The notes under the pieces: generated by a model | What the model saw: the letters and a program-made list of their open reading frames with translations, nothing else | The model's database searches: none | What the model was told of the DNA's origin: nothing | Virus record (IMG/VR): IMGVR_UViG_3300031993_000004 | Coordinates: 128,001 to 192,000 of that record | DNA: 64,000 nucleotides | Strand: one strand, 5' to 3' | Source: a virus | Lineage: Duplodnaviria; Caudoviricetes | Shown: in pieces, positions 1 through 64,000 of the stretch | Position numbering within the stretch: position 1 is the first letter of the stretch | How the letters are laid out: the number at the start of each line of letters is the position of its first letter | Program-made: the position numbers and the translations under genes

Positions 1-547
1 CATTCGTGGCAAGTTTGTGAATCTTGTCATAGATGTCAATACCCATTGCCTTGTTTAACAATGTCTTTCTCTGCGCTGTACCCATACCAGCAAATGATGT
101 CAGATTTGTTCCATTGATAATGAATTGGAATTTGTATTTATTGATGCCAAGATGTTTCTCTATCAATGCGATGCCAGTATTGACACCACCTGATGGATTC
201 TGTTCCTCTCCATTTACAACGAAAGACGTCGATACTGTATGGGATTTACCACTGACTTTGTATGTATGCGTGATATTGATGACATTACCGTTCACTTCAT
301 AGATGATATTCTTCACACCAACTTCTCCAGGAAGAATCAGATCCAAATCATTTCGTTCATCACCTGTCAGATTGATAGATGAGAATGGATGATGCTGTTG
401 AATCATGACAGTCTTGCCACAGCGGTTTCTTCCGTATAACTGAATAATCGGCTGGGTGATTTTATCATACTTGAATTCGATCTCCGATAAACCGGTTGCT
501 GCTTTTACGCCAATGAAATTAACGAGTTTCAAATATACGATTTTCAT
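1..547 (-). CDS. sbcC: SbcC/Rad50-like SMC-family ATPase, N-terminal part (runs off window start)
   Basis: Not in the ORF track because it is open at the edge. Manual translation from ATG 547 (RBS AAAGGA) gives MKIVYLKLVNFIGVKAATGLSEIEFKYDKITQPIIQLYGRNRCGKTVMIQ. This has the N-terminal LxNF strand and Walker A GxNxxGKT of Rad50/SbcC. Confidence 0.8.
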   Translation of the reverse strand, partial: MKIVYLKLVNFIGVKAATGLSEIEFKYDKITQPIIQLYGRNRCGKTVMIQQHHPFSSINLTGDERNDLDLILPGEVGVKNIIYEVNGNVINITHTYKVSGKSHTVSTSFVVNGEEQNPSGGVNTGIALIEKHLGINKYKFQFIINGTNLTSFAGMGTAQRKTLLNKAMGIDIYDKIHKLATN

Positions 548-660
548 GTTATCGTCCTTTCAAAAGAAGATTACAAGATGAGTCGTACGAGATATAATTT
601 TCAACGAATAGATACATTCCATTACATCTATTCAGAAGAGACTCTATCTTATTCGATATA

Positions 661-703
661 ATAATATATCTGCATAAAAAATAATTTTAAACACATATAT
701 GAT
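661..703. promoter_or_regulatory. Divergent pair of early-type phage promoters
   Basis: Minus strand TATATTAT-tatatc-G (661-668) faces sbcC. Plus strand TATATGAT-tgaaat-G (696-703) faces the 771 gene. Both match the motif repeated across the window. Confidence 0.65.
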
Positions 704-770
704 TGAAATGGTTAAGGGGAGTTTGTGAGCTTCTCAGACCTATATTACAAGAAAGAAGGAGTTAAGACTT

Positions 771-1445
771 ATGGCCGAAAAAATTGATTACACTGGTCGT
801 CGCGTGAGGTATATGGAGACTTTCAAGGAAGATCCGAATCTCACACAAAAAATTCCTCAGCTCGCAACGGAGTTGCTCTATTCCGAGTTCGGAATCTCCA
901 TTGCGGATATGACCGCAGTCCCTGTTGTATGGGGTTGTGTGTGGTCGAGATTGATGGAATTCCTCCATCAGCAGAAGAGTGATGCGTTCTCCGTTTCAAT
1001 CGCAGGTTTTACAATCGAATATATGACAGAATATTCCGAATCTGATAAAGCGAGAAACATCGTGCCGGAACTGTATCATGATTACATTCCGACATTCACA
1101 GAACGCAAACACACTGCGGTTCCTGGTTGTGATTATAATCAGGATCTCACATCGAAGTACAACGACTGGCGGACAAACAACTTGACAGAAACACTTGACA
1201 TGGTTGAACGAAACGCATATGACGATATTCTGAAGAAGTTCGGTATCGATCTGATGGTCTCAGCAACAGTCATTCCGTTTGTGGCAGCTATCTATGCTGC
1301 GGGCATCCGGATTGCACTCGAGACGAAGCAGCCGGTTAATATGTATAACTGGTTCACCATCACGGCATGTGCTGATGACAAGATCATTCTGACACCGCTC
1401 GCTTCCATCAAGCAGGGTCTGAAAGACGACGGAAAGCGTGCGTAA
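771..1445 (+). CDS. Hypothetical protein (224 aa)
   Basis: RBS AAGGAG, long ORF, followed by a terminator hairpin. No recognisable motif. Confidence 0.85.
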   Translation: MAEKIDYTGRRVRYMETFKEDPNLTQKIPQLATELLYSEFGISIADMTAVPVVWGCVWSRLMEFLHQQKSDAFSVSIAGFTIEYMTEYSESDKARNIVPELYHDYIPTFTERKHTAVPGCDYNQDLTSKYNDWRTNNLTETLDMVERNAYDDILKKFGIDLMVSATVIPFVAAIYAAGIRIALETKQPVNMYNWFTITACADDKIILTPLASIKQGLKDDGKRA

Positions 1446-1450
1446 GACAA

Positions 1451-1478
1451 TGGGCGGAGTTTTCCGCCCATATCTTTT
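1451..1478 (+). terminator. Intrinsic terminator
   Basis: TGGGCGGA-gttt-TCCGCCCA followed by TATCTTTT. Confidence 0.7.
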
Positions 1479-1541
1479 CACAATAAAATAGTGGTTGGCT
1501 TTGTATCGATCACACATTTCAAATAGAAAGGATGAAAGCAA

Positions 1542-2666
1542 ATGTCATTCAATCTGATAATCGGTATGGGCAATACCGGTTCCCAAATCGTGAGAGCTGC
1601 AGCAGAATCCGAGATCCTGACTGATTGCAAGCTGTACACGATTGATTCCGTGACCTCCAATGTCGACATGAAGACCGTCAATACGATCGAATCGATTTCT
1701 TTGATCTCTGACGACAAGGCTGGTAGCGGACGGTCCCGTGAACGTGGTGCTGCGATGTTCGAATTCCACGATAATAATGGGACATTCGACGAACTGTATG
1801 CTGAAGCACAGAAGGCGAAGACTCCGATCATCGTAATCACCTCTTCGGCTGGTGGTACTGGATCTGGTACAACACCCCCGCTGTGCAGAAAGCTCATCGC
1901 AGCTGGCATTCAGGTGATTCCGATCATTGTGTGTCCTGCGATGGAAGATCCGGTTGCATTCCATATGAATACAAATGATCTCTTGTTGGAGCTGCAGAAA
2001 GCTGAGATCTCCACATACTGTGTATTCCGGAATGAATACGGAAAAGCAGATTACCGTGACATCAACAAAGAGGTTGTCTCTGCAATCGAGATTATCCTCG
2101 GAAAGCGGTATGATGCAACTGACAAGGATTCCATCGATGATTCTGATCTTGACGTGATTCTTTCAACACCAGGACGTTTCATGGCAGTCGAGGCTTCCGC
2201 ACAAACCCCGAGCGACCTGAAACGCCGAATCACAGAACGCGTCCTCAATGGACACCAGCCTTGCTGGAATATGACAGATGCTGAGTCAGGAACGCTAATG
2301 ACTGCGTTTGCTCTGTCTTCTCCTTTTGCTGCAGGTGACTTCGAAGAAGTGTTCTCTGAGTTGAATGCTCGTATCAAGAACAGATTCGATGAATATCGGA
2401 ATATCTGCAATAAAGATGGTATGTGCAAAGCATCCATCATCGTTGCAGGGCTTCCGCCTGTTGAATTGAAACAGATCGACGGTGAATTCCAGATGGCCGC
2501 GGGCATTGCGGATGGTGTCAAGAGTACAGCAAAGCGTCCTGCATTCATGCAGAAGAAAGGTACTCTGCGTTCAGCCAATTTCCCGAAACCATTCCAGCCG
2601 GTTAATACCGTTGCTCCGGATGAGAAGAAATCTGGAGATGTTCTGGATAACTTCAACATGACCTAA
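1542..2666 (+). CDS. phuZ: Tubulin/FtsZ-family GTPase (PhuZ/TubZ-like)
   Basis: N-terminal IIGMGNTGSQI, GSGRSRERG loop, tubulin signature SAGGTGSGT and T7-like loop IDDSDL, in a jumbo-phage context. Confidence 0.88.
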   Translation: MSFNLIIGMGNTGSQIVRAAAESEILTDCKLYTIDSVTSNVDMKTVNTIESISLISDDKAGSGRSRERGAAMFEFHDNNGTFDELYAEAQKAKTPIIVITSSAGGTGSGTTPPLCRKLIAAGIQVIPIIVCPAMEDPVAFHMNTNDLLLELQKAEISTYCVFRNEYGKADYRDINKEVVSAIEIILGKRYDATDKDSIDDSDLDVILSTPGRFMAVEASAQTPSDLKRRITERVLNGHQPCWNMTDAESGTLMTAFALSSPFAAGDFEEVFSELNARIKNRFDEYRNICNKDGMCKASIIVAGLPPVELKQIDGEFQMAAGIADGVKSTAKRPAFMQKKGTLRSANFPKPFQPVNTVAPDEKKSGDVLDNFNMT

Positions 2667-2689
2667 AATATTTTTGTGTCGCAGATATG

Positions 2690-2704
2690 TACATAATTCC
2701 TGCG
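2690..2704 (+). promoter_or_regulatory. Early-type promoter variant
   Basis: TACATAAT-tcctgc-G upstream of the 2754 gene. Confidence 0.5.
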
Positions 2705-2753
2705 ATATCTGTCACACAAGGATATCTAAAAATCCAAAGGAGGAAACACACTT

Positions 2754-3656
2754 ATGATCGCTTACTCGCAAATGTACCCCGGCGACATCTCATTCCTGGA
2801 GTCTCTCGAATCATATTTGAGAAAACTCAACGTGTCTGCAGCGTCTCCGCAGGAAAGACTCGCCATCACTGAACAGGCAAGAGGAAGCTTGTATTCCTAT
2901 CAGGTTCAGTCCATCGACAGAGTCTCCAACAAGATTCTCGAATCGGACATGGAAGTTGATCAGGAAGCTCGTGCCCTCTGGATTGCGTTCAGCCATCATG
3001 TAATGGATCCGGCATTCGTGAACATCATGATGCAGTATCTCGGAACCAGACAGGATCCGACGCTGAACGGCCAGGTCGGCGCTCTCCTTTCCAAGGTGAT
3101 GAATGAGTACATGGAATCTCACTGGAAGCGGGATGAGAAGAAAAAGAAGGACGAGGAAGAAGCCCTTCCGGAATTCGAAGAGATCAAGCACATCCAGATC
3201 GCTATCGAAGATCTTCTCGGACCGACAGCAAATTCCATTCAGGTTCGCTGCGGAAACCTGACACATCCGGAAGCACTGTTTATCGCCGCATGCATTGCAA
3301 TGAACTCTCAGAAGACACTGAAGGAAATCCTGTCCTCCGGTCTTCCGATCACTGCAGATGTATTCGACAACCTGCTGAATCCGGATCCGATCATTCGTGG
3401 TGCTCTGACTCTGCTGAAGTCTGATGTGCCTACGAAACCAAACGCAAACCAAACTGCGTTCCTCGAATCTTTGAAGCGTTGGATCTATACCAAGCTCGAC
3501 AAGATTCCGGGCGGCTCCAGTGTTTGCTATCAGTATCTTGTCGGCGTATACGGAAGCGTCTCTCCTGATGTGTCTCCGTATTATATCCAGATCAAGGACT
3601 GCGGTACCCTGTATACAACTCTGCTTACTGTCGCAAAGCAGATTGTGAATAAATAA
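2754..3656 (+). CDS. Hypothetical protein (300 aa)
   Basis: RBS AAGGAGG and long ORF. Appears mostly helical. Confidence 0.85.
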   Translation: MIAYSQMYPGDISFLESLESYLRKLNVSAASPQERLAITEQARGSLYSYQVQSIDRVSNKILESDMEVDQEARALWIAFSHHVMDPAFVNIMMQYLGTRQDPTLNGQVGALLSKVMNEYMESHWKRDEKKKKDEEEALPEFEEIKHIQIAIEDLLGPTANSIQVRCGNLTHPEALFIAACIAMNSQKTLKEILSSGLPITADVFDNLLNPDPIIRGALTLLKSDVPTKPNANQTAFLESLKRWIYTKLDKIPGGSSVCYQYLVGVYGSVSPDVSPYYIQIKDCGTLYTTLLTVAKQIVNK

Positions 3657-3674
3657 TCGAGGAGGAAAATTACA

Positions 3675-4172
3675 ATGACTGAGAAAATCAATCCCGCTGT
3701 TGTTCAGATGATTCAGCCCATCATGCAGAGAATGACTGCAATCCATCTTGCAGAACGCAACATGCCGGTCATTGGCGCAAGCCACAATGATCCGTATAAG
3801 GATGATAAGCAGCAGTGTGTTCACTTCATCTACAATGGCAATCAGCCCGAGTGCATGCTCGAGAAGACTGCTGATGGCAAGCTGAAGTGCAAGGCTTGCG
3901 GCCGTGAAATCGGAACGAAGTTCGATAAGAGCGCAGTCGAGACTCTGATCGAGGCACGCAAAGTTATCGAGCAGATCATGTTCTTCGGAATGATCAATAA
4001 CATGACTGCGGATCTCATCTCCGGCTGCATCCAGATCAAGAGCTCTATTCCGGCACTTGCTCTGCTGATTGCACAGCTGTCTGATTTCGTGAAGCGTGAA
4101 GAGTCCAACATGGATACAGTCTCCAACATCGGTGACGAGTATCGTTTCAAGGGAATCACCGGCGCATTCTAA
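3675..4172 (+). CDS. Hypothetical protein with possible Zn-binding site (165 aa)
   Basis: RBS GAGGAGG. Contains a CVH...C...CKAC cluster. Confidence 0.8.
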   Translation: MTEKINPAVVQMIQPIMQRMTAIHLAERNMPVIGASHNDPYKDDKQQCVHFIYNGNQPECMLEKTADGKLKCKACGREIGTKFDKSAVETLIEARKVIEQIMFFGMINNMTADLISGCIQIKSSIPALALLIAQLSDFVKREESNMDTVSNIGDEYRFKGITGAF

Positions 4173-4203
4173 TGCTGATTGATCGATCAATGAACATTCG
4201 AAG

Positions 4204-4243
4204 TGAATATGAGGGGGCGGATGCCCCCTCATATTCATTTTTT
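4204..4243. terminator. Terminator between convergent genes
   Basis: 15-bp perfect stem TGAATATGAGGGGGC-ggat-GCCCCCTCATATTCA plus a T run. Confidence 0.85.
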
Positions 4244-5498
4244 AGTTTGTACATAATTTCATTACGGTCTGAGGCGCAAATAATTCACCAGAAGCATTTG
4301 AAAATACATGTGCGGCATAGCAAATGCGATATGCATCAGCAATCTTCAAACCACGAATAGGAGATTCGAATACGAGATTCACACGAGAATTCGGTTTAAA
4401 TGCAGCAACATCAATTCCAGCACATGAAATATCAACGCGGGTAATCCGTTCATTCAATCGAGCAGCTTCTTGAATCGTCAGTGTCGTTCTGTCTGTCTTA
4501 TGAAGGATATTTTTTTGCTCGATCGGACTGATGTATCTGGATACATTTGAACTTTCTTTCAGTTTATCCAGCTCCGTGTAATTCATCTGTAATGTGTTGA
4601 CGTTGATATCCGACAACCGTTCAGGATTCAATACGCGTTCAACATCAGATTCCGTCAAGACGGACACATTCACGGATTGTGTTTGTGCTTGATATAAACC
4701 ATTTGAATAGAACATGCCAGATTCTGCCATTTCGTCATTCTTTTCTGAACGCACATAAATTGGAATTGTAACAGTTCCATTATGTGCAGCTGTATCAGAC
4801 AAATACATCTGATTTGTATGGTCCATGAACAACAAACCTCCGTGTGGATACAGACCATAGTTTCGATCAAAATATGAGAATACTTCGATTGCTGACAGAT
4901 TCGGTATCAGTATCTGGTCATATCGTTTCTGATTCTGAATTGGATCAATCGTGATTTTGTTTGATGGGAGACCAACGAGATTCATCAGAATATCATCACA
5001 GACTGTTCCGATTGTCGAATCTCTGTAAACCGATCTTGTTTTCGAACGCATGTTATGGATAATCTCTGGCCAGAAAATGAATATCTCAAATGGAACCTTT
5101 GAATCAACATTCAAATCCGTGGCATCTTTTAGACCCATCTTAAACTGATCGAACTTTGACACAGGAATGTTTTTGTTCTCAATGTATCCATAACCAGACA
5201 TTGCAATTTCAGATGTAGGTTGAACCAGAGATGTTGTATGCGTGTCTTTATCGGTTTTATATACTCCACCGGTCAGAGTAATGCCAATCGTTGTATCATC
5301 CGGATTCTCATTGATGTTCTCGATGAGATTCATATCAGCATAAACACGAACACGAATGATTGGGTATGTTGCCGTGTCATACTGATTGATGATAGCGATT
5401 GAGACAATATCGGAACCGGATAACTGTTGACGGAATGTTGGACCCGATGCGATCCATCCATTCAATTTGTACATGACATTATATACAGAATTCGCCAT
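4242..5498 (-). CDS. Virion structural protein, possibly baseplate hub (T4 gp27-like)
   Basis: 418 aa, beta-rich, RBS GAGGTG. The C-terminal FKPNSRVNL...YRICYAAHVFS pattern resembles hub proteins. Function is an inference. Confidence 0.5.
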   Translation of the reverse strand: MANSVYNVMYKLNGWIASGPTFRQQLSGSDIVSIAIINQYDTATYPIIRVRVYADMNLIENINENPDDTTIGITLTGGVYKTDKDTHTTSLVQPTSEIAMSGYGYIENKNIPVSKFDQFKMGLKDATDLNVDSKVPFEIFIFWPEIIHNMRSKTRSVYRDSTIGTVCDDILMNLVGLPSNKITIDPIQNQKRYDQILIPNLSAIEVFSYFDRNYGLYPHGGLLFMDHTNQMYLSDTAAHNGTVTIPIYVRSEKNDEMAESGMFYSNGLYQAQTQSVNVSVLTESDVERVLNPERLSDINVNTLQMNYTELDKLKESSNVSRYISPIEQKNILHKTDRTTLTIQEAARLNERITRVDISCAGIDVAAFKPNSRVNLVFESPIRGLKIADAYRICYAAHVFSNASGELFAPQTVMKLCTN

Positions 5499-5608
5499 AA
5501 TATCACCTCATTTGATTGATAAAGCCCTTCGACTTTTTTATAAGCCCGTATACTATAAAAGATACGGATTATTTTTTTTTTCATTTTATATAGAAAGGAA
5601 TCAAGATC

Positions 5609-6565
5609 ATGGCGATTATATTTCAAGAAGCGGCAATGAACTTGCCGCGTCTTTCACAATCATCGCTTTATGCAAAGTTTGATCAGCAATCGCACATCAC
5701 ACAGATCTGGCGTGAAGCGATCAGTGATAAGAGCATGTACGTATCTCCTGATGCAATGAAGGAAATCATGTCTTTGATTCGTTTGAATGGTTCGCCGAAT
5801 GCAAAGAAAGCCGTTGACATGTTCACTTCAGGCAGAATGATCCTCATTTACAATAAGGACCGTTCAAAGATTCCGGCAGTTCTTCCATACATTATCACAC
5901 AAGGCAAGGACGGAAGAGCAACAGCATTTGTATTCGCCGACAGAGTTGTTACGAATCTGACATCTACTGCAGAATATCCTAATCTGATGGCTACCATGGA
6001 AGCTGCATTCCTTGCAGCTGCATTGGTTGAGAATCCTTCACAGTTCCTGTTGAACCGTCAGCTGATTCTGAATCTCTGCAGTTTATATCAGTATCTGTGG
6101 TTGATGCCGCTGGAGCAAAAATTGTACATCAAGGGTGAGAATCTTACAAAGGTTCAGATGTACGTAACCGCATATTTCTACAGAATGATTGACGGCGATA
6201 AGATGGGTCCGACAACGATCCCATTCAATCGACTGTTGAAGGATAAGGTCAGCGGTGAACAGGTAAAACAGGTTACCACCGAAGTTTCTATGATGCCGTC
6301 ATTGGGAATCGGTAATGTGATCTCTTTGATTAAGCAGATTAATCCTGTCAGATACAAAGATCTCGACAGCACATTCATGACATACTTCGCTTCTTCATGT
6401 GGTGTCACATTGATCTTTGCACTGGAGAATATTCAGTATCTGTTCCTGTTGATGACATCTGCAAATTACAAGACAAAAGTCACTGCGTACGCACTGAATA
6501 AGAGTGCAACAGACAGTGTTAAGAGGTGCATGTCCACATTGAATGGTATGAACATTCATATCTGA
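5609..6565 (+). CDS. Hypothetical protein (318 aa)
   Basis: RBS AAAGGA. First gene of the operon that contains the portal. Confidence 0.85.
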   Translation: MAIIFQEAAMNLPRLSQSSLYAKFDQQSHITQIWREAISDKSMYVSPDAMKEIMSLIRLNGSPNAKKAVDMFTSGRMILIYNKDRSKIPAVLPYIITQGKDGRATAFVFADRVVTNLTSTAEYPNLMATMEAAFLAAALVENPSQFLLNRQLILNLCSLYQYLWLMPLEQKLYIKGENLTKVQMYVTAYFYRMIDGDKMGPTTIPFNRLLKDKVSGEQVKQVTTEVSMMPSLGIGNVISLIKQINPVRYKDLDSTFMTYFASSCGVTLIFALENIQYLFLLMTSANYKTKVTAYALNKSATDSVKRCMSTLNGMNIHI

Positions 6566-6579
6566 AAGGATGATGAATA

Positions 6580-8451
6580 ATGGCGCTTTTCCCAACATAC
6601 CCAGATCTGATCAGTGCGGTGGATGTTGCACGTACATCGTATCGGATTGGGTATAATATTGGTGGCGCGATAGGAACACTCGTTTCAAATATTCGTGATC
6701 TGAAATCAACTGATCTTTCTGAAGTTGTTCGGTATGGGACAAACGCAAACAAATCACACTACGGTGTTGATGAACCGACACAAGCGTATTATTTGCAAGG
6801 GCCATATCGACCAAGAGATGATTTTCCGATTGGTGGTCCCTTATATACAAGCATTGATCAGACGAATATTTATCCGTGGATGCATAGCATGGGATCTGGG
6901 CAGACAGATGAGTTTTCCGCAAAATATAACGGAGGAATGTTGTTTGCCGTTGACCGTGAAATGCATGTCACGTCGAATTCATCGCTCGATCCAATATACA
7001 CACCCGAAATATTAAAACAGATATCTGCTGGAAATAGCAGTATCATTTATCCGATCGAAAACAAAGTGCCCGGTGTTGATTCTCCTTTTGCAAAGTGGAA
7101 TCTACCATTCCGTCAATCAAATGTCTTCCAATATCAAGGATCGGTAACTCCTGTGAATCCAGAAGGAGATCCTGAAAAGAATTACGTTCTGACAAATGGT
7201 TTGGAGAACTCTGATAAACGGAATGCTTCATTTACTGCAAGCTCAAGCGACGAAGCGAATGCTTCTCCGGGTACGCCAACTTCACCGATTCATCCGTTTA
7301 CAAGATCATATTCGGAACGTTCACGAAATGCTCTTGTTACAGCATACAATAGAACGAAGCTGCCAATTGCTGATGCGGAACATCGTAAGGGATTCCGCTA
7401 TATCTTCATCACGCGTCCGGAATGTTATCTGTTGGCTTCCGATGGAGTCGGCGGTACAAGGATGTCTGTTCAATGTCAACAAGATGAAGATATGAACACT
7501 TGCGGATGCCGTATGCCGCACATCCTTCGAGCGCTGTCTCCAGTTTATGTGTGTCCCGCACCAGGCAATCCACACTATGCAAACTGGAACTATCTTTTGT
7601 GCAACCGTATCATGAGTATGGGGACACAAGGTCAGTCGCTTTCAATTCTCGACTCGGTTACGAAAGGCATCCATGGCGCAACAGTTACCCCTGGAAAGAT
7701 CATGACATCGAATCTGGGCGGTACATTAGATATTTCATTCCGTGATACAAAATGGATGGACGTCTATGAGATGTTGCGAATCCATATGTTGTACATCCAT
7801 AAACGTAAAATCGGAAAATTCTCTCCTCCGTTCAATGGATACACGTATGCGAATGAAGGATTCGCAACAGGATTCGTTCGTCAATTTATGCATCCATATG
7901 ACAGAGCACTTGAATACTGCGTTTCTATTTGGGACATCATAACCAACGAAACCGGTACAAAGATTTTGTATTGGTGTAAGTATTATGGTGCATATCCAAC
8001 GGCATGTTCAACATCTGTTCTGTCTAATGATAATGCATCAGCAATCACAGGAGAAGCTCGGGTTTCTTCTACATGGCAATATCAATATAAGCAAGAAAAC
8101 GTTTATCAGAACCTGATTGAATTCAATTACAATGCAGGTATTTTTGATAACATGGGAGTTCTTCGCAGTGATGTTGATCTTCGTAATGCTGTGCCATTCT
8201 TGTATCGTGAAGAAGGAAACGGCGGTTCCAGTGATACATCAAGTATATTGAAAAATTACGTCGGTGCAGCTTCAATGTTCACCGGATCACCATTTATCAT
8301 ATCCGAAGTTAATGGTGCTCACGATCCCTGGAAATGGGATCAAACGGGTTTGGTTCAAAACAACCTGTGCTTTATGCCTGTTCATAATGTTGACAGTGCG
8401 ATTGCAACCAGAATGAATCTTGGTATCACAAACGAGATGCCAGTAAAGTGA
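6580..8451 (+). CDS. Virion structural protein, possible tail-tube-like baseplate/tube initiator (gp48/gp54-like)
   Basis: 623 aa. The C-half has YIFITRP, LDISFRDT...VYEMLRIH and ILYWCKYYGAYP, patterns reminiscent of tube-fold proteins. The ORF is certain; function is inferred. Confidence 0.5.
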   Translation: MALFPTYPDLISAVDVARTSYRIGYNIGGAIGTLVSNIRDLKSTDLSEVVRYGTNANKSHYGVDEPTQAYYLQGPYRPRDDFPIGGPLYTSIDQTNIYPWMHSMGSGQTDEFSAKYNGGMLFAVDREMHVTSNSSLDPIYTPEILKQISAGNSSIIYPIENKVPGVDSPFAKWNLPFRQSNVFQYQGSVTPVNPEGDPEKNYVLTNGLENSDKRNASFTASSSDEANASPGTPTSPIHPFTRSYSERSRNALVTAYNRTKLPIADAEHRKGFRYIFITRPECYLLASDGVGGTRMSVQCQQDEDMNTCGCRMPHILRALSPVYVCPAPGNPHYANWNYLLCNRIMSMGTQGQSLSILDSVTKGIHGATVTPGKIMTSNLGGTLDISFRDTKWMDVYEMLRIHMLYIHKRKIGKFSPPFNGYTYANEGFATGFVRQFMHPYDRALEYCVSIWDIITNETGTKILYWCKYYGAYPTACSTSVLSNDNASAITGEARVSSTWQYQYKQENVYQNLIEFNYNAGIFDNMGVLRSDVDLRNAVPFLYREEGNGGSSDTSSILKNYVGAASMFTGSPFIISEVNGAHDPWKWDQTGLVQNNLCFMPVHNVDSAIATRMNLGITNEMPVK

Positions 8452-8464
8452 GGAGGTGAAGCAT

Positions 8465-10876
8465 ATGGCACAGCAAAAAGAAAGTAATGAAGAGCGATTG
8501 ATACATGGCTTAATGAATGACTTAACCGGTGGAGACATTGTCATGTCGAAAGACGAACTGTCGACAACGATTTCCAATATCTTGAGAAAGTATAACCTTT
8601 CGACAGATATGTCATTCATCGAGAAGATTGCGACAATGAAGTTCCCGGATTCAAATGAGAAACTCTCACTTGATATGATGCCGAAAGAACTGACAGACGC
8701 CGCATTCTTACCGGTCACAACAATTGCGGATATCGCTCTTCGTCAAGATCTCGACATGGTCGTTTCCCAGATTCCTGAATGGTACAACGCATTGATTGTT
8801 ACGCGTGATGCAATCTGTGAATCTGATATCGTTGATGGTACACTTGCACGTACCATCACATTTGACAAAACCAAACTGACTGACACTGAAGAAACGACAA
8901 TCATGGAAAAGATTAAAGCAGTTGAAGAAAAACATCGGCTGCATGCGATCATCAAGAACCATATCGTGTACAACACGTTGTTCTATGGCGAAGGCTATGT
9001 GTATTGTGTTCCATATGCAAAAGTATTCGAGGATCTTTATAAGTACAGACTGAAACAGACTGAACGAAAGGATCCGAGAAATTCAGTTGCGAGTATGTTT
9101 GAAACATCCTCGTCTCTTACCGGATATGGATATGCTTACGGAGAAGCTGCTGTTGAGAGATCTCTGAAAGATACTTACGGAAAGATTGTCCAAGAGCAAG
9201 ACGCAAAGAGTAACGCAAAGAAGCAAGTAACACAAGAGCATGTTTCTTTGTTTTCAGAGCAGGAAATCATCGAAATTATTCCGGGATATCATGCAAAACC
9301 TAACGCCAAGTTGGACCCGGAGGTTGTTGTCGATTCAAAACGCGATGAACAATTCGATGATTACATTGACAGCATTGCGAGCAACATCAGATATATCGAG
9401 CAGGACATTGCGCTCCCTGTCATCGAGGAGTCTGCACTTGACCTGAAACGTGCATATGATGTGAGCTATGGTGAATACAATGATGGAGAGTTTGTCAAGA
9501 AAACAAACACCATCTTTGAATCTGTCATGAACGATGGCGTTTCAGACCCGGATAGCATCAGTAAGGAATTCAAGAACGTTCCAGGTATGTACATCAAGGT
9601 GCTCCCGGCGACGAAACTGATCCCGATTCGTATCGACCGAACTGTTATTGGATATTACTATATTTCTGATTTGACACGTCCGGATGATGCTGGAGAACGT
9701 CGTAACTCAGGTCTGTCTGGTTATACGTTGAGAACACCTTCGATTGGTCATGATACATTCTCACCTGACAGAATGCTTTGTGAACGGCTTGCGACAAAGA
9801 TCATCAACAACTTCAATCTGAAGTTCATGCGTGACAATACGGCGCTGCATCAACAAATTGTCACAATTCTCGAAGCGCATAAGTTCAATGAAGCGATGAT
9901 GCGTTTCATCTATATTCCCGCAGAGAATGTTTGTCAGTGTACCATCAATGAAGATGGTGCTGGTAAGGGTCACTCCATGTTGGAAGGCGGATTGATCACG
10001 GCTAGAATGTACATGTTCTTGAAGATGTACTCAATTCTGTGGCAGATTAACAACTCTGCCATCCGCGTGTATAATCTCCGTTCATCTGGTATTGACAAGA
10101 ACTACAAGCAATTCATTCAGCAACTGGTCAGAAAGTTTTCGGCTCGCCGTGTCACATCGAATGATATCTTCAACTATCGTTCATCACTGACAAAAGTTAC
10201 CGGTGGATCCGAACTCGTTCTTCCGATGGGTCCTGATGACAAAGCACCTGTAACGATCGAGAATATTCCTGCCGCAGAAGCTCCGCTGAATACCAACCTT
10301 CTGGATAAACTTCATGAAGAGGCAATCAACTCAACACCGGTTCCTGCCATCATGGTTAAGAACGGCGGTGTGACAGAAGTCGAATTCTCGAAGGAAGTTG
10401 AATTGTCGAATACACGATTTGTGTCATTCATCTCTTCTACAAAGATTGATATGAATCGTGATATCACGGTTCTGTACAGACGCATTCTTCTGCATGAGAC
10501 TGACATCGATCCTGCGATCATACACGACTTGCGGTTCTCATTCCACATGCCTGCGGCGAAAACATTGTCTGTTACATCAGACATGATAAACAACTTTGAA
10601 GCAATCTTTGAGTTGGCTTCTAAGACATTCTTACGAAAAGAAGATATGCAGACAAAGGATGGGGATGACGATCCGCAATCTCCAATCATGCGTGCTTACA
10701 AGAAACTTCTCATGGGTAAATATTTGCCGCAACTCGATGTAGAAGAATTCGAGAAAATGGCAGAGCAAGCTCGTCAGGAAGCAAACAGCATTAAGATTGA
10801 CAAATATCCATCTTCTCAGAATCTGATTGACAGTTCTGATCTGCCAGAAGAAGGAAAAGAGGAAGGTGAAGAATAA
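8465..10876 (+). CDS. Portal protein
   Basis: About 803 aa from ATG 8465 (RBS GAGGAGGTG). Contains YNTLFYGEGYVY, LIPIRID..IGYYY, GHSML and TPVPA, portal-like segments of jumbo phages, and lies near the terminase. Confidence 0.7.
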   Translation: MAQQKESNEERLIHGLMNDLTGGDIVMSKDELSTTISNILRKYNLSTDMSFIEKIATMKFPDSNEKLSLDMMPKELTDAAFLPVTTIADIALRQDLDMVVSQIPEWYNALIVTRDAICESDIVDGTLARTITFDKTKLTDTEETTIMEKIKAVEEKHRLHAIIKNHIVYNTLFYGEGYVYCVPYAKVFEDLYKYRLKQTERKDPRNSVASMFETSSSLTGYGYAYGEAAVERSLKDTYGKIVQEQDAKSNAKKQVTQEHVSLFSEQEIIEIIPGYHAKPNAKLDPEVVVDSKRDEQFDDYIDSIASNIRYIEQDIALPVIEESALDLKRAYDVSYGEYNDGEFVKKTNTIFESVMNDGVSDPDSISKEFKNVPGMYIKVLPATKLIPIRIDRTVIGYYYISDLTRPDDAGERRNSGLSGYTLRTPSIGHDTFSPDRMLCERLATKIINNFNLKFMRDNTALHQQIVTILEAHKFNEAMMRFIYIPAENVCQCTINEDGAGKGHSMLEGGLITARMYMFLKMYSILWQINNSAIRVYNLRSSGIDKNYKQFIQQLVRKFSARRVTSNDIFNYRSSLTKVTGGSELVLPMGPDDKAPVTIENIPAAEAPLNTNLLDKLHEEAINSTPVPAIMVKNGGVTEVEFSKEVELSNTRFVSFISSTKIDMNRDITVLYRRILLHETDIDPAIIHDLRFSFHMPAAKTLSVTSDMINNFEAIFELASKTFLRKEDMQTKDGDDDPQSPIMRAYKKLLMGKYLPQLDVEEFEKMAEQARQEANSIKIDKYPSSQNLIDSSDLPEEGKEEGEE

Positions 10877-10878
10877 TC

Positions 10879-12324
10879 ATGAAGATCGAGAAAACGACAA
10901 CGGGTCTGATCATCAAAGACCCGACAACTGAAGTCAAGAAAAAATGTTTGCAATACTTCACACTTCAGAAGCCACTTCGTGAATTCTTCATTTACAGCGG
11001 TAATGACCCAGATACAAAACCAACTCTGGGTCATGAACACGATGTGATTTATATCACTTCCGGTTTCCTGAAGATCAACGATCCTGCAATCATGTCATTG
11101 CGAGTGGATTCAACCAAATCGTATCTGACACCGAAACAGATTACACTTGAGATGAATCGCGAACCTCGTTCCAAGTTGCAAGAAGATTGCATCAAACTGG
11201 CGACAACATCGACCTCTCCAAAGGTCACGATGGAACTCAAGCCCGGAACAGGAAAGACGTTTATTGCGCTTTATTCTGCATCAAAGCTTGGGTTGAAGCC
11301 TTTGATTGTTGCACCTACATCATTGCTGAAAAATCAATGGATTGATAATATCCTTGAACTTGGCATTGATCGTAATGACATTGCGACGAAGATATGGGAT
11401 TCTCCACATAAGAAAGTGTGTGTTGTCACGATTTCTTCATTGGAAGGTGCTGTCCGCGATGATTGGAATGGCCTCATGAAGACAATGGATTCTGCAGGAT
11501 TCGGAATCAAAGTTATCGACGAAGCACATCTTCATTTGAAAGGAATGCTGAAGTTTGATGCATTGTGCAATATCAAGCACAATTGGTATCTGTCTGCGAC
11601 GCTCGGACGTTCTGATCCTTCTGAAGACAGAATCCTGAATCGTGCGCTTGCTGATGCAACCAGATTTATCGGCAACTCTGCATATGAGGAATACCAGAAA
11701 GAATATGTCCAGGTTTATCTTCAGGACATCTTCTACTTCCCGTCTTCAAAACTCTGTGAGAAATGCTTCAAGTATGGATCAAAGGGTTTGATTCGTTCCT
11801 CATACTATCGCATGCTGATGTCATATCGTAATGGTGAACCTTTTATTCGGAACATCGTGAATGTCATTAAACGTGCAAAAGGAATCATCAACTATGACGG
11901 AAAGATCTTGGTGCTTGTTCCATTGCTCGATATCATTGATCGTGTTCTCCAAGCAATGAAAGCTGATCCGTTCTTCAGGAATTACACGATTGCCGGTGTT
12001 GATGGTTCTATGCCATTGGCAAAACGTCGTGAAGCAATGGAATCCAACTTCATTCTTTCAACATCCTTGTCGATGGGTACTGGTGTTGACGTTCAGAATC
12101 TTGGTGTTGTTGTGAACTTCGACCAATATTCTTCGTCAATTATTGGCGAGCAGATCTTCGGACGTTTGAGAGACCGCGGTAAAGAGACGTACTATGTCGA
12201 CGTCTGTGATCATGTCAAGCAGGCTTCCATGTTAAGACGATGGGGTGAGAAGCGTCGTCTGCTGATTCCATATTATCCTGGCGCAAAACGGGATATGAAA
12301 AAATTTCCGAACATCTTCTGTTGA
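10879..12324 (+). CDS. Superfamily 2 DEAH helicase (UvsW-like)
   Basis: Motif I PGTGKT, Ia IVAPT, II DEAH, III SAT, V GTGVDV and VI QIFGRLR. Confidence 0.9.
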   Translation: MKIEKTTTGLIIKDPTTEVKKKCLQYFTLQKPLREFFIYSGNDPDTKPTLGHEHDVIYITSGFLKINDPAIMSLRVDSTKSYLTPKQITLEMNREPRSKLQEDCIKLATTSTSPKVTMELKPGTGKTFIALYSASKLGLKPLIVAPTSLLKNQWIDNILELGIDRNDIATKIWDSPHKKVCVVTISSLEGAVRDDWNGLMKTMDSAGFGIKVIDEAHLHLKGMLKFDALCNIKHNWYLSATLGRSDPSEDRILNRALADATRFIGNSAYEEYQKEYVQVYLQDIFYFPSSKLCEKCFKYGSKGLIRSSYYRMLMSYRNGEPFIRNIVNVIKRAKGIINYDGKILVLVPLLDIIDRVLQAMKADPFFRNYTIAGVDGSMPLAKRREAMESNFILSTSLSMGTGVDVQNLGVVVNFDQYSSSIIGEQIFGRLRDRGKETYYVDVCDHVKQASMLRRWGEKRRLLIPYYPGAKRDMKKFPNIFC

Positions 12325-12334
12325 ACGGAATAAT

Positions 12335-12460
12335 AATCCGGAATGCTCCCTTCTCCTCACACAGGGATTGGCCTCCCTGTTTCGCCGAAGCGGGTCGGCG
12401 ACTACGATGTGTTTTCCTCCTTGAGAACATGCTTACACCATTCGAAAAGCATTCCGGATT
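12335..12460 (+). ncRNA. Candidate structured RNA (four-way junction) in the helicase 3' region
   Basis: A perfect 13-bp closing stem (12335-12347/12448-12460) encloses three hairpins: 12361-12380, 12382-12401 and 12408-12431. Confidence 0.55.
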
Positions 12461-12462
12461 TT

Positions 12463-12513
12463 GATATTTATCGTGCGGGGCGAAAGCCCCGCACTAAAAT
12501 ATCATTTCTTTTT
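12463..12513 (+). terminator. Terminator, GNRA-capped
   Basis: GTGCGGGGC-gaaa-GCCCCGCAC with an extended AT stem and a TTTCTTTTT tail. Lies between the convergent helicase and terminase genes. Confidence 0.75.
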
Positions 12514-14632
12514 AGAATTGCTGTGAGGAGTAATATGCCATGTCAGATGTATCAATCGATACAAGTGGCATATCACCGCCATAGTCAGTACGTCTGTAAC
12601 CATACTCGTCATAACCATCACGACCAAAACCATTTCTGTTCGTTTGGTCAAGATTCTCACGCAACAACTGCATTTCGAATCCTTCTTTATCGCGATATGG
12701 AATAATGTTGTTAATCTGTTCTTCAGACAATTCCTGTTCGTATTGTTCAACTTGTTGACGACCAGTTTTGAAAGTGCACCGCTCTTTGTATATACCAAAC
12801 CGCTCCAATTTGTAACCGAAGTAGAAGATATAGAGGATATGGTTGTATGCCATGACCAGGTCATCATGGCATCCTGCAGCCGCTTCGATTTTTCCATTCT
12901 TACCACGAACAAGATTCATGATATCGAATGAGAGATATTTGGTTGTCATCAACTCTCTATAGTCATGCACGTGAGACTTCAACAACACAAACATCTTTTC
13001 ACGAATTGCAGTTGTCAGATACGTACCGATATAACCCTTCTCGACAGCTTGACGTTTAACTGTCATCTCATCGGTCTCACCACGTGTAATCGCATTCTTA
13101 GAAGCGTCAAGTTTCGGATCATGATAGAACCGGTGTTCAAGATGTGACTTCTGTACGAAATCAACGATTGTAACACCAAGGGAGTTCGTCTCAATGATGA
13201 AGATACAAGACGGAATCAGTTTTGCAATTTCAATGATGACAGACATCGTATCAAACGGTCCCAAGAAGTTACAAACCAATTCACCAACAACTTGGAATGT
13301 ATACGGGTGAACGACAATCACGGCCGTGTTGTCTCCGTTCTTACCAGATGCAGGGTCGATACCGACAAGATACGGTAACCGCGTGTCATAATACGGTGTA
13401 TCGGATGTCAAACTCTTGTTGACAATTGGATGATCATAAACATAGAAATTGAATACATTCATAATCTTCACAACATGATCAGGTTCACGTGTATGTTGAG
13501 AAATGTAATCAATATCTGCTTGTTCGAACAGAACGCCCTCTTCACCACGATACCGTTGCAACAAAACACCACGACGATACTCGTTGATGGTACCTTTCTT
13601 AACGGCTTCGTAGTATTGCTCTCTCAACCAAGCTTCATCTTTGCGAAGTTGCTTGTAATTGAACTCGATGTAGAACATCGAAATCGGAACACGATCTTGG
13701 TCTTCTTCGTCCGGACCTGGAACGAGTTGCATCCGAGCAATTTCTTCATCCGTCTTGTCATAGATATGCTCATCAAACACAGGAAGATTATCAATGATCT
13801 TTTGGAAGTTGATACCATCCTGCGTTTCCAAGTTACCAGGTGTTGATGCATACATAATACAAGAACGGATACCCATCTGTCTTGCTGTAATGCGAGCTTG
13901 AACGATTGTCGGGTTCGCACCATCAATGAATGCTTTCATGTATGGCACGAATTCACATTCATCGAAGAAGCCTGCAAACAGAGAAAGACCACGAGACTTG
14001 TCTTCTGCAACAGTTTCAGAACGTGCGGCGGATACAGTTGCAATAGAACAGTTGTGTTTTTCATATTTGAGAGACTGCAAACCTGGAAGATGTTTCATCT
14101 TGGCCCAAGGATTCATATATTCCGGCAAAGCTGTGATATAATCGCGCAGAATACCAACGTTGTCCATGCAACGTTTCTCAGTTCTGTGCATATATGGAAT
14201 ATCAATGTTCTGATATTCAAACAACATCATGTATGAGACAATCGATGTCAATACCGTTGTCTTATAGGTCTGACGAGGTTGCACAAGTTCAAAGTCGAAA
14301 CTGTGAATGAACGACCATATCGCAGCACATCCAGCTCTATGTAAATACAAAGGAACTTTACCTGCACCACGAATCGGAATTCGTACAACTTCTCTGAAAT
14401 AGAACCATGGATTCTTTTTACATTCACCAATGATTCTGCCAATGTTCTCTGCCGTTATATTTGGATCGTATGGGTCGATGTCTTGTACGCCTAAGTCGGG
14501 ACGTTTTACTTCCAACATGAAGTACCATTTCTTGATACCCAATGTTTTCAGTTCTTGTGCGGTCAGTAGAAATGATTGGTTTTTTGTTCCAAAATCATAA
14601 TACTTATTCCCAATTCGTCGAACATCAGACAT
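12512..14632 (-). CDS. terL: Terminase large subunit
   Basis: Walker A-like PRQTYKTT, Walker B FFDECEF, coupling motif ASTPG, RNase H-like GIDPASG...D and HDDLVMA. RBS AAGGAGGTG. Confidence 0.92.
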   Translation of the reverse strand: MSDVRRIGNKYYDFGTKNQSFLLTAQELKTLGIKKWYFMLEVKRPDLGVQDIDPYDPNITAENIGRIIGECKKNPWFYFREVVRIPIRGAGKVPLYLHRAGCAAIWSFIHSFDFELVQPRQTYKTTVLTSIVSYMMLFEYQNIDIPYMHRTEKRCMDNVGILRDYITALPEYMNPWAKMKHLPGLQSLKYEKHNCSIATVSAARSETVAEDKSRGLSLFAGFFDECEFVPYMKAFIDGANPTIVQARITARQMGIRSCIMYASTPGNLETQDGINFQKIIDNLPVFDEHIYDKTDEEIARMQLVPGPDEEDQDRVPISMFYIEFNYKQLRKDEAWLREQYYEAVKKGTINEYRRGVLLQRYRGEEGVLFEQADIDYISQHTREPDHVVKIMNVFNFYVYDHPIVNKSLTSDTPYYDTRLPYLVGIDPASGKNGDNTAVIVVHPYTFQVVGELVCNFLGPFDTMSVIIEIAKLIPSCIFIIETNSLGVTIVDFVQKSHLEHRFYHDPKLDASKNAITRGETDEMTVKRQAVEKGYIGTYLTTAIREKMFVLLKSHVHDYRELMTTKYLSFDIMNLVRGKNGKIEAAAGCHDDLVMAYNHILYIFYFGYKLERFGIYKERCTFKTGRQQVEQYEQELSEEQINNIIPYRDKEGFEMQLLRENLDQTNRNGFGRDGYDEYGYRRTDYGGDMPLVSIDTSDMAYYSSQQF

Positions 14633-14671
14633 CGATCGTCACCTCCTTGTTAATTGTTATTATAGCGGTAG

Positions 14672-14710
14672 AAGAAAAAAGTAGAATACATGGGGGCTTT
14701 CGCCCCCATG
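14672..14710 (-). terminator. Intrinsic terminator after RNAP beta gene
   Basis: CATGGGGGC-gaaa-GCCCCCATG on the minus strand, then a T-rich tail. Confidence 0.8.
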
Positions 14711-14750
14711 CAAACATTAAGATTGACGAGCGGAACCTCTGAGGAGGTAA

Positions 14751-16964
14751 TCAAACATATTGTTTCAATTGGTTTAATGTTGGAATTAATTCGGTGAAAC
14801 GCTCATACATGGACTCGATATAATTGCGATCTCTACCTTCAAACAAATCGGTGTCATCCATAAGTTTGAAGAATTCAGTCAGATCAACGATTGAATGCGT
14901 CATCTTGTATTTCATATAGTATGAATACATGATTAGGTACGCACGCAATTCAGGAATGGAAGTTTGAATTTCCACATTGTTGATCAGAACATCATACAAC
15001 TTATCGGTGGTTCCGATCGTCGAATAACCGAAGATATCAGGACGCAACTTGATACCCATGAATTTGAGCGAGTTCTTCAGATTATCAAGTTGTGGGAACT
15101 GATTATACTTGGAGAAGTCCAGTCCCATATCGTTCAGCTGTGCCATGAGAACAGAATTATCCGTGTATTGCGAGCCGCGATAGTATGTTGTAATTTTTGC
15201 AAAGTCAACAATTCCAACACCAGCAAGGAAGTTATAAGTATCATACTCACCAAACTTCACAGGGTTGTCAGAATAGTGACGCAGATTCTTATTGAACTGA
15301 TGCGTCTTGACAGGCTGATCGTACAACGTCGTACGTCCGGTGGAGATTGCCGACAACGCCTTCGAGGGCTCTTGTTTCAGAACCCATGTGTACTGATAAC
15401 CGATTGGATACTTCTCGTCGAGTTCAATCCAACGCTTATGAAGCTTTGTGAATACTTTGTAATGACGCATAATTGCCGGATACTTCTCGTATGCTTCCAG
15501 AATCGCATCACGAACGCAAACCTCATTGAACGGTTTGATCTGAATACGAATTCCATTTTCCAGAATGTCGTTTGCAACTCTGGTTGGGTTTTCCCTGAAT
15601 AACCGGAGAATTTCTGCACCTTCTTCTGGATTGAAAATGGATACGAATTCTGCTGCCAGATTCACGAACTCTGAATCTTCACAACCGTTTTCATGCATCT
15701 TTGCGATATGCTGATTCATGCGATCCATCATGAATGTCATGGATCCTTCATACGTTGCGAATGCAATAATGCGGTTCGGAACAGCCAATGCATTTGCAAG
15801 CATATGAATAGGACGCCCATCATCTGTCTTTGGCATCTCATCAACTGGAATGATTTTTGAGATAACAGATTTGTTTCCATAACGACCGACAACCTTCTGA
15901 CCGACTTTGATCTCCATCGGTTGCAGCATGGTAAACTTGATGATCGTATCAGCGATATATTCCTTCGTAACCCAGACCGAGCTATTCAGATACTTCTCTG
16001 CTTTATGATAGATATCCAGAAGCGAAGTATCATCCTGGTATGGATCTGCAATAACGGTTGAAATATATGCATAGATGTCAGAATACCATTGCTTGATCTG
16101 AGCAAGATAGAAGTTGAACTGTTCATTCTCAACATCGACGTTCGTGAAGATATCAATGTCGGCAACAATGCCGTGTGAGAAGATCTTTGTATCATTGATA
16201 TGTGGAATGGAAGCTTCCGCAACAGAGGACACATAAGAATTTTCACGAATGGAACACAAAATGTCGTTTTGTACCTCTTCACCGATGTTCGGGAACGGCT
16301 TGTACTCACCATTCTTTCCGTAACGGTTTAACAGGAATGACTTCTTGGAAACATTCACTGTGACGGTATCAACAAAATCGTATTCAAGTGCCTTCGCACA
16401 TTCATCGGAAATAACCAATGAGTCTTCTGTCAATTCCGGCAATACTGCATATGCCATGCGGACATTCACACCTGCACAATAATTATCATTGACATATGAT
16501 GATGACTGTGCAATGGATGTTCCCTTCGGAAGAATATCTCCTTCACGAATATTCGGGATATTGTTGTGCATCCGGAAGCCGTATTTCTCAACCAGATTCA
16601 CGGCCGGGTGATATATTTTACACAGAAACTTTCCATTTTCCATATTTTGGAAGATATATGCAATCGGTGAATATGGTGCATTCGGAAACTTAACGAATTT
16701 CTTCATCAAACGATAATCGGCCAAAGCCCGAACATCCCATGACGAGCGTTTTCCGAACTCGTTTTCGGCACCTGAGAACACCATCGGAAACTCGGGGTCA
16801 CGAACAACCATACGTTGGGATGTATGTTTGACGGCCATACCTCCACGCGTTGTGGAGATCTTCTCCGGAAACACCATCGCCGACATTCCTGTCAAAGATA
16901 AGGGATTCACTTCGCGACAACGATTCTCGATCTCCGCCGCATTGTTCATAACTTTACTCGACAT
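14751..16964 (-). CDS. Multisubunit RNA polymerase beta subunit, C-terminal half (probably non-virion RNAP)
   Basis: Contains RGGMAVKHTSQ, GVNVRMAY, TEDSLVIS, GQKVVGRYGNKSVISKI, LAVPNR and KFGEYD, all RpoB conserved regions. Preceded by an early-type promoter. Confidence 0.92.
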   Translation of the reverse strand: MSSKVMNNAAEIENRCREVNPLSLTGMSAMVFPEKISTTRGGMAVKHTSQRMVVRDPEFPMVFSGAENEFGKRSSWDVRALADYRLMKKFVKFPNAPYSPIAYIFQNMENGKFLCKIYHPAVNLVEKYGFRMHNNIPNIREGDILPKGTSIAQSSSYVNDNYCAGVNVRMAYAVLPELTEDSLVISDECAKALEYDFVDTVTVNVSKKSFLLNRYGKNGEYKPFPNIGEEVQNDILCSIRENSYVSSVAEASIPHINDTKIFSHGIVADIDIFTNVDVENEQFNFYLAQIKQWYSDIYAYISTVIADPYQDDTSLLDIYHKAEKYLNSSVWVTKEYIADTIIKFTMLQPMEIKVGQKVVGRYGNKSVISKIIPVDEMPKTDDGRPIHMLANALAVPNRIIAFATYEGSMTFMMDRMNQHIAKMHENGCEDSEFVNLAAEFVSIFNPEEGAEILRLFRENPTRVANDILENGIRIQIKPFNEVCVRDAILEAYEKYPAIMRHYKVFTKLHKRWIELDEKYPIGYQYTWVLKQEPSKALSAISTGRTTLYDQPVKTHQFNKNLRHYSDNPVKFGEYDTYNFLAGVGIVDFAKITTYYRGSQYTDNSVLMAQLNDMGLDFSKYNQFPQLDNLKNSLKFMGIKLRPDIFGYSTIGTTDKLYDVLINNVEIQTSIPELRAYLIMYSYYMKYKMTHSIVDLTEFFKLMDDTDLFEGRDRNYIESMYERFTELIPTLNQLKQYV

Positions 16965-17041
16965 TATTAGTCACCGTTCCTTTCGATAAAGTTGTATAAG
17001 TTAGTTGTAACCCCTATATATTTAATCATGATTGGGGTTAA

Positions 17042-17056
17042 CATGGAAACGATATA
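17042..17056 (-). promoter_or_regulatory. Early-type promoter for RNAP beta
   Basis: TATATCGT-ttccat-G on the minus strand, just downstream of a terminator. Confidence 0.55.
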
Positions 17057-17063
17057 CTTCTCT

Positions 17064-17103
17064 AAAAATAAAAAAATGGAGATGTGGGGCATTGCCCCAC
17101 ATC
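17064..17103 (-). terminator. Intrinsic terminator
   Basis: GATGTGGGGC/GCCCCACATC stem with a long T tract on the minus strand. Confidence 0.8.
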
Positions 17104-17110
17104 AACCATC

Positions 17111-18013
17111 TCATTCTTCTTCAACTTCATCTGCTCCAGGAACAGGGATCTTCGAAAGCACATCGCGAACATATGCCTCACACGGAGATTTCTTTGAACC
17201 ATCCGGTGCAATGATATCCGCAACAGCATAATCTGCAATCAGATATACCGCGAGTGCAATCAAGAAGTCATACTTTGTGTCCGTATTGGACAGCAGGAGA
17301 TTCACAAGTCCAAGCAGATCGAACTTGTATTGTACCCGTTCGTCTTCTGCATAGAAATCACAGATCTTCTTCTCTGTCGGGAGGAAGAACAGTGACTCTT
17401 CGCGATACTTGTTGATCTTCTTTGCGTTGTACTTCTTCGTGTGAATTGCCTTGAGGAAATCATCCAGCGTGAATGTGGTAGTGACCCACTCAATCAGATC
17501 GTTCATTGTTGCAAACATCTGAATGTGGAGCTTTTGGATTTCCTCAATGTACTTATAGACAGACCAGTAGATGAACACATCATCCACGATGTCGTCCATC
17601 GTCACTTCACCTTTCACAAGAGCGACGATGACCGGATGTGTCTCATTGAGATCTTCACGGATACGCTCTTCAGTGATGCGACGTTTGATTCGACCGTATT
17701 CCGGAACGGTCTCTTCATTTCTGTTGATAAGGAACAACCGCTGTTTCACAAGATCTTCCGGTTCAACAACGTCCGGAGTATCTGTTGGCGCGACGCTATT
17801 CGGGATAATAGAATCGAGCGGAGAGGTTTGCAGTTCGATGTCACTGGTGAATGTCTTGTACTCAGCGTCGAAGGTCTTCTTGTCGAGAATACGATGACGA
17901 CCATTCAACAGTCTGATGTTATGGAACAAGGCATCTGATGCAGCAACTTCGCGAACATATTCCTCAAGCGGTCCTGCAAAGGTCTTGAGTTTCGAGTTCG
18001 GGACATTGAACAT
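17111..18013 (-). CDS. Hypothetical protein (about 300 aa)
   Basis: The ORF track gives 17111..18073. The best RBS (AAGGAAG) precedes ATG 18013 (MFNVPNSK). Confidence 0.8.
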   Translation of the reverse strand: MFNVPNSKLKTFAGPLEEYVREVAASDALFHNIRLLNGRHRILDKKTFDAEYKTFTSDIELQTSPLDSIIPNSVAPTDTPDVVEPEDLVKQRLFLINRNEETVPEYGRIKRRITEERIREDLNETHPVIVALVKGEVTMDDIVDDVFIYWSVYKYIEEIQKLHIQMFATMNDLIEWVTTTFTLDDFLKAIHTKKYNAKKINKYREESLFFLPTEKKICDFYAEDERVQYKFDLLGLVNLLLSNTDTKYDFLIALAVYLIADYAVADIIAPDGSKKSPCEAYVRDVLSKIPVPGADEVEEE

Positions 18014-18191
18014 CTGAATCTTCCTTCCATTGTAAATTTTGCTGAGGATAACGTTGTGCATAGTATTGCTCACGGATCGGCTGATAATTGTCGATCACAT
18101 ATGCAATTCCGTTTCTTTCTATCTGCACATGAACGAACATGTCCAGTCTTGTAAACTGGACATGTCCCATTAAACTTGGTGAAGTGATCAT
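17964..18191 (-). CDS. Small hypothetical protein (75 aa)
   Basis: AAAGGA RBS before ATG 18191. Fills the gap between neighbours and overlaps the next gene by about 50 nt. Confidence 0.55.
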   Translation of the reverse strand: MITSPSLMGHVQFTRLDMFVHVQIERNGIAYVIDNYQPIREQYYAQRYPQQNLQWKEDSDVQCPELETQDLCRTA

Positions 18192-18224
18192 TATTTTTCT
18201 GATTCCTTTCATATGGATTTCCCA

Positions 18225-18470
18225 TTAAGAAAGTTCATCGACCAAGTCATCAATCGCCGAAGTGTTCAATACCTGACGTGCGTGTTGAACAGAATCTGCA
18301 TAGCTTGCAGAATATTGCGGAGGTGGTGCTGTTGCACTCATCTGCTGTTGGTGTTGCTCCAGTCTGCGCTTGTTCTGGAGTTTTCGAAGTTCTCGGAGTC
18401 TGTTTACGGTTGGGCGCGGCATCCGTAAGAGTAAATCTAATGGGATACAGTTTCGGAAAAGTTCTCCCAA
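18225..18470 (-). CDS. Small ORF, possibly the -1 frameshift extension of the upstream chaperone gene
   Basis: TTG start with no well-spaced RBS. The frame stays open about 90 nt upstream into the preceding gene. Confidence 0.6.
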   Translation of the reverse strand: MGELFRNCIPLDLLLRMPRPTVNRLRELRKLQNKRRLEQHQQQMSATAPPPQYSASYADSVQHARQVLNTSAIDDLVDELS

Positions 18471-18475
18471 TTCGA

Positions 18476-20197
18476 TTAGGTCTGCTCCGTCTCGATTAAG
18501 CTTATTTTCGTAGACGACAGCCTCTGAGATAGCTGGAAAAGTAATGAACGTCCGATATCAGGAATCATAAGCCGATCCTCGTGACGTCCGCACTTGTCAC
18601 ATGTGATGTCCTCAAGGAAGAACTGAACCGGCTGGACATCCGCGCCAGCATCTCTGATCAGAGCGATCAATGTACCGGCGTCGACAGTATCGAGAGCAGT
18701 GGTAAGAATCTTCTCAATGTCAGCGAAGTCGGTGTACTTGTACACAGTATCACCAACGATTTTAGACATTGAGAGGATATACATACCATGGCCAGCCAGA
18801 TATGCGAATTCCTCATCGTCGAACTCGTTCTCAGTGTCTTTCTTGTCTTCCGTGTTGAAACGCGCCTCGAGTTCATCCAGCAGCGGATAAACACGATTCA
18901 GATAGTCGTATGCAGACTGACGCGGTTCGATTTCCACAATATACTTGGAATGCGGAAGCTCATAGAACACCACGGAGTTGTTGATTTTTTCGAAGTGCTC
19001 CTTAGCAGCCTTGCCGAACAGCGTGCCAGACTTTTTGAACTCGTATTTCGCCATGAGTTCATCGTTGACGTGCATAATGCTGCGCGGATTGTAATGGATT
19101 TCATGCGGTTCGCGACACTTCGGGTTTCCGCAGAGCAGTGTGATCGGCTCGACCTCATCACAAGAAGAAAGCAAAACGCCGTACAGAAGAATCTGAATGT
19201 CAGCATACTTTGTTTTCTTGAGGAAGTCTTCAAAGTCTGTGAACGGACCGATCGACGGATTGGTGATATGGTTATAAATGATACTCCATGTACGGAGATC
19301 CATATCAGCATTTGATCCGGAACGCCGTGCGGTTGTAAGCTGGATGAATTCCCAGTAAGACATCGGTGTGATTTCACAACGATAACCGGACAGCGGAAGT
19401 GTGATCGGGACAGTTGCTGTCGTGACCTCGAACGGTTGAATGATGTCGGTTCTTTCAGAGTTCAGAATGACACGCTTTGCAGCGAACATATCCTTGTCAG
19501 TCGTCTTGACAATGCGAACATTGACTTTGTGCTCTTCCGACATTTCTTTGACCACATCAGGATCGATGTTAACGGTAACATCCTTACCCTCTTCGGCATT
19601 GATCACGATTTCCGGAGTTGTTTTCTTCGGAATTTCATCCGTTGTTTCGATTTCAGCAGCTGCAGCAGCTTTGTTAGCAGCCTTTTCTGCTTCGGTATAA
19701 CCGTATCTCCAATACTTGAGAACGATCTCTTCAAATTCCGGAGTAACCTTATCACCATTATTGTGATAATATTCGATCAGATCGCCCATTGCATGGTCAC
19801 GGTGCTTCGGATCATCGTCGGTTGATTCCGGAATACAGCCTGCTGTCAGATTCCGGTTTGTAACAACCTTCTGAATCATGTTTCCGACAATCTCCAGAAC
19901 ACTTTCCTGGAATTCAACAGAATCCTTCTGGAATTCCGGATCCAGAGAACGCGGAGGCATTGCTTTCAGCTCAGCCTTAGTTGCTTCAACCTGTGCAGCA
20001 AGTTCTTCTTGATGTGCAATACGTGCAAGTTCTGCCGCTTCATTCTCAGCAGCAATTTCTGCTGCTTGGTCATTCATGCCGAATGGATCATCATCTTCCG
20101 GTTCATCCACCGGCAAATTGACCGCTGCAGCCGAAGGATCTTTTGTCGCCCCATGACGATTCATCAGAGCGTCAAGCGGATCATTGAATTCAGCCAT
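18476..20197 (-). CDS. Putative baseplate/tail assembly chaperone (T4 gp26/gp51-like C-domain)
   Basis: ATG 20197 with RBS AAGGAG, 573 aa. Contains ITLPLSGY, two Cys pairs (CGNPKC, CDKCG) and a terminal LLF. The N-terminus is acidic and low complexity. Confidence 0.5.
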   Translation of the reverse strand: MAEFNDPLDALMNRHGATKDPSAAAVNLPVDEPEDDDPFGMNDQAAEIAAENEAAELARIAHQEELAAQVEATKAELKAMPPRSLDPEFQKDSVEFQESVLEIVGNMIQKVVTNRNLTAGCIPESTDDDPKHRDHAMGDLIEYYHNNGDKVTPEFEEIVLKYWRYGYTEAEKAANKAAAAAEIETTDEIPKKTTPEIVINAEEGKDVTVNIDPDVVKEMSEEHKVNVRIVKTTDKDMFAAKRVILNSERTDIIQPFEVTTATVPITLPLSGYRCEITPMSYWEFIQLTTARRSGSNADMDLRTWSIIYNHITNPSIGPFTDFEDFLKKTKYADIQILLYGVLLSSCDEVEPITLLCGNPKCREPHEIHYNPRSIMHVNDELMAKYEFKKSGTLFGKAAKEHFEKINNSVVFYELPHSKYIVEIEPRQSAYDYLNRVYPLLDELEARFNTEDKKDTENEFDDEEFAYLAGHGMYILSMSKIVGDTVYKYTDFADIEKILTTALDTVDAGTLIALIRDAGADVQPVQFFLEDITCDKCGRHEDRLMIPDIGRSLLFQLSQRLSSTKISLIETEQT

Positions 20198-20233
20198 GAT
20201 TATATCTCCTTTTTGCGAAAAATTTTTCAAACA

Positions 20234-20260
20234 GAAATGTATATCATTGAATTGATATAC
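20234..20260. promoter_or_regulatory. Overlapping divergent early-type promoters (near palindrome)
   Basis: GTATATCAttgaatTGATATAC reads as TATATCAT-tgaatt-G on plus and TATATCAA-ttcaat-G on minus. Confidence 0.55.
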
Positions 20261-20299
20261 AGAGATACTCTGTATGAAATTATAAAGGGAGTATAGCAT

Positions 20300-21025
20300 A
20301 TGGTTTTATTTAATCGAGATGAACTTCCGGAAATGTATACAAAAACATTGTGGATGAATCCGGATATTGAATATGTGTTTGATAAGAACATCGTCGAGTA
20401 TGATATGCAGTCTGCATCACTGTCGGTATCCCGCAGATTTCATTTGATCCCTGACAAAGAATTGGACCAGATGGTTCGGATGCCAAAAGAGAAACGAACC
20501 AAAGCAATCGGTTTACGCCAGCGTGACGATAAAGAGTTCTCCGAGAACATGATTAATGGAATTCTGCAAACTAGAAAAGAATTCATCGAAATAAATCATT
20601 TGACCGCATCCGAAATCGTTACCTTACATTCAGATGCGTCAATATTCATCCAAAAGCGTCCAGTCATCGCAGACATTGACGGTGTGCCATTCATCAACAA
20701 GAATTGTTGGTCATCCTATTTACGATATGGGCGTGTGGAAATGTTCTATAAGGACGGTGTGATTGATTATAAAGGTATTCCGAAACAGATGTTACAACAG
20801 CACACGCTTGGAATGAATCAGTATCTTCTTAAGATATTCCGCATGCTCGAGGACAAAGATGAGGAGATTTATACGTTTATCACCAGATTCCAAAAACAAT
20901 ATCTCCAAGAACAGTTGCCGGAGTACTATTACATTGCATTCGGTAATACCGGCAAATACAAAGCCGAAAATCTAAATCTATTGTCATTCGTCGCAAACAT
21001 TGTGATGAAAGAGGTGAGGTGTTAA
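20300..21025 (+). CDS. Small family-B DNA polymerase-like protein (palm/fingers only)
   Basis: IVEYDMQSASLS (motif A-like), KRTKAIG (motif B-like), LHSDASIF (motif C-like) and DYKGI. Only 241 aa. Confidence 0.5.
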   Translation: MVLFNRDELPEMYTKTLWMNPDIEYVFDKNIVEYDMQSASLSVSRRFHLIPDKELDQMVRMPKEKRTKAIGLRQRDDKEFSENMINGILQTRKEFIEINHLTASEIVTLHSDASIFIQKRPVIADIDGVPFINKNCWSSYLRYGRVEMFYKDGVIDYKGIPKQMLQQHTLGMNQYLLKIFRMLEDKDEEIYTFITRFQKQYLQEQLPEYYYIAFGNTGKYKAENLNLLSFVANIVMKEVRC

Positions 21026-21029
21026 CAAT

Positions 21030-21692
21030 ATGACAATCTATGAGTTTTCATGGAGGCCTTTGAAATATGATCCGATTGTAGAAAAAGATAATCCATATAA
21101 CTCAGTCAAATATGTTCAGACGCATGATGAAAAATTGATGAGGATGTTTCTTACACAGCACGGTTTTGATCCAGATACGCCAAATGTGAAAGTCATTGAA
21201 GATCCGCAATATAATGATGATGATACGATTGCGTTACATACATATCAAATTAGCTCACGGGAACGTGGTAAAGTATATAAAATCACAACAACATATGAAA
21301 TTATGGAGCATATCATAAATGAGATTGCATATGAACTGAATCAAGCCATGACGTTCGGATCATGTGCTCTCAAATGCGAAATTCAATTGTTCGACAGAAT
21401 TCAGGAATTGATGGATGAATTGGACTATGTTTACATTCAAGAAACAAACTCAGCAAATGCGTCTGGATTTGATGAGATGGCAGAATATGGATACTATCGT
21501 GTATCAGGACGCATTCCAGATATTGATTATGAGGAACTATCACGGGATGATCAACGAGATACCGTCTTTGGAGATTTAATCGAAACGGTGAGCGACAATA
21601 AATTATTACCGATTCCGATTACAATCGAATCGTACGTCTCGTTCTTTACAGAAATATATCTTATTGGAAAGGAAGTAAAGAAACATGGCTAA
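21030..21692 (+). CDS. Hypothetical protein (220 aa, acidic)
   Basis: RBS GAGGTG, in an operon with its neighbours. Confidence 0.8.
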   Translation: MTIYEFSWRPLKYDPIVEKDNPYNSVKYVQTHDEKLMRMFLTQHGFDPDTPNVKVIEDPQYNDDDTIALHTYQISSRERGKVYKITTTYEIMEHIINEIAYELNQAMTFGSCALKCEIQLFDRIQELMDELDYVYIQETNSANASGFDEMAEYGYYRVSGRIPDIDYEELSRDDQRDTVFGDLIETVSDNKLLPIPITIESYVSFFTEIYLIGKEVKKHG

Positions 21693-22083
21693 AAAGCCTG
21701 CACCCACATTGGCGGAGTTGGTTGATTCCCATCGACCAAAAAACTTTAAGTACTATTATTATTTCCATGATCCAAAAGATCTGGAACAGCTTGAAGCAAA
21801 TGGGTATGACATAACTACGATTGACACAATTTGCAATCCAGCGTTGATCAAGGCTGCACAATCAGCTTCATTCAAGTACTATGAGCGTGATATCGTTGCA
21901 CATGCCAAAGAACCAACAATCCTTGAAAAAGGTGTCATCATGACAAAGAAGATGGCGACCAAGACGGATAAGAAATTATCACAGGTTGGTGTTGGATTCT
22001 TTGAGTTGAATGACGTTGAGTATGTCGCAGTCAAACTCTGTTATGAGAAATTCGACATCTATGAGATTTTCATATTAACATAA
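21685..22083 (+). CDS. Hypothetical protein (132 aa)
   Basis: RBS AAGGA. Overlaps the upstream stop and is followed by a terminator. Confidence 0.8.
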   Translation: MAKKPAPTLAELVDSHRPKNFKYYYYFHDPKDLEQLEANGYDITTIDTICNPALIKAAQSASFKYYERDIVAHAKEPTILEKGVIMTKKMATKTDKKLSQVGVGFFELNDVEYVAVKLCYEKFDIYEIFILT

Positions 22084-22088
22084 AACAA

Positions 22089-22128
22089 GGATATGTGGGG
22101 GCGCGAGGCCCCCACATATTCTTTTTTT
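22089..22128. terminator. Terminator between convergent genes
   Basis: ATATGTGGGGG...CCCCCACATAT followed by TCTTTTTTT. Confidence 0.8.
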
Positions 22129-22136
22129 GTTGTTGA

Positions 22137-23243
22137 TTAGCCCGGAGCAGCGTCGGATGCATACGGATTCGAGATATCCGTATAAGTTCCTTCCGGCGTG
22201 TTGTAGATCTTGGAGTGATCGCTCGGTGTGATCGTCGTCTCGGGTTTTGCCTGACGAGAAACACGCTGATTGTTCGTACGGAAAACAGGGATGTTTCCGA
22301 CTCCAGACTGAACAGCGTCGAGGTCCGGTCTCTTGCCCTTGTTGAACATATCGGTGTTGATATCTCCATAGGTGGTAGGATTCGTATCGGTGAAGAATGC
22401 GTCTCCAGCACCAGGGTTGTAGTTCATCTTGTTTCCGAACACGGCGAATTGCTGCACGTATCTGGTCGCAAGATCGTTGACGTATGCAGACTCGACGAAC
22501 TGGCAGTTGTACTGCAGGGTCAGGGTCTGAAGCTGAGATGTACCAGAAGCGTTGGAGTTGAAGATATCGTATCCAACCTTTCCGGACGGCACACAGCCAA
22601 GTGCCATCAGAGCACCCTCAACACGTGCACCGGAACGATCCAGCGCGATGATGAGGAACTCGGCGACTTCCCATGCAGGGGACGGCTCCAGTGCAACAGT
22701 GGATCCACCGCCGTTTGCAGGTGCAAAGATTCTCTGCGGAATACGGTTAGCATCCACAGATCCAGCAACCAGACCATGATAGTGCGTGAGACCAGTGATC
22801 TCATCAGCAATACCATCGATCCACATGTTGTGGAAGTTTGCAGCCGGACGACCAACCAATTCAGGAATGGTAATCTGGAGCGACTGGTTGTTGTTTGCAT
22901 TCTGCTGGGTCGGGATCGGAATGCTTCTGGAAGCAAAGCCGCCCTGCAGGTTCGTCGTTGCCAGCGAATGGTCGCCAGCATTTACCGTAATACCCGTGTT
23001 GTAGTACTCGATGAGCTTCTTATACGTTGCGAACTCTTTGTTCGTGTACGCATTCGAACCTTCGCCGAAGTAATGCATCAGGAAATAGGGTCCACGATAC
23101 ATGACACAGATAACACGGTTTGTAGTCTCGGGGTTGAGACTCCGGAGTGTATGTACATCCGGAGTCAGGCCGCCGAGCATACCTGTGTATTGTGAAAGGT
23201 CTCCGTTGTATTCACGGATACCTGTCTGAAGGCTAATTGCCAT
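22137..23243 (-). CDS. Tail tube protein (putative)
   Basis: Directly downstream of the sheath gene, 368 aa, strong RBS. Contains NFHNMWIDGIADEITGLTHYHG and has the same C/G-ending codon bias as the sheath. Confidence 0.65.
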   Translation of the reverse strand: MAISLQTGIREYNGDLSQYTGMLGGLTPDVHTLRSLNPETTNRVICVMYRGPYFLMHYFGEGSNAYTNKEFATYKKLIEYYNTGITVNAGDHSLATTNLQGGFASRSIPIPTQQNANNNQSLQITIPELVGRPAANFHNMWIDGIADEITGLTHYHGLVAGSVDANRIPQRIFAPANGGGSTVALEPSPAWEVAEFLIIALDRSGARVEGALMALGCVPSGKVGYDIFNSNASGTSQLQTLTLQYNCQFVESAYVNDLATRYVQQFAVFGNKMNYNPGAGDAFFTDTNPTTYGDINTDMFNKGKRPDLDAVQSGVGNIPVFRTNNQRVSRQAKPETTITPSDHSKIYNTPEGTYTDISNPYASDAAPG

Positions 23244-23269
23244 GACTATTTCTCTCCTTTCTCAAAGCA

Positions 23270-26200
23270 TTAGACCAACGTAGCACGTCTGTTGACGTTC
23301 ACGATGACCGGGATGCGGAGATTGATGCCACGGAAGACGACGTCGACATAGCAAACAATGAGTTCGCCACCATCAAGCGGATTGATATCGCGCTCGAAGT
23401 GGATATCGAGAGAATCGACAAGGTTGCCGACCCAGTTCGTGAACAGATTGTTCACCTCGTCCTGCATCGTTCTGAGGAACGAATCGTCGTTGTACTCGAA
23501 GAGCTTCTCCTCGAGCTTGTCCTGCAGGATGTAGACAAGCTGAGTGAGGGTTCTCATGTTGGACTCCTGGATCAGGTCGGACGTATCCGAAGATCTGTAC
23601 AGGGTTCTCTGAGAACGACGCATGATTGCACCATTCTTGTCAGGAATCCAGGCGTTACCGCCGGAGTTGTACATGAGCTGACGATAATCCCAGTCAGTGG
23701 TGTCAATGTCCGGGAAGTAGGACGTGTACTCGGTACGATCGATCTTGCTGTACGTGTTGACGAACGGCTTATTGACCGAGAACGTCTGGCAGTGACGGAA
23801 GAGATTGTCGACAATTCTCTTCATATAGGTATACGGCAGACCATCCACGCTGGAGTAGTAACCACCGATATCCCAAGAAGCGTTCGGGTTATTGAAGCGC
23901 TTCTGGAAGGAATTGTTGATCGTGAGTGCCATGGTAGCATCCGTGACACCGGAGTCGAGATGCAACGACATACCGGAACCAGGTCCAACAGGGCGCATAT
24001 CCTCAGGCATACCCGTATAAATACGGTAATCCATCAGATCATACATTGCCTGCTTGACGTCGATTTCAGCACTCTGTGCATTCCAACCAGCAGTCAGATC
24101 AGGCTCGTAGAGAACCTCATCTTTCTCCTCAGCGGTGAAGATGGTAGACGCATTGATCAGATCAGCTGCACTGTACGCCATAGACGGAAGAGCAGACTGA
24201 CCAACAACGGTGTTCCAACCGCCGTCGAAGAGGTACTTCGCAGGAACGCGGTTCGGAGACATGATTCTCGGGTCGATACGGCCGCGGAATGCTTCAACGA
24301 GCAGCTTGGAGTAGTTCCACTTGTACTCGATATCAGACATCTCGGAAGTGCCGTAATCATCGAAGAATCCCGTACTACCATCATGCAACTTCACATCGTC
24401 CGAAGAAGCTGTGACGTTGATACCATAAGAGGTAGAATAGTAGTTCGCCGGAATGTCAATCGCATTCTGCTGCGTGCGATACAAGGAACCGATGGTTCCG
24501 ATGACGGTGAAACGAGTGATCTTCGTTGCAGAACGTGCATCCTGAACGTAAGTGAAATCACCCTGAACCAGCTTGAATGTGAAGCCGCCCAGAACGAGAT
24601 CTGTTGTATCATCCGGAACATTTCTGTCGATGTTCCATTCACCGTTCGAATTCTGATAGTACCAACGCAGAATCTGATCGTTGCTGGAAATATCAGTCAG
24701 AAGCACATAGGCAGAGCCTGTGCTCTTGTAGAACTTCGGATCGGAAGGATCGGTGATATCCTTGAATGCGCTCCACTTCGAAATGTCCGTCGTCTTGTCA
24801 TACTTGCTGGTCTCAGCCAGGTTATAACGTGCGAAGAACTCCGGAGCAGCGAGCTGTCTGTAGTAAGTATTTGCAGCCCAATCCGGTGCAGGATCAGATT
24901 CCGGAACTGCGACATATTCACCGTTCGACTTCGTAAAGTACGTGGTGTATGTCGTGCCCCAGTCTGCCGGCTCACTCATGGTCAGCTCATACTCACTGTA
25001 GTATGCGTCATACAGATCGAGTGCGACGAAGACGGTCATGCCGTTGACGCCGATCGAATTGTTGTAGTAGTTCTTGGAGATTTCCTCATTGGTGAACTCT
25101 TCAAGAGTGATCTTTGTGTCAGCAATTGCCTTAGACGCATTGAAGAGGAAACGATGGCTTTCAGGAATCCAACCGAGAACGCGGTTCTCAATCTTCTTTC
25201 CATCAGCACCAGTGACGGTTTCCTCAACGGTGTCGTTGATGTTGTACGCGACAGCATCGGTCTCAGAGACACAGCATGCATCATACTGAGAACCAACGAC
25301 GTTGGTTGCGACGAGGGTTGTAGTAGTTGGCGGCTGGCCATACTTCAGAACATTTGCGAGAGATCTGTCCTCGACAGTATACTTCACCGCAACGTTCGTG
25401 CCCTCTGCAGGATCCCACTCAGTGAATCCGGCGTTCACCCATACAGGTGTGGTCGGATCGGTCGGAGTAGAGAATGCTGCATCAACGTTGATGCATGTTG
25501 CACCAGCACGGTTGTATGCATCACCGTAACCGGTGCCATACTCACCGCCGACGAGACCAATCACATTGCCGACGTTCTCCATCAGTTTCCATGCGATAAA
25601 GTCATAGCCGTTGACGTTTGCGTTCTCAGGATCATCCGGATTGAAGTATGCAAGGAGTGAAGTTTCGAGATCAGCATTGACTTCAGCAACGTATGCATCA
25701 GTCTTAGCCAGATCAACAGAACCGTCCTTGACATAATACAGATTCCAGGTGCCGGTTTCCGTATTATACCATGCAACAGTATCGTTGTCCTTCACATAGC
25801 CCTTGCGCAGCTTCTTGCAGACTTCGGAGACAAATGTGATTTGCTCCTTAGCCTCGCAGAGATATGCAAGCTTGGAGTCGACGCCAGAGATCGAACGGTC
25901 TGCCGACTTAAAGCGGAGCATATTCGTTCTGACAGTCGTAACACCGCTCGTGTACTGGTTGATGCCAGCAACGATATAGATGTACGGATTGGTGTTAGAA
26001 GTGATTCCGCCGTACAGATACACATCGCCGAGGAATACTGCGTTCGGATCGAACACGCCGCTGTCATCAGTCGGAGCAACCTTGATACCAGTTGTCAGAT
26101 CGACAAGGTATTTGGACACTTCGCCTTCGATGTTGACCGGATGCTCAGGATCTTCAGAATCAGTGTAGTACACTCTCTGAGACTCAGCAAGCTCCGGACG

Positions 26201-27211
26201 GTCAGATGTACGCATGTCAATCTGCAGGAACGGAAGACGTGCGTTCGAATCAGTTCCATCATAGAGATACAGGCCGAAGATCGGATCGAACGTATTCACG
26301 TTCAGAGTCGCGTATACTTCGTTCTCATACTCAGTGAACTTGTTGCTGTTGTCATTCTTCATCTCAGCGTAGTGCTCGCGGTAGACGTTGTACAGCTCCT
26401 GAACTGCTTCCTCATTGAGGAACGGAACAACAACTGACGAACCTTCGACACGCTTACCGATGACGATATTGACCGGATCGATCGCATCATCACGGCTGTT
26501 GCTGATGTTCACCAGAGAAGCGTGGAACTTCTCGGTGACGAGATTGGTCATGCTGTCAATCGTGCTGAAGAGATAACGGACATTTGCCGGTCTCTTTGCC
26601 TGAACAGTCTGTTCGATCGTAGTGGTATATCTGTTATAAGCAGAACCACGACCAGCCGAGACATTGACCAGAAACGCACGGCGTGCATCCCACTTCTCGC
26701 CAGTATCATCCAGGAAGTTGTTCTTCTTGCAGTGCTTCTTGATGTAGTCTGCGAGGCGCTGCTTGTTCTGGAAGTTCACGAGATCCAGATCGTTCTCCAG
26801 AGAGTACGTGCCGTACCGGACATGAAGAAGCTTGTTCTCTCTGTCCCAACGCCATTCGACCGTGATGCAAGAGTATGCATATGTTGCGTCAGGCGGAGTG
26901 ATACGGAGCAGCTGTACAGGAGCTCCCTGATCGATGATGGACAGAGGATACGTGATCGTCTGACCATACTTCTTGATGTCAGAAGCACCGATCTTGCCGA
27001 GACCATATGCAACACTGAGGATATCCGACCGTGTAACCTGAATCACTTTGCCGTCTTCACCCATAGGGAAGCCTGCGACAACGATGGTTCCATACATAGA
27101 CGGATCTTGCGCCACGACAACCGGGAGATCGCCAGTGTACGAAGAATTGTCCACAATGTGAACGAGAGTATGAGGAAATGAATATTTCATCCCAAACTTC
27201 GTATCAAGCAT
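23270..27211 (-). CDS. Contractile tail sheath protein with large insertion
   Basis: N-terminal FPHTLVHIVDNS...GEDGKV..YGQ. C-terminal SQRTLY...SDLIQESNMRTL...CYVDVVFRGINLRIPVIVNVNR is typical of sheaths. 1313 aa. Confidence 0.82.
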   Translation of the reverse strand: MLDTKFGMKYSFPHTLVHIVDNSSYTGDLPVVVAQDPSMYGTIVVAGFPMGEDGKVIQVTRSDILSVAYGLGKIGASDIKKYGQTITYPLSIIDQGAPVQLLRITPPDATYAYSCITVEWRWDRENKLLHVRYGTYSLENDLDLVNFQNKQRLADYIKKHCKKNNFLDDTGEKWDARRAFLVNVSAGRGSAYNRYTTTIEQTVQAKRPANVRYLFSTIDSMTNLVTEKFHASLVNISNSRDDAIDPVNIVIGKRVEGSSVVVPFLNEEAVQELYNVYREHYAEMKNDNSNKFTEYENEVYATLNVNTFDPIFGLYLYDGTDSNARLPFLQIDMRTSDRPELAESQRVYYTDSEDPEHPVNIEGEVSKYLVDLTTGIKVAPTDDSGVFDPNAVFLGDVYLYGGITSNTNPYIYIVAGINQYTSGVTTVRTNMLRFKSADRSISGVDSKLAYLCEAKEQITFVSEVCKKLRKGYVKDNDTVAWYNTETGTWNLYYVKDGSVDLAKTDAYVAEVNADLETSLLAYFNPDDPENANVNGYDFIAWKLMENVGNVIGLVGGEYGTGYGDAYNRAGATCINVDAAFSTPTDPTTPVWVNAGFTEWDPAEGTNVAVKYTVEDRSLANVLKYGQPPTTTTLVATNVVGSQYDACCVSETDAVAYNINDTVEETVTGADGKKIENRVLGWIPESHRFLFNASKAIADTKITLEEFTNEEISKNYYNNSIGVNGMTVFVALDLYDAYYSEYELTMSEPADWGTTYTTYFTKSNGEYVAVPESDPAPDWAANTYYRQLAAPEFFARYNLAETSKYDKTTDISKWSAFKDITDPSDPKFYKSTGSAYVLLTDISSNDQILRWYYQNSNGEWNIDRNVPDDTTDLVLGGFTFKLVQGDFTYVQDARSATKITRFTVIGTIGSLYRTQQNAIDIPANYYSTSYGINVTASSDDVKLHDGSTGFFDDYGTSEMSDIEYKWNYSKLLVEAFRGRIDPRIMSPNRVPAKYLFDGGWNTVVGQSALPSMAYSAADLINASTIFTAEEKDEVLYEPDLTAGWNAQSAEIDVKQAMYDLMDYRIYTGMPEDMRPVGPGSGMSLHLDSGVTDATMALTINNSFQKRFNNPNASWDIGGYYSSVDGLPYTYMKRIVDNLFRHCQTFSVNKPFVNTYSKIDRTEYTSYFPDIDTTDWDYRQLMYNSGGNAWIPDKNGAIMRRSQRTLYRSSDTSDLIQESNMRTLTQLVYILQDKLEEKLFEYNDDSFLRTMQDEVNNLFTNWVGNLVDSLDIHFERDINPLDGGELIVCYVDVVFRGINLRIPVIVNVNRRATLV

Positions 27212-27332
27212 TATTTTTTCTCTCCTTTTCTATAGATTTTGGATATTGTAATTACGAGGAAACAGCATGAAGAATCGCGTTTCATGCGGGAATAACCTCA
27301 CAATTATCATTTTGTGTGAGGTATATTAATAG

Positions 27333-27354
27333 TGGCGGGGCCGAAGCCCCGCCA
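27333..27354 (-). terminator. Hairpin/terminator with cUUCGg loop
   Basis: TGGCGGGGC-ttcg-GCCCCGCCA on the minus strand right after the 27360 stop. Confidence 0.7.
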
Positions 27355-27359
27355 TCTTA

Positions 27360-28319
27360 TTAAAGTCCGAGTTCGTCTCTGGTTTTAACGGGATATGATT
27401 CCATATATTCATCAGTCGCAGTCTTTGTTGACATGTCCAGGTTTGTTATCCTCGCACTTGGGACCGGATATTCGGATAACACATCGCCGTCTTTGTTGAC
27501 AGTAACAAATTCGCGGTCCGATTCATCATCTCCGATAACGACATACGTTGTCGGCTCTTCGGATTCGAATGCAGTTGTTGATGCGACACTGCCCTCGTCG
27601 ATGATATTGTTCAGAACAGATGCCGCTTGATCAAGACTGACCGTCGGATAATTGTCGGCAACAACCGGCTCGCTGTCTTGCGTCATAGACGGCACTTTGA
27701 AAATATCGTCCAACATGGAACGACCAACAGAGTACACATCTGTCTTTGTAGCAGGTCCAGCCTGTGCTCCAGGTGCAACAGCGCCAGCAGCTTGCTGCTG
27801 TTTGATTTTCAATTCCGCAATCGTCTTCTTCACGTTAATCTGCTTCTCCTGAATTGCCATGAGTGTTGACCGAGCTGATGTCAATGCTTGCATCGCAGCA
27901 ATGTCATCTTCATTCAAACCAAACTTGCCTTTGTCGTTATAGCTTTCCATAGCTTTCCGTTCAAAGACTTTGATCAGTTTGGCTTGATCAGCAGCCATTG
28001 TTTTCAATGCAGCAACATCGGCAGTGAAAATCTTGTTCGGTTCAACCTTTTCCTGAAGCGGTCCAAGTTCCATTCCTGCCTGGAGTGCATTCATGACATC
28101 TGACACACCGCCCCATTGTCCAACATACGGACGAATGTATCCATCCATATTAGGGTTGAACTTTGGTCGTGTTGTAAAAGATGCATGACGTTGGAGCCAT
28201 GCGTTCGGATCCGTTTGAGCAAGATCCCAAGCCGGTTGTGGTTGTTGATGATATTCATCAGCCGCTTGCTCAAATGAACGCACTTGATTCAGTGTATTGA
28301 ATGCGTCCAACATACTCAT
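27360..28319 (-). CDS. Hypothetical protein (about 319 aa, coiled-coil middle)
   Basis: RBS AAAGGAG before ATG 28319. The longer start in the ORF track crosses a terminator. Confidence 0.8.
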   Translation of the reverse strand: MSMLDAFNTLNQVRSFEQAADEYHQQPQPAWDLAQTDPNAWLQRHASFTTRPKFNPNMDGYIRPYVGQWGGVSDVMNALQAGMELGPLQEKVEPNKIFTADVAALKTMAADQAKLIKVFERKAMESYNDKGKFGLNEDDIAAMQALTSARSTLMAIQEKQINVKKTIAELKIKQQQAAGAVAPGAQAGPATKTDVYSVGRSMLDDIFKVPSMTQDSEPVVADNYPTVSLDQAASVLNNIIDEGSVASTTAFESEEPTTYVVIGDDESDREFVTVNKDGDVLSEYPVPSARITNLDMSTKTATDEYMESYPVKTRDELGL

Positions 28320-28383
28320 ACTAATCATCTCCTTTAAATAGTATATGAGATTACTCTCAATACTGTAGAGTTTAAAAGCGACA

Positions 28384-28420
28384 GCATAATTACGTGGGGC
28401 ACAAGGCCCCACGTAATGCT
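28384..28420 (-). terminator. Terminator after RNAP beta' N-half
   Basis: 12-bp stem ATTACGTGGGGC/GCCCCACGTAAT. Confidence 0.75.
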
Positions 28421-28425
28421 TTTCA

Positions 28426-29931
28426 TTATTCGAGTTTCGTAAGTCCATACAGACCATTCAAACATTCCTTTTCAATTGGGAATGCCGCGGTCAAATCCGT
28501 ACGAACACAATAGATTTTAGAGTACATCATTTCTTCTGCTTGTTTATTCGCTTCATCAGACCAGATTCCTGTACTCTTGACAGTATCACCATCATAGTCA
28601 CCACCGATGTTCACCAATCGAGCATTCGACATCTGGAGAACGTCAATGAATTGTGTTGATACTTTTGCATGGTTCATTTCCGGATCAACAACGGGATATG
28701 TGTCATACTGTTCTCCATTGAACTGAACCGGAATTGTTGTGTTTGTTGACAGCACATGGACCTTTGTAAAGAATGCACCGTACAAGTCGCCAATCGGATA
28801 TCGCACGGTGTAAACATGTCGGTCGGCCTTCACTGTTGCCGCGTAGCAGCATAGATAAATGACGTCAGTTAATGTCAGTGGCCTGGAAATGGACTCATTG
28901 GTTTGTGTATTTACAGCGTTGAATATAATTGGGGTCTTATTTTCTGGATCCGCATACAAAATACGGAATCTGCTTCCCGGATTCAGCATGAAGATCTTGA
29001 TCAGATCATCGATTTCTCTGTCATCATAGATGTTATCAATATCAGAACGTTTGATTTGATCTGGATTTGAATGGAATGTGATGATGTTATCATATGAAAG
29101 GAATTGTTTCATATTGAACTTCACAAATGGACGGAACATTGAAAGAATTGACATCAATGGATATCCGGTGCGGAATATACCAACCGGTGTATTATCCGTT
29201 CGATATGATGGTGCTGAGATAACATTACGAACAGTACCAATAGTATTCTTTGCCAACAGGTTTCTTTGGAAGTATCCATTCTTCGTTCCACACAATTTAT
29301 GAATGTATGAATAGATTTCAATGACGGTATCTTGAATCTGGTTGTGTGCTTTGTGAACTGTCGTCGTGACATGCGTTGTGACGGACTTGAAACCAATGAG
29401 CTTCATATAAATAGTATTCAGCTCGGATTTGATTTGACGCCCATTGCGCATACCAGTAGGACGCATAGCGGGTGGCAATACGAGAACCTTATCGACAAAA
29501 AGAAGACGTTTTGGTGTCCGTGTCAGAATCTTAATGTTCTCATCGCGTTTTGTCTTCAGTGTTTTTGCGATATCGATTTGATCCCAAATGTTATACAAAT
29601 CGACAAAACCACAGTATTTACCACTTTCATTTTCAACAAGCACGCCATCAATCAAATCACATCTGATTTCGGCATATGCAAGTTTGCGGATGATACCACC
29701 GGAACGAAGAATGATTGTCTTTGCAATATGCGGATTGAACACATGAATTGGCAACTTGATATATCCGCATCTGTACTTCTGTTCTTCTTCTGTTTGACCA
29801 AAGATTTCTTCTGAGAACAGGCCAAACGGGTTATATTGGTTCGTTGATCGATATATCTGAGGTGATGTAACTTCTTGCCAGTTATTCACCTTAATTGCAT
29901 AATCCATATCATAGAGACCCTGAATTTGCAT
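28426..29931 (-). CDS. RNA polymerase beta' subunit, N-terminal half with catalytic motif (probably virion RNAP)
   Basis: Contains GLFSEEIFG, CGYIKLP, VLPPAMRP, KNGYFQRNLLAK, RYP and the catalytic GGDYDGD. ATG 29931 has RBS AAGGAGG and is preceded by the late-type motif. Confidence 0.92.
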   Translation of the reverse strand: MQIQGLYDMDYAIKVNNWQEVTSPQIYRSTNQYNPFGLFSEEIFGQTEEEQKYRCGYIKLPIHVFNPHIAKTIILRSGGIIRKLAYAEIRCDLIDGVLVENESGKYCGFVDLYNIWDQIDIAKTLKTKRDENIKILTRTPKRLLFVDKVLVLPPAMRPTGMRNGRQIKSELNTIYMKLIGFKSVTTHVTTTVHKAHNQIQDTVIEIYSYIHKLCGTKNGYFQRNLLAKNTIGTVRNVISAPSYRTDNTPVGIFRTGYPLMSILSMFRPFVKFNMKQFLSYDNIITFHSNPDQIKRSDIDNIYDDREIDDLIKIFMLNPGSRFRILYADPENKTPIIFNAVNTQTNESISRPLTLTDVIYLCCYAATVKADRHVYTVRYPIGDLYGAFFTKVHVLSTNTTIPVQFNGEQYDTYPVVDPEMNHAKVSTQFIDVLQMSNARLVNIGGDYDGDTVKSTGIWSDEANKQAEEMMYSKIYCVRTDLTAAFPIEKECLNGLYGLTKLE

Positions 29932-29957
29932 ATCTTTCCCTCCTTCAGGATATAAAG

Positions 29958-29972
29958 TTACAAAAACGTTTT
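29958..29972 (-). promoter_or_regulatory. Late-type promoter motif AAAACG-N6-TAA
   Basis: AAAACG-tttttg-TAA. The same motif occurs at 39074 (+) and 55753 (-). Confidence 0.5.
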
Positions 29973-29978
29973 TAAGAT

Positions 29979-30135
29979 AAAAGATAAGTTGCGGGGCCGA
30001 AGCCCCGCAATAAAATGAGATTAGGGACGCTGTGCTGGATAACACAGCGTGATGACGGAGAATACAAATGAATTACAATGGATCAAAATCAATCATCGTC
30101 CGGCGAAAGACGATTTGGTTCATTTGCATGAACTT
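29979..30135 (-). ncRNA. Candidate small RNA (about 155 nt) with its own terminator
   Basis: A minus-oriented cUUCGg terminator (29989-30010) has no upstream minus-strand gene. Hairpins TGCAAATGAA/TTCATTTGTA, ATCGTC/GACGAT and ACGCTGTG/CACAGCGT lie upstream of it. A GACA-N6-TAA promoter-like motif sits at 30134-30146. Confidence 0.55.
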
Positions 30136-30157
30136 ATTTTTTTGTCTGCTAAATAGA

Positions 30158-30172
30158 TATATTATTTTCGCG
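30158..30172 (+). promoter_or_regulatory. Early-type promoter for the gyrB/RNAP beta' operon
   Basis: TATATTAT-tttcgc-G. Confidence 0.65.
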
Positions 30173-30246
30173 TCATGGGAAGTGTATAATCTTTAGCTTC
30201 TCTGAACAAACAAATACAATTTTGTTGCGAAAGGCGGGTTTTTATC

Positions 30247-32583
30247 ATGGGTATGATGATGAAAGACGACAAAATGGATATCATCACAAATGATATCGAA
30301 CGCATCCGAAAACGACCAACAATGATCGTTGGTTTTGTTGGATCGAAAGGTATTCTGCATTTGTGTAAAGAGATCATAAACAACAATGCTGACGAGTGTT
30401 TCAAGAAAGAATCACCTGGTAATACGATTCGAATTGAAATCACTCCATCTTATATTATATCAGAGGATAATGGACGCGGTCTCCCGACAAATCTTCTGCG
30501 AACAATTCATGAGACGTCCCAGGCTGGTTCTAATATGACACGTGCACACGGTGCATCTGCTGGTGAAAATGGAATTGGCACAACTGCATTCACTGCGTTG
30601 TCTAGTGAATTGATCGTCACAACGTTTCGTCCACAAGAAAAGAAGAAACTGACGATTCATTACAAAGAAGGCAAACTGGTTGAAGAGATCTTGGAGGATT
30701 ACAAGGGAAAGGAGCATGGTCTCCGCACATTCTTCAAACCGTCCAAGAAGATCATGAATGAATCAGAGATCCCGGTTGATGATCTGGTTGCATGGATCAA
30801 AGGTTTCGAGTATACGCTGGATCCTGCCATAAAGGTATTCTATACTGTCAATGGCGAAGAGCATCAACTTGAGCACAAAACAATTGACCGGTATTTCCGT
30901 GAAGTGATTCCGGATGATAAGTTCATGTCAACTCCGATTCGGATTGAGTGTGATGAAGGAAAACTTCCCGAAACTGTCCAAGGTGTCACATATTCGCGCA
31001 TGTTCAAGATTGATGCGGCCTTTATGTATGCAACTCCAGACTATCGCGGAGAAGATTTGCGTCAATCGTGGATGAATATGATTCAGACTGCTGAAGGCGG
31101 TTCGCATGTCAACGGTGTTGTGAACGGTCTGATCAAATATCTGACGGAACGTGTTATCGCAAAGAAGAAAGGTCTCGAGGATGATGACCTTCGTCGTGAT
31201 ATTCTGATGCATCTGAATGTTGCTGTAAAGGCAGAATGTGACTTTGCGAATATCTTTGCATCACAGGAGAAATCCAAAGTTGATTCCAGAGCACTTGCAA
31301 CCGCGATTTCGAATGCAGTGTATCAGAAGTTGTGTGACATGAATCAGACGAAGCTTGCTGATTTCGTTGATATTGTCATTCAGAATAATCGTGTTCGAAA
31401 AGAAGGAGAAAAAGTCCGTAATATTTCGGCTGAATCCAAGAAGAAACAATGGTCGAAACCTGACTCATATCTACCATGTGCTTCTGTGAAAACGCCGCAA
31501 CCGAAAGAGCTGTTCACCGTTGAGGGTAACTCTGCAGCGAGTGGTATCAATAGTGCACGAAATGCAACGTTCCAAGCTGTTCTGCTGTTCAGAGGTAAAT
31601 CTCCGAATGTTTGGGATCTGACGCTGGAGGAAGCATTGCGTTCAAATGTATGGCGCGATCTTGTCATCGTGCTCGGATGTGGAATTGGTTCAACGTTTGA
31701 CATCAAGAAACTGAATTTCGATAAGATCATTATCGCAACGGATGCTGACGTTGATGGATATCATATCCGTGTTGAGATCTGCACATTCTTCCTGAAGTTC
31801 TATCCGGAGATTATCGCAGCAGGTAAGCTGTATATCGCAGAACCGCCGCTGTACAAACTTGCGGTTGGGAAGCAGATCTCATATGTCGCAACACAGACGG
31901 AGTATATCAACGAATGCATCCGTTCTGTTGGTAACGTTCAGCTGCATTTTCCAGAAGGCGTTGTTGCGGATTCTACCGGAAAGAGATTTATCGAGGAAGC
32001 ATTCACATATCTTGCGGATTTGACAGATGTGTCGGAACACCTGTCTGTCAATCGTTATCTGCTCGAGCATATTGCACATGGCATGATGATCTCTGGTTCC
32101 ACAGATCAGTTCATTGAAGATATCGTGGATTGGCTGCGTTCTCTTGTTAAGATATTCCCAGAACTGGGATATGACGAGAAATCCCATCAGATCTTTGCAA
32201 CAATTGATCTGACCGACCAGGTGGTTGTTGTAGATGAATCGTTGTACAAGCGTCTTGTTCCAATCATCCAGATTCAGCAGAAATATGGTATGATTGTTCA
32301 GTATGACACAACAACTTGCACGCTTGCTAGATTCTTTGAAGAAATTCAAAGAAAGTATCCAGTAATCAAAGACCGTTACAAAGGTCTTGCGACGTCTGAT
32401 CCGAGAGTGCTTCGTGAAATTGTCACGGATCCAAGAACAAGACATATCTTCCGAGTCGATGCGTCTGATATCAACACCATGAAGACATACGACATGCTTG
32501 TTGGTAAAGGAAAAGAAGCTGTGAAGGCTCGTAAAGAAATGATAATGAATTTCCAATGGAAGCCATCCGATATAGATACATAA
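30247..32583 (+). CDS. gyrB: Type IIA topoisomerase B subunit (GyrB-like)
   Basis: IRKRPTMIVG, GHKL motifs EIINNNADE, EDNGRGLP and GENGIG, EGGSHVNG, TOPRIM motifs VEGNSA and ATDADVDGYHI, PPLY and RYKGL. Confidence 0.93.
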   Translation: MGMMMKDDKMDIITNDIERIRKRPTMIVGFVGSKGILHLCKEIINNNADECFKKESPGNTIRIEITPSYIISEDNGRGLPTNLLRTIHETSQAGSNMTRAHGASAGENGIGTTAFTALSSELIVTTFRPQEKKKLTIHYKEGKLVEEILEDYKGKEHGLRTFFKPSKKIMNESEIPVDDLVAWIKGFEYTLDPAIKVFYTVNGEEHQLEHKTIDRYFREVIPDDKFMSTPIRIECDEGKLPETVQGVTYSRMFKIDAAFMYATPDYRGEDLRQSWMNMIQTAEGGSHVNGVVNGLIKYLTERVIAKKKGLEDDDLRRDILMHLNVAVKAECDFANIFASQEKSKVDSRALATAISNAVYQKLCDMNQTKLADFVDIVIQNNRVRKEGEKVRNISAESKKKQWSKPDSYLPCASVKTPQPKELFTVEGNSAASGINSARNATFQAVLLFRGKSPNVWDLTLEEALRSNVWRDLVIVLGCGIGSTFDIKKLNFDKIIIATDADVDGYHIRVEICTFFLKFYPEIIAAGKLYIAEPPLYKLAVGKQISYVATQTEYINECIRSVGNVQLHFPEGVVADSTGKRFIEEAFTYLADLTDVSEHLSVNRYLLEHIAHGMMISGSTDQFIEDIVDWLRSLVKIFPELGYDEKSHQIFATIDLTDQVVVVDESLYKRLVPIIQIQQKYGMIVQYDTTTCTLARFFEEIQRKYPVIKDRYKGLATSDPRVLREIVTDPRTRHIFRVDASDINTMKTYDMLVGKGKEAVKARKEMIMNFQWKPSDIDT

Positions 32584-32596
32584 GGGAGGAATACAC

Positions 32597-34612
32597 ATGC
32601 CGACCACATATGATTGGATTACAAGGCCAAAGTATGAACTGTTTGATGATCTCAATGCACTGGATGAGATCACTGATCCCCAGCAAGTAGTCGACTTGCT
32701 GGGTGATCCTGTTGTTCTGGAACGTTATCGGACAGATACCAGATTCGATTATCTGATGAACAGAACTGTTGGTATCGCAGAACTGTGCTGGAATAATCGG
32801 ACACCCGACGGCGAGAAGCTCCAGAAAACGAATATCCGTGTGAAGAAACTGATCGAAGATGGCGATGATAAGATCAGAGTTCTTCCGCTGAACCGCTTTA
32901 TGTATGTCCTGTCTCTGCTGCGTCCAATTATGGATTTCGTCGAAGATTTCAATCTCGACGAATTCATGTTGACATCGTATCTGACAAACAAACTTCGTGT
33001 ACAATTCCAGGATAAGATTGTGCGTGAACTGCAACGTCACGGCACTTCGATTAAAGACATCAACGAACGCATGGCTCGAATGTCGCTCGACTGGAAAATG
33101 ATGATGATCGATTTTGCTAAAGCCGACATGCAGATTTATACCGCAGAGAATCTGTTCCTTGATCATTATCGGGATTCTGAAGAAATCCGTGAAATCAATA
33201 ACACGGAATATCCAAGTGACATGCAGACTGCTGACATCGTTGAAGAGAATGCACGGCGTTACAAGATTCTGGAAGGAATCATGGTTGCGCGGCACAATCC
33301 ATTCTTCGAGAATAACAAGTATACGAAGCTTGTTAAGGATAAACAAATGGAAGAATTGTTTATCAATTTCTCTCAGATCCCGGATGGTCGTAATATCATC
33401 CCTGTTATTATGAATGGCAATGGCTTCCGTGCAGGTTATCATGCATTACCGGTATTCTATACAGGTGCAATTGCAGCACGTGTCCCTGACATCATGAACA
33501 AAGACTACATGGGTCAAGCGGGTTACTTCAATAGAAATCTGATGATGCTTGCATATGGAACGATTTCTCCAACCGTATATGACTGCGGTTCTAAGAATCC
33601 AATCCCAGTGACTGTCGATGAAACAATTCTCGAGATGTTTGATGGAAGATACTTCTATGAAGAAAAGAACAATGGTGTGCTCAAAGTTCTTCATAAAGGT
33701 GACAAGCACAGACTTGGCCAGAAACTGTGGTTCCGATCTCCGTGTACATGCAATCTGAATGAAGATTGTTGCCACATCTGCTATGGTCAACGTGCGCTGA
33801 AAGTTGCTGATCTGGTCGGCGGTTTCATCTATACGACAGAACTGATGACATCTCGTGTATCACAGAATATTTTGTCAGCAAAGCATCTGCTGAAATCAAA
33901 CGCTGAGAAGATTGTTTACTCTTCGAACTTCGACAAATACTTCGTTGTCGATATGTCGACGATCATTCCGCGTGATGAAAAGCGTTTTGACATTTATATC
34001 CGTGAGGATTATCTCGACAATATCTCAGAGCAATTCACATGCTACATCGGAAAAGATCTGATACCGGTGACGATTTCAAATTATGCATCAATCTCGATTC
34101 CGGATACGATTCTGGATAAATGCAAAGATGTTGTCATCGATGATGTGACATATTACAAGATTACGTCGCACAAGATTCTTGATGCAGGCGGACAGTTTGC
34201 GTATGTCATTCCGATCAATATCATGATGACAAAGCGCTACATGGACATCATGAAGCTATTCGAGTCCGACATTACCCGTTTCGCAACCATTGAGGATGCC
34301 GTTGTTGCATTGGCAAAGATGCTGCATGGTCTGATTCCGATTCTGTCCACGCATGGAGAAATCCTGATTGGTCATCTTGTGCGCCGGTTGGATAACAAAC
34401 TCTTGCGGCCTGACTGGACTGTTGAAAATCAGGAGTATCAGATCATGCGTCTGAAAACTGTGCTTCAGAACATTGAAGCATTCTCGACAGCGATGTCATT
34501 CGAGCAAACGAAACATCATCTGTATCACGACATCTTCGACAAACGTAATGCGACGAATCGTGTTGGTCCGCGTAGTTTTGTTGACTACATGTTTGGCCAG
34601 GAGAATATGTGA
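32597..34612 (+). CDS. RNA polymerase beta' subunit, C-terminal half (probably non-virion RNAP)
   Basis: Bridge-helix-like AGYFNRNL, DCGS, Zn site RSPCTC...CCHICYG and trigger-loop-like QNILSAKH. Confidence 0.88.
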   Translation: MPTTYDWITRPKYELFDDLNALDEITDPQQVVDLLGDPVVLERYRTDTRFDYLMNRTVGIAELCWNNRTPDGEKLQKTNIRVKKLIEDGDDKIRVLPLNRFMYVLSLLRPIMDFVEDFNLDEFMLTSYLTNKLRVQFQDKIVRELQRHGTSIKDINERMARMSLDWKMMMIDFAKADMQIYTAENLFLDHYRDSEEIREINNTEYPSDMQTADIVEENARRYKILEGIMVARHNPFFENNKYTKLVKDKQMEELFINFSQIPDGRNIIPVIMNGNGFRAGYHALPVFYTGAIAARVPDIMNKDYMGQAGYFNRNLMMLAYGTISPTVYDCGSKNPIPVTVDETILEMFDGRYFYEEKNNGVLKVLHKGDKHRLGQKLWFRSPCTCNLNEDCCHICYGQRALKVADLVGGFIYTTELMTSRVSQNILSAKHLLKSNAEKIVYSSNFDKYFVVDMSTIIPRDEKRFDIYIREDYLDNISEQFTCYIGKDLIPVTISNYASISIPDTILDKCKDVVIDDVTYYKITSHKILDAGGQFAYVIPINIMMTKRYMDIMKLFESDITRFATIEDAVVALAKMLHGLIPILSTHGEILIGHLVRRLDNKLLRPDWTVENQEYQIMRLKTVLQNIEAFSTAMSFEQTKHHLYHDIFDKRNATNRVGPRSFVDYMFGQENM

Positions 34613-34620
34613 GGTGTTCT

Positions 34621-35676
34621 ATGAATCAAGTTTCAAGTGGTCCGATTACTGGAACGCTGAAAGCGCGTTACAAAGTGATCTCCACAATTCTCGGAGAGTT
34701 GTATGATGCTCCGAATGGAATTGATATCTTCATCGACTTTGACACCTTCATCAAATCATTGTCCACATACCAAAAGTATCTGAACTATCTTCCGTTCTCT
34801 GGTGCAGAAGCGGAAGTTGAGGTGGATTTAATGTCGTCATTCTTGACGACATTAAACCACTGGAAGAACTTTGCAAAGAAATGGGACCATGTCCGTGTCA
34901 TAGGAATCATGAATTCCTTCGAGATGAAGAATCCTGCTGAACGGAAGCAGTTGAAGACATATCTTGTTCCGTATGAAAACAAACTGAAGAACGACAAATA
35001 TGTTCAATTCAAGTACTATGTGTCAGAATCGGTTAAGAAGGTTCAGGTCATTCTGAAATACGTTCCGAATATGTATCTGATTACATCCGACGAATTCGAT
35101 TCGTTGGTCATTCCGAATATTTTGGATGACTATGCGAAGAGCGGACGGAAACGGATCATCATTACTGGCAATCCTCTAATGACCGGATATCATATGATGC
35201 CGAATACGAAAGTCATCTATTCCAAGTTCAGACGAAACGGATCTCAGCAAATCGCAGATCCTGTTCAAATCGTACAAGCAATTTCAAAAGTTGATGAAGA
35301 CGATACTGTTGTGGAATTCACAAAGAATCCTGTATTCTATAATCTCCTCAATGTTATTGTTGGAGATTTTGATCGGGGTATTCTTGGATTAACACAACTT
35401 GGAATCACAACTTTTGCGTACAATCTGCTACGAGGCGTTGAACAAGGAAAGATTCGAAATGATCCCAAGAGTGTCGAATCCGTGCTTCCTGTAATTGATA
35501 AGGTGTATCATCCATACGTGTTACAGAATTATCCGCTCGTCGATCTGGAAGCACATACAAAGATGATTCCGCAATCCGCAATTCAGAATATGAAAGCGAC
35601 AATGATTGACATGGTCGACATTGATGGATTGCAGAAATACAGCATTGACGGTTTGAATCTGTTGGAACTGTTGTGA
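34621..35676 (+). CDS. Putative 5'-3' exonuclease/FEN (PIN plus H3TH) fold protein, degenerate
   Basis: IFIDFD, EFDSLV, IIITGN and an H3TH-like VGDFDRGILGLTQLGITT. RBS GAGGTG. Confidence 0.45.
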   Translation: MNQVSSGPITGTLKARYKVISTILGELYDAPNGIDIFIDFDTFIKSLSTYQKYLNYLPFSGAEAEVEVDLMSSFLTTLNHWKNFAKKWDHVRVIGIMNSFEMKNPAERKQLKTYLVPYENKLKNDKYVQFKYYVSESVKKVQVILKYVPNMYLITSDEFDSLVIPNILDDYAKSGRKRIIITGNPLMTGYHMMPNTKVIYSKFRRNGSQQIADPVQIVQAISKVDEDDTVVEFTKNPVFYNLLNVIVGDFDRGILGLTQLGITTFAYNLLRGVEQGKIRNDPKSVESVLPVIDKVYHPYVLQNYPLVDLEAHTKMIPQSAIQNMKATMIDMVDIDGLQKYSIDGLNLLELL

Positions 35677-35677
35677 T

Positions 35678-35711
35678 ATCATGGGGGCGATGCCCCCATG
35701 ATTTATTTTTT
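35678..35711 (+). terminator. Intrinsic terminator
   Basis: ATCATGGGGGC-gat-GCCCCCATGAT plus a T tract. Confidence 0.85.
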
Positions 35712-35720
35712 CTTCATATG

Positions 35721-35735
35721 TATATTATTAACATG
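35721..35735 (+). promoter_or_regulatory. Early-type promoter
   Basis: TATATTAT-taacat-G immediately after the terminator. Confidence 0.7.
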
Positions 35736-35786
35736 ACAAAGCACGGAAGACTTTGCCAAATATTTTGTCGAAAAGGAGAATTAACT

Positions 35787-36230
35787 ATGAGCGAAGAAAT
35801 TTCTGAGCGGATCTCTGCTATGCAAGCTCAAAGCAAAAAGTACGCGGAACGCATGATCGAATTGAAAAAGGAGATCGCGGACGCGGAAAACGAAATCAGA
35901 TTCTATTGCACAGTCTGTGGGGTGGATCCTGATGCATTTCTCTCATTGGATATGGCACGAGTTGAATCCGCAATGTGTGCCATTCCGGATGATGACAACA
36001 AATTGAATTTGGTGCAGAGTACACTGAAATTCTGCGAAGGCCACAAAGCCATTGATGCACTGCGAAACGAAGTACTTGAATTCCAACGTGGTGTTCAGGA
36101 ACTGTCTGCAGCCTCCCGCAGAAACGTCATTGAAAAATATGGCGAAGAGGCGGCAAACTTCGTTGAAGCTCTGGTAGACCTTATCGGGCCGAAGAGCCTC
36201 GAAGAAATTGCCAAGGAGGGCTGTGTATGA
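35787..36230 (+). CDS. Hypothetical coiled-coil protein (147 aa)
   Basis: RBS AAAGGAG before ATG 35787. Confidence 0.8.
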   Translation: MSEEISERISAMQAQSKKYAERMIELKKEIADAENEIRFYCTVCGVDPDAFLSLDMARVESAMCAIPDDDNKLNLVQSTLKFCEGHKAIDALRNEVLEFQRGVQELSAASRRNVIEKYGEEAANFVEALVDLIGPKSLEEIAKEGCV

Positions 36231-37450
36231 ACGCCATTGGACGAGTTGTATCAAATGCGGTCTCGACAGTTCTGTCTGAACCAATGAAGATGCTCCAGAA
36301 TACAATCAACGGATTGATGTGGTATACTATTGATGTTTCAACGTGGCGTTGGAATATCAAACAGGATATCATCATCAAGCATTTCCCACACATTCCCACG
36401 GAAATTGGTGTTGATATGTTCTGGACGGACACGATGGAAGCCGTCAATGGAAAAATGGTCGACAAACACTACAACAGATCTGTTGACTATGCCAAGATTC
36501 CTGGTAAGAGAATCGATGCGTGTGTCTTCGAAGGCACAACGATCTGGTTAGAATATGAGTGTAATCCGAGGGACAACAATTCTGATGGAAACTATCGGTT
36601 GACAATGGCCCTCAAGGTTCTCTACACAAAGAAGAACACTGAGACACTTCATAGATTCATCAGGATGATTGTAAGAGAATCAAAAGCCATTGAGGCGTAT
36701 GAATCGAAATTCATATACCGGAAAGTTCGTGGTAATTATTCTACAGAATGTCCGGGCAGACCGACCAGAAGTTTTGACAACGTGTTCATTCCGGACGCAC
36801 AGCAACAGCAACTGATCAATGGCATTAAGAAATTCTGTGCTGCTGAAAAATGGTACAAAGACCATTGCATTCCGTATCACTACGGGATTATGTTGCATGG
36901 CAATCCCGGAACAGGAAAATCGTCTGTTGTGCAGGCAATCATCAACATGATTGACTGTGATGTATTCTTCATTCCTTCAGACGGTTTATCCGAAGCCGTT
37001 GTCAACGAAGAGTGGTTACGATTCGCGTCAAAAGACAGGATGCGGGTCGTCATCGTCGAAGATGTTGACACCGTTCGATTCACACTGGACAGATCGAATG
37101 ATCATGACGAAAACGCATTTCGCGCAACTACAAAAGTTGCAACGATTGGTACGTTCTTGAACATGGTCGATGGATTTGCAAATCACGAAAAAGTGATTTA
37201 CATTTTCACGACAAATCATATCGATCGACTCGATCCGGCTTTGATCAGACCGGGACGGATTGACCTCTGTCTCGAAATTGATTATGTGAATGCCGAGACG
37301 TTTAGAAAGTTCTGTAAATTCCATTACGGAACTGCACCTGAAGGAACCGTTAACTTGCGCAGACATCTGACATTTGCAGAGTTGCAAGTAAAGGTTATGG
37401 AGGGATACACAATGGACCAGCTGGTTCAATATGTCAGAGGAGGAAAATAA
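36227..37450 (+). CDS. BCS1-like AAA+ ATPase
   Basis: RSFDNVFI...KFCAAEKWYKDHCIPYHYGIMLHGNPGTGKSS, Walker B IVEDVD, FLNMVDG and SRH FTTNHIDRLDPALIRPGRID. Confidence 0.88.
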   Translation: MNAIGRVVSNAVSTVLSEPMKMLQNTINGLMWYTIDVSTWRWNIKQDIIIKHFPHIPTEIGVDMFWTDTMEAVNGKMVDKHYNRSVDYAKIPGKRIDACVFEGTTIWLEYECNPRDNNSDGNYRLTMALKVLYTKKNTETLHRFIRMIVRESKAIEAYESKFIYRKVRGNYSTECPGRPTRSFDNVFIPDAQQQQLINGIKKFCAAEKWYKDHCIPYHYGIMLHGNPGTGKSSVVQAIINMIDCDVFFIPSDGLSEAVVNEEWLRFASKDRMRVVIVEDVDTVRFTLDRSNDHDENAFRATTKVATIGTFLNMVDGFANHEKVIYIFTTNHIDRLDPALIRPGRIDLCLEIDYVNAETFRKFCKFHYGTAPEGTVNLRRHLTFAELQVKVMEGYTMDQLVQYVRGGK

Positions 37451-37451
37451 A

Positions 37452-38069
37452 ATGGCAAGGAAAAAAGACCCGGCCAATGAACCGAATGCATTTGAGATCT
37501 TTAATAATCCCGATAATGTGGAAAGCCCTGCAGAAGCACTGGGGAAGTTGCTGGCTCGAGGTGCCGAGCCGGAACCTGATACAAACGTGCAGCCGTTGTA
37601 CGGTTGTCCTATTCCGTCGGATCAGCAACCGCAGCCGCCGCAAATCAACTGGCCGAAGCTGCCGCAATTTAATCAAGGCGTCATTCCTAACAACAATTAC
37701 AGGATCGGTATCGGTAAACCGCCTGTTGGGCCAGTATACGCATCAGCGGGATTCCCAATGTGCGAATCCATTTCGACTCCATTCAACCCCATCGCATCAA
37801 TTATACCAGATGTGAAACACATGCAGTTTAACCTGAGATCGTTCCGGGTTGGCGAAGCCTACCATATCATTCGAACTGATCGGAATCTTGGAGGAAAAAT
37901 TTCGGAGACTGACGCATTACTGCAGAATGCGTCACCGACCAAGCTTACATTCCTGATTACTCGAGATGGTGGTCGAATCGATTCGATCAATATCACTATC
38001 GAAGATATGATACTGACAATGGCTGATCTGGACAAACCGTATATCCAGATCTATTATAAGCACATTTGA
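37452..38069 (+). CDS. Hypothetical protein, Pro-rich N-half (205 aa)
   Basis: RBS GAGGAGG, within the operon. Confidence 0.78.
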   Translation: MARKKDPANEPNAFEIFNNPDNVESPAEALGKLLARGAEPEPDTNVQPLYGCPIPSDQQPQPPQINWPKLPQFNQGVIPNNNYRIGIGKPPVGPVYASAGFPMCESISTPFNPIASIIPDVKHMQFNLRSFRVGEAYHIIRTDRNLGGKISETDALLQNASPTKLTFLITRDGGRIDSINITIEDMILTMADLDKPYIQIYYKHI

Positions 38070-38092
38070 TAGAAATAGAAAGGAAGCACAAA

Positions 38093-38839
38093 ATGAAAGT
38101 GAAAGAAATGAAACCTGACTGGTTCAGTGTAGAAATGCTGAAAAAGTGGGGCGTACAGATCATCAAACGCCCCGATTATTATGATGGCAGAAACCGTTGC
38201 GTTACTGTCATCATTGATGAAACCGTGCCCGCCGATACAGTTGTATTCGAAAATGGCATCACATTTAGAATGTCAACTGTTGCGCTTGACGATGTTGTCG
38301 ATAATATTTCGGTGGCATTGTCATCTGATTTCGTAAAAGCTTTCGTCGATGCAGTCAATGCATATGCAAAATGGAACGTCGTTCTGATCAGAAAGGTTCC
38401 TGGTACAAAATGGCTGAAAGATGCAATTGATCGAATTGACTTTATGCTCGAAATGTATAAGGTCGACATGAAGCATTTCAGCCATCTTGACTGGATGAGA
38501 TGCTGCGCGCATTTCGGTGGTGCAGATGCATTTCGTCAGCTTGTTACAGATGCAATCGCTTACAAGAGCGATGAGTTGTTCTCACTCTGTATGATTTGCA
38601 AAAATTGCAAGTGTGATCATGGACGACGCACTTGCAAAAAGGTATACGTTCCCGTTGACGAGGATGGTGAAGGAATACAGTCCCTGCGGAGAATGGATGA
38701 CGATCAACCCATTTCGAATGCTATCTCCGATATTCTTCCGACATTTCAGCAACGAGAACAATGTGCCCATTTTGTAAAGAACCAGACAAGAATAATCGAC
38801 GCAGTCACGAAATTCCGTGACGCAAGAAAGGAACGGTGA
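38093..38839 (+). CDS. Hypothetical protein with Cys cluster (248 aa)
   Basis: RBS AAAGGA. CMICKNCKCDH...C...CAHF may be a metal site. Confidence 0.78.
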   Translation: MKVKEMKPDWFSVEMLKKWGVQIIKRPDYYDGRNRCVTVIIDETVPADTVVFENGITFRMSTVALDDVVDNISVALSSDFVKAFVDAVNAYAKWNVVLIRKVPGTKWLKDAIDRIDFMLEMYKVDMKHFSHLDWMRCCAHFGGADAFRQLVTDAIAYKSDELFSLCMICKNCKCDHGRRTCKKVYVPVDEDGEGIQSLRRMDDDQPISNAISDILPTFQQREQCAHFVKNQTRIIDAVTKFRDARKER

Positions 38840-39018
38840 TCGCAGTGGGCATATTGTATGAAGCAGTGATTGGTGGATTTGACCCGAAAAAATATAAGAC
38901 GGTCGATCGCCAACATCAAACATCTACCGAACCTCGTGGAGACGGGGAGGATCCGCGGGGTTCGAAACATATGGGGGCGAACGGGAGTGGGGAGGCACCC
39001 GTTCGTTCGGGGAGATAA
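38836..39018 (+). CDS. Small hypothetical protein (60 aa)
   Basis: GTGA overlap with the upstream stop, AAGGA RBS, ends at a terminator. Confidence 0.4.
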   Translation: MIAVGILYEAVIGGFDPKKYKTVDRQHQTSTEPRGDGEDPRGSKHMGANGSGEAPVRSGR

Positions 39019-39055
39019 TGCATGGGGGCGCTTCGGCGCCCCCGCATTATTTTTT
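39015..39055 (+). terminator. Intrinsic terminator, cUUCGg loop
   Basis: GGGGGCGC-ttcg-GCGCCCCC with an extension and a T tract. Confidence 0.85.
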
Positions 39056-39073
39056 CTTCTATTATAGTATCGA

Positions 39074-39088
39074 AAAACGACTTCATAA
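39074..39088 (+). promoter_or_regulatory. Late-type promoter motif for the fibre operon
   Basis: AAAACG-acttca-TAA. Confidence 0.5.
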
Positions 39089-39114
39089 CCTTATATGGAA
39101 AGGAGTTGTCAGTC

Positions 39115-39333
39115 ATGGCAGCAAACAATGAAGACATCAGCACCTATCCGTTGACTTATGAGCTTCCGGATGGTGATGTTGTTCAACTTTGTACATGGGA
39201 ATTTGTCCTTGCAAAGTTGACACAATTAATCGATCCATTGGTTCAGCTTCTCACCATTGAGAATCAGGATCTTACCGGTATCAAAAACCGTATCGATGTA
39301 TGGATCGAAGAGCAAAGAGAAGATTCCGAATAA
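39115..39333 (+). CDS. Small hypothetical protein (72 aa)
   Basis: RBS AAAGGAG before ATG 39115. Confidence 0.75.
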   Translation: MAANNEDISTYPLTYELPDGDVVQLCTWEFVLAKLTQLIDPLVQLLTIENQDLTGIKNRIDVWIEEQREDSE

Positions 39334-39345
39334 GGAGGGATTAAA

Positions 39346-39753
39346 ATGGCTACAAGTATGGAACCGATTTTCGAGCAATTGATTGGTGTTATTAGCGCAC
39401 AGCAATCATTGATACATGATATCAAAACAAAGCTGGATGAATTGCAAGTCGGTGCCGGCGGCGGTGGAGGAACCGCATCAATCGAAGACTACCAATCTGG
39501 AAAACTGTATAAGAGAAACATGTTGATCGTTGACACGGATACGGAAACTGTATATCGTGTCCTCGTTCCCGAATATGTTTCGGATACAGTTGAAAACGAT
39601 AAGGCGGCCGGTAAAATCAAGCTGGTCGGATTTGAGAATGCTATCCAGACATTTAACCATGATCCGTCTCAGGAAGAAATCAATGCATTGCCGGATGGGA
39701 CGCTGGTTGGTGTTTATTCTTCGAACGATACACCTTACAATCCAGACACCTAA
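39346..39753 (+). CDS. Hypothetical virion-associated protein (135 aa)
   Basis: RBS AAGGAGG. Coiled coil, Gly linker and a small beta domain (YQSGKLYKRN). Confidence 0.75.
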   Translation: MATSMEPIFEQLIGVISAQQSLIHDIKTKLDELQVGAGGGGGTASIEDYQSGKLYKRNMLIVDTDTETVYRVLVPEYVSDTVENDKAAGKIKLVGFENAIQTFNHDPSQEEINALPDGTLVGVYSSNDTPYNPDT

Positions 39754-39767
39754 TGGGGGTGTAATGA

Positions 39768-42700
39768 ATGGCAAATATATTTGTCTATGAAAGCAGAATG
39801 TGGAAAGCGAGAGAAGAGTTCACCGCGGCAGGTGAATATTCTTTCACACTTCCAGCGGGTGAACATCTATTGATGTGTCATGGCGCTGCAGGCGGTTCCA
39901 CATATAATAATTATCATAATCTCGGCGGTGTTTCATACGGCATCATCAACTTGAATCAAGCTACACCAATGCATGCATATGTTGGTGGTAATGGCGGAGA
40001 TCCAGGTGTAAATGGATATGACATCGGTGATGGCGGTTATAATGGTGGCGGTTCGGGTGGCAGAGCATACTATAATAATGCATCATACAAAGCCGGTGCT
40101 GGTGGTGGTGGAGCATCTGATATTCGTATCCACACACCTGGCGAAATGTCACCTGATGAACCTTACACGCCGACGATTCCATCCGGATACAAACGTGTGG
40201 AATATTTAAATGTAAACAGTGCATATTTCAATACTGGATACATTGCAACAGAAAACACGACGTTTGTTTTTTCTGTTGAATATGAAACGAAGTCGAGTTC
40301 AAACACAGAATATGCGATACTCGGTACACAATCTGGACAGAATACAAATCCTGGTTGGGCCGTGTGGTTAAACTCATATTACGATAATACCCCGAAGATG
40401 GCATCCATCTATGGAACCATGGAATGGGGTTCAGGTGCGTCGGCTGGTGTGTATATGATTCCAACACGTATACCATCAAACACCCGTGCTGTATATCAGG
40501 TTGACAAATGGGGCACGTTCGTAAACGGTCATCCATTGTGTTACAATTCTGACATCACCGGTTCGCCGCAATCAGATCAAACAATCATTTTCTGTTGTGT
40601 AAGACGCGCAAATAGTATCATGTCAGCACGTATATTCAACGGTAAAGCATATTATCTGCGCGCATTTGAATACGAAAATGGTGAACATGTGTTGAAGATG
40701 GAGTTGATTCCGTGTATCCGTTTGTCCGATAATGTATGCGGATTCTATGATACGCAAAACGACACGTTTATCCCACGTATTCAGTACCAAGGTGATGCAT
40801 CACCCGGACCTGCTACAACAGGAACAATGGACAGACCGGTTGTGACTGAACGATACAAGCCTACGATTCCAGATGAATATACACAGCTCGAATATCTTCA
40901 AACCCCGGGTGGAATCTATTTTGATTCCGGTTATAATGCGAATGTAAACACCGCAATTACATTCCGTGATACCATCACCTCTGGTACCAGCAACGAGTGT
41001 ATTTTTGGTACGCAATCCGGAACAAATGTGAATCCAGGATGGGCATGTTGGCAATACATGAATGGATCATATCTTGGATTGGCATCCATTTATGGTACGA
41101 TGAGCTGGAGTGAGTCATACTTGTATTCAACTGGAATCCCGTATGGCTATTCCGCGTTCTATCGTGTTGAAAAAGATCGGACATTCGTGAACTTGAAACA
41201 ACTTTCGAGTTACGAGCCGTCTGGTACACCCGAACCAAATCGTTCATTGTTCATCATGGCCTGTCGACGTGAAAATGGTTTTGCCGGTAATGCTATCACT
41301 GGTAAGCTGTATCACTTCCGAATCTATGAGAAACAAGCTGACGACACATATGAACTGGTACATGAGTTTGTTCCATGCAAACGCGTATCGGACGATGTGA
41401 TCGGTTTGTATGATACAGTGGCAGATCCGGTTTCCGGTGATCATCAGTTCCTTGAACCGATTTCTTCCGGAAATGTGTTGACTGCGGGACCGACAGGAAA
41501 TTTCCCAATCGTTGACTATGACGGTACAGATGTTAGTGGTGCCTCGGGTACAGATCCAGCCGTGTATGCGTCGTTGAACACACGCATTATGGTTGCAGGC
41601 GGTGGTGGTGGCGGACTCCCATGGACCAATAATTCGGTTGAGAACTATCAAGACAATCGTTTGTATTTAAATTATCTCGGATATGCCGGCCTCGGCGGTG
41701 GTATCAATGGTGGATTCCGTGAGATTCGCACAAATGCCACAGTCGATCGCATCTATGCAACACAAGATTCTGGTGCATCTTTTGGCTTCGGTCAAAGTGG
41801 AAGAAATTCTGCTCAAAATAACTACTATGGATACAGTGGTGCATCCGGTGGTGGCGGTGGATGGTTTGGTGGTTATGCTTCAACCAGTACCGCAACATAT
41901 ACCGACGCATCCGGTGGTGGTGGTTCCGGATATGTGTTAACGAGTTCTTCATATATTCCCCAGGATTACATGGAGAATTATCAACCATATCAGATGACAA
42001 AAACGTTCATGGGTGGAGGATATGCAGAATCCGCATGTGTCCGTGTATGCGAACCATGCGAAACACCACATGCTGGTGATGTCATCACCATTTATGGTTT
42101 CGGCAAAAAACAACGTATTGATCTTCCACCTGGACAATATCGTTTAAAATGTTGGGGTGCATGCGGTGGTGGCTACTATAATGCGACATATATCGCACGT
42201 GGTGGCTATGCTGAAGGTGTCTTGACATTAACAACACCAGCTACATTGTATGCATACGTCGGTGGTTCTGGTATGTATCATAATATGATCTCATATGACT
42301 ATACATATCAGATGCGTCCTGATTTAAGTTTCAATGGTGGTGGTGCTGCTACGTTGTACGGACAGCAGACCGCATGTTATTATACAGGATTCCCCGGTGG
42401 TGGTGCATCAGACATTCGAATCAATACAGATTCATTGAATGCACGTGTTATTGTTGCTGGTGGTGCTGCTGGCACTGCTTGTTGTTCTGGTTCAATCCTT
42501 TCAAAAGGCGGCGTTGGTGGTGGTACAACCGGTGGCGAAGGTATATATCCAAACCAACAATCACGAAACTGCTATTTGTCAGGTCCTGGTACACAAACTG
42601 GTGCGGTGCCAGCTGAGCTCGATGCAATCATGGGTGGTTTCGGATATGGCGGAAATTCGTCAGGTGGTGGAACACCATATGTGTCAGCCGGTGGTGGCGG

Positions 42701-43370
42701 TGGATGGTACGGCGGTGGATCATCCGCAAGAATTTACGGAAATAATCAGTCGTACTATACAGGTCCAGCACATGGTGGATCAGGTTATACATTCACCGAA
42801 GGATCATACAAGCCAGACGGGTATTTGTTGTCCGATGATTACAAACTGACAGAACCATTACTTGTTGCTGGTGGTAATGATCTTCCACTCGGTGTATCCA
42901 AGATCGTGATTGAAGTTATCGATACAAAGATCGTTCGTGTCTTGTGTCGTGACCAATATGGAATCAAGTACTACGATGAAGACCTTGGGCGTTGGAAAGT
43001 CATTCTTGATGCAGAGCTGAGTCCTGAGTTGTTCATGGAATATGGTTCATTGAACATGAATTCTGATGAAGGACTCGATGACAACTACGAGCTTTTGATT
43101 TACGATCCGGAAGATACGACTTCAAAGCTCGAAATGAATGTCGTTCCAAATGAACAGACAATCACGAATGAAACAATGACTGATATCACAATACGTGATA
43201 TGTCACAAAAACTTGACTTCGATCCTTCTGTGTATGACATCAACATCACCGCACGTCGTCAAACACTTTCTGTCGGAACGAAGATCACGACAACCTTCAA
43301 AGTGAAAAAGAAGACGCAGACTGATGATACTGCGAAGGTATTTTACGTCACATACTCCGACGGAAATTGA
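39768..43370 (+). CDS. Glycine-rich tail fibre/adhesin with two tandem LamG/ConA-like domains
   Basis: Two Gly-rich domains (GGGASDIR...RIMVAGGGGG, GGGGGWYGG). The first is interrupted by two homologous domains that start PTIPSGYKRVEYL and PTIPDEYTQLEYL and end PCxRxSDxVxGxYDT. Confidence 0.72.
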   Translation: MANIFVYESRMWKAREEFTAAGEYSFTLPAGEHLLMCHGAAGGSTYNNYHNLGGVSYGIINLNQATPMHAYVGGNGGDPGVNGYDIGDGGYNGGGSGGRAYYNNASYKAGAGGGGASDIRIHTPGEMSPDEPYTPTIPSGYKRVEYLNVNSAYFNTGYIATENTTFVFSVEYETKSSSNTEYAILGTQSGQNTNPGWAVWLNSYYDNTPKMASIYGTMEWGSGASAGVYMIPTRIPSNTRAVYQVDKWGTFVNGHPLCYNSDITGSPQSDQTIIFCCVRRANSIMSARIFNGKAYYLRAFEYENGEHVLKMELIPCIRLSDNVCGFYDTQNDTFIPRIQYQGDASPGPATTGTMDRPVVTERYKPTIPDEYTQLEYLQTPGGIYFDSGYNANVNTAITFRDTITSGTSNECIFGTQSGTNVNPGWACWQYMNGSYLGLASIYGTMSWSESYLYSTGIPYGYSAFYRVEKDRTFVNLKQLSSYEPSGTPEPNRSLFIMACRRENGFAGNAITGKLYHFRIYEKQADDTYELVHEFVPCKRVSDDVIGLYDTVADPVSGDHQFLEPISSGNVLTAGPTGNFPIVDYDGTDVSGASGTDPAVYASLNTRIMVAGGGGGGLPWTNNSVENYQDNRLYLNYLGYAGLGGGINGGFREIRTNATVDRIYATQDSGASFGFGQSGRNSAQNNYYGYSGASGGGGGWFGGYASTSTATYTDASGGGGSGYVLTSSSYIPQDYMENYQPYQMTKTFMGGGYAESACVRVCEPCETPHAGDVITIYGFGKKQRIDLPPGQYRLKCWGACGGGYYNATYIARGGYAEGVLTLTTPATLYAYVGGSGMYHNMISYDYTYQMRPDLSFNGGGAATLYGQQTACYYTGFPGGGASDIRINTDSLNARVIVAGGAAGTACCSGSILSKGGVGGGTTGGEGIYPNQQSRNCYLSGPGTQTGAVPAELDAIMGGFGYGGNSSGGGTPYVSAGGGGGWYGGGSSARIYGNNQSYYTGPAHGGSGYTFTEGSYKPDGYLLSDDYKLTEPLLVAGGNDLPLGVSKIVIEVIDTKIVRVLCRDQYGIKYYDEDLGRWKVILDAELSPELFMEYGSLNMNSDEGLDDNYELLIYDPEDTTSKLEMNVVPNEQTITNETMTDITIRDMSQKLDFDPSVYDINITARRQTLSVGTKITTTFKVKKKTQTDDTAKVFYVTYSDGN

Positions 43371-43384
43371 GGAGGTGAAAGCAC

Positions 43385-44641
43385 ATGAGTGAGCATTTGC
43401 TCCCTGTAAAGACCGGAAACGAACAGTTTCCGGTCACATACAGGAACATTGGATATGGTGTCGATAGCTATTATTGCGGAATCACGTATGAACACAATGC
43501 CATGTTGTTCTGTTTAAAACAAAACCATTACAACTCAAACCAGTCTGCGACATACAACGGTAAGGCATTTATTGACGTCATCAATCTGTTTACTGGTGAT
43601 ATACGTCATTATGCGGAACTTGATTACTTCACTGATCTGGACCAATCAGATATTGGTGGTATTGTCGTCGATGATAATTATTTATATATATCCAACGCAT
43701 GGACCAATACAGACAGTTATCGCCGTATATTCATATTCAAGTTGAAAGATTGGAGTAGCCCATCGTTACAGCTTGAACGTGTTGGTGCCTATAAATATAG
43801 CGGTGGTTATTATGCTGCCACTGGAAAACTGATTCAGTGTGATAGAAACACATTGGTCTCAATGACACGAACAGATCTGATATTATTCGATATCAATCAC
43901 CGTGCATATATCCCGTATGCACATGGGTTTGGTAATGATATCCGCGATTATGCTGTTGGAAACAAGTATATCGTGATAACAAAAGATGCCAATTCAACGC
44001 CAAATGTCAGATTGTTTAATCGATCGACGAAAGAATTCACATCAGTATCGTTACCAACAACAGGTGTTGCCAGTGTCGGTTATTACGGCGGAAAGTATTT
44101 CTTTGCCAATGCAAATTATTTGTACATCATGGATGAAGAAACACTTGAAATTTTGACGACAAAGAATATTCCGTGGACAAAAGCCGCGGATCTCTGTGTA
44201 TCTGATCATGCAGTATATGTCATTCAAGATAATTCCGCATATGCGTACATCTATGATTATGAGCATGATGAAACGCAGAAGTTCATGCTTTCATGGACGA
44301 TTCCGACCACGAACACCAGTAACATTACACGATGCTGTGTTTCAGAGAACTTCTGGTTTATTTACCGGAACACACTGATGTCATGTGACTATTCCGGATA
44401 TTCAAAATACAACTTTGGATACAAGTATGAATCCATCGTTGTATTGTGTAACATCTCACAAATCCAGAAGTTCACATACGACTCAAGGTTCGTCACGTTT
44501 ACGGAAACATTTATGTTCGTACATGACGGAGATCTCGAATATACATTCGAACCCGTTGAAGATCAGGAACATATCAAATCCGTTTCGATTTCGAAATCGG
44601 ATTATCGTTTCATAAATAGCATTCAATTCAAATCAGAATGA
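43385..44641 (+). CDS. Putative beta-propeller virion protein (418 aa)
   Basis: Repeated blade-like segments such as IVVDDNYLYI, YAVGNKYIVI and LCVSDHAVYV. Confidence 0.6.
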   Translation: MSEHLLPVKTGNEQFPVTYRNIGYGVDSYYCGITYEHNAMLFCLKQNHYNSNQSATYNGKAFIDVINLFTGDIRHYAELDYFTDLDQSDIGGIVVDDNYLYISNAWTNTDSYRRIFIFKLKDWSSPSLQLERVGAYKYSGGYYAATGKLIQCDRNTLVSMTRTDLILFDINHRAYIPYAHGFGNDIRDYAVGNKYIVITKDANSTPNVRLFNRSTKEFTSVSLPTTGVASVGYYGGKYFFANANYLYIMDEETLEILTTKNIPWTKAADLCVSDHAVYVIQDNSAYAYIYDYEHDETQKFMLSWTIPTTNTSNITRCCVSENFWFIYRNTLMSCDYSGYSKYNFGYKYESIVVLCNISQIQKFTYDSRFVTFTETFMFVHDGDLEYTFEPVEDQEHIKSVSISKSDYRFINSIQFKSE

Positions 44642-44655
44642 AAGGAGATGATAAT

Positions 44656-47280
44656 ATGCATGGAGAACAGTTGGATCCCAAGTTTCAACGTGCAATGGAA
44701 TTTGCAAAGAATTTCAAGCAAAAGCACCGTGGAACGAGTATATCCAATATGTATGTGATTCAAGCGATTGATCGTGACGGAAACGTCGTTGACGAAAAGT
44801 ATGGTATGAACCTTATGACAAACTATGGTATGACACAATATTTTGTCACCGCATCATCAGCGTTTCCAACCAACCTTTACATTGGAAACGGTTCTGGTAC
44901 GTTCAATCACACAACAAATACACTGTTAAGTCCAATTACTACAACCGCCGCATCAATCAAAAGTACAACAAAGTCATATGCATATCCTGTATATTATGAC
45001 CCAATCGAAGGCATCGTAACAACGGTTGTGAAATATATAGACGTGTATTTCAATTATTCGGTAACTGGAATCGATGGTCCTGTTGATATTTCCGAATATG
45101 GCATTGGTACCGCTCACAATCTGTTGTGGACACATTCATGGGTTTACAACTCTGCTGGTCAGAAAGACACCGTTCGAAAAGACTTGAATACACGTTTGGA
45201 CATTACCGTGTACATGTGTATGTCCTTCTCAACATCATTGATTGAAGATGCTTGGGCTGAAGGCAAGTGTATTTGTATCACGAACCCATCCAGATTCTTC
45301 AATCGTTCTGGTGTGACAATGAACGAATCGAATCTGTACACGTTCAGACGATTCGATTACTATGACAGAACCAAGACCCATACAACTGGTTATGCTGACA
45401 ATGTTCAGACAATCACGTCGAATATGGGTGCGTTTACTCTGTTGCCACCCGACATGTCGGATACAAGTGCGAATGTGTATGTCGACGGATTCATCTCGTG
45501 GAATGCGGGTCTTAATATGATGGAACGTGGATTTATGCCAACTCCTATCGCGTTTGATCGTGTTGGAAAACCGGATTCTACGTATATTGATAGACCCGAT
45601 GGTTTCACATTTGCGTTCGGTGCAACTGGTTGCAACATTCCATTTACACAAGCTGACATCACCGCGTCTTATACGTACAACTATAAGACTGGTCAGTATA
45701 CGTGTCCAGACCATTTTGTGAATGATGCACGGAAATGGTACAATGAGATGTCGTTTGATCTGAACTTTGCTACAACTGCAAGATTCACAAACAACAACGA
45801 AGTCGTTGACATTAAGCTGTTCCGCAATTTGAATACAGAAGACCCGATTATCGCAATTGATTCCGCCAATACGACAGTGTATGCAACAGATACGTATTGG
45901 AGCACGGCATCTTGGGTTCGCATCGAGGACCTGTCTGCTGTTCCGGCGGCAGTACAGAACAAACGGTACTGGTTGACAACTGACGACGTCGCAATTTCAC
46001 CGGTGCGCGGTCTTCCATATTTCGAATTCCTTGCATCTGATGGCGTGACACATGCTCCGACATTGCAATTCCGTGCTGCGGATTACACGATGGCATATAA
46101 ACGCTCGACATTCGACCGCGGACCACAAAAGAAGTGGTTCGTCCTTGGCAACAGGATTTACATTGCCGCGCGTGGTGACCTGGTTGTCCAATCAACCGGA
46201 CCATATGCGATCGGGTACAATAACCTTGTGATGCATTATGATCGGGAAGGAACGGCGACATCATTCTATCAGACTGATGTGACGGAACTTCCGACACCAA
46301 CACCTGTTCAGGTTTCAACAACGGGTTCATTGAATTTCCGTTATGCACATATCACAGAATCTGAAAACGGGTATGCAATCGCAGCTGCTTCGAACAATTC
46401 GAACATCACACTCAAATTTGATTTGACTGGTGCTTCAATTGTTCAAACGCAACTGACGAACACGATTGATGCTATTTGCATTCCGAGATCTCAGTATTAC
46501 GCATATATCGAAGATGCGAATCCGCGTCGTATTTTCGTCAAGAAATTGTCTGATGATACTACCATCAAACAATTGGATTTGCGTTCTGATTATGCTGCTC
46601 CGATCTTCTTGTTTGGTTGGCGAAATTATCTGTATATCACGGATACGGCAAACTATGTGTATCTGTATGATATCTCACAGGATGTTCTGACGGAACTTGA
46701 TACCCTGATTCCTGGGTCTGCATACAACAGAAGCAACCGTGGCAGTAGCAATGATCATGCGTTTATGGCGACAAGTAACAATGGATTGGTTCTGTACAAG
46801 GGTGCAATGAATAACGGTTATGATGATACATTCATTATCACGTACGATAATCCAACTGTGATTCATTCACTTGCTGGTATGACCGATGGAGGATTGGGTT
46901 CTAAGAAGAACGCTTGTATCGATCTGATCGATGTAAACACGGATTCATTGCTGATGGTACGCCAGTGTACAACATCTTCATCAAGTACATACTATTCTGC
47001 ATTTGTTGCAACTGATATCGGAAAGTATATTCGTGAACAAGTTGTCGAGGGCATCTATAAGGGCGGCAATAACCGTTATCCGTTTGCATTGTTCGGTGAG
47101 TTCTATGTGTGTGACAACCGGACATTCCATGTTGGAAATTTGATGCATCACAGACTGGTTGGTACAACACGTTGTATCACGACTGCGAATGGTCAGAAGA
47201 ATATTTCTAACAAACGATGGACATTGTCCGTCACAAACCTGGGTGGTTATTCCGGTCTCCCACCTGGGACTCGTCAGTGA
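44656..47280 (+). CDS. Tail fibre/receptor-binding-like protein, paralogue A (874 aa)
   Basis: N-terminal NMYVIQ...YGMNLMTNYG...ISEYGIG is a baseplate-anchor-like domain. Thr/Tyr/Asn-rich, with a propeller-like C-half. Confidence 0.65.
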   Translation: MHGEQLDPKFQRAMEFAKNFKQKHRGTSISNMYVIQAIDRDGNVVDEKYGMNLMTNYGMTQYFVTASSAFPTNLYIGNGSGTFNHTTNTLLSPITTTAASIKSTTKSYAYPVYYDPIEGIVTTVVKYIDVYFNYSVTGIDGPVDISEYGIGTAHNLLWTHSWVYNSAGQKDTVRKDLNTRLDITVYMCMSFSTSLIEDAWAEGKCICITNPSRFFNRSGVTMNESNLYTFRRFDYYDRTKTHTTGYADNVQTITSNMGAFTLLPPDMSDTSANVYVDGFISWNAGLNMMERGFMPTPIAFDRVGKPDSTYIDRPDGFTFAFGATGCNIPFTQADITASYTYNYKTGQYTCPDHFVNDARKWYNEMSFDLNFATTARFTNNNEVVDIKLFRNLNTEDPIIAIDSANTTVYATDTYWSTASWVRIEDLSAVPAAVQNKRYWLTTDDVAISPVRGLPYFEFLASDGVTHAPTLQFRAADYTMAYKRSTFDRGPQKKWFVLGNRIYIAARGDLVVQSTGPYAIGYNNLVMHYDREGTATSFYQTDVTELPTPTPVQVSTTGSLNFRYAHITESENGYAIAAASNNSNITLKFDLTGASIVQTQLTNTIDAICIPRSQYYAYIEDANPRRIFVKKLSDDTTIKQLDLRSDYAAPIFLFGWRNYLYITDTANYVYLYDISQDVLTELDTLIPGSAYNRSNRGSSNDHAFMATSNNGLVLYKGAMNNGYDDTFIITYDNPTVIHSLAGMTDGGLGSKKNACIDLIDVNTDSLLMVRQCTTSSSSTYYSAFVATDIGKYIREQVVEGIYKGGNNRYPFALFGEFYVCDNRTFHVGNLMHHRLVGTTRCITTANGQKNISNKRWTLSVTNLGGYSGLPPGTRQ

Positions 47281-47291
47281 GGTGAGTTTCA

Positions 47292-47804
47292 ATGTCAGGA
47301 ATTCATAAATCACGAGAAGTATACAAGTATACACCGACACGAAGCGGTAGAAAACTTGTACCCGTACGAGGATTATATGTATCGGGACTCCACACGGAGC
47401 CCCGATATATGGATCACTGGTTGGAAGTTGCTGGTTATACATCCAATGACGGTGACATTGTCGATTACACTGAAATCGCAGTTGATAAGTATATTCCAAC
47501 ACACACGGTTATTGGTATTGAGTCGGCTCCGATTGATGTCGTTGATTATACAACATCCGAAAGAAATGCGTTAATTTATACACACTCAGTCATCGGTGTT
47601 GAAAGTGACTCGGTCGACATAGTCGAATACACAACATCAAAACCAAGCGCATATATTCCGGCACATACAATACTGCACGTTGAGAGTGGCGGTGATCCAA
47701 CAGTTATCGATTATTCCCAACTGCGAATTGATTCATCGATGGAGCATATCCTGACAATCAACGGATATACTTCATCTGAATGTATCATCGCAGATGTAAC
47801 CTAA
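47292..47804 (+). CDS. Repeat protein (about 27-aa tandem repeats)
   Basis: HTVIGIESAPIDVVDYTT-type unit repeated about 5 times. Confidence 0.75.
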   Translation: MSGIHKSREVYKYTPTRSGRKLVPVRGLYVSGLHTEPRYMDHWLEVAGYTSNDGDIVDYTEIAVDKYIPTHTVIGIESAPIDVVDYTTSERNALIYTHSVIGVESDSVDIVEYTTSKPSAYIPAHTILHVESGGDPTVIDYSQLRIDSSMEHILTINGYTSSECIIADVT

Positions 47805-47825
47805 TAAAGAAAGGGTGATAATGAC

Positions 47826-50800
47826 ATGAATGAAATTACACAACGCACCGGCTCGATCTTTGATGAGCATCCGCAGTTGCGAACATTCCGTGAAAATTTC
47901 ATGAAACACCATCCGGATGTAAACTTTGATGCGAAGAATTTGTATGTGATTCAATCATTCAACCAAGATGGTGAACTGACTGATGAACATTACGGATTGA
48001 ATCTGATCACCGATGGTGGTCTTACTGCGATGAATGCAAACACCAACAACACCAACGGAAAACTTGCACTTTTGGAAGGTGTTGAAGAAGCTTCGTCTGT
48101 GTTGGAATATGCTTTTCCAACATATACTGCAATAATCAATAACACGTCAACTGACACCGCTAATTCTGTGTATCCTATGGCGTATGATTCGACAACAGGG
48201 ATTGTAACGCAACATGCATCCAAAACAAAATGGATATATGATTACAATATCGATGGTATCACAAGAGACATCGAAGTGAATTGTATCATATATTATTACA
48301 CTGGCACAGGTGCCGGCGGCTTCAACAATACCCCGGTCGCAAAGGTCACAACGTATGATGTGAACGGTCTGCCAGCATCATTCACCAAACATCTGAATGA
48401 AAAGATGGTCATCACGCTTTATATTGTGAATTCTTTTCATGAGGATTTGATTGATGATGCTTATGACCAAGGTATCTACATTACAATGAATCCTGGTAGA
48501 ATCGCGGGAATAGGCTCTGGATCAAATATATGGGCTAAACAGTGGATGTGTTGGAGTTCCCTTTACACCGCTTATGATGCGACGGACAACAGTGCATATA
48601 CCAAAACATATACGTCATTGAGTAATTTGTCATATTATTCGGAATCAAAGTATATGCAACAGAACGGCGAGATGACTGATTCCAATTACTCAGGTTGGAC
48701 ACTCATGACAGATCCGAGATGTTTCTACAGTAGATCAATGCTCAGGTTTGGAAACTGGTATTCATCCGGATTCAGTGATGGAGGTGTAATACATATCACT
48801 GAAGAGATGAAACTTGCCACCCCGGAAGAGATCGTGTGCGATACTGTATATACGAATAACTCAGAAACAGGATCACTGTCAAACACATTCGGTTTATGTG
48901 CGTTCGCTGTCGAGTATTGCCAAGGAATGATCCCTGTCGCAGATTTTTCAATATCAGCAGTAAAGGGCTACAATTATACGACACATGCTTGGGATATCGA
49001 TATCTCGTTCATTGATGAGCCTGATGCTTATTATGACAATCCATTTTGTCAGTCTAGACTGAATGTCGGTATAAGTGGAGCGACTCCACAGTGGGACAAT
49101 TATGTGTACACAAACCCGCGTGCAAAAACAATCACTGGACGACCACCTGCCGTACCTGTAACTGCTCTTGCGCCCACTGCTTCAAAAGTGTATACAATGT
49201 ATGCCACTGATAAATGGTGGGATGTAAGTTCATGGGAGCTGATTGCAAACAGAAATGCCATTCCGCAATCGCTCCAGAATAAGAAGTATTTCATCTCATC
49301 TGGTGGTGACAATGATACCCTGATACCAACATATGATCAGGCGGTTCATCGTTTGAACGTCGGTACGGAACATACCGTGCTGAATACACCGGCGGCACCA
49401 TATTGGGTACAAGGATTCAGACCCATTATCAACAAAGATGATGGATGGATTCTTGTTCAGGATCATATCCTGTTCATGAACGGTAACGATGTTGCTGCAT
49501 CGTATCGTCTTCATGGTCCTGAGATGGTTCCATGGATGTATTATAGTACAAGATGGGAATACGCATATCAGAATCTGTATGTGTATGATGGTACGGATTA
49601 TGTGTTGAACACAAGTCCAACGTATAACTCCAGAACGACGTATTATATTGATGGACTCGACGAGTATACGATTCGGTATAATGTCGGAAATAAACTGCTC
49701 GTTGGCTCTCATGTTGGAACATACAACACCGGGTATCCAACGAAGCTTCGCTTGTATACAATCATTGATGCGTCTACTCCACCAACATACATTGACATCA
49801 CGGTTGATACAAACACGACTAACCGCCAGTATTTCTCTATGTATTCTGGTTCTCAGAGTGGATACTATGTCATTCAGGATCAGCAGACACATTGTGCGAA
49901 TATCATATCTCTTGCAGATGGTTCTGTTGTGAAGCTTGAGAATGTCATGTACTGCTTCGCCGTCGAGTATTCGAATTATTGTGTGTACATGGATTACAAT
50001 TCAAGCCCAATCATGTTCCATGTATACGACATGACGACGAATACAATCAGGAGTGACATCATATTGCCGTCGGAATATGCAAACATTGTGTACATGTGTG
50101 GCTGGCGTGATTACGTGTACATCAAATCGACATCCGGTACGTCGTCTTATGTTAACATCATTAATGTTGAAGATGGTTCTATCAACCTGAGTAGCGTTGT
50201 AATTCCAAACGTGTTCCCATCATTGACATATAACTCCGGTAGTGCAGTTGCCAACGCATGGAGACTCAACATGCTTGTCGGTCAGATGTATACAGAAGAA
50301 TGCATGATCATTTCACAACCGTGGCAAGGATCGAATTCTCCAATTGTAATCAAATATTCTGACCCTGAAACTACATTTGATTTGTTCAAAAACGGTTATC
50401 TGAATGAACGACCGATTGATGCATATTTCGAACGTAATAACTACAATGGAAAATCGGGTAGCCTTGTGTCATATATCGTACATGATGAGCAATCCATTTC
50501 CCAATCAAAGTTGTTGCTGGTGAATGCTTTGGGTACACAGGTTGGATACCAATCTGCAACGTCCAAGGAGTACTGGATATACGATTCGTCTGAATTCTAT
50601 CCGTCCGTGTTGGATATTGGTCTTGCAATCGATTCTGGTTCTCCAACGAATCTGTGCCGTTTTCACGGCATGAAAACCACGGATGCAACTTATTCTCACG
50701 GCGCACTTGTGTACTGGAACAACGGCATCATCCGAATTGATAAGAATGGCGATGGGGTGTGGCGTCCGTTGCAATGGTTCATTGCTTCACAGGTAACTGG

Positions 50801-51368
50801 CACAACGAATACAATCCAGGCATACAATAACCCAAAGAAGATCGGACATAAATCAATCAATATCTTCAAAACCAATCGTGGTATCATTCAGCACACGCAA
50901 GCACCACGGTCAACTGGAGATATTCAGATGGTGTTCAAACACGATGATTGTTTCTATAACAATTATGGTCCATTGCCATCAGGTGCAAATTTTTACAAAG
51001 TGCTCAAGGGTGAAGTGATTGGACCATATGGTGAGATCATCTCTGTTCCAAACGGAACGACTATCCGTGTTGAGGTTGTACCTGCTGATGGGTTTGAGTT
51101 CTTGGTTGGTGCATTCAAATGGTATCTCCAAGATTTCACCCTTTCATACAACACCGATGGTGACATCAGCAATTCTAGCATTGCTTGGACTTCGAGCACT
51201 GCAACAGCTGACGACAAAGATCAGCAAAATGGTACCGCAATCACACTGACGCGTGATATTGCTGTGCTTGGTATCGGTATCGGTATAACCGTAAACACGC
51301 CACAAGTGCTGACTGCAACGATGATCAAGAGCATCAAAATCACAACGGATCCACATTTGTCGACATAA
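47826..51368 (+). CDS. Tail fibre/receptor-binding-like protein, paralogue B (1180 aa)
   Basis: Collinear similarity to the 44656 protein: NLYVIQ..YGLNLITDGG, YATDKWW, QNKKYF and GWRDYVYI. Confidence 0.65.
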   Translation: MNEITQRTGSIFDEHPQLRTFRENFMKHHPDVNFDAKNLYVIQSFNQDGELTDEHYGLNLITDGGLTAMNANTNNTNGKLALLEGVEEASSVLEYAFPTYTAIINNTSTDTANSVYPMAYDSTTGIVTQHASKTKWIYDYNIDGITRDIEVNCIIYYYTGTGAGGFNNTPVAKVTTYDVNGLPASFTKHLNEKMVITLYIVNSFHEDLIDDAYDQGIYITMNPGRIAGIGSGSNIWAKQWMCWSSLYTAYDATDNSAYTKTYTSLSNLSYYSESKYMQQNGEMTDSNYSGWTLMTDPRCFYSRSMLRFGNWYSSGFSDGGVIHITEEMKLATPEEIVCDTVYTNNSETGSLSNTFGLCAFAVEYCQGMIPVADFSISAVKGYNYTTHAWDIDISFIDEPDAYYDNPFCQSRLNVGISGATPQWDNYVYTNPRAKTITGRPPAVPVTALAPTASKVYTMYATDKWWDVSSWELIANRNAIPQSLQNKKYFISSGGDNDTLIPTYDQAVHRLNVGTEHTVLNTPAAPYWVQGFRPIINKDDGWILVQDHILFMNGNDVAASYRLHGPEMVPWMYYSTRWEYAYQNLYVYDGTDYVLNTSPTYNSRTTYYIDGLDEYTIRYNVGNKLLVGSHVGTYNTGYPTKLRLYTIIDASTPPTYIDITVDTNTTNRQYFSMYSGSQSGYYVIQDQQTHCANIISLADGSVVKLENVMYCFAVEYSNYCVYMDYNSSPIMFHVYDMTTNTIRSDIILPSEYANIVYMCGWRDYVYIKSTSGTSSYVNIINVEDGSINLSSVVIPNVFPSLTYNSGSAVANAWRLNMLVGQMYTEECMIISQPWQGSNSPIVIKYSDPETTFDLFKNGYLNERPIDAYFERNNYNGKSGSLVSYIVHDEQSISQSKLLLVNALGTQVGYQSATSKEYWIYDSSEFYPSVLDIGLAIDSGSPTNLCRFHGMKTTDATYSHGALVYWNNGIIRIDKNGDGVWRPLQWFIASQVTGTTNTIQAYNNPKKIGHKSINIFKTNRGIIQHTQAPRSTGDIQMVFKHDDCFYNNYGPLPSGANFYKVLKGEVIGPYGEIISVPNGTTIRVEVVPADGFEFLVGAFKWYLQDFTLSYNTDGDISNSSIAWTSSTATADDKDQQNGTAITLTRDIAVLGIGIGITVNTPQVLTATMIKSIKITTDPHLST

Positions 51369-51385
51369 TTCAGATATCTGACATA

Positions 51386-51400
51386 TATATTATTACTATG
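51386..51400 (+). promoter_or_regulatory. Early-type promoter with no downstream protein gene
   Basis: Perfect TATATTAT-tactat-G. Confidence 0.65.
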
Positions 51401-51628
51401 AACGAGAAGAAACTGACGCGTTCCGGGATCAAAGGTTTGATGTCTAACGTACCTCCCGGGTGTCCAACTATGACGACGCGTAGATTGCATTGTGTTTCTG
51501 ATCGTTCTATTCAAAATGCATGAATGAAATGCGAGTTTGAAATTCACAAATCATCGGACAGATGGTCATGCCGTACGGGCGTGGTGAAAGGATACTCGTA
51601 TTTTCATTCATGTGTTTATTTTTTTTTT
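51400..51628 (+). ncRNA. Candidate structured ncRNA (about 230 nt, two multibranch domains)
   Basis: Domain 1 spans 51400-51507 and domain 2 spans 51518-51613, each with nested stems. Ends in an 11-T run. Confidence 0.65.
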
Positions 51629-51635
51629 GATGAAA

Positions 51636-51661
51636 TGATGTGGGGCGTAAGCCCCACATCA
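51636..51661. terminator. Terminator between convergent units
   Basis: TGATGTGGGGC-gtaa-GCCCCACATCA. Confidence 0.8.
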
Positions 51662-51670
51662 ATCTCATTC

Positions 51671-54600
51671 TTATATGATATTCAATACAATGTTTGAATC
51701 AGAGAGAACGAACATTTCCGGTACATACCGTTCAAGTTCATTCTTCGGCATATCGTCCAATTCATCCCACCGTTGAACAATCGCCTGATAATCGGCATTC
51801 ATATAATGTCCATTCAGAAGTTTCTTCTGGTTGGTGTACCAACCTTTGAACTTCAAGAATGCAACATTTGGATGTTCCTCAAGCTGTTGAATCAGCTGGG
51901 AGATGTAAATGTTGTTGTCCATCGAAATCATATCAACCGGAGTATGCACAGTTGTGATGCGGTTGAAGTATGACTTGATCATCTGACGAACTTCGTTCAG
52001 TGTGTTTGTCGACAATGCAGGGTTGTACAACTTCAAATCGAACTCAATCTGGACATCCAAATCCGGCCAGAATGCAGGCGGATCCAGAGTTTTGTCAACA
52101 TCAGCAACATATGAGTGTGGGAGACCATAAGTTGCAATCAACTTGCAATCCAGATAGTTATTACCTTCCAAGCGTTTGAAGATAACTGGTTCAATTTCTT
52201 TATGCACTGTCGTGAATGCATTCACGAATGACTCGAACATATCAGAATTCATCATCCGAGCTTGCACAAATGGCATGAGCTGCACCTCAATCGCACTGTT
52301 GACAGATGTTTGAGAGAAGATCTCATCGATCTGTGCAGGATAAATCGATGTGTTGTTGTACACACGTTCCCAGTCGACATTTCCAATATACGGAGCTTCT
52401 GCAAGATCTTCCAATGTCAAACGCAATTCTGTCATGAATCCGGTAGACAATTCCGGAACTTCTGGATTTGTTCCGTATGTATGAATGATGTCATCCAACT
52501 GCGACTTCATATCACCCGCAGCGTTCTTGATGTCTTCAAACGAAAGTCCGGAGTCATCAATGGTACCGGTGATGATGTGATATGCATACTGTTTGATTGT
52601 ATACAGGTTCTTCACAGTCGGATCATATTCACCGAGTTCAATCAGTTTGTCGTATGCTTCAATCTGAACTTCTGACGGCTGCTGATATTCACCGAAGTTT
52701 ACAACACTCCGCATTTCCTTCAGCTCTTGTACAAGTGAGAATTGATCAATGTTCCACTTGTCTTGGAGACGATATCCCTTGAACGAATCATCGCCGTCGA
52801 TTGGTGATTCCAACGTCGCATCTTCTGACTTGAACAGAATATTCATTGTCAGTTCAGGTGTTGTAGCATCGACTGTCACGATCTTCGAAGAGTTTGTCGA
52901 AACCCATGAGCCGCCGCCATATTCTGTAGAAGCAATTTTAATTCGGTTATCAACATCAACCATTTTGTTCAACGGATACATCTGCGTATCGAAACGGATA
53001 CTGCCATCAGATTCAATCTGAACTGGCTGCATTTCAACACGTCCGGTTGTAATTCCGTCAACCTTTGCTTCCAACACGACACGCATGTTGTTTTTCACAA
53101 GCTGCAGTTGATCAGATACCATATAGAACAACGGAATGTTTGTGTTGCTCATGACGGCAGACAGTGGCATTTTATAATATGCGACTGCACTTTCTGATGC
53201 GGTCGGTTTCATATCGGCATACAAGATGATGCTCTTGCCATTTACCTCATTCAAATCGAATCGACAGGTACCATTGCCCAAATCAATTGGTGTATACGGC
53301 GTATAAATATTCGCAGCATTGCTGATTTGATATTGAACCGTGATACCATTGCTGTATTTGAGTTGGAAGTAAATTGTCGGTGCATACGACTGTCCGATAC
53401 GGTACAGCTTGGTTTCGCCATATTTTGTCAGACTGGTTTCAAACACATCATTCGAAACTGTCATAGACTCGAGCGTACCATCTTCTTGACCATCTTTCAA
53501 CCGCAATTCATAATAATTCTGCGACGGATATCGCTGGAACGAAATCGGATCCGTATCTTCAATTGCCGGATAGATATGGAGTTCCGTATCACCGGTGACC
53601 TTGACTTCTTCACACGGTCCATTTTCTCCCCACAATTCATTGCTGCCCTTGACGCCAGCAAAGCTATCACTGACTGCGATTGGATATTCTTTTTTCTCCG
53701 GTCCAGAATAATCTTCAATTCTCAAACCAGACAATGCCCACGTACCATCATTGTTACGGGATTTTTCTGTTACGCACAGATATGTCGTGTTCGGATTGAA
53801 TACAGTATATTGCTTCTTCGGATCCTGAACAAGAATCGGAATCATCGCAGCATACATGTCGACCGGTTTCACGAAATAGTTCCACATGATATCCGGGAAT
53901 GACGGTACTGCAGCATTCCGTCTGAAATGCTTTACGAATTCGGAACCGACATACGATGGTGCCTGATTCGGAATAATAACCGATTCAATGTTGTAGTAAT
54001 CCTTTTGATATGTGCGGACAATGTGAACGAACGACGGGGTTCCATGATAAATGATACTCTTATCCTCAGCACTCAGTGATGTATCCTGATATGCAAATGG
54101 GGTATTAACAATCGAAGCTGTTGCTGTCGTATTCACCCATGGGTTGAAGTATCCAATGGCAAATGGTGATTTCTGAATACGAATACCGAATGGATTTGCA
54201 AACAGGAAATCTTCATCAAAGTTTGCCGTGGTAGAAGCTGTTTCCACCTGTTCATTTGTTGTAACGACAAGCGGTTTCACAGTATACCGATTGGATTCTT
54301 TGTTTGCGTAAACCCATGCCCACCCTGGCGGAATAATGATTTCATTTCCATTCGGAGAAATGATTCCATCGTTGCTTCCATACAGAACACGATATGGGAT
54401 TCTTCCATGTAATGTGTTCGTTCTGTAAACATCGCCGTTGGGATCTGTCAATGCAATGAATCCGCTCCAAATTCTGCCCCATGGATCATCTCTCCGTTTG
54501 AAGAAGAACGGATACAGAATCTGTTTGAACAGAAACGTCTTGAACCATTCATAGATGTCATGGTCGGATGAAATAACATTTGCAGTGTTATACGCTTCAA

Positions 54601-55675
54601 TCGTCTCTCTGCGAGTCGTTTCATTCGTTCCAATGTTTGTACCTGAATGGCTTCCGGATGTTACAAACGCGGACTTCGTGACATTTCCGTTGTTGGTGTA
54701 CTTGTTCGTCGATGTGATGATCGATACAGACTCTTCTGTCGTAAAAGATGAGAAGTTCGCAGCCTTTCCATGACATGTGTACACCGTGAACACGAATGAC
54801 GAGTTTAGTTCCGGAACAAAGAAACGGTTTCCGTTCATTTGGAATTTGAAACGAATCGTTTGTGGAGAGTCCATGATGTAGTGCACATACGGAAGCTGAT
54901 CACTAACATCCGAGTGAATTGGCAGAATGTGATCTTTGTCAAGATACTGCTCATTGCCAGATGCATCGACATACTTCACATCAAATCCAGCAATATGATT
55001 CTGACATGTGATGACAAAATCATCATTCGGGATTCCATTCGTCATGTTGTTGACGGACGTGTGTGTCTGCCGCTCGAACTCGGACATCTGAACGAAGATG
55101 TGCAACCAATCCGAAGATGTCCGATACAGAATGTATGGCTTCTTGTTGATTGCGATCGAATTCTGCTCGTCCATATTCGTATACTGAATATTCCACGTCG
55201 GATTCTCAGTATTCGTAAATTGGATCAACACGTCATAATCCAACGAATAAATCGATCCATTCGCGAGATTAATCTTCGTATTTTTATCCAATACGAATTC
55301 CATCAAATTTCTATGCTGCGGATTCTCTTTGGCATTCTTAAACAAATCCGACAGTTTCAATTCGATCATGAAATTGCAAACTGATGGAATTGCGAATGAA
55401 TAGCCGATGTTGAAGATCGCCGCATTCGCATATATGGAATCGGACAGCACTGCTTTTGTGATAAATGACTCATTCAGATAGAATGCCGATGTAAATGCCA
55501 TGTTCTCGAGTGCCTGTGACATGTACTCAGATGCAACCGAGAAGAAACCACTGTTCAAAACGTTCAGCGGAATGTCATGGAATACGCGCGGCATCAGAAC
55601 TTCCTGAATGTATTGCTTTGTCTTCGAATCATCGGAATAATTCTGCAAAACAACATTGGGATCTTGTGTCGCCAT
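51671..55675 (-). CDS. Baseplate wedge protein (T4 gp6-like)
   Basis: N-terminal LNESFITKAVLSDSIYANAA is a gp6/J-like motif. Also YTCHGKAANF and C-terminal IYISQLIQQLE. 1334 aa, RBS AGGAGG. Confidence 0.7.
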   Translation of the reverse strand: MATQDPNVVLQNYSDDSKTKQYIQEVLMPRVFHDIPLNVLNSGFFSVASEYMSQALENMAFTSAFYLNESFITKAVLSDSIYANAAIFNIGYSFAIPSVCNFMIELKLSDLFKNAKENPQHRNLMEFVLDKNTKINLANGSIYSLDYDVLIQFTNTENPTWNIQYTNMDEQNSIAINKKPYILYRTSSDWLHIFVQMSEFERQTHTSVNNMTNGIPNDDFVITCQNHIAGFDVKYVDASGNEQYLDKDHILPIHSDVSDQLPYVHYIMDSPQTIRFKFQMNGNRFFVPELNSSFVFTVYTCHGKAANFSSFTTEESVSIITSTNKYTNNGNVTKSAFVTSGSHSGTNIGTNETTRRETIEAYNTANVISSDHDIYEWFKTFLFKQILYPFFFKRRDDPWGRIWSGFIALTDPNGDVYRTNTLHGRIPYRVLYGSNDGIISPNGNEIIIPPGWAWVYANKESNRYTVKPLVVTTNEQVETASTTANFDEDFLFANPFGIRIQKSPFAIGYFNPWVNTTATASIVNTPFAYQDTSLSAEDKSIIYHGTPSFVHIVRTYQKDYYNIESVIIPNQAPSYVGSEFVKHFRRNAAVPSFPDIMWNYFVKPVDMYAAMIPILVQDPKKQYTVFNPNTTYLCVTEKSRNNDGTWALSGLRIEDYSGPEKKEYPIAVSDSFAGVKGSNELWGENGPCEEVKVTGDTELHIYPAIEDTDPISFQRYPSQNYYELRLKDGQEDGTLESMTVSNDVFETSLTKYGETKLYRIGQSYAPTIYFQLKYSNGITVQYQISNAANIYTPYTPIDLGNGTCRFDLNEVNGKSIILYADMKPTASESAVAYYKMPLSAVMSNTNIPLFYMVSDQLQLVKNNMRVVLEAKVDGITTGRVEMQPVQIESDGSIRFDTQMYPLNKMVDVDNRIKIASTEYGGGSWVSTNSSKIVTVDATTPELTMNILFKSEDATLESPIDGDDSFKGYRLQDKWNIDQFSLVQELKEMRSVVNFGEYQQPSEVQIEAYDKLIELGEYDPTVKNLYTIKQYAYHIITGTIDDSGLSFEDIKNAAGDMKSQLDDIIHTYGTNPEVPELSTGFMTELRLTLEDLAEAPYIGNVDWERVYNNTSIYPAQIDEIFSQTSVNSAIEVQLMPFVQARMMNSDMFESFVNAFTTVHKEIEPVIFKRLEGNNYLDCKLIATYGLPHSYVADVDKTLDPPAFWPDLDVQIEFDLKLYNPALSTNTLNEVRQMIKSYFNRITTVHTPVDMISMDNNIYISQLIQQLEEHPNVAFLKFKGWYTNQKKLLNGHYMNADYQAIVQRWDELDDMPKNELERYVPEMFVLSDSNIVLNII

Positions 55676-55752
55676 GTTCTTTACCTCCTATATGGGATTA
55701 TTTGGTAAAAACCCAAATGTAATGTTTGACGCCTAATAAATAGGTGTTCACA

Positions 55753-55783
55753 TTACTTCAACGTTTTCGAAACGTTGTATACT
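55753..55783. promoter_or_regulatory. Divergent late-type promoters in an imperfect palindrome
   Basis: Minus strand AAAACG-ttgaag-TAA (55753-55767) and plus strand GAAACG-ttgta-TAC, around the core CAACGTTTTCGAAACGTTG. Confidence 0.45.
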
Positions 55784-55812
55784 ATTTATATACGAAAGGA
55801 GCTGCTTTCTCA

Positions 55813-58800
55813 ATGAGCATGGATAATGTACAATTGAAACAGGAAGATGCGTTTGGTGATCATGTGGTATTGTCTGATATCAATCCTGTATCAAATACAA
55901 AATCTATCGACAATGATGATACCGGTGAGAAGCTGAATGAAACTCTTTCTAGACTCTGGGAAGCGATCAATAACAAGCTGTCTCGATATGTAAATTCTGT
56001 GAATGGGCGTACAGGCGTTGTTGTGTTGAATTCCGATGACGTCGGTTTGGGAAATGTCGACAATGTATCATTCGCAGTCATCAAGTCGTGGGTTATCAAT
56101 GAGATCGAAAATGCATTCAAGAACAAACAGCTGCATATGTATGACACATATACGGATGCATTTAATGCGGCAGCAACGAATGACAGAACACTTGCATGGG
56201 CACCATTCTATTGTGATATGTACGGCGAGAGTGATCGTCGTTCTGTCATCGGTGTGTTTACGTGGAATGATTCATCCTCAACTCTCGACCTGACCTATCG
56301 TATGATCAATACGATTGGTTATGCTGATGAATCAATCCTGTATCGTACCTCGTCATCTGATTATCCGACCGAAAATGATGGTCTGAACCGCGACATTCCC
56401 GTCGGTGGAATCGGTGTTAACATCTATCAAGAGGAACGCCCGGAAGACCAGGTACTGTTCCTTGAACGCGGCGGATCCAAAGCCGTATCTGGTCTCAGAA
56501 TCGACAATGAGAAAATCGGCTCTCGTGTCTATTATGAAGACACGCCATATGGAGAGTTTAATCCAGAGACTGGTTTGCCGAGTGTAGAACCAGGCGGCTA
56601 TATGCTGTGGCGCTACAAGCAGGGTACTGGTCAGGGAGCCGACTACAAGGGATACAAAGTCCGAATTTTCATTGACGGACACGAAATTACACCGAAATTC
56701 ACAACAGTATCTTCAACAAATCCTGAACCGGAAGAATATACCAGAGAATTCTACATCGATAATCGTTGGGTCAATTATGCTTCTATGAGAAACAACGATA
56801 TCGTCGTAATGAGATTCTCAAACTTCATTCGGGATAATGACACAACGTCTGCCGGCGTTTGCTTGGATCTGAGCAGATGCCAGCCGGCAGTTGGCCGAAT
56901 CGTTAAGAGTTCCAATCCGGAATTCGATTACGACATCTATTTCCAGACTCTGAATCCGAACACGAACGGCTATGGTCTGATGACAATGGAAACGCATCAG
57001 AATCGTGATGTTAAGAGTACACAACTCGGTGTCAACATGTTGACATCTCGTGCCACACCTGATGGACGTATTGGTCATGGTGCATATAGATATGCGAATG
57101 GATATTCGATCAATATGTCTGGAATCATGACATATGCCGGTGAGGAATCTGTTAAGAATACTCTGGAACATCGTAACCCGAATATACTTCGTGGTATTCA
57201 CACGCCATGGAGTGCAGGAATTTCATCGGGTATATCTGTATATAACCTCCCGGAAGATCCTTCAAACAAGGGAAGTATGCACATTTCAACGGATGGTACG
57301 TTGTGTACATATCCATATTATCAGGCACTTGCAACGCGTCTTCGTGCTGGTGTTGCACCTGAATGGATCTCCGGAAAGTTCTATCAGAAAAACGGAGATT
57401 CATATGAAGTATTGACGTCAGAACCTGCCGGATGGAATTATCTATTCTTCATGTACTACGTCAAAGATGAGAATGATGCATACGTTTCTGTCTCGGGTAT
57501 TAAACAGGCATACAGTGCGATCAACTTCAGAACTTATGAAGGAGACCCAACAAAACAATTGTGTGTCGGATCATTGATGGCAAGCAATGCTGTCTTTGAT
57601 AATCAGGGTTATTCGTTGTCAAATGACTACAACAGCATTTATTATCCAAAAGACAGCACGGTTGAAAACCCGGCAGGCTTGGATCAATCAGATTTCATCG
57701 GTGGAACACAAGCATCCATCGGAATTAATCTTTACAAAGTTTCATCGTCATTGTATGATCATGATCCGAATGCGACCGTTGATTCAGTTGATATGTTTGA
57801 ACATATCAAAGAAAAATTCGGTTACCAATTTTTCAATTTGTCTGGTATGCGCATGAACTTTGCCGATTGGCCATATGATGACGGAAATCTTCCTATTATT
57901 GATTCTGGCACGACACATCAGTTTGATCCGAAGATGCTGTACATGATGGGTCTTCATGATTATAAGGATGCATACGGCAATGATCGCAAGTCATATATCG
58001 TTCCTGGAAGTTTCTCTGACGGTATTTCTATCAATGTCGGACGTTTTCTTGAGATTACTCCGAAGAAGACATATCGTGCAGAAAAATATTGGGAAGGCGG
58101 TAAAGTTCAAGTCCGTGTAGGTCCTGGAATGACTGAAGAAGTTGTTCAATACGATGTCACCGATGTTGTCAAGAACGGCAAATCTGCCATGACTGCTGAT
58201 ATGCCGTTCACATATGACGAGCTCGTCGAACGTTGGTTCACGACAGGCGAAGAGTTCGTTTTGTGGATCAATGAGTACACACAACATCTGGGAACAGTCA
58301 TCCACAATCAACTCGATTCAACTGGTGAAGAACCCGAAGATTGGGAAGATGAATGGTATCGGTATGAGTACAACGTCGGTACTGAGGAAGATCCCGAGTA
58401 CGTATTCCTTCCGAATATACCAGGTCAGGATATTGGATTCAATGTAATGTCCCCAACATACATGGGTCCATATTATGAACCAAACAGAACTGGTGTACTC
58501 GGTGGATGCATGACATTCGCAGAGCTTCGCAATAACATCTTCAATTCCAGCAGATTCTCAAGTGCAAAACTGATTTGGAATCGCCCGACAAACAGATTGA
58601 CACCAAAGCTTGATCCTGAGACTTTGGCAATCAATCAGAGTGGTCAAATTACAGTCATTGGTGGTGCAAATGATGCACTGACAACAAATATTCGTATTAT
58701 CGATCCCGATGGATTCTATGCGGATACATATCATGATGACGACCGTGATGACACGCAACCTCCACATACTGAACATATTCTGCTTGGAGATGGTCTCGCA

Positions 58801-60210
58801 CTTGTTGGTGGTGATGTGCGAGCAACGCCTGATCTCAGAATTGAAACTGCTGAAAAACGTATCAACAGGAAAGTTCGTTCAATATGGGATGCGTTGTCGA
58901 CGTTTGAATATTCAGACTTCATCGCAGGCAACCCGTATAACTATTTCGATATCACGGTTCCGAACGCTATCACACTTGCATGGCTGATAGAACACAAGAC
59001 GGAACTTGGAAATCAGATAGATACGAAGTCTGCATCACAAGCATATCTTCTGCTCAGGTCATTGAATTCCCATGCGACGCAATTCAGAGATAAGTGCAAT
59101 GATGCCGAGCATACTCTCACATTTAGCGATGAAACATATAACATCGCGCCGGAGTCATTTAAGGTGAGCGAGGTGCGGCTATATATGGCACAATCATTGA
59201 CAAATGTGATTAAACGTGCGACAGACATCATCAATGCAGTTCCACAATATGTCCCCGATGCAAGCAATGCACTTAAGCTCTATCAGTATATCGCAGATCA
59301 TTATTCACTCGGACAAGTATCGGGAGCAGATCAATTAATTTCTCATATCCCAGAAATAACCGTATTCAACAATCACACTGCGGCTGAATCAAACGATTTA
59401 TTGCCACTCGACTGGCTGTTCGGCTTCTTTGCGCGAACAATTCTGAACAGCAGAGGATGGGAGAAAATCATCACAGGTACATTCGATTACGATCCGTTGG
59501 AATATTATCCTGCTGGATGGACACCGTCTGGATTTGGTGATTACTTCTGGAAAGATTCCGAGAATGTGTATCATCAGATTGAGAACGGAACATTCGAGTC
59601 GAGATATGCTGAAGGTGTGTACTACACGCGTGATGCTGGTACCGGAACATTCTCTCTGATTACAACATTCAATCAGAGTGATGTTGTGTCTTCGTACTAT
59701 ATCCAGAATCGATACGTGAAACAAGATGGCACGAACGTTACCCAGCCAGCTGACTGGAGTTATGCATGGGCAAAATACTACTATACCGATGATGCTACTG
59801 ACCCGAAGCTGTTTAAGCATGTCACCGGAAGTACTGCTCCAGAATGGGTCGCGAACACATATTACACTGAAAAATCTGATGGTGATGTCGTCGGATATGA
59901 GAAAGTGTATACAACATGTGCGTTCTCGCAAACTGAACGCGGAACACTTCCGCCAGAAGGTTCTGCAGATCCAGGCAACTTCATTCCATGCGCACCGATC
60001 TGGTCTGAACTCACTGTGTACGACAGTGATTCGTCTGAAACGCCACAAGAGTCCCAACCTGCAGACTGGTATACAAACTATGCCAACTACTTCACTCGTA
60101 CTGGAGAAGTCGGCAGCTACGTGTATACTAATGTCGAGGCCGCGAAGTATTACTTCAAGACTTGCCGTGGCACATACTATTCAAGAACACTTACACCGTC
60201 TAATACATGA
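55813..60210 (+). CDS. Large tail fibre protein with PADW-type modules (1465 aa)
   Basis: Fibre repeat VNSVNGRTGVVVLNSDDVGLGNVDN near the N-terminus and multiple (E/Q)PADW..Y..YY and APEW..NTYY modules. RBS AAAGGAG. Confidence 0.7.
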   Translation: MSMDNVQLKQEDAFGDHVVLSDINPVSNTKSIDNDDTGEKLNETLSRLWEAINNKLSRYVNSVNGRTGVVVLNSDDVGLGNVDNVSFAVIKSWVINEIENAFKNKQLHMYDTYTDAFNAAATNDRTLAWAPFYCDMYGESDRRSVIGVFTWNDSSSTLDLTYRMINTIGYADESILYRTSSSDYPTENDGLNRDIPVGGIGVNIYQEERPEDQVLFLERGGSKAVSGLRIDNEKIGSRVYYEDTPYGEFNPETGLPSVEPGGYMLWRYKQGTGQGADYKGYKVRIFIDGHEITPKFTTVSSTNPEPEEYTREFYIDNRWVNYASMRNNDIVVMRFSNFIRDNDTTSAGVCLDLSRCQPAVGRIVKSSNPEFDYDIYFQTLNPNTNGYGLMTMETHQNRDVKSTQLGVNMLTSRATPDGRIGHGAYRYANGYSINMSGIMTYAGEESVKNTLEHRNPNILRGIHTPWSAGISSGISVYNLPEDPSNKGSMHISTDGTLCTYPYYQALATRLRAGVAPEWISGKFYQKNGDSYEVLTSEPAGWNYLFFMYYVKDENDAYVSVSGIKQAYSAINFRTYEGDPTKQLCVGSLMASNAVFDNQGYSLSNDYNSIYYPKDSTVENPAGLDQSDFIGGTQASIGINLYKVSSSLYDHDPNATVDSVDMFEHIKEKFGYQFFNLSGMRMNFADWPYDDGNLPIIDSGTTHQFDPKMLYMMGLHDYKDAYGNDRKSYIVPGSFSDGISINVGRFLEITPKKTYRAEKYWEGGKVQVRVGPGMTEEVVQYDVTDVVKNGKSAMTADMPFTYDELVERWFTTGEEFVLWINEYTQHLGTVIHNQLDSTGEEPEDWEDEWYRYEYNVGTEEDPEYVFLPNIPGQDIGFNVMSPTYMGPYYEPNRTGVLGGCMTFAELRNNIFNSSRFSSAKLIWNRPTNRLTPKLDPETLAINQSGQITVIGGANDALTTNIRIIDPDGFYADTYHDDDRDDTQPPHTEHILLGDGLALVGGDVRATPDLRIETAEKRINRKVRSIWDALSTFEYSDFIAGNPYNYFDITVPNAITLAWLIEHKTELGNQIDTKSASQAYLLLRSLNSHATQFRDKCNDAEHTLTFSDETYNIAPESFKVSEVRLYMAQSLTNVIKRATDIINAVPQYVPDASNALKLYQYIADHYSLGQVSGADQLISHIPEITVFNNHTAAESNDLLPLDWLFGFFARTILNSRGWEKIITGTFDYDPLEYYPAGWTPSGFGDYFWKDSENVYHQIENGTFESRYAEGVYYTRDAGTGTFSLITTFNQSDVVSSYYIQNRYVKQDGTNVTQPADWSYAWAKYYYTDDATDPKLFKHVTGSTAPEWVANTYYTEKSDGDVVGYEKVYTTCAFSQTERGTLPPEGSADPGNFIPCAPIWSELTVYDSDSSETPQESQPADWYTNYANYFTRTGEVGSYVYTNVEAAKYYFKTCRGTYYSRTLTPSNT

Positions 60211-60224
60211 ATCGAGGTGGTCTT

Positions 60225-60731
60225 ATGATTACGCTCGGAATTACGCTCGGTTATGATCTGCAAATCAAAGATCACATGATTTGTGTCAAACGTTCTGAGG
60301 AGAATGCAGAAAACAATGCTTTCGAACTTCATGAGAATGGTATTTTCATGGATGACAGAATCGTTTCCAACGGAACTGGGTTTGCAGATCAAGCCGCGGA
60401 TATCATACGGATCGGATATTACGGTCCGTATGATACTCCTAATTCCGGATATACTGCAGCTGCAACGGGACGAGTCTCGGCAAACTGCATTGTCCATCGC
60501 ATTTTCACTGCGAAAGATTCGACCGGTATTGTCCTCGAGAATTTCCGTCCCGTAGACAGTATCATCCCTGGGGATATGTTGCGTATCCCCAAGGGTGACG
60601 GTCGATACGAATATCGACTCATCATCAGCACAACATCGACGGATGACCGAGGTATTCGAAACCCGCAACAAACATACGGAATGAACAATTCCATTGCAGA
60701 AAATGGAACAGTTGTTCTCGGAACTTGGTAA
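60225..60731 (+). CDS. Small fibre-associated protein (168 aa)
   Basis: RBS GAGGTG. Contains a fibre-like NNAFELHENGIFM repeat and IIPGDMLRI. Confidence 0.7.
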   Translation: MITLGITLGYDLQIKDHMICVKRSEENAENNAFELHENGIFMDDRIVSNGTGFADQAADIIRIGYYGPYDTPNSGYTAAATGRVSANCIVHRIFTAKDSTGIVLENFRPVDSIIPGDMLRIPKGDGRYEYRLIISTTSTDDRGIRNPQQTYGMNNSIAENGTVVLGTW

Positions 60732-60742
60732 GGAGGATTAAA

Positions 60743-61060
60743 ATGATTATCGTTCGATTTAATTTCTCCGAACAATGTTATGATTACGGGATCAATTCTG
60801 TTCGGATTTCACCAGATGAACACAACAACTTCTATCTGGATCCAGTTTCGAATTCGATCAAACTCCATACGATACCAGTCGCTGTGAATAATGAAAACAC
60901 ACCAGGCAACGGTATTGATGGTCAGGTTGATCAACCGATTCCGATCATCCGGATGAACAACTCCGTGAGTAGAAAAGTTGCTGGTGATCCCACAGCATCC
61001 AATGAAGGTGTTATTCTCCCAGATCTGCTGAATGCATACTTCGATAGTCTGGGGGTGTAA
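60743..61060 (+). CDS. Small hypothetical protein (105 aa)
   Basis: RBS AAGGAGG. Contains a fibre-like VRISPDEHNNFYL motif. Confidence 0.72.
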   Translation: MIIVRFNFSEQCYDYGINSVRISPDEHNNFYLDPVSNSIKLHTIPVAVNNENTPGNGIDGQVDQPIPIIRMNNSVSRKVAGDPTASNEGVILPDLLNAYFDSLGV

Positions 61061-61063
61061 TGA

Positions 61064-61762
61064 ATGGATGTCATATTTAAGAAACCAGAAGGTGGATTTG
61101 AATTCAATGAAGACAATGCGTTGACATTAAAATTCGATCCATCCGTGAGAGTACAGAAGCTCGAATCTGGTATCTATATTCCGAAAGACGGCTTTGGCCA
61201 AGGGCTCGATGGAACGGTCGACAACTGGACAATTGTTCCGCTCATCAATAAAGAAAACAATTCGTATCAAACAAATACGAATGGTCGAAATTTGATTGGC
61301 GTTAATCTGGATCATGTTGTGTGTATCTATTCAATGTCCAGAAAGAAAGTCACCCAGCGGACAATAAACGGTTATCGATGCAGCAATGAAACGAAGACCG
61401 TGCAAGATGTCATGGATGAATTCAATTGTGCAATGGATATCGGAGTTCCACCCGGCCTCCCGTTTACATCGTACAAAATGACACCCGGTGATTTGTTCCA
61501 ATTCAGAGAGGAAGAAAAACCGTGGTTTGCAAAGAACGATGTGAACGGAAATACATGGCCGTGTATGATGGATGACATGAACCGCTATGAAACTCAGGTC
61601 ACGTTGGCGTTGTTTTATGTCACAGAAGTCGAATACAATCTTCCATCCAACAGCTTCTACATGACAAAGTTGTCATTGAAATGCGTTTGGAAAGAAACAA
61701 ACGATAGTAAGTTCGCAGCGTATGATATCGGACAAACGTATACTGCGATTAAATCTATATGA
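61064..61762 (+). CDS. Hypothetical fibre-associated protein (232 aa)
   Basis: Within the operon. LESGIYI and MTPGDLFQF resemble the 60225 protein. Confidence 0.72.
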   Translation: MDVIFKKPEGGFEFNEDNALTLKFDPSVRVQKLESGIYIPKDGFGQGLDGTVDNWTIVPLINKENNSYQTNTNGRNLIGVNLDHVVCIYSMSRKKVTQRTINGYRCSNETKTVQDVMDEFNCAMDIGVPPGLPFTSYKMTPGDLFQFREEEKPWFAKNDVNGNTWPCMMDDMNRYETQVTLALFYVTEVEYNLPSNSFYMTKLSLKCVWKETNDSKFAAYDIGQTYTAIKSI

Positions 61763-61775
61763 AAGGAATGATATC

Positions 61776-63092
61776 ATGGAACAGAAAGAATTTCTAATGG
61801 CCGATTCAATAGGCTTTCATGATAACGCTTCACAGAGTGACAATCACCACTATCTCAGAGGTGTGATTGATATCTCGAAGAGGAATAAGATCACTGGTGA
61901 AGTGAAACACGTTCATCGTGGTACCAACATTATCTCGATCTCCGGTATGCAGTGGATTCTGATGAAAATGTTCGGACTGTATCTGGATGCTCCGCATGCA
62001 GTTTCGTACGAAACACTTGACAAAGATACCAACCTCGTGATTCCGGAGCTGAATCAGTCTACCACGATGGGAATCGGCGTTGTGCCTGACCAGTATTCTG
62101 AGATGAAGGATCCGATTGCACGTGACCACATTGTGCAGGGATTCATGGTCGGCAACGGTGGTGCCGGGGAAGATCAGATGACTACGAAGAATACGAACTA
62201 TGCGTTCATCAATCTTCGTAATCCGATTCCATTCCAACAAACACAGAACTCTTTGCCGAATGAGATTGCTGGAAAATACCTCGGCATCTACAACCGTGTC
62301 GGCGGATCTTCATATTCCAAATCGTATTTCATTAAGCGGTTTGATGAAACCCCACACATCTTCCATTCATGGTGGAAGGATGGGCAGAAGTGGGATTATG
62401 TTGACCCGGTTTCTCAGGATGATCTCGGTCCTGATGCAACCAATATCCCGAAAACAGATCGTATCGAAACATACGTCGAGTGCAAACTCTCGTTGAGTGA
62501 AGACGATTGTATGGCATATTTCCAGCATGATGGATACTCTGAAAATGAGACGCCTGCAATCAATGAACTTGGCCTTGTGGCATTCGATACAACTGTCGAT
62601 GGAGATCGCTCCATCCTGGAGAATCTCTATGTGACACACATCAAAACAATCATCGACATCGCTTTCGACAATAAGCGTCGTGAAGCAGATCCCGCAGTCG
62701 TTGATTATATGAAATCACTCGCATCCGAGGCTGTTGCCGTTCTCGATGAGTATGCTGTTCAGAAATACGACATTGAAACAACACAGCCACAGCTGTATGC
62801 ACTGTATCAGACTCTTGCAACGGTCTCTACAGCTGAAGAAATCGATTTTACCGTGGTACAGGAAGCACTTCAGAGTGTGGACAATATCCATGTCGAAGCT
62901 TTCTATAACCAGTATGGTGATTACCGCAGTGAAACCGATGAGTATTATACCTGCTTGAATGATGAGGCATTCGACCGCGCTGAATCAAATGAAGCACAGC
63001 GAATTAAATTGGTTACGTATTACACGTTCAAACCGATCGCAATCGAAGAGAACTGGGAAACGCTGATCAATTATCGCATTTATGCAAATTAA
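61776..63092 (+). CDS. Baseplate/tail-fibre attachment structural protein (putative)
   Basis: Contains NIISISG, FMVGNGG, YFIKRF, INELGL and terminal INYRIY, with a helical insertion of about 130 aa before the last strands. Confidence 0.55.
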   Translation: MEQKEFLMADSIGFHDNASQSDNHHYLRGVIDISKRNKITGEVKHVHRGTNIISISGMQWILMKMFGLYLDAPHAVSYETLDKDTNLVIPELNQSTTMGIGVVPDQYSEMKDPIARDHIVQGFMVGNGGAGEDQMTTKNTNYAFINLRNPIPFQQTQNSLPNEIAGKYLGIYNRVGGSSYSKSYFIKRFDETPHIFHSWWKDGQKWDYVDPVSQDDLGPDATNIPKTDRIETYVECKLSLSEDDCMAYFQHDGYSENETPAINELGLVAFDTTVDGDRSILENLYVTHIKTIIDIAFDNKRREADPAVVDYMKSLASEAVAVLDEYAVQKYDIETTQPQLYALYQTLATVSTAEEIDFTVVQEALQSVDNIHVEAFYNQYGDYRSETDEYYTCLNDEAFDRAESNEAQRIKLVTYYTFKPIAIEENWETLINYRIYAN

Positions 63093-63113
63093 CATGAAAG
63101 GATGTGTTGATAC

Positions 63114-63689
63114 ATGCCAACAATCGGTGATGATAATATTTCAAAGCTGATAAATGAAGCGAATGGTCGTACCCGCTCTTTTGTTGCAGAATGCATCAAC
63201 GCATACAAATCAATTCGATGGAAGACGGTATCGTTCATCATCCCGACGGAACCGATACCGTCCCATCGTCCAAGATTATCTGGATATCGAGTATATGTGC
63301 CCGGAGCTGCAAAGAACCAGGCATTCTTCAATAAACATGTTTTACCGACACTGAATGGATTATTCATTACAACACCCTGCAAAATCAAATCTGATATCTT
63401 TGTGAAAACGCCGAAATCGTTTTCTATGGGTCAGAAGATTCTTGCAGAAATGAGAATCCTTCGTCCATGGGGTAATGTTGGTGACGTGGATAACTATGAA
63501 AAGAGTATCTACGACCAAATGCAACCGAACGAGAAGCGTGGACACGTCGGTATTATGTCAAACGATAGTTTGATCATTGAGGCACACACGAACAAATATT
63601 ACTCGATTACACCTCGTACTGAAATCACGATTTCTTTCATGGGGAAGATACCAGAGAAATTGAAGAAAGTCCTTCGCATGCGGGAATAA
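63114..63689 (+). CDS. rusA: RusA-like Holliday junction resolvase
   Basis: Contains PIPSHRPR, GDVDNYEKSIYD and NDSLII..KYYSITPRTEITI. Confidence 0.8.
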   Translation: MPTIGDDNISKLINEANGRTRSFVAECINAYKSIRWKTVSFIIPTEPIPSHRPRLSGYRVYVPGAAKNQAFFNKHVLPTLNGLFITTPCKIKSDIFVKTPKSFSMGQKILAEMRILRPWGNVGDVDNYEKSIYDQMQPNEKRGHVGIMSNDSLIIEAHTNKYYSITPRTEITISFMGKIPEKLKKVLRMRE

Positions 63690-63710
63690 TACAATAAGGA
63701 GTGATTTCAC

Positions 63711-64000
63711 ATGGCAAAAGCAAAAAGCGATCCAGCATCTACCCCAGTAGATGCTGCCAAGATTGCACAAGGTGTTGCGGACCTTGAATCGGAACGGAAG
63801 AAAGACTGGGCAAAATATTCAGACGAGATTCGTCCATTCCAAAAAGCTGTCAAGGACTTCGAAGGAAGTCTCGACGAAGTAAAAGGCAGCGTTGGCTCAC
63901 TCGGTGGTGAAGTCGGTTCGCTCATTGCGAATACGAAACTGAAGACCAGTGCAACAGCCGGACAGTATCCGACTGCGTCTATTGTTAGACGCGCATCTCG
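63711..64000 (+). CDS. Hypothetical protein, partial (runs off window end)
   Basis: RBS AAGGAG, ATG 63711 (MAKAKSDPASTPVD), open to the window end. Confidence 0.75.
   Translation, partial: MAKAKSDPASTPVDAAKIAQGVADLESERKKDWAKYSDEIRPFQKAVKDFEGSLDEVKGSVGSLGGEVGSLIANTKLKTSATAGQYPTASIVRRAS

Follow-up and report, generated by a model that had tools for sequence, protein, structure and literature searches.

The 187-nt gap between the convergent helicase and large terminase (TerL) genes of this uncultured, AR9-like jumbo phage holds a compact structured element, which raises the question whether the element is a functional RNA, from which promoter and strand it would be transcribed, and what it would do. 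The window analyzed here is a stretch of 64,000 nt that corresponds to bases 128001-192000 of a 277,583-bp IMG/VR jumbo-phage record rated as complete. The location in a helicase-terminase gap, as given in a preliminary description of the sequence, agrees with the domain content and with the phrog_2 match of the flanking genes. Upstream lies an SF2 helicase gene (10879-12324, plus strand) with ResIII, DEAD and Helicase_C domains, whose stop codon (12322-12324) is overlapped by one base by a predicted promoter, and on the other side the TerL gene runs towards it (12512-14632, minus strand; phrog_2, 2e-38). The helicase gene is preceded at a distance of 2 nt by the gene of an 806-aa portal-like virion protein (8456-10876, plus strand; phrog_3004), which shows a weak tblastn match to the portal vertex protein of AR9/PBS1 (E 1e-6 to 5e-8). 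A split RNA polymerase beta-like gene comes after TerL, the polymerases of this phage being split and beta/beta'-like. Among cultured phages, the helicase has its nearest relatives in AR9, PBS1 and staphylococcal and Listeria jumbo phages, with an identity of just 24-29%.

The MFE fold of 12325-12515 reached -76.0 kcal/mol, compared with -46.1 ± 4.1 kcal/mol in 200 dinucleotide shuffles (z -7.37; 0/200 shuffles as good). A 13-bp stem enclosing three hairpins, two of them with 7-bp stems and the third with G-U pairs, had been proposed from the letters, and both the sequence and the fold confirm this architecture on the plus strand. The closing stem P1 joins 12335-12347 to 12448-12460 by 13 Watson-Crick base pairs, a pairing that is also found by MAFFT covariation. 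Within it lie P2 (12361-67/12374-80; 7 bp, loop UUGGCC), for which fold and covariation agree, P3 (12382-88/12395-12401; 7 bp, loop AGCGGG) and P4 (12409-16/12423-30; 8 bp including two G-U pairs), the latter being capped by the loop CUCCUU (12417-22). This loop and the stretch CCCUUCUCCUC at 12348-58, both described earlier as single-stranded, are likewise unpaired in the MFE fold. The stretch is part of the pyrimidine-rich junction J1/2 (12348-12360, CCCUUCUCCUCAC), which represents a second anti-Shine-Dalgarno (anti-SD)-like element. P4 leads back to P1 through J4/1 (12431-12447), an unpaired segment whose core, ACACCAUUCG, is conserved in the comparison of homologs.

Downstream of P1, a terminator-like module (12462-12513, plus strand) consists in the MFE fold of a long hairpin of 43 nt (12462-12504) and a U tract. 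The hairpin combines a GC stem with a GAAA loop (12473-81/12486-94) and an AU stem that extends it (12462-69/12497-12504); the U tract UUUCUUUUU (12505-13) overlaps the TerL stop codon. Hairpin, GAAA loop and U tract of the terminator proposed earlier are hence all present, but a simple terminator scanner made no call for the 12462-12504 hairpin because it is the AU extension, rather than the GC stem, that precedes the U tract. The terminator of this RNA is not a canonical one.

Homologs and conservation of the fold

Relatives of the locus were gathered with a helicase search of IMG/VR and JGI/ENA metagenomes, which yielded about 40 distinct loci. Twelve homologs of the RNA were identified in related rumen jumbo phages, with one copy per genome and with adjoining helicases that are 70-88% identical. 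They fall into three subtypes: subtype A comprises the copy in the window, L002, L004, L073 and the truncated L074 and L080; subtype B (L005, L012 and L086) carries one or two additional small hairpins; and subtype C (L019, L006 and L077) is longer and has CCUCC doubled in the P4 loop. More distant relatives with identical helicase-TerL synteny, including G004 and G005, lack the RNA, and a second covariance model (R2) gave no match in AR9.

An Rfam search had been recommended in the preliminary description; run against Rfam 15 on the whole window, it returned no known family at the gathering threshold. With E-values of up to 10, region 12300-12530 gave only weak matches centred on the terminator hairpin, the best of which (sX7) scored 17 bits against a threshold of 55. 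ARAGORN detected no tRNA or tmRNA genes in the window, a blastn search of 50,697 phage records with the element as query found nothing, and a search of IMG/VR for an exact 24-mer of the element found none. The pattern ACACCATTCG..CCGGATT matched 48 times in IMG/VR; according to the covariance model, only the matches in related jumbo phages are real, and the others are due to chance. A coding function of the open reading frame that begins at ATG 12343 was rejected: it would start 8 nt from the predicted transcription start and has no SD, a 1-nt indel breaks the frame in L002, and the ATG is lost in GGGGUG/GGAGUG variants.

The covariation analysis that had also been recommended revealed that the helices are kept through compensatory changes. 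In an unbiased MAFFT alignment of the 10 full-length copies, P1 is 99.2% paired and four of its pairs have changed on both sides, from GC to AU and from AU to GC, with positions 1-5 being invariant; when the partner is slid by 1-3 columns, pairing falls to 23-53%. For subtype A, 11 of 35 pairs have changed on both sides compared with 3.6 ± 1.5 in shuffles (0/500 as many), P2 shows compensatory changes at four pairs, and sliding the partners cuts pairing from 96% to 37-51%. RNAalifold recovers all four helices with 10 compensatory pairs. The interiors of subtypes B and C aligned poorly under the covariance model, and MAFFT displaced the pair columns of the hairpins; because these single-alignment approaches misaligned the hairpins, interior covariation across the subtypes was shown from individual folds. 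At least six different P3 stems surround one loop motif, with GCGRG present in all complete homologs, and at least six different P4 stems surround the motif UUCCUCC, which is invariant in 12/12 homologs. Taken together, we consider it highly probable that the element is a real, structured RNA on the plus strand.

Two further structural features were tried and discarded. A pseudoknot between the P3 loop GCGGG and J1/2, judged by hand on the homolog sequences, would be possible with 5-7 bp in L002, L073, L005 and L012, and has no counterpart in the window or L080. For a T-loop or tRNA-like reading of UUCGAAA, the closing stem is missing and the equivalent of A58 is not conserved. Palindromes were seen in several P2 loops, namely GGCC in five subtype A copies (12368-12373 in the window), GGGCCC in L005 and GUAC/ACGU in L012 and L086; they are missing from L004 and subtype C. 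Judging from these sequences, the palindromes could support loop-loop dimers.

Promoter and transcription unit

A scan for sigma-70 promoters found none on the plus strand. A motif of the form AAC(G/A)-N6-TA ends on the first base of P1 in 12/12 homologs, whereby the N6 part varies freely, and the chance of the motif ending on this base is below 0.001 per lineage. In the window the motif reads AACG-GAATAA-TA (12324-12335, plus strand) and is predicted to be a promoter of the AR9 'late' type for the non-virion RNA polymerase (nvRNAP). In AR9, non-early transcripts derive from AACA-(6N)-TA/G, the last base of which is the start, and early transcripts start after AAATATATATTAT-(6N)-G (PMC5312081). 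The AR9 late promoter has been described as A(-11)ACA-(6N)-T-A/G(+1), with the block from -11 to -8 being essential in vitro and A being needed at -8 (PMC5449584). Motif architecture and spacing at the locus studied here are the same as in AR9 nvRNAP units; the difference lies in base -8, which is G in place of A in most copies (subtypes A and B), subtype C having AACA.

Since AR9 needs A at -8, the promoter argument rests on the use of AACG in the phage's own genome (G000). AACG-N6-TA occurs there in 79 copies, 25 of which belong to the non-coding part (9.6%) of the genome, and AACG is the majority form upstream of genes. Ten copies are placed 24-31 nt upstream of a start codon, and the extended consensus of these promoters reads AAACG-N5-G-TAAC-YTTA; clear mRNA promoters of the AACG type number only about 10-14 in the genome. 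Genes found behind AACG promoters encode RNAP beta-like subunits, a UvsX-like recombinase, topoisomerase II and a phosphoesterase, and two AACG promoters are conserved in G001 and G002. Because AACG is used upstream of the phage's own genes, G at -8 can be regarded as the usual base in this phage. As a bare motif, AACR-N6-TR is rarer in the window than expected (137 vs 162 ± 12). Within the window, AACG-type promoters were also noted at 29959-29970 (minus strand), 30205-30216 (plus strand) and 39076-39087 (plus strand).

These sequence features make it likely that the RNA has its own promoter. The motif would also explain how the RNA can be expressed behind another terminator, as in L005, L012 and L086, where another structured element with its own terminator lies between helicase and RNA, or behind a divergent gene, as in L006, where an inserted minus-strand gene separates the two. 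Most likely, the locus is an independent plus-strand small-RNA gene that extends from 12335 to about 12510 and not just a processed 3'UTR, its 5' and 3' ends being predicted from the promoter motif and the terminal hairpin. The origin from a 3'UTR suggested earlier has therefore to be modified: the promoter motif is conserved, and the element has been retained at loci where its link to the helicase is broken, although processing may provide a second route to the same RNA. The timing could be called 'late' by analogy with AR9. 'Non-early' is the safer term because recombinase, topoisomerase and polymerase-subunit genes follow AACG promoters.

Like AR9, this genome also carries AR9-type early promoters. 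In relatives, an AT-rich motif, (C/T)ATATATATATTAT-N6-G, matches the AR9 early (virion RNAP) promoter and is placed directly after the sRNA terminator, before small plus-strand genes that are inserted between the sRNA and TerL (L002 5640-5665, L004 5635-5660, L005 5820-5846, L019 6025-6050, L073 1895-1920, L086 5915-5945). The promoter grammar of this clade would consist of ATATATATTAT-N6-G for early and AAACG-N6-TAAC for non-early transcription. A decoy function of the RNA as template-strand promoter of nvRNAP (UA-N6-CGUU in the RNA) was rejected, since this sequence is not conserved.

Unlike in the AR9 nvRNAP units, the product here would be a non-coding RNA; a text search of the AR9 transcriptome paper found no mention of small or noncoding RNA. 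To our knowledge, small RNAs have been predicted for only few virulent phages. For phiKZ, dRNA-seq of early infection confirmed no phage sRNA, and any were expected to be late (PMC8244752). With a predicted start and end, a fold backed by covariation, a conserved loop and a family of three subtypes, the locus is a well-delimited sRNA candidate. If confirmed, it would be the first non-coding RNA gene tied to an AR9-type nvRNAP promoter, as far as the literature searched shows, and it would open a way to study how Gram-positive-type jumbo phages regulate gene expression post-transcriptionally.

Exposed anti-SD elements and the possible role of the RNA

The P4 loop had been described as the complement of the AAGGAG ribosome-binding site (RBS) used by this phage, and this usage holds, with AGGAGG-type SDs on about 80% of the crudely called phage genes. 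Each homolog contains one to three CCUCC and no GGAGG, compared with about 0.05 CCUCC expected per 126 nt. Besides the P4 motif, every homolog displays either one or more additional CCUCC or unpaired pyrimidines over 8 nt or more. This second element lies in J1/2 (subtypes A and B), in an additional loop (L012) or in the duplicated part of the P4 loop (subtype C). Because two such elements are kept by different structural routes, their display is suggested to be the selected function. The pyrimidine run of J1/2 has been retained in subtype A, in subtype B and, among the subtype C sequences, in L019; L006 and L077 lack it. Of the two loop sequences whose conservation had been in question, that of P4 is retained throughout the family, whereas 12348-58 is not kept as an exact anti-SD, as it reads CUCUCUCG in subtype B and is absent from two subtype C sequences.

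We compared the unpaired segments with 229 initiation regions using RNAduplex. Pairing of the P4 loop is predicted for almost every RBS, with a median of -10.4 kcal/mol. The energies are broadly distributed, none of the regions stands out or represents a specific target that is conserved, and nothing co-varies with the loop flanks. A generic anti-SD would act on the genes of the phage itself as well. The RNA shows the conserved, unpaired C-rich motif complementary to the SD that characterizes the class of anti-SD sRNAs. The idea of an anti-SD regulatory RNA, already part of the preliminary description, gains an invariant CCUCC-type loop, but the pairing is generic and points to no specific target. 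By analogy with known systems, we regard anti-SD pairing as a conceivable function of the RNA, at somewhat short of an even chance.

Among these systems, the RNA would act most like the Gram-positive C-rich-loop riboregulators, although no described family fits. In RsaE and RNAIII, unpaired UCCC motifs bind SDs, and a UCCCC motif of icaR is listed in the same study (PMC2790875). The RNA shares with S. aureus RNAIII (hairpins 7/13/14) and RsaE/RoxS a structured 5' end, a 3' terminator hairpin and several unpaired C-rich loop or junction motifs complementary to GGAGG-type SDs, a multivalency that is kept across homologs. It differs from them in that there is no homology in sequence or structure and no Rfam match, and its motif is CCUCC, the full anti-SD core, instead of UCCC. 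Furthermore, it is phage-encoded, forms a four-way junction and is apparently made by a phage multisubunit polymerase. The RNA is probably a phage riboregulator of an undescribed family.

The whole of the observations is best explained by an nvRNAP-made four-way-junction anti-SD riboregulator, a reading that we hold tentatively and rate only slightly below an even chance. The nvRNAP would start at A12335 from AACG-N6-TA (12324-12335), so that the transcript would open with the first base of P1, fold into the four-way junction P1-P4 and end at the long hairpin and U tract near 12510. This would yield a compact product of about 178 nt with the 5' end hidden in a blunt helix. The same RNA could in addition be released by processing of transcripts that read through from the helicase gene and probably also from the portal-like gene. 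Its working parts would be the exposed CCUCC-type elements, i.e. the P4 loop and a second one in J1/2, in another loop or in the duplicated P4 loop. In the non-early phase, these would pair with GGAGG SDs of phage and/or host mRNAs, which would lead to a block of initiation or to decay.

Alternative readings and neighbouring features

It is also possible, though unlikely, that the plus-strand RNA acts via a protein or a large complex, as a scaffold, decoy or sponge. It could, for instance, imitate the 3' tail of the 16S rRNA and thereby titrate a factor or a host nuclease that targets this tail; other options are that it associates with the phage polymerase or the ribosome, or that it serves the packaging motor in the portal-helicase-TerL module. 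Such a role would account for a scaffold that is more elaborate and more conserved than seed-bearing sRNAs require, for P1 positions 1-5 that never vary, and for a GCGRG loop and a ACACCAUUCG junction that are conserved with no obvious anti-SD task. It would also be in keeping with the lack of a specific mRNA target and with the position of the gene between the portal-like and TerL genes. The P2 loop palindromes (GGCC, GGGCCC, GUAC/ACGU) could mediate dimers, yet they trace to approximately two independent events, and L004 and subtype C do without them. What weakens this reading is that no partner was identified and that the RNA matches neither phi29 pRNA nor any other Rfam family.

The element resembles phi29 pRNA in its length (about 170-180 nt), in the pairing of its 5' end with its 3' end, in a junction of several helices and in being encoded close to packaging genes. 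Unlike pRNA, it belongs to a different phage family and motor type and has no Rfam match. The inspected fold outputs contain no complementary, covarying loop pair, just the P2 palindromes of some homologs, and not all relatives with the packaging genes have the element: it is missing from G004, G005 and many loci of the same synteny. As relatives with the portal-helicase-TerL order occur without the RNA, it is not a general motor component, and the packaging-related role named earlier as a weaker alternative found no positive support. Quite improbable in our view is a further reading, in which the RNA would be a multivalent mimic of the 16S rRNA anti-SD tail on a nuclease-resistant scaffold. 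Made by the phage polymerase after the early phase, it would not regulate particular genes but would compete with ribosomes for SDs globally, as a timed translation switch, or act as decoy for host factors or toxins that recognise the rRNA 3' tail. A form of this reading with a pRNA-like component that works with the neighbouring portal and TerL is less likely.

The element might instead be a cis-acting 3' end module of the helicase unit, or probably the portal-helicase unit, that stabilizes the mRNA and insulates it against convergent collision, with no function in trans. In 8/12 homologs the RNA starts 11 nt past the helicase stop, it lies between convergent genes in the window, L077 and L012/L086, and its hairpins are very stable; unrelated structured elements are found at the same place in L005 and L012 (first elements), L013 and L020. 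As a variant, the anti-SD elements might fold back on the SD of their own mRNA. The 3'UTR of S. aureus icaR reportedly holds a C-rich anti-SD element able to do so, and the two loci resemble each other in having a C-rich anti-SD sequence right after a stop codon. Unlike icaR, however, the locus studied here has its own promoter signal, conserved in register, and the unit survives separation from the upstream gene: element and upstream motif are kept in spite of an intervening terminator in L005, L012 and L086 and of an intervening divergent gene in L006. Moreover, a mere terminator would not need invariant loops with covarying stems, and in six homologs the next gene is co-directional, which leaves nothing to insulate. 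We consider a purely cis-acting module improbable.

All of these readings place the RNA on the plus strand. The minus strand folds equally well (z -7.47), and neither the folding energy nor the energy of the mirrored structure separates the strands. The assignment to the plus strand follows from the U-rich tail, the G-U:A-C count and the conserved promoter, the promoter being the most telling. In 9/10 homologs, the tail of the long hairpin has 6-9 U in 12 nt on the plus strand versus 2-3 on the minus strand. The G-U:A-C cells of the helices amount to 12:2 in favour of the plus strand, in an alignment that was fitted to the plus-strand model and with cells that are related to each other. A functional minus-strand RNA would be a TerL 3'UTR or antisense RNA in which GGA sites of an SD-like or CsrA type would be displayed by AGGAGGAA and GGAGAAGG. 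The TerL gene stops 50 nt away from the element, and its transcripts may read in, given that the hairpin has no minus-strand U tract. Against this stand the early promoter and plus-strand genes that separate element and TerL in L002, L004, L005, L019, L073 and L086, and the minus strand near the element has no promoter motif of either AR9 type. We regard a minus-strand RNA as very improbable, as it would leave the conserved plus-strand promoter unexplained. The CsrA sponge on the opposite strand that had been considered earlier was accordingly abandoned: compared with sponges of the CsrB/RsmZ type, promoter and U tail are absent there, and the strand asymmetry favours the plus strand.

A signal at the level of DNA, i.e. 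a packaging start, replication origin or recombination site formed by cruciform repeats, is barely credible, since in spite of the perfect inverted repeats next to terL and the helicase gene, the stems change by compensation around invariant loops, G-U pairs are tolerated, promoter and terminator signals frame exactly the folded unit, and close relatives with the same gene order occur without the element.

Some features of the window and of the related loci deserve mention in their own right. At 38920-39060 of the window, an array of hairpins ends a plus-strand operon; the loops of two long hairpins contain GGGGAGG, a third copy, GGGGAG, occurs unpaired, and the array is followed by a strong terminator and the AACG-N6-TA promoter at 39076-39087 (fold z -5.4). 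A partnership between the RNA and this GGGGAGG array (38920-39010) was rejected, as the nearest relatives, G001 and G002, do not have the array at their syntenic site, which holds only terminator and promoter.

Other structured elements follow the helicase stop in L005 (5455-5600), L012 (6140-6345), L086 (5470-5670), L013 (3640-3740) and L020 (5085-5150). They are unrelated to the RNA and have their own terminators and no AACR promoter; in L020, a near-match (AACG-N6-TT) lies at the helicase stop. Several of them carry CCUCC in a loop, with UACCUCCUAAAAA being common to L013 and L020 and GGUACCUCCA occurring in L005, and the first element of L012 and L086 has CUUCC paired with GGAGG in a 13-bp stem. 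A general theme of CCUCC after the helicase was discarded, since it applies to 13/37 distinct loci, some of the instances being terminator stems, and amounts to no clade-wide rule.

The TerL gene of L005 (6583-8676) is on the strand of the helicase and thus inverted relative to all other loci. An interruption of the helicase gene near residue 124 measures about 670 nt in L012 (4001-6112) and about 330 nt in L019 (4001-5770), and in L018, L020-L023 and others only helicase residues 124-481 were found, a sequence pattern that suggests an intron, an intein or a split gene.

Follow-up and report, generated by a model that had tools for sequence, protein, structure and literature searches.

A putative small RNA family encoded between gyrB and an RNA polymerase beta' gene in uncultured AR9-like jumbo phages

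The region between two divergent viral genes, one for DNA gyrase B and one for an N-terminal-like part of the RNA polymerase beta' subunit, very probably holds a genuine conserved RNA gene that is separate from beta'. The product is predicted to be a stand-alone, structured and non-coding RNA of ~155 nt that probably acts in trans, and its family appears, from the sequences compared, to be restricted to a single uncultured clade within the AR9-like jumbo phages; the probability of this reading is put at roughly 0.6. An independent minus-strand small RNA of about this size had been proposed in an earlier note on this DNA, and comparison has strengthened the proposal: a promoter-like box, a series of hairpins, a C-rich strand and a terminator are kept in ~20 relatives, and the only strand with which the compensatory and G.U changes agree is the minus strand.

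The locus and the predicted transcript

The source is a single IMG/VR virus record of 277,583 bp (~278 kb) that is rated complete, and the window, which is the whole stretch of 64,000 nucleotides analysed here, corresponds to bases 128001–192000 of this record. Positions are those of the window unless the genome is named. On sequence grounds the source phage is an uncultured AR9-like jumbo phage, because its beta'-like protein is ~30% identical by tblastn to proteins of Listeria phage LPJP1 and the Bacillus phages AR9, PBS1 and Goe21, and a DNA search returned no nucleotide match between this DNA and GenBank phages. The AR9 homolog of the beta'-like protein is g145, which is annotated as the N-terminal part of the virion RNAP beta' subunit. 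The RNA polymerase beta' N-terminal-like gene is the downstream neighbour of the RNA (28426–29931, minus strand; PHROG 2986, E = 5e-58), and it features an ATG at 29931 and the ribosome-binding site GGAGGG; a longer GTG ORF of this gene, which extends to 30045, was set aside as an artefact. The divergent upstream neighbour encodes a DNA gyrase B/topoisomerase II large subunit (30247–32583, plus strand; Pfam DNA_gyraseB, Toprim and GyrB_C; PHROG 543). The two genes point away from each other, and the terminator at 30010–29989 forms the 3' end of no protein gene. The earlier note had described an orphan-looking terminator between divergent genes, and the hairpin is indeed located where it was placed, with no protein gene ending there. 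The label "orphan" does not apply, since the terminator closes a self-contained minus-strand unit that runs from ~30135 to 29980.

The inferred small RNA transcript is ~156 nt long (about 155; 29980–30135, minus strand) and spans everything from the putative start at A30135 through the U-rich tail. The 168-nt stretch that holds the unit folds with −52.3 kcal/mol (z = −5.8), and 0 of 200 shuffled sequences are equally stable; for the small RNA of this genome the fold z ranges from −5.8 to −6.6. The 5' hairpin, H1, has the sequence GUUCAU-GCAA-AUGAAC (30118–30133, minus strand), begins 2 nt past the inferred 5' end and represents the single occurrence of this motif in the genome. A 10-bp stem, UGCAAAUGAA/UUCAUUUGUA, had been proposed for the same part of the RNA. 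This stem is part of the minimum-energy fold here, where enforcing H1 over it costs 2.2 kcal/mol, but it is absent from the relatives, which keep the GUUCAU-loop-AUGAAC hairpin. H1 is followed by H2 (30095–30114, minus strand), a hairpin with the stem AUCGUCU/GGACGAU and a GCC(G)-containing loop, whose stems are complementary in the relatives as well; it contains the inner AUCGUC/GACGAU hairpin that had been read from the sequence at 30114–30095.

The single-stranded pyrimidine tract UUCUCCGUCAUC (30051–30062, minus strand) is also present as described in the earlier note, at 30062–30051 in the direction of the RNA. It holds CUCC at 30060–30057, with a predicted unpaired probability of 0.92. 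The next hairpin, H3 (30027–30050, minus strand), is a 10-bp hairpin, ACGCUGUGUU/AGCACAGCGU, and a hairpin is found at the same position in every relative; the ACGCUGUG/CACAGCGU hairpin noted earlier lies here, at 30050–30027. The last hairpin, H4 (29989–30010, minus strand), is a predicted intrinsic terminator that was recovered by a consensus terminator scan, which detected 11 terminator-like sites in the region compared with 4.0 ± 2.1 in shuffles. The terminator stem (30010–30002/29997–29989) has 9 bp, of which 7 are G-C, and a UUCG loop. The U-rich tail (29988–29974), with 10 U in 15 nt, is confined to the minus strand; the sequence on the plus-strand side is A-rich. H4 combines a G+C-rich stem-loop, a U-rich tract, a position at the 3' end of the unit and conservation in relatives, all of which are hallmarks of an intrinsic terminator. 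RNA-seq studies on AR9 determined that termination is strong at predicted intrinsic terminators (PMC5312081).

Searches of Rfam gave no match at the gathering score for the whole window and nothing relevant at E up to 10 for the locus, and a tRNA and tmRNA search found none. Neither the H1 motif nor the gyrB–beta' synteny is present in the AR9 and LPJP1 records.

Relatives and conservation of the fold

Relatives were drawn from viral and metagenome contigs by a beta' protein search, by motif scans and by a protein-profile search. The beta' protein search yielded 6 viral contigs, and the module lies between gyrB and beta' in 6 of 6. Motif scans of viral and then metagenome contigs brought the total to 18 distinct sequences of 138–206 nt. 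The wider protein-profile search identified 26 loci, of which 13 carry the canonical module (L108 and L115 being additions to the set), 7 carry diverged versions (L121/L122, L123, L124, L125 and L114/L126) and 6 carry no version of the module. The 18 sequences together with L108 and L115 bring the family to ~20 distinct relatives at the same locus. Among the 18 members the beta' identity ranges from 54 to 95% and the gyrB identity from 48 to 87%. In all members gyrB is the divergent upstream neighbour of the RNA, at a distance of 118–157 nt in 15 of them and of ~1.2 kb in three (L047, L055 and L050). The RNA was not encountered on unrelated DNA in the viral and metagenome contig searches. A set of ~20 marine-type contigs, "group B", has the same 26-nt motif, and here the motif is contained in the 3'-terminal part of a prohead protease gene in a T4-like head module; this set was rejected as a chance match.

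Every member shares one order of elements, consisting of an AA start, H1, H2, H2b, the pyrimidine tract, H3, an A/U-rich linker and H4, with H2b as a variable middle hairpin. The stem of H1 has the same sequence in most relatives and closes a loop of 2–6 nt; its variants AUGAGC and GUGAAC create U.G pairs that are compatible only with the RNA sense strand. In more distant homologs H1 is replaced by a different hairpin (L125) or by a wobble-rich variant (L124). The stem of H2 is 6–12 bp long and has at least 8 different sequences among the relatives, every one of them complementary, and most relatives retain YGCCG in its loop. H3 is a hairpin of 7–12 bp at a constant position in every relative, with sequences that are unalignable even between close relatives; in the alignable subgroup both sides changed in 4 of 7 pairs. 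H4 is held in position in all relatives, with compensatory stem changes. Across all 18 members the fold z is −3.8 to −10.1 for the full length and −2.1 to −5.5 once H1 and the terminator are removed to leave the core.

Formal pair counts were confined to subgroup A4, six members that align without ambiguity, because the family-wide MAFFT alignments (A2, A3, A6, A7 and A9) put H2 and H3 out of register, the stem and loop lengths being different. In subgroup A4, 88.9% of cells are paired, compared with 33–43% with slid partners, and both sides changed in 7 pairs, compared with 2.8 ± 1.2 in shuffles (0 of 500 reach 7). Further compensatory pairs occur in the other subgroups. A covariance model built from the A4 subgroup, R1, matched the other members weakly (E = 3e-6 to 0.3), amid false hits, and missed L016; it was left out of the counting. 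In the closest relative the body of the RNA is ~64% identical, compared with 83.7% for the beta' DNA. As judged from these alignments, the sequence drifts while the fold is held. The conserved helices additionally include several U.G/G.U pairs whose plus-strand counterparts would be C.A mismatches, and the structure therefore belongs to a minus-strand RNA. Covariation across relatives had been named in the earlier note as a check on the small RNA, and the outcome is favourable: the helices covary and the architecture is conserved in ~20 relatives.

Promoter-like sequences and the relation to the neighbouring genes

AR9-like phages do not rely on the host RNA polymerase. In the AR9 transcriptome, early promoters follow the consensus AAATATATATTAT-N6-G, and late promoters, which are those of the non-virion RNAP, follow AACA-N6-TA/G, where transcription starts at the last base (PMC5312081). 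The small RNA of this phage is preceded by a promoter-like box, GACA-N6-TA (30135–30146, minus strand), which resembles the AR9 late consensus and whose last A, at 30135, is the putative start. The longer form GACA-N6-TAA, reported earlier at 30146–30134, is present there. The box shares with the AR9 late promoter the ACA, the 6-nt spacer, the TA and, by inference, a start at the last base, and it is kept in the relatives; it differs from the AR9 form in its first base, which is G here and variable in relatives. In the extended form GACA-N6-TAAG (30146–30133), the AC, the spacing and the TAA are as in the late class of this phage, and the ACA is as in the AR9 form.

The late genes of this phage use AACG-N6-TAA. 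This late class comprises 15 genome sites, 12 of them intergenic; 11 sites lie less than 150 nt ahead of a same-strand start codon, 9 of those at 23–30 nt. The box of the RNA falls outside this enriched gene-upstream class. ACA-N6-TAAG has one intergenic occurrence in the genome, which is the box of the RNA, and the GACA variant is likewise single. NACA-N6-TAAG, with G, A or T as its first base, is kept in all relatives with a canonical H1 except L108, and the GUUCAU arm of H1 comes after the box in nearly all canonical members. In L108 the position of the RNA box, ahead of H1, is occupied by the clade's canonical AACG-N6-TAAG, and the early box is absent. Within the family, this AACG box is the strongest indication that the box of the RNA may be a late-type promoter. 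As a separate observation, AACA-N6-TA is under-represented genome-wide, with 68 sites compared with 132 for an N5 spacer and 125 for an N7 spacer; the depletion hints at a live signal that is selected against elsewhere.

On the other strand gyrB features an early-type promoter, TATATTAT-N6-G (30158–30172, plus strand), which fits both the AR9 early consensus and the early class of this genome, for which 26 genome sites were found, 16 of them intergenic. The early box stands back to back with the box of the RNA, at 12 nt from its ACA in 12 of the 13 protein-defined relatives. The predicted start sites of gyrB and the RNA are divergent and 36 bp apart. The 12-nt spacing is unique in the genome, the other early/late divergent pairs being at 28–30 nt. 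The beta' gene has a late promoter of its own, AACG-N6-TAA (29958–29970, minus strand), which is located 27 nt before the ATG, is a member of the genome's late class and is kept in those relatives in which beta' directly follows the RNA.

The last of these promoters bears on the second reading offered in the earlier note, a switchable leader that attenuates read-through into beta'. Such a cis-acting leader or attenuator would have transcripts from the upstream box enter beta' when an alternative fold overrides the terminator, and in this genome and 8 relatives, nine members in all, beta' does follow the RNA on the same strand and lies at +186 to +238; this sequence alone also has an alternative 11-bp stem that rivals H1. 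The reading is nevertheless disfavoured, to the point of being highly improbable, because the canonical late promoter of beta' lies past the terminator and because 7 of 16 informative relatives have 0.4–1.6 kb of other genes separating beta' from the terminator, with early promoters directly past the terminator in the relatives inspected. Additionally, the alternative stem is unconserved and the terminator stem itself has no competing fold. The terminator is immediately upstream of the beta' promoter, as would be expected of an insulator that merely shields this promoter from antisense transcripts straying in from the gyrB region, with hairpins that act at the DNA level or are meaningless. The promoter-like box at a fixed distance, the strand-specific U.G pairs, the covarying helices and a module that stays whole when the neighbouring genes change make an insulator hardly credible.

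The tight pair of divergent promoters raises another reading, in which polymerase that begins late transcription 36 bp from the gyrB start site would silence the early promoter, and the RNA itself would be for the most part a by-product. The 12-nt spacing from early box to ACA, conserved in 12 of 13 relatives and unique in the genome, speaks for such an occlusion switch; however, a by-product would not retain 4–5 hairpins by compensatory change, nor an unpaired C-rich tract, L108 has the RNA and no early box, and gyrB is ~1.2 kb off in L047, L055 and L050. Promoter occlusion is on this evidence very unlikely. The chance that the locus instead encodes a small protein, either from a 42-codon plus-strand ORF (30068–30196) or from a short minus-strand ORF that starts in H1, is close to negligible. 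A GGAG is found 7 nt ahead of the plus-strand ATG, but this GGAG is the complement of the conserved CUCC, and the ORF would cross both promoters. Comparison of the relatives gave no conserved ORF on either strand and no sense-strand ORF with a Shine-Dalgarno sequence; the start, frame and length of the ORFs vary among relatives on both strands, and the small-protein readings were rejected because the ORFs are inconsistent.

The C-rich tract, possible targets and known systems

The separate RNA gene features a CUCC or UCCUC-type motif in 18 of 18 members, and the full CCUCC is present in 13 of the 18. The tract has a predicted unpaired probability of 0.8–1.0 in 13 of 18 members; in the L020 group CCUCC is merely 0.4–0.5 unpaired. 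In L047 and L055 the motif is placed in the H2 loop, beside long CU-rich single strands, and among the diverged homologs CCUCC is found in L108 and L114/L126 and CCUC in L123. CCUCC is exactly complementary to GGAGG, which the phage uses in its ribosome-binding sites. In S. aureus, RsaE and other Rsa RNAs use an unpaired UCCC motif to bind Shine-Dalgarno regions and block initiation complexes, and RsaE also occurs in Bacillaceae (PMC2790875). The present RNA is similar to the RsaE class in that it is a short independent unit with an intrinsic terminator, several hairpins and a conserved C-rich motif that is predicted to be unpaired. It differs in that Rfam reveals no sequence or structure homology, in that it is encoded by a virulent-type jumbo phage, apparently from a phage-polymerase promoter, and in its motif, which is CCUCC, the exact anti-Shine-Dalgarno core, rather than the UCCC of RsaE.

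The phage's own RNA polymerase would start at about A30135 from the AR9-late-type box GACA-N6-TA, and transcription would stop at the intrinsic terminator at 30010–29989. Comparison of the relatives shows that the fold consists of H1, H4 and, between them, two or three hairpins (H2, H2b and H3), with CUCC or CCUCC left unpaired between H2b and H3. The C-rich tract may then bind host or phage mRNAs at their purine-rich Shine-Dalgarno regions and block ribosome loading, for which the hairpins would supply stability and specificity. The RNA is probably a translation regulator, and the exposed CUCC/CCUCC motif in combination with the RsaE-type precedent favours, by analogy, a trans-acting repressor that would be made late. 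Anti-Shine-Dalgarno pairing as the mode of action is a more tentative analogy, with somewhat less than even odds. A short CUCC would pair with nearly every strong ribosome-binding site of the phage, which counts against this model and leaves specificity unexplained. With its anti-Shine-Dalgarno motif, the family would be a new one within an established type, the phage-encoded regulatory small RNAs.

The H1 stem is near-invariant, with U.G in few members, and this suggests a contact with protein or polymerase that the pairing model does not need. Simple pairing does not account for the H1 stem or the GCC loop, which may point to a protein-binding or decoy role. In such a role H1, the GCC loop of H2 or the hairpin plus CCUCC would bind or titrate a phage or host protein; candidate partners are a polymerase, a nuclease or a ribosome-directed factor, and the hairpin plus CCUCC resembles the 3' end of 16S rRNA. 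A near-invariant stem with a varying loop is typical of sequence-specific contact, YGCCG is held in the H2 loop, and the target searches described below gave no conserved mRNA. On the other hand, no partner protein was identified, the RNA has no GGA-type CsrA motifs, and the replacement of H1 in L125 and its wobble-rich form in L124 indicate that not every homolog needs this sequence. A protein-binding or decoy RNA in place of a base-pairing regulator is considered unlikely. The proposal that the RNA, made late by the phage's non-canonical multisubunit RNA polymerase, feeds back on this machinery, either by throttling the translation of a polymerase subunit through its anti-Shine-Dalgarno tract and flanks or, more broadly, by mimicking the 16S rRNA 3' end in a late reprogramming of translation, is a decidedly long shot.

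Prediction of targets for the CU-rich tract, another check suggested in the earlier note, yielded no significant conserved phage mRNA target. Among the 258 ribosome-binding regions of the phage, the best match to the RNA is that of a NADAR-domain gene, which forms 23 bp with a 2-nt bulge at −28.6 kcal/mol, a strength that is reached in 2.6% of shuffles (p ~0.03). As a target of the family this gene was rejected; it is absent from G001 and G003, two of the three near-complete relatives, and its pairing in G002 is ordinary. The comparative target scan covered this genome and the genomes of three relatives, with 128–159 reciprocal best hits per pair. For ortholog groups present in at least 3 of the 4 genomes, the scan of ribosome-binding regions gave a best combined z of −2.5, which is at chance level. 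Complementarity of at least 10 nt to whole mRNAs in the four genomes gave scattered matches, none above chance.

A weak lead, which is also the lead for feedback on the polymerase, is provided by the beta'-like gene at genome positions 16921–18303 (Pfam Rpb1 domain 2, NADFDGD), whose ribosome-binding and start region pairs at 15 of 16 positions with RNA positions 63–78. In the closest relative two positions differ in both partners and are still complementary. The pairing energies are no outlier (z = −1.4 and −0.9), and the gene is absent from G004 and G005, both of which are incomplete genomes. Two further candidates were rejected: a GGGGAGG hairpin array (window 38870–39056), considered as a partner or sponge, is not conserved in G001 and G003, and the gyrB leader, considered as a target of the H2 loop, has a 7-bp match only, in a pairing read by eye, that is lost in relatives.

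Little has been established about the regulatory RNAs that virulent and jumbo phages encode. Antisense RNAs have been reported for AR9, and no intergenic RNA of the present type (PMC5312081). For phiKZ a single small RNA, of 75 nt, was predicted, and northern blotting did not confirm it; the same dRNA-seq study notes that small RNAs have been predicted for few virulent phages, that the lack of homologs limits target prediction and that phage-encoded small RNAs are expected to be expressed late (PMC8244752). The present RNA resembles the non-coding transcripts of AR9 and phiKZ in its apparent dependence on a phage multisubunit RNA polymerase and phage promoters. Unlike the antisense RNAs of AR9 and the single-genome prediction in phiKZ, it is intergenic and structured, and it has ~20 homologs with covariation. 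With ~20 natural variants, a clear fold, a defined conserved motif and a promoter variant that stands back to back with an early promoter, the family offers a tractable entry point into RNA-based timing of translation in AR9-like phages and into the range of promoters accepted by the non-virion polymerase. It is also a candidate family for Rfam and for the annotation of metagenomic jumbo phages.

A further question is whether a phage of this type encodes several anti-Shine-Dalgarno RNAs; this genome seems to have at least two. The second small RNA candidate is located at window 12324–12512 and features a canonical AACG-N6-TAA late promoter, a terminator and CCUCC tracts. It is similar to the present RNA in its late-type promoter, its terminator, its CCUCC and a UUUCGCCG string that resembles the H2 loop, and it differs from the present RNA in having a long closing stem, no H1 and the canonical AACG form of the promoter.

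Complementarity to candidate target genes

Two genes were considered as candidate targets of the predicted small RNA (window 29980-30135, minus strand). The first is a NADAR-domain gene that lies outside the window (G000:C1:22194-22976, on the contig of the whole phage genome; Pfam E = 1e-26), and its ribosome-binding region features 23 bp of complementarity with the single-stranded tract of the RNA. This gene is found in only one of the three near-complete relatives. The second encodes a beta'-like RNAP subunit with an NADFDGD motif (G000:C1:16921-18303; locus L009:28-1410), and RNA positions 63-78 pair with its start region at 15 of 16 positions. In the closest relative, two positions are changed in both the RNA and the start of the beta'-like gene and the complementarity is kept; the energies of this pairing are not outliers. 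An early operon ends in an array of hairpins whose loops carry GGGGAGG (window 38870-39056, plus strand). This array has no counterpart in two of the near-complete relatives, G001 and G003, and the third, G002, features only a loose GGGGAG cluster at another place.

RNA-like units in other phages

More distant relatives carry an RNA-like unit with altered parts at the same locus (L125, L114, and L126). The L125 unit (L125:2240-2480) features a different 5' hairpin, AAUCCAAU/AUUGGAUU, and the units of L114 and L126, located upstream of beta', are shorter and consist of a GCGCC-loop hairpin followed by CCUCC and a terminator.

A 26-nt string that combines AACA-N6-TAAG with a perfect GTTCAT-TA-ATGAAC palindrome is shared by about 20 near-identical marine-type contigs (L011, L013, L014, L021-L026, L028-L032, L034-L039, and L041; for example L022:2711-2736). 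The string is located in the 3' end of the prohead protease gene of a T4-like head module, right before the next head-module gene, and given this position it is probably a chance match.

Promoters, contig ends, and neighboring hairpins

Across the whole genome, the late-type promoter class is AACG-N6-TAA, which differs from the AACA of AR9 and is placed 23-30 nt upstream of the start codon for most of the genes served; the late-type promoter of the beta' gene (window 29958-29970, minus strand) is one example. AACA-N6-TA occurs 68 times genome-wide, about half as often as with N5 (132) or N7 (125) spacing, and AACA-N6-TAA occurs only once. This scarcity at N6 suggests that spurious promoters are selected against.

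An identical divergent early/late promoter pair with a gene start is located at each contig end (G000:C1:75-130 and 277411-277470), as expected for a contig with a terminal repeat or for a complete genome that is circularly permuted.

The gyrB leader features a perfect TATAAT inside TGTATAATC (window 30180-30188, plus strand), which follows closely after the early start site and is retained in closer relatives. Additionally, a strong 12-bp terminator-like hairpin is located on the plus strand (window 28389-28417) within the region where the minus-strand genes 27360-28457 and 28426-29931 overlap, and it has a 25-nt near-identical core in common with the terminator of the RNA.

Follow-up and report, generated by a model that had tools for sequence, protein, structure and literature searches.

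Two convergent open reading frames (ORFs) in the structural-gene region of an uncultured metagenomic jumbo phage are separated by a gap of 302 nt, and this locus raises the question of what the gap encodes and what its product might do. The DNA analysed here, called the window, was a 64,000-nt stretch (bases 128001-192000) of a 277,583-bp IMG/VR virus record (277.6 kb; G000 below) that was complete by CheckV estimate, and positions are those of the window unless a genome or locus is named. An initial annotation of this stretch had placed in the gap a stand-alone, ORF-free structured RNA gene with an early-type promoter and its own terminator. Covariation in ten homologues supported this proposal, and we have little doubt that 51381-51628 on the + strand, from promoter to U tract, is a real, non-coding, stand-alone gene for a structured RNA, with a predicted transcript of ~229 nt from G51400.

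Genomic setting of the RNA gene

The phage carries genes for the split beta subunits of multisubunit RNA polymerases (phrog_3295 and phrog_3015), and large terminase and tail sheath genes were found in the same genome. Its nearest isolates were the Bacillus jumbo phages AR9, PBS1, and Goe21, with an RNA polymerase (RNAP) beta identity of only ~30%. The metagenome that supplied one of its relatives, 3300033463, is among the rumen datasets (PMC12149495). The ORF upstream of the gap (47826-51368, + strand) is a late gene that encodes 1180 aa and was placed in no family. The convergent gene on the other side (51671-55675, - strand) encodes a protein of 1334 aa belonging to phrog_18960, which has no assigned function, and the RNA gene was always found downstream of the 3′ end of this gene. 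Beyond the RNA gene, the next ORF on the + strand is more than 4 kb away, the adjacent gene being convergent. A 10-bp GC-rich hairpin with a GTAA loop (51637-51660), which also directly follows the 1334-aa gene in the relatives without the RNA, lies outside the RNA and is the predicted terminator of the 1334-aa gene (stop codon at 51671-73).

The RNA fold and its coding status

The + strand from G51400 to the T run folded at -81.1 kcal/mol with a z score of -5.3, which none of the 200 shuffled sequences equalled, so the fold of the initial annotation withstood comparison with shuffled controls. The z score of the reverse complement, the - strand, was -2.7, and the difference between the two strands showed that G-U pairs favour the + strand. 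Covariation in the ten homologues, given below for each domain, indicates that selection acts on the RNA fold.

The RNA resembled no known family. The search of Rfam 15 with the window and seven homologue loci gave no match at the gathering thresholds, and nothing relevant appeared at a relaxed cut-off with E values up to 10 for the element and up to 5 for six homologue loci. ARAGORN found no tRNA or tmRNA gene in the whole window, in agreement with the initial annotation, which had seen no tRNA, tmRNA, SRP, or RNase P signature. 6S RNA was considered and rejected, as there was no model match and the fold consists of a three-way junction and a branched terminator, not of a long helix with a central bubble.

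The locus might instead encode a small protein, from either a 41-aa ORF on the + strand (51398-51523) or a 53-aa ORF on the - strand (51507-51668). Both ORFs exist, and one public MAG annotation has an 80-aa gene here on the strand opposite to the RNA. However, no ORF was common to the whole homologue family, no RBS was found, and the stems changed in a compensatory manner. The 41-aa ORF starts two bases before the predicted +1, so that its ATG ends at +1, and its frame stops after 11 codons in the homologue L003. The - strand ORF shared within the closest clade lacked an RBS, and its substitutions at codon positions 1/2/3 (4/10/4, 8/5/4, and 10/8/8) revealed no third-position bias. The probability of a protein-coding locus was considered negligible, and this reading was rejected. 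In the public assembly (NCBI GCA_018396375.1), the 80-aa ORF is located on a 15-kb contig with P0008, in a gap of ~290 nt after the 1334-aa homologue and on the same strand as that gene; judged from the gene table, it was probably called in error across the RNA gene.

Domain 1 and its nearly invariant unpaired bases

Alignment and MFE folds defined a first domain of 108 nt (51400-51507, + strand) with five helices around a three-way junction. The domain is closed by P1, which is composed of P1a (GAACGA/TCGTTC, 51400-05/51502-07) and P1b (AGAAAC/GTTTCT, 51408-13/51494-99). Inside it are P2 (ACGCGT/ACGCGT, 51416-21/51476-81; consensus YGYGY/RCRCR), P3 (CCGGG/CCCGG, 51423-27/51455-59), P4 (AGGT/ACCT, 51433-36/51451-54), which closes the GUCUAA loop, and P5 (51462-64/51472-74), which is variable and was absent in L050. 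The promoter motif, the conserved G51400, and the paired strands of P1a, P1b, P2, and P3 were all present where the initial annotation had located them. The ATCAA/TTGAT hairpin that it had also described does exist in this sequence but was not kept in the homologues, in which P4 was conserved instead.

In the alignment of nine sequences, 96.7% of the cells in the helices of domain 1 were standard pairs and 22 of the 27 pairs had changed on both sides, although this alignment was fitted to a covariance model, the last of three built successively, and leans towards the structure. None of 500 shuffles was as good, and sliding the 3′ partners by 1-3 columns lowered the paired fraction to 35-55%. 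When the homologues were folded singly, P1-P4 and usually P5 were recovered in most of them, with z scores from -1.6 to -4.4.

The conserved unpaired bases were concentrated in three strings. The P4 loop GUCUAA (51442-51447) was nearly invariant and was found in 8 of the 10 homologues, with AUCUAA in L003 and GUCUGA in L047. The junction strand GUGUCC (51460-51465), which leads from P3 to P5, kept GUGU in 8 of 10, the exceptions being AUGU in L047 and GUGA in L050. The string AGAUUGC (51482-51488), the 3′ strand of an asymmetric internal loop between P2 and P1, was kept in 9 of 10 and read AGAUUGU in L047. The remainder of the consensus comprised a long P1 whose sequence is free, a purine-rich strand on the 5′ side facing AGAUUGC, a P2-P3 joint of one or two U, the P4 loop in the form GUCUAA(UC), and the junction strand in the form GUGUCY. 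There were ~20 nearly invariant unpaired bases in domain 1, and these strings probably form a compact tertiary core. A contact between (G/A)UCU of the P4 loop and AGAU of the internal loop could be part of it: the geometry is plausible, and the sole change, from G to A in L003, keeps the pairing, the bases being otherwise invariant and outside the reach of covariation.

Conserved unpaired strings of 6-8 nt could also be the seeds of a base-pairing sRNA, which would act on host or phage mRNAs through the single-stranded strings GUCUAAUC, GUGUCY, and AGAUUGC. The unit does have the layout of a bacterial sRNA, with its own promoter, a structured body, an A/U-rich linker, a terminator, and a long U tail. 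However, the strings are located in a junction and an internal loop and not in an open 5′ region, and their complements were absent or not enriched in the translation-initiation regions of the phage (0 observed versus 2.1 expected, 1 versus 0.8, and 4 versus 5.1). A base-pairing sRNA was judged to have a low probability.

Domain 2 and the terminator

The second domain (51514-51617, + strand), taken from the MFE fold, is built on a long A/U-rich terminator stem of ~23 bp (51514-36/51594-617) that encloses an inner TTCAC/GTGAA stem and two hairpins. Hairpin A (51550-66) has the loop GGACA (51556-60), and hairpin B (51567-83), which follows at once, has the loop GUACG (51573-77). Read directly from the sequence, the U tract (51615-51628) consists of TTTA and 10 T (51619-28), one T fewer than the run of 11 previously counted; the second domain itself, with its long stem, inner stem, and two hairpins, was as the initial annotation had described it, apart from the measured extent of the long stem. 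The stable hairpin directly before the U tract has the features of an intrinsic terminator, and the same layout was found in all homologues, each with 6-11 T after the domain-2 stem. A simple terminator scanner misses it because of the branched “loop”. In an unfitted MAFFT alignment of five homologues, scored over four helices, 88.5% of the cells of domain 2 were paired and 12 pairs had changed on both sides, compared with 30-46% paired in slid controls. The covariation in related phages on which the earlier proposal depended was thus found in both domains.

The loop GGACA of hairpin A had been proposed to pair with TGTCC (51461-65) of domain 1 in an inter-domain pseudoknot. This complementarity is perfect only in the present genome and is broken without compensation in L010, L003, and L002, which left the pseudoknot unsupported. 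The hairpins themselves were conserved in another manner. An apical hairpin of the form (C/U)AUC-GNACR-GAU(G/A) was found in 7 of the 10 homologues and was doubled in about half, and related GGACA and GUACA loops sat on different stems in L050 and L029. The AUC-GNACR-GAU stems covaried in some homologues (CAUU/AAUG, GUC/GAC, UGC/GCA, and GCU/GGC) while the loop stayed G-N-A-C-R. The hairpin was missing from the slot in the relatives without the RNA.

A three-way junction with invariant bases followed by a terminator and a U tract is the architecture of a transcriptional riboswitch, and an aptamer-like, ligand-binding RNA was considered for this reason. Domain 1 would provide the pocket, for example in a sponge for a signalling nucleotide, or domain 2 of a riboswitch would gate antisense read-through into the 1334-aa late gene. 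Early expression would suit an anti-defence sponge. As a riboswitch, however, the RNA lacks a regulated ORF downstream on the same strand and is followed at once by a second hairpin; when the homologues were inspected by eye, the 3′ half of domain 1 showed no conserved anti-terminator pairing with the 5′ half of domain 2, and no known riboswitch model scored even at E = 10. We regard a ligand-binding RNA as quite unlikely.

A promoter of the early type

The gene starts with ACATATATATTAT and a 6-nt spacer, TACTAT (51381-51399, + strand), in which TATATTAT occupies 51386-93; the G at 51400 is the predicted +1. The early consensus of AR9, AAATATATATTAT-(6N)-G+1, was mapped experimentally, and the virion RNA polymerase uses it independently of new protein synthesis (Lavysh et al. 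2017, PMC5312081). The sequence ACATATATATTAT-TACTAT-G51400 agreed with this consensus at 12 of 13 positions and with identical spacing, the consensus being that of AR9, whose RNAP beta is ~30% identical. The match to a virion-RNAP consensus suggests that the RNA is expressed right after injection. The motif TATATTAT-N6-G was observed six times in the window against 0.38 expected, and the longer motif (T)ATATATATTATT-N5-G-AA had ~19 sites genome-wide, most of them intergenic. In all ten homologues the motif, the 6-nt spacing, and the G as the first paired base of P1 were kept. The gene upstream is divergent in two of them, L002 and L051, which rules out read-through there, so that the RNA requires its own promoter in both. 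It is likely that the early promoter drives the RNA gene with +1 at G51400.

Seven early-promoter sites were inspected, and at each a Shine-Dalgarno sequence and an ORF followed within ~10-130 nt after the G. The leaders at four of these sites (G000 positions 75260; 163721, window 35721; 268423; and 128661, window 661 on the - strand) opened with a hairpin on or close to the predicted +1 G, and their 5′ UTRs of ~40-130 nt led to a strong Shine-Dalgarno sequence. Since several other early leaders open with a hairpin near +1, the stem-initial G is not special to the RNA gene and seems to be a recurring habit of the early transcripts of this phage, and the hairpin at +1 of early transcripts is probably a stabiliser of the 5′ end. 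The RNA gene was distinguished among the early units by the lack of an RBS or ORF downstream and by a terminator after ~229 nt.

A perfect TATATTAT-N6-G was also present inside the 1180-aa ORF (48289-48303, + strand), without the upstream ATAT extension; it probably arose by chance or serves as an internal promoter. Elsewhere in the genome, an early promoter with its leader, ~40 nt long (GATTTCTGTATATATATTATTATTATGAAGGAAGATAA...), was nearly identical at G000 positions 116, 55901 (- strand), 85711, and 277452. At least four such copies were present, including ones near both record ends, and either a terminal repeat or a promoter-leader cassette that is repeated could account for them.

The conservation of the promoter bears on whether the element acts mainly in cis or as an architectural feature, either as a bidirectional terminator or insulator or as a 3′ UTR with a stabilising role in the upstream late operon, with the promoter match being incidental. 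The element is placed exactly between convergent genes, and its flanks, an A-rich stretch upstream of domain 2 and the U tract downstream, allow termination both ways. Only 12 nt lie between the upstream stop codon and the promoter motif in this genome, and because the stop of the late gene comes directly before the RNA here, transcripts of the late gene may also include the sequence as a 3′ UTR. However, the short GC hairpin suffices by itself in the relatives without the RNA, and the ~20 nearly invariant unpaired bases of domain 1 would be needless in a terminator. The promoter motif and its exact spacing from P1 were, moreover, kept throughout the homologues, including the two with a divergent upstream gene. 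A mainly cis-acting role was therefore given a slim probability.

Distribution and inheritance

Searches of GenBank phages with blastn and tblastn gave no match for the RNA element or for the 1334-aa neighbour. A homologue search anchored on the neighbour protein in IMG/VR, the JGI metagenomes, and a large protein collection yielded ~45 loci. Ten distinct versions of the RNA were obtained, namely those of the window, L010, L003 (= L046), L047, L048, L108, L050, L051, L002 (= L054), and L029, and an additional truncated copy was present in L023. All versions occupied the same slot downstream of the 3′ end of the neighbour, on the opposite strand, and their lengths were 197-276 nt. Covariance-model searches of whole genomes found one copy each in G000, G001, and G002 and none in four metagenomic relatives that are more distant (G003-G006), in which the two weak matches were both in apparent coding sequence. 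The covariance model also found no homologue in AR9, phiR1-37, S6, LPJP1, or JD-Fnp6.

In a neighbour-protein tree (quick IQ-TREE search, midpoint root), 12 RNA-bearing rows fell into one fully supported clade of 15 rows, in which an inner subclade of L055, L005, and L053 lacked the RNA. This pattern implies one gain and one loss or replacement, and as traced on this tree the RNA is vertically inherited in one clade. The RNA was retained while the neighbour protein diverged to ~50% identity, and this retention was counted as a sign of selection.

Other inserts were seen in the same slot. The slot of L055 held a different GC-rich insert of ~390 nt (6517-6909 of the locus, minus strand); the neighbour protein of this relative is 58% identical across the searched C-terminal region. 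This insert folded at -183.9 kcal/mol (z = -6.1), had no Rfam match, and may be a second, unrelated structured RNA at the same site. In L033, ~450 nt downstream of 7308 on the minus strand, a different mini-cassette was found, in which a promoter-like TATATTAT was accompanied by a UCUAA string and by several GNACAA-hexaloop hairpins (ccacGGACAAgtgg, ggggacGGACAAgtcccc, and ttatcGCACAAgataa). These loops resemble those of domain 2, but the RNA model does not match the cassette.

The distribution also bears on a role in assembly or packaging, in which the RNA would be a subunit of a virion-building machine by analogy with the pRNA of phi29. The gene lies inside the structural-gene region, always beside the large conserved 1334-aa gene, the layout has two domains, and the self-complementarity of the GUAC loops could allow contacts between RNAs. 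This self-complementarity was not conserved, however, as GGACA and GAACG are not palindromic, and no Rfam pRNA model matched. The RNA is missing from sister lineages that have the same structural genes, which indicates that it is not essential for assembly. An assembly RNA was considered very improbable.

Proposed function

The conservation is located in the P4 loop, the junction, the internal loop, and a duplicated hairpin whose stems covary while the loop is fixed, and this distribution points to a binding function. The initial annotation had suggested an anti-defence decoy, an RNA that binds the RNAP or the ribosome, or a ribozyme. The twin hairpin loops and the invariant junction bases seem more in keeping with a binding RNA than with a ribozyme or an antisense RNA. 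From this anatomy we tentatively propose a stable, trans-acting, protein-binding RNA, which would be either a decoy or the RNA subunit of an RNP, while recognising that other functions together have the larger share of the probability. The virion-packaged multisubunit RNA polymerase would start at G51400, at an AR9-type early promoter, and transcription would stop at the domain-2 hairpin and U tract, near 51628. The resulting RNA of ~229 nt would be long-lived, with its 5′ G in P1 and its 3′ end in the ~23-bp terminator stem; its stability is suggested by the fact that both ends are helical. The twin hairpins of domain 2 would bind a dimeric or bivalent partner, from phage or host, and the RNA would either sequester this partner or serve as a subunit of the complex. 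The explanation as a whole, comprising the RNA gene, its early transcription, its fold, and the protein-binding mechanism, was held at slightly less than an even chance.

Possible partners and targets were sought in the phage genomes. GNACR hairpins numbered 20 in the genome, compared with 11 +/- 3.5 in shuffles, and nearly all were inside genes; as they were not clearly enriched, there was no visible regulon for the RNA to titrate. In a phyletic profile of five genomes, three with the RNA (G000, G002, and G001) and two without it (G003 and G004), ~15 ORFs co-occurred with the RNA. None of these had a Pfam or PHROG family or belonged to a recognisable RNA-binding family in this profile of five genomes. 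Three consecutive ORFs of 174, 111, and 232 aa on the + strand of the window (60207-61762), without Pfam or PHROG assignment, were present in G000, G002, and G001 and absent in G003 and G004; with so few genomes, a tie between these ORFs and the RNA is only a lead.

A putative Vipr-like gene of 254 aa is located at G000 92269-93033, with homologues in G002 (72%) and G003 (37%) and none in G001 or G004. A link between this gene and the RNA was rejected, as G003 has the gene without the RNA and the RNA has no GGY/NN periodicity.

A bolder reading is that the RNA is an RNA-only factor for counter-defence or take-over in the first minutes of infection, made by the injected polymerase. Such a long-lived decoy would trap a host immune or RNA-processing protein, or else a signalling nucleotide, with its twin hairpins and junction pocket. 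We consider this reading unlikely.

Comparison with known systems

The early units of AR9 share with the present locus the promoter consensus AAATATATATTAT-(6N)-G+1 and the split multisubunit RNAP genes. They differ in that the described AR9 units drive protein genes, and AR9 has no homologue of the RNA. With this locus, the range of the AR9-type early promoter comes to include an uncultured clade of rumen phages, and the RNA is predicted to be among the first molecules made by a giant phage.

The pRNA of phi29, transcribed from an early promoter, functions within a protein machine. Both it (Rfam Phage_pRNA) and the present RNA are two-domain phage RNAs of ~170-230 nt, but the present RNA has no match to the model and no conserved intermolecular loop complementarity, and it is dispensable in sister lineages. 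In boxB, hairpins with GNR(N)A pentaloops are bound by the N proteins of lambdoid phages. The loops GUACA, GGACA, and GCACA of the present RNA fit G-N-R-(N)-A and sit on short stems, as is typical of peptide- or protein-binding hairpins, whereas GUACG and GAACG (5 of ~17 loops) do not fit. There is also no boxA and no downstream operon to antiterminate, and the polymerase here is a phage multisubunit enzyme. The duplicated hairpin resembles a binding site. RNA anti-CRISPRs (Racr) and phage decoy RNAs are stand-alone promoter-to-terminator units whose hairpins mimic host RNA and sequester a protein. The present RNA is like them in the layout of the unit; its stems are short and A/U-rich.

In phiKZ-like jumbo phages, sRNAs have been mapped, for example sRNA005 of 201phi2-1 and the phiKZ sRNA upstream of gp182 (PMC11512511). 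Like the present RNA, these are short, structured, and conserved, have no assigned function, and lie near tail or structural genes (PMC11512511). They are products of premature termination derived from 5′ UTRs and were found by transcriptomics in Pseudomonas phages (PMC11512511), whereas the RNA described here stands alone without a downstream ORF, belongs to a different phage group, and is known from sequence alone.

Structured RNAs that have strong comparative support and still lack a known function are a rare point of departure for new biology, and at ~229 nt this one is small enough to be probed, crystallised, and pulled down easily. It would represent a new mechanism if it proved to be a decoy or a cofactor in the take-over of transcription or translation by the phage, and a new class of structured phage “sponge” RNA if the decoy reading were true. 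At the least, it provides a new family for Rfam and corrects the ORF annotations at this site. The literature search found no description of this RNA family. Small structured phage RNAs with a promoter and terminator of their own are a known kind; the RNA family itself, without an Rfam match, is new.
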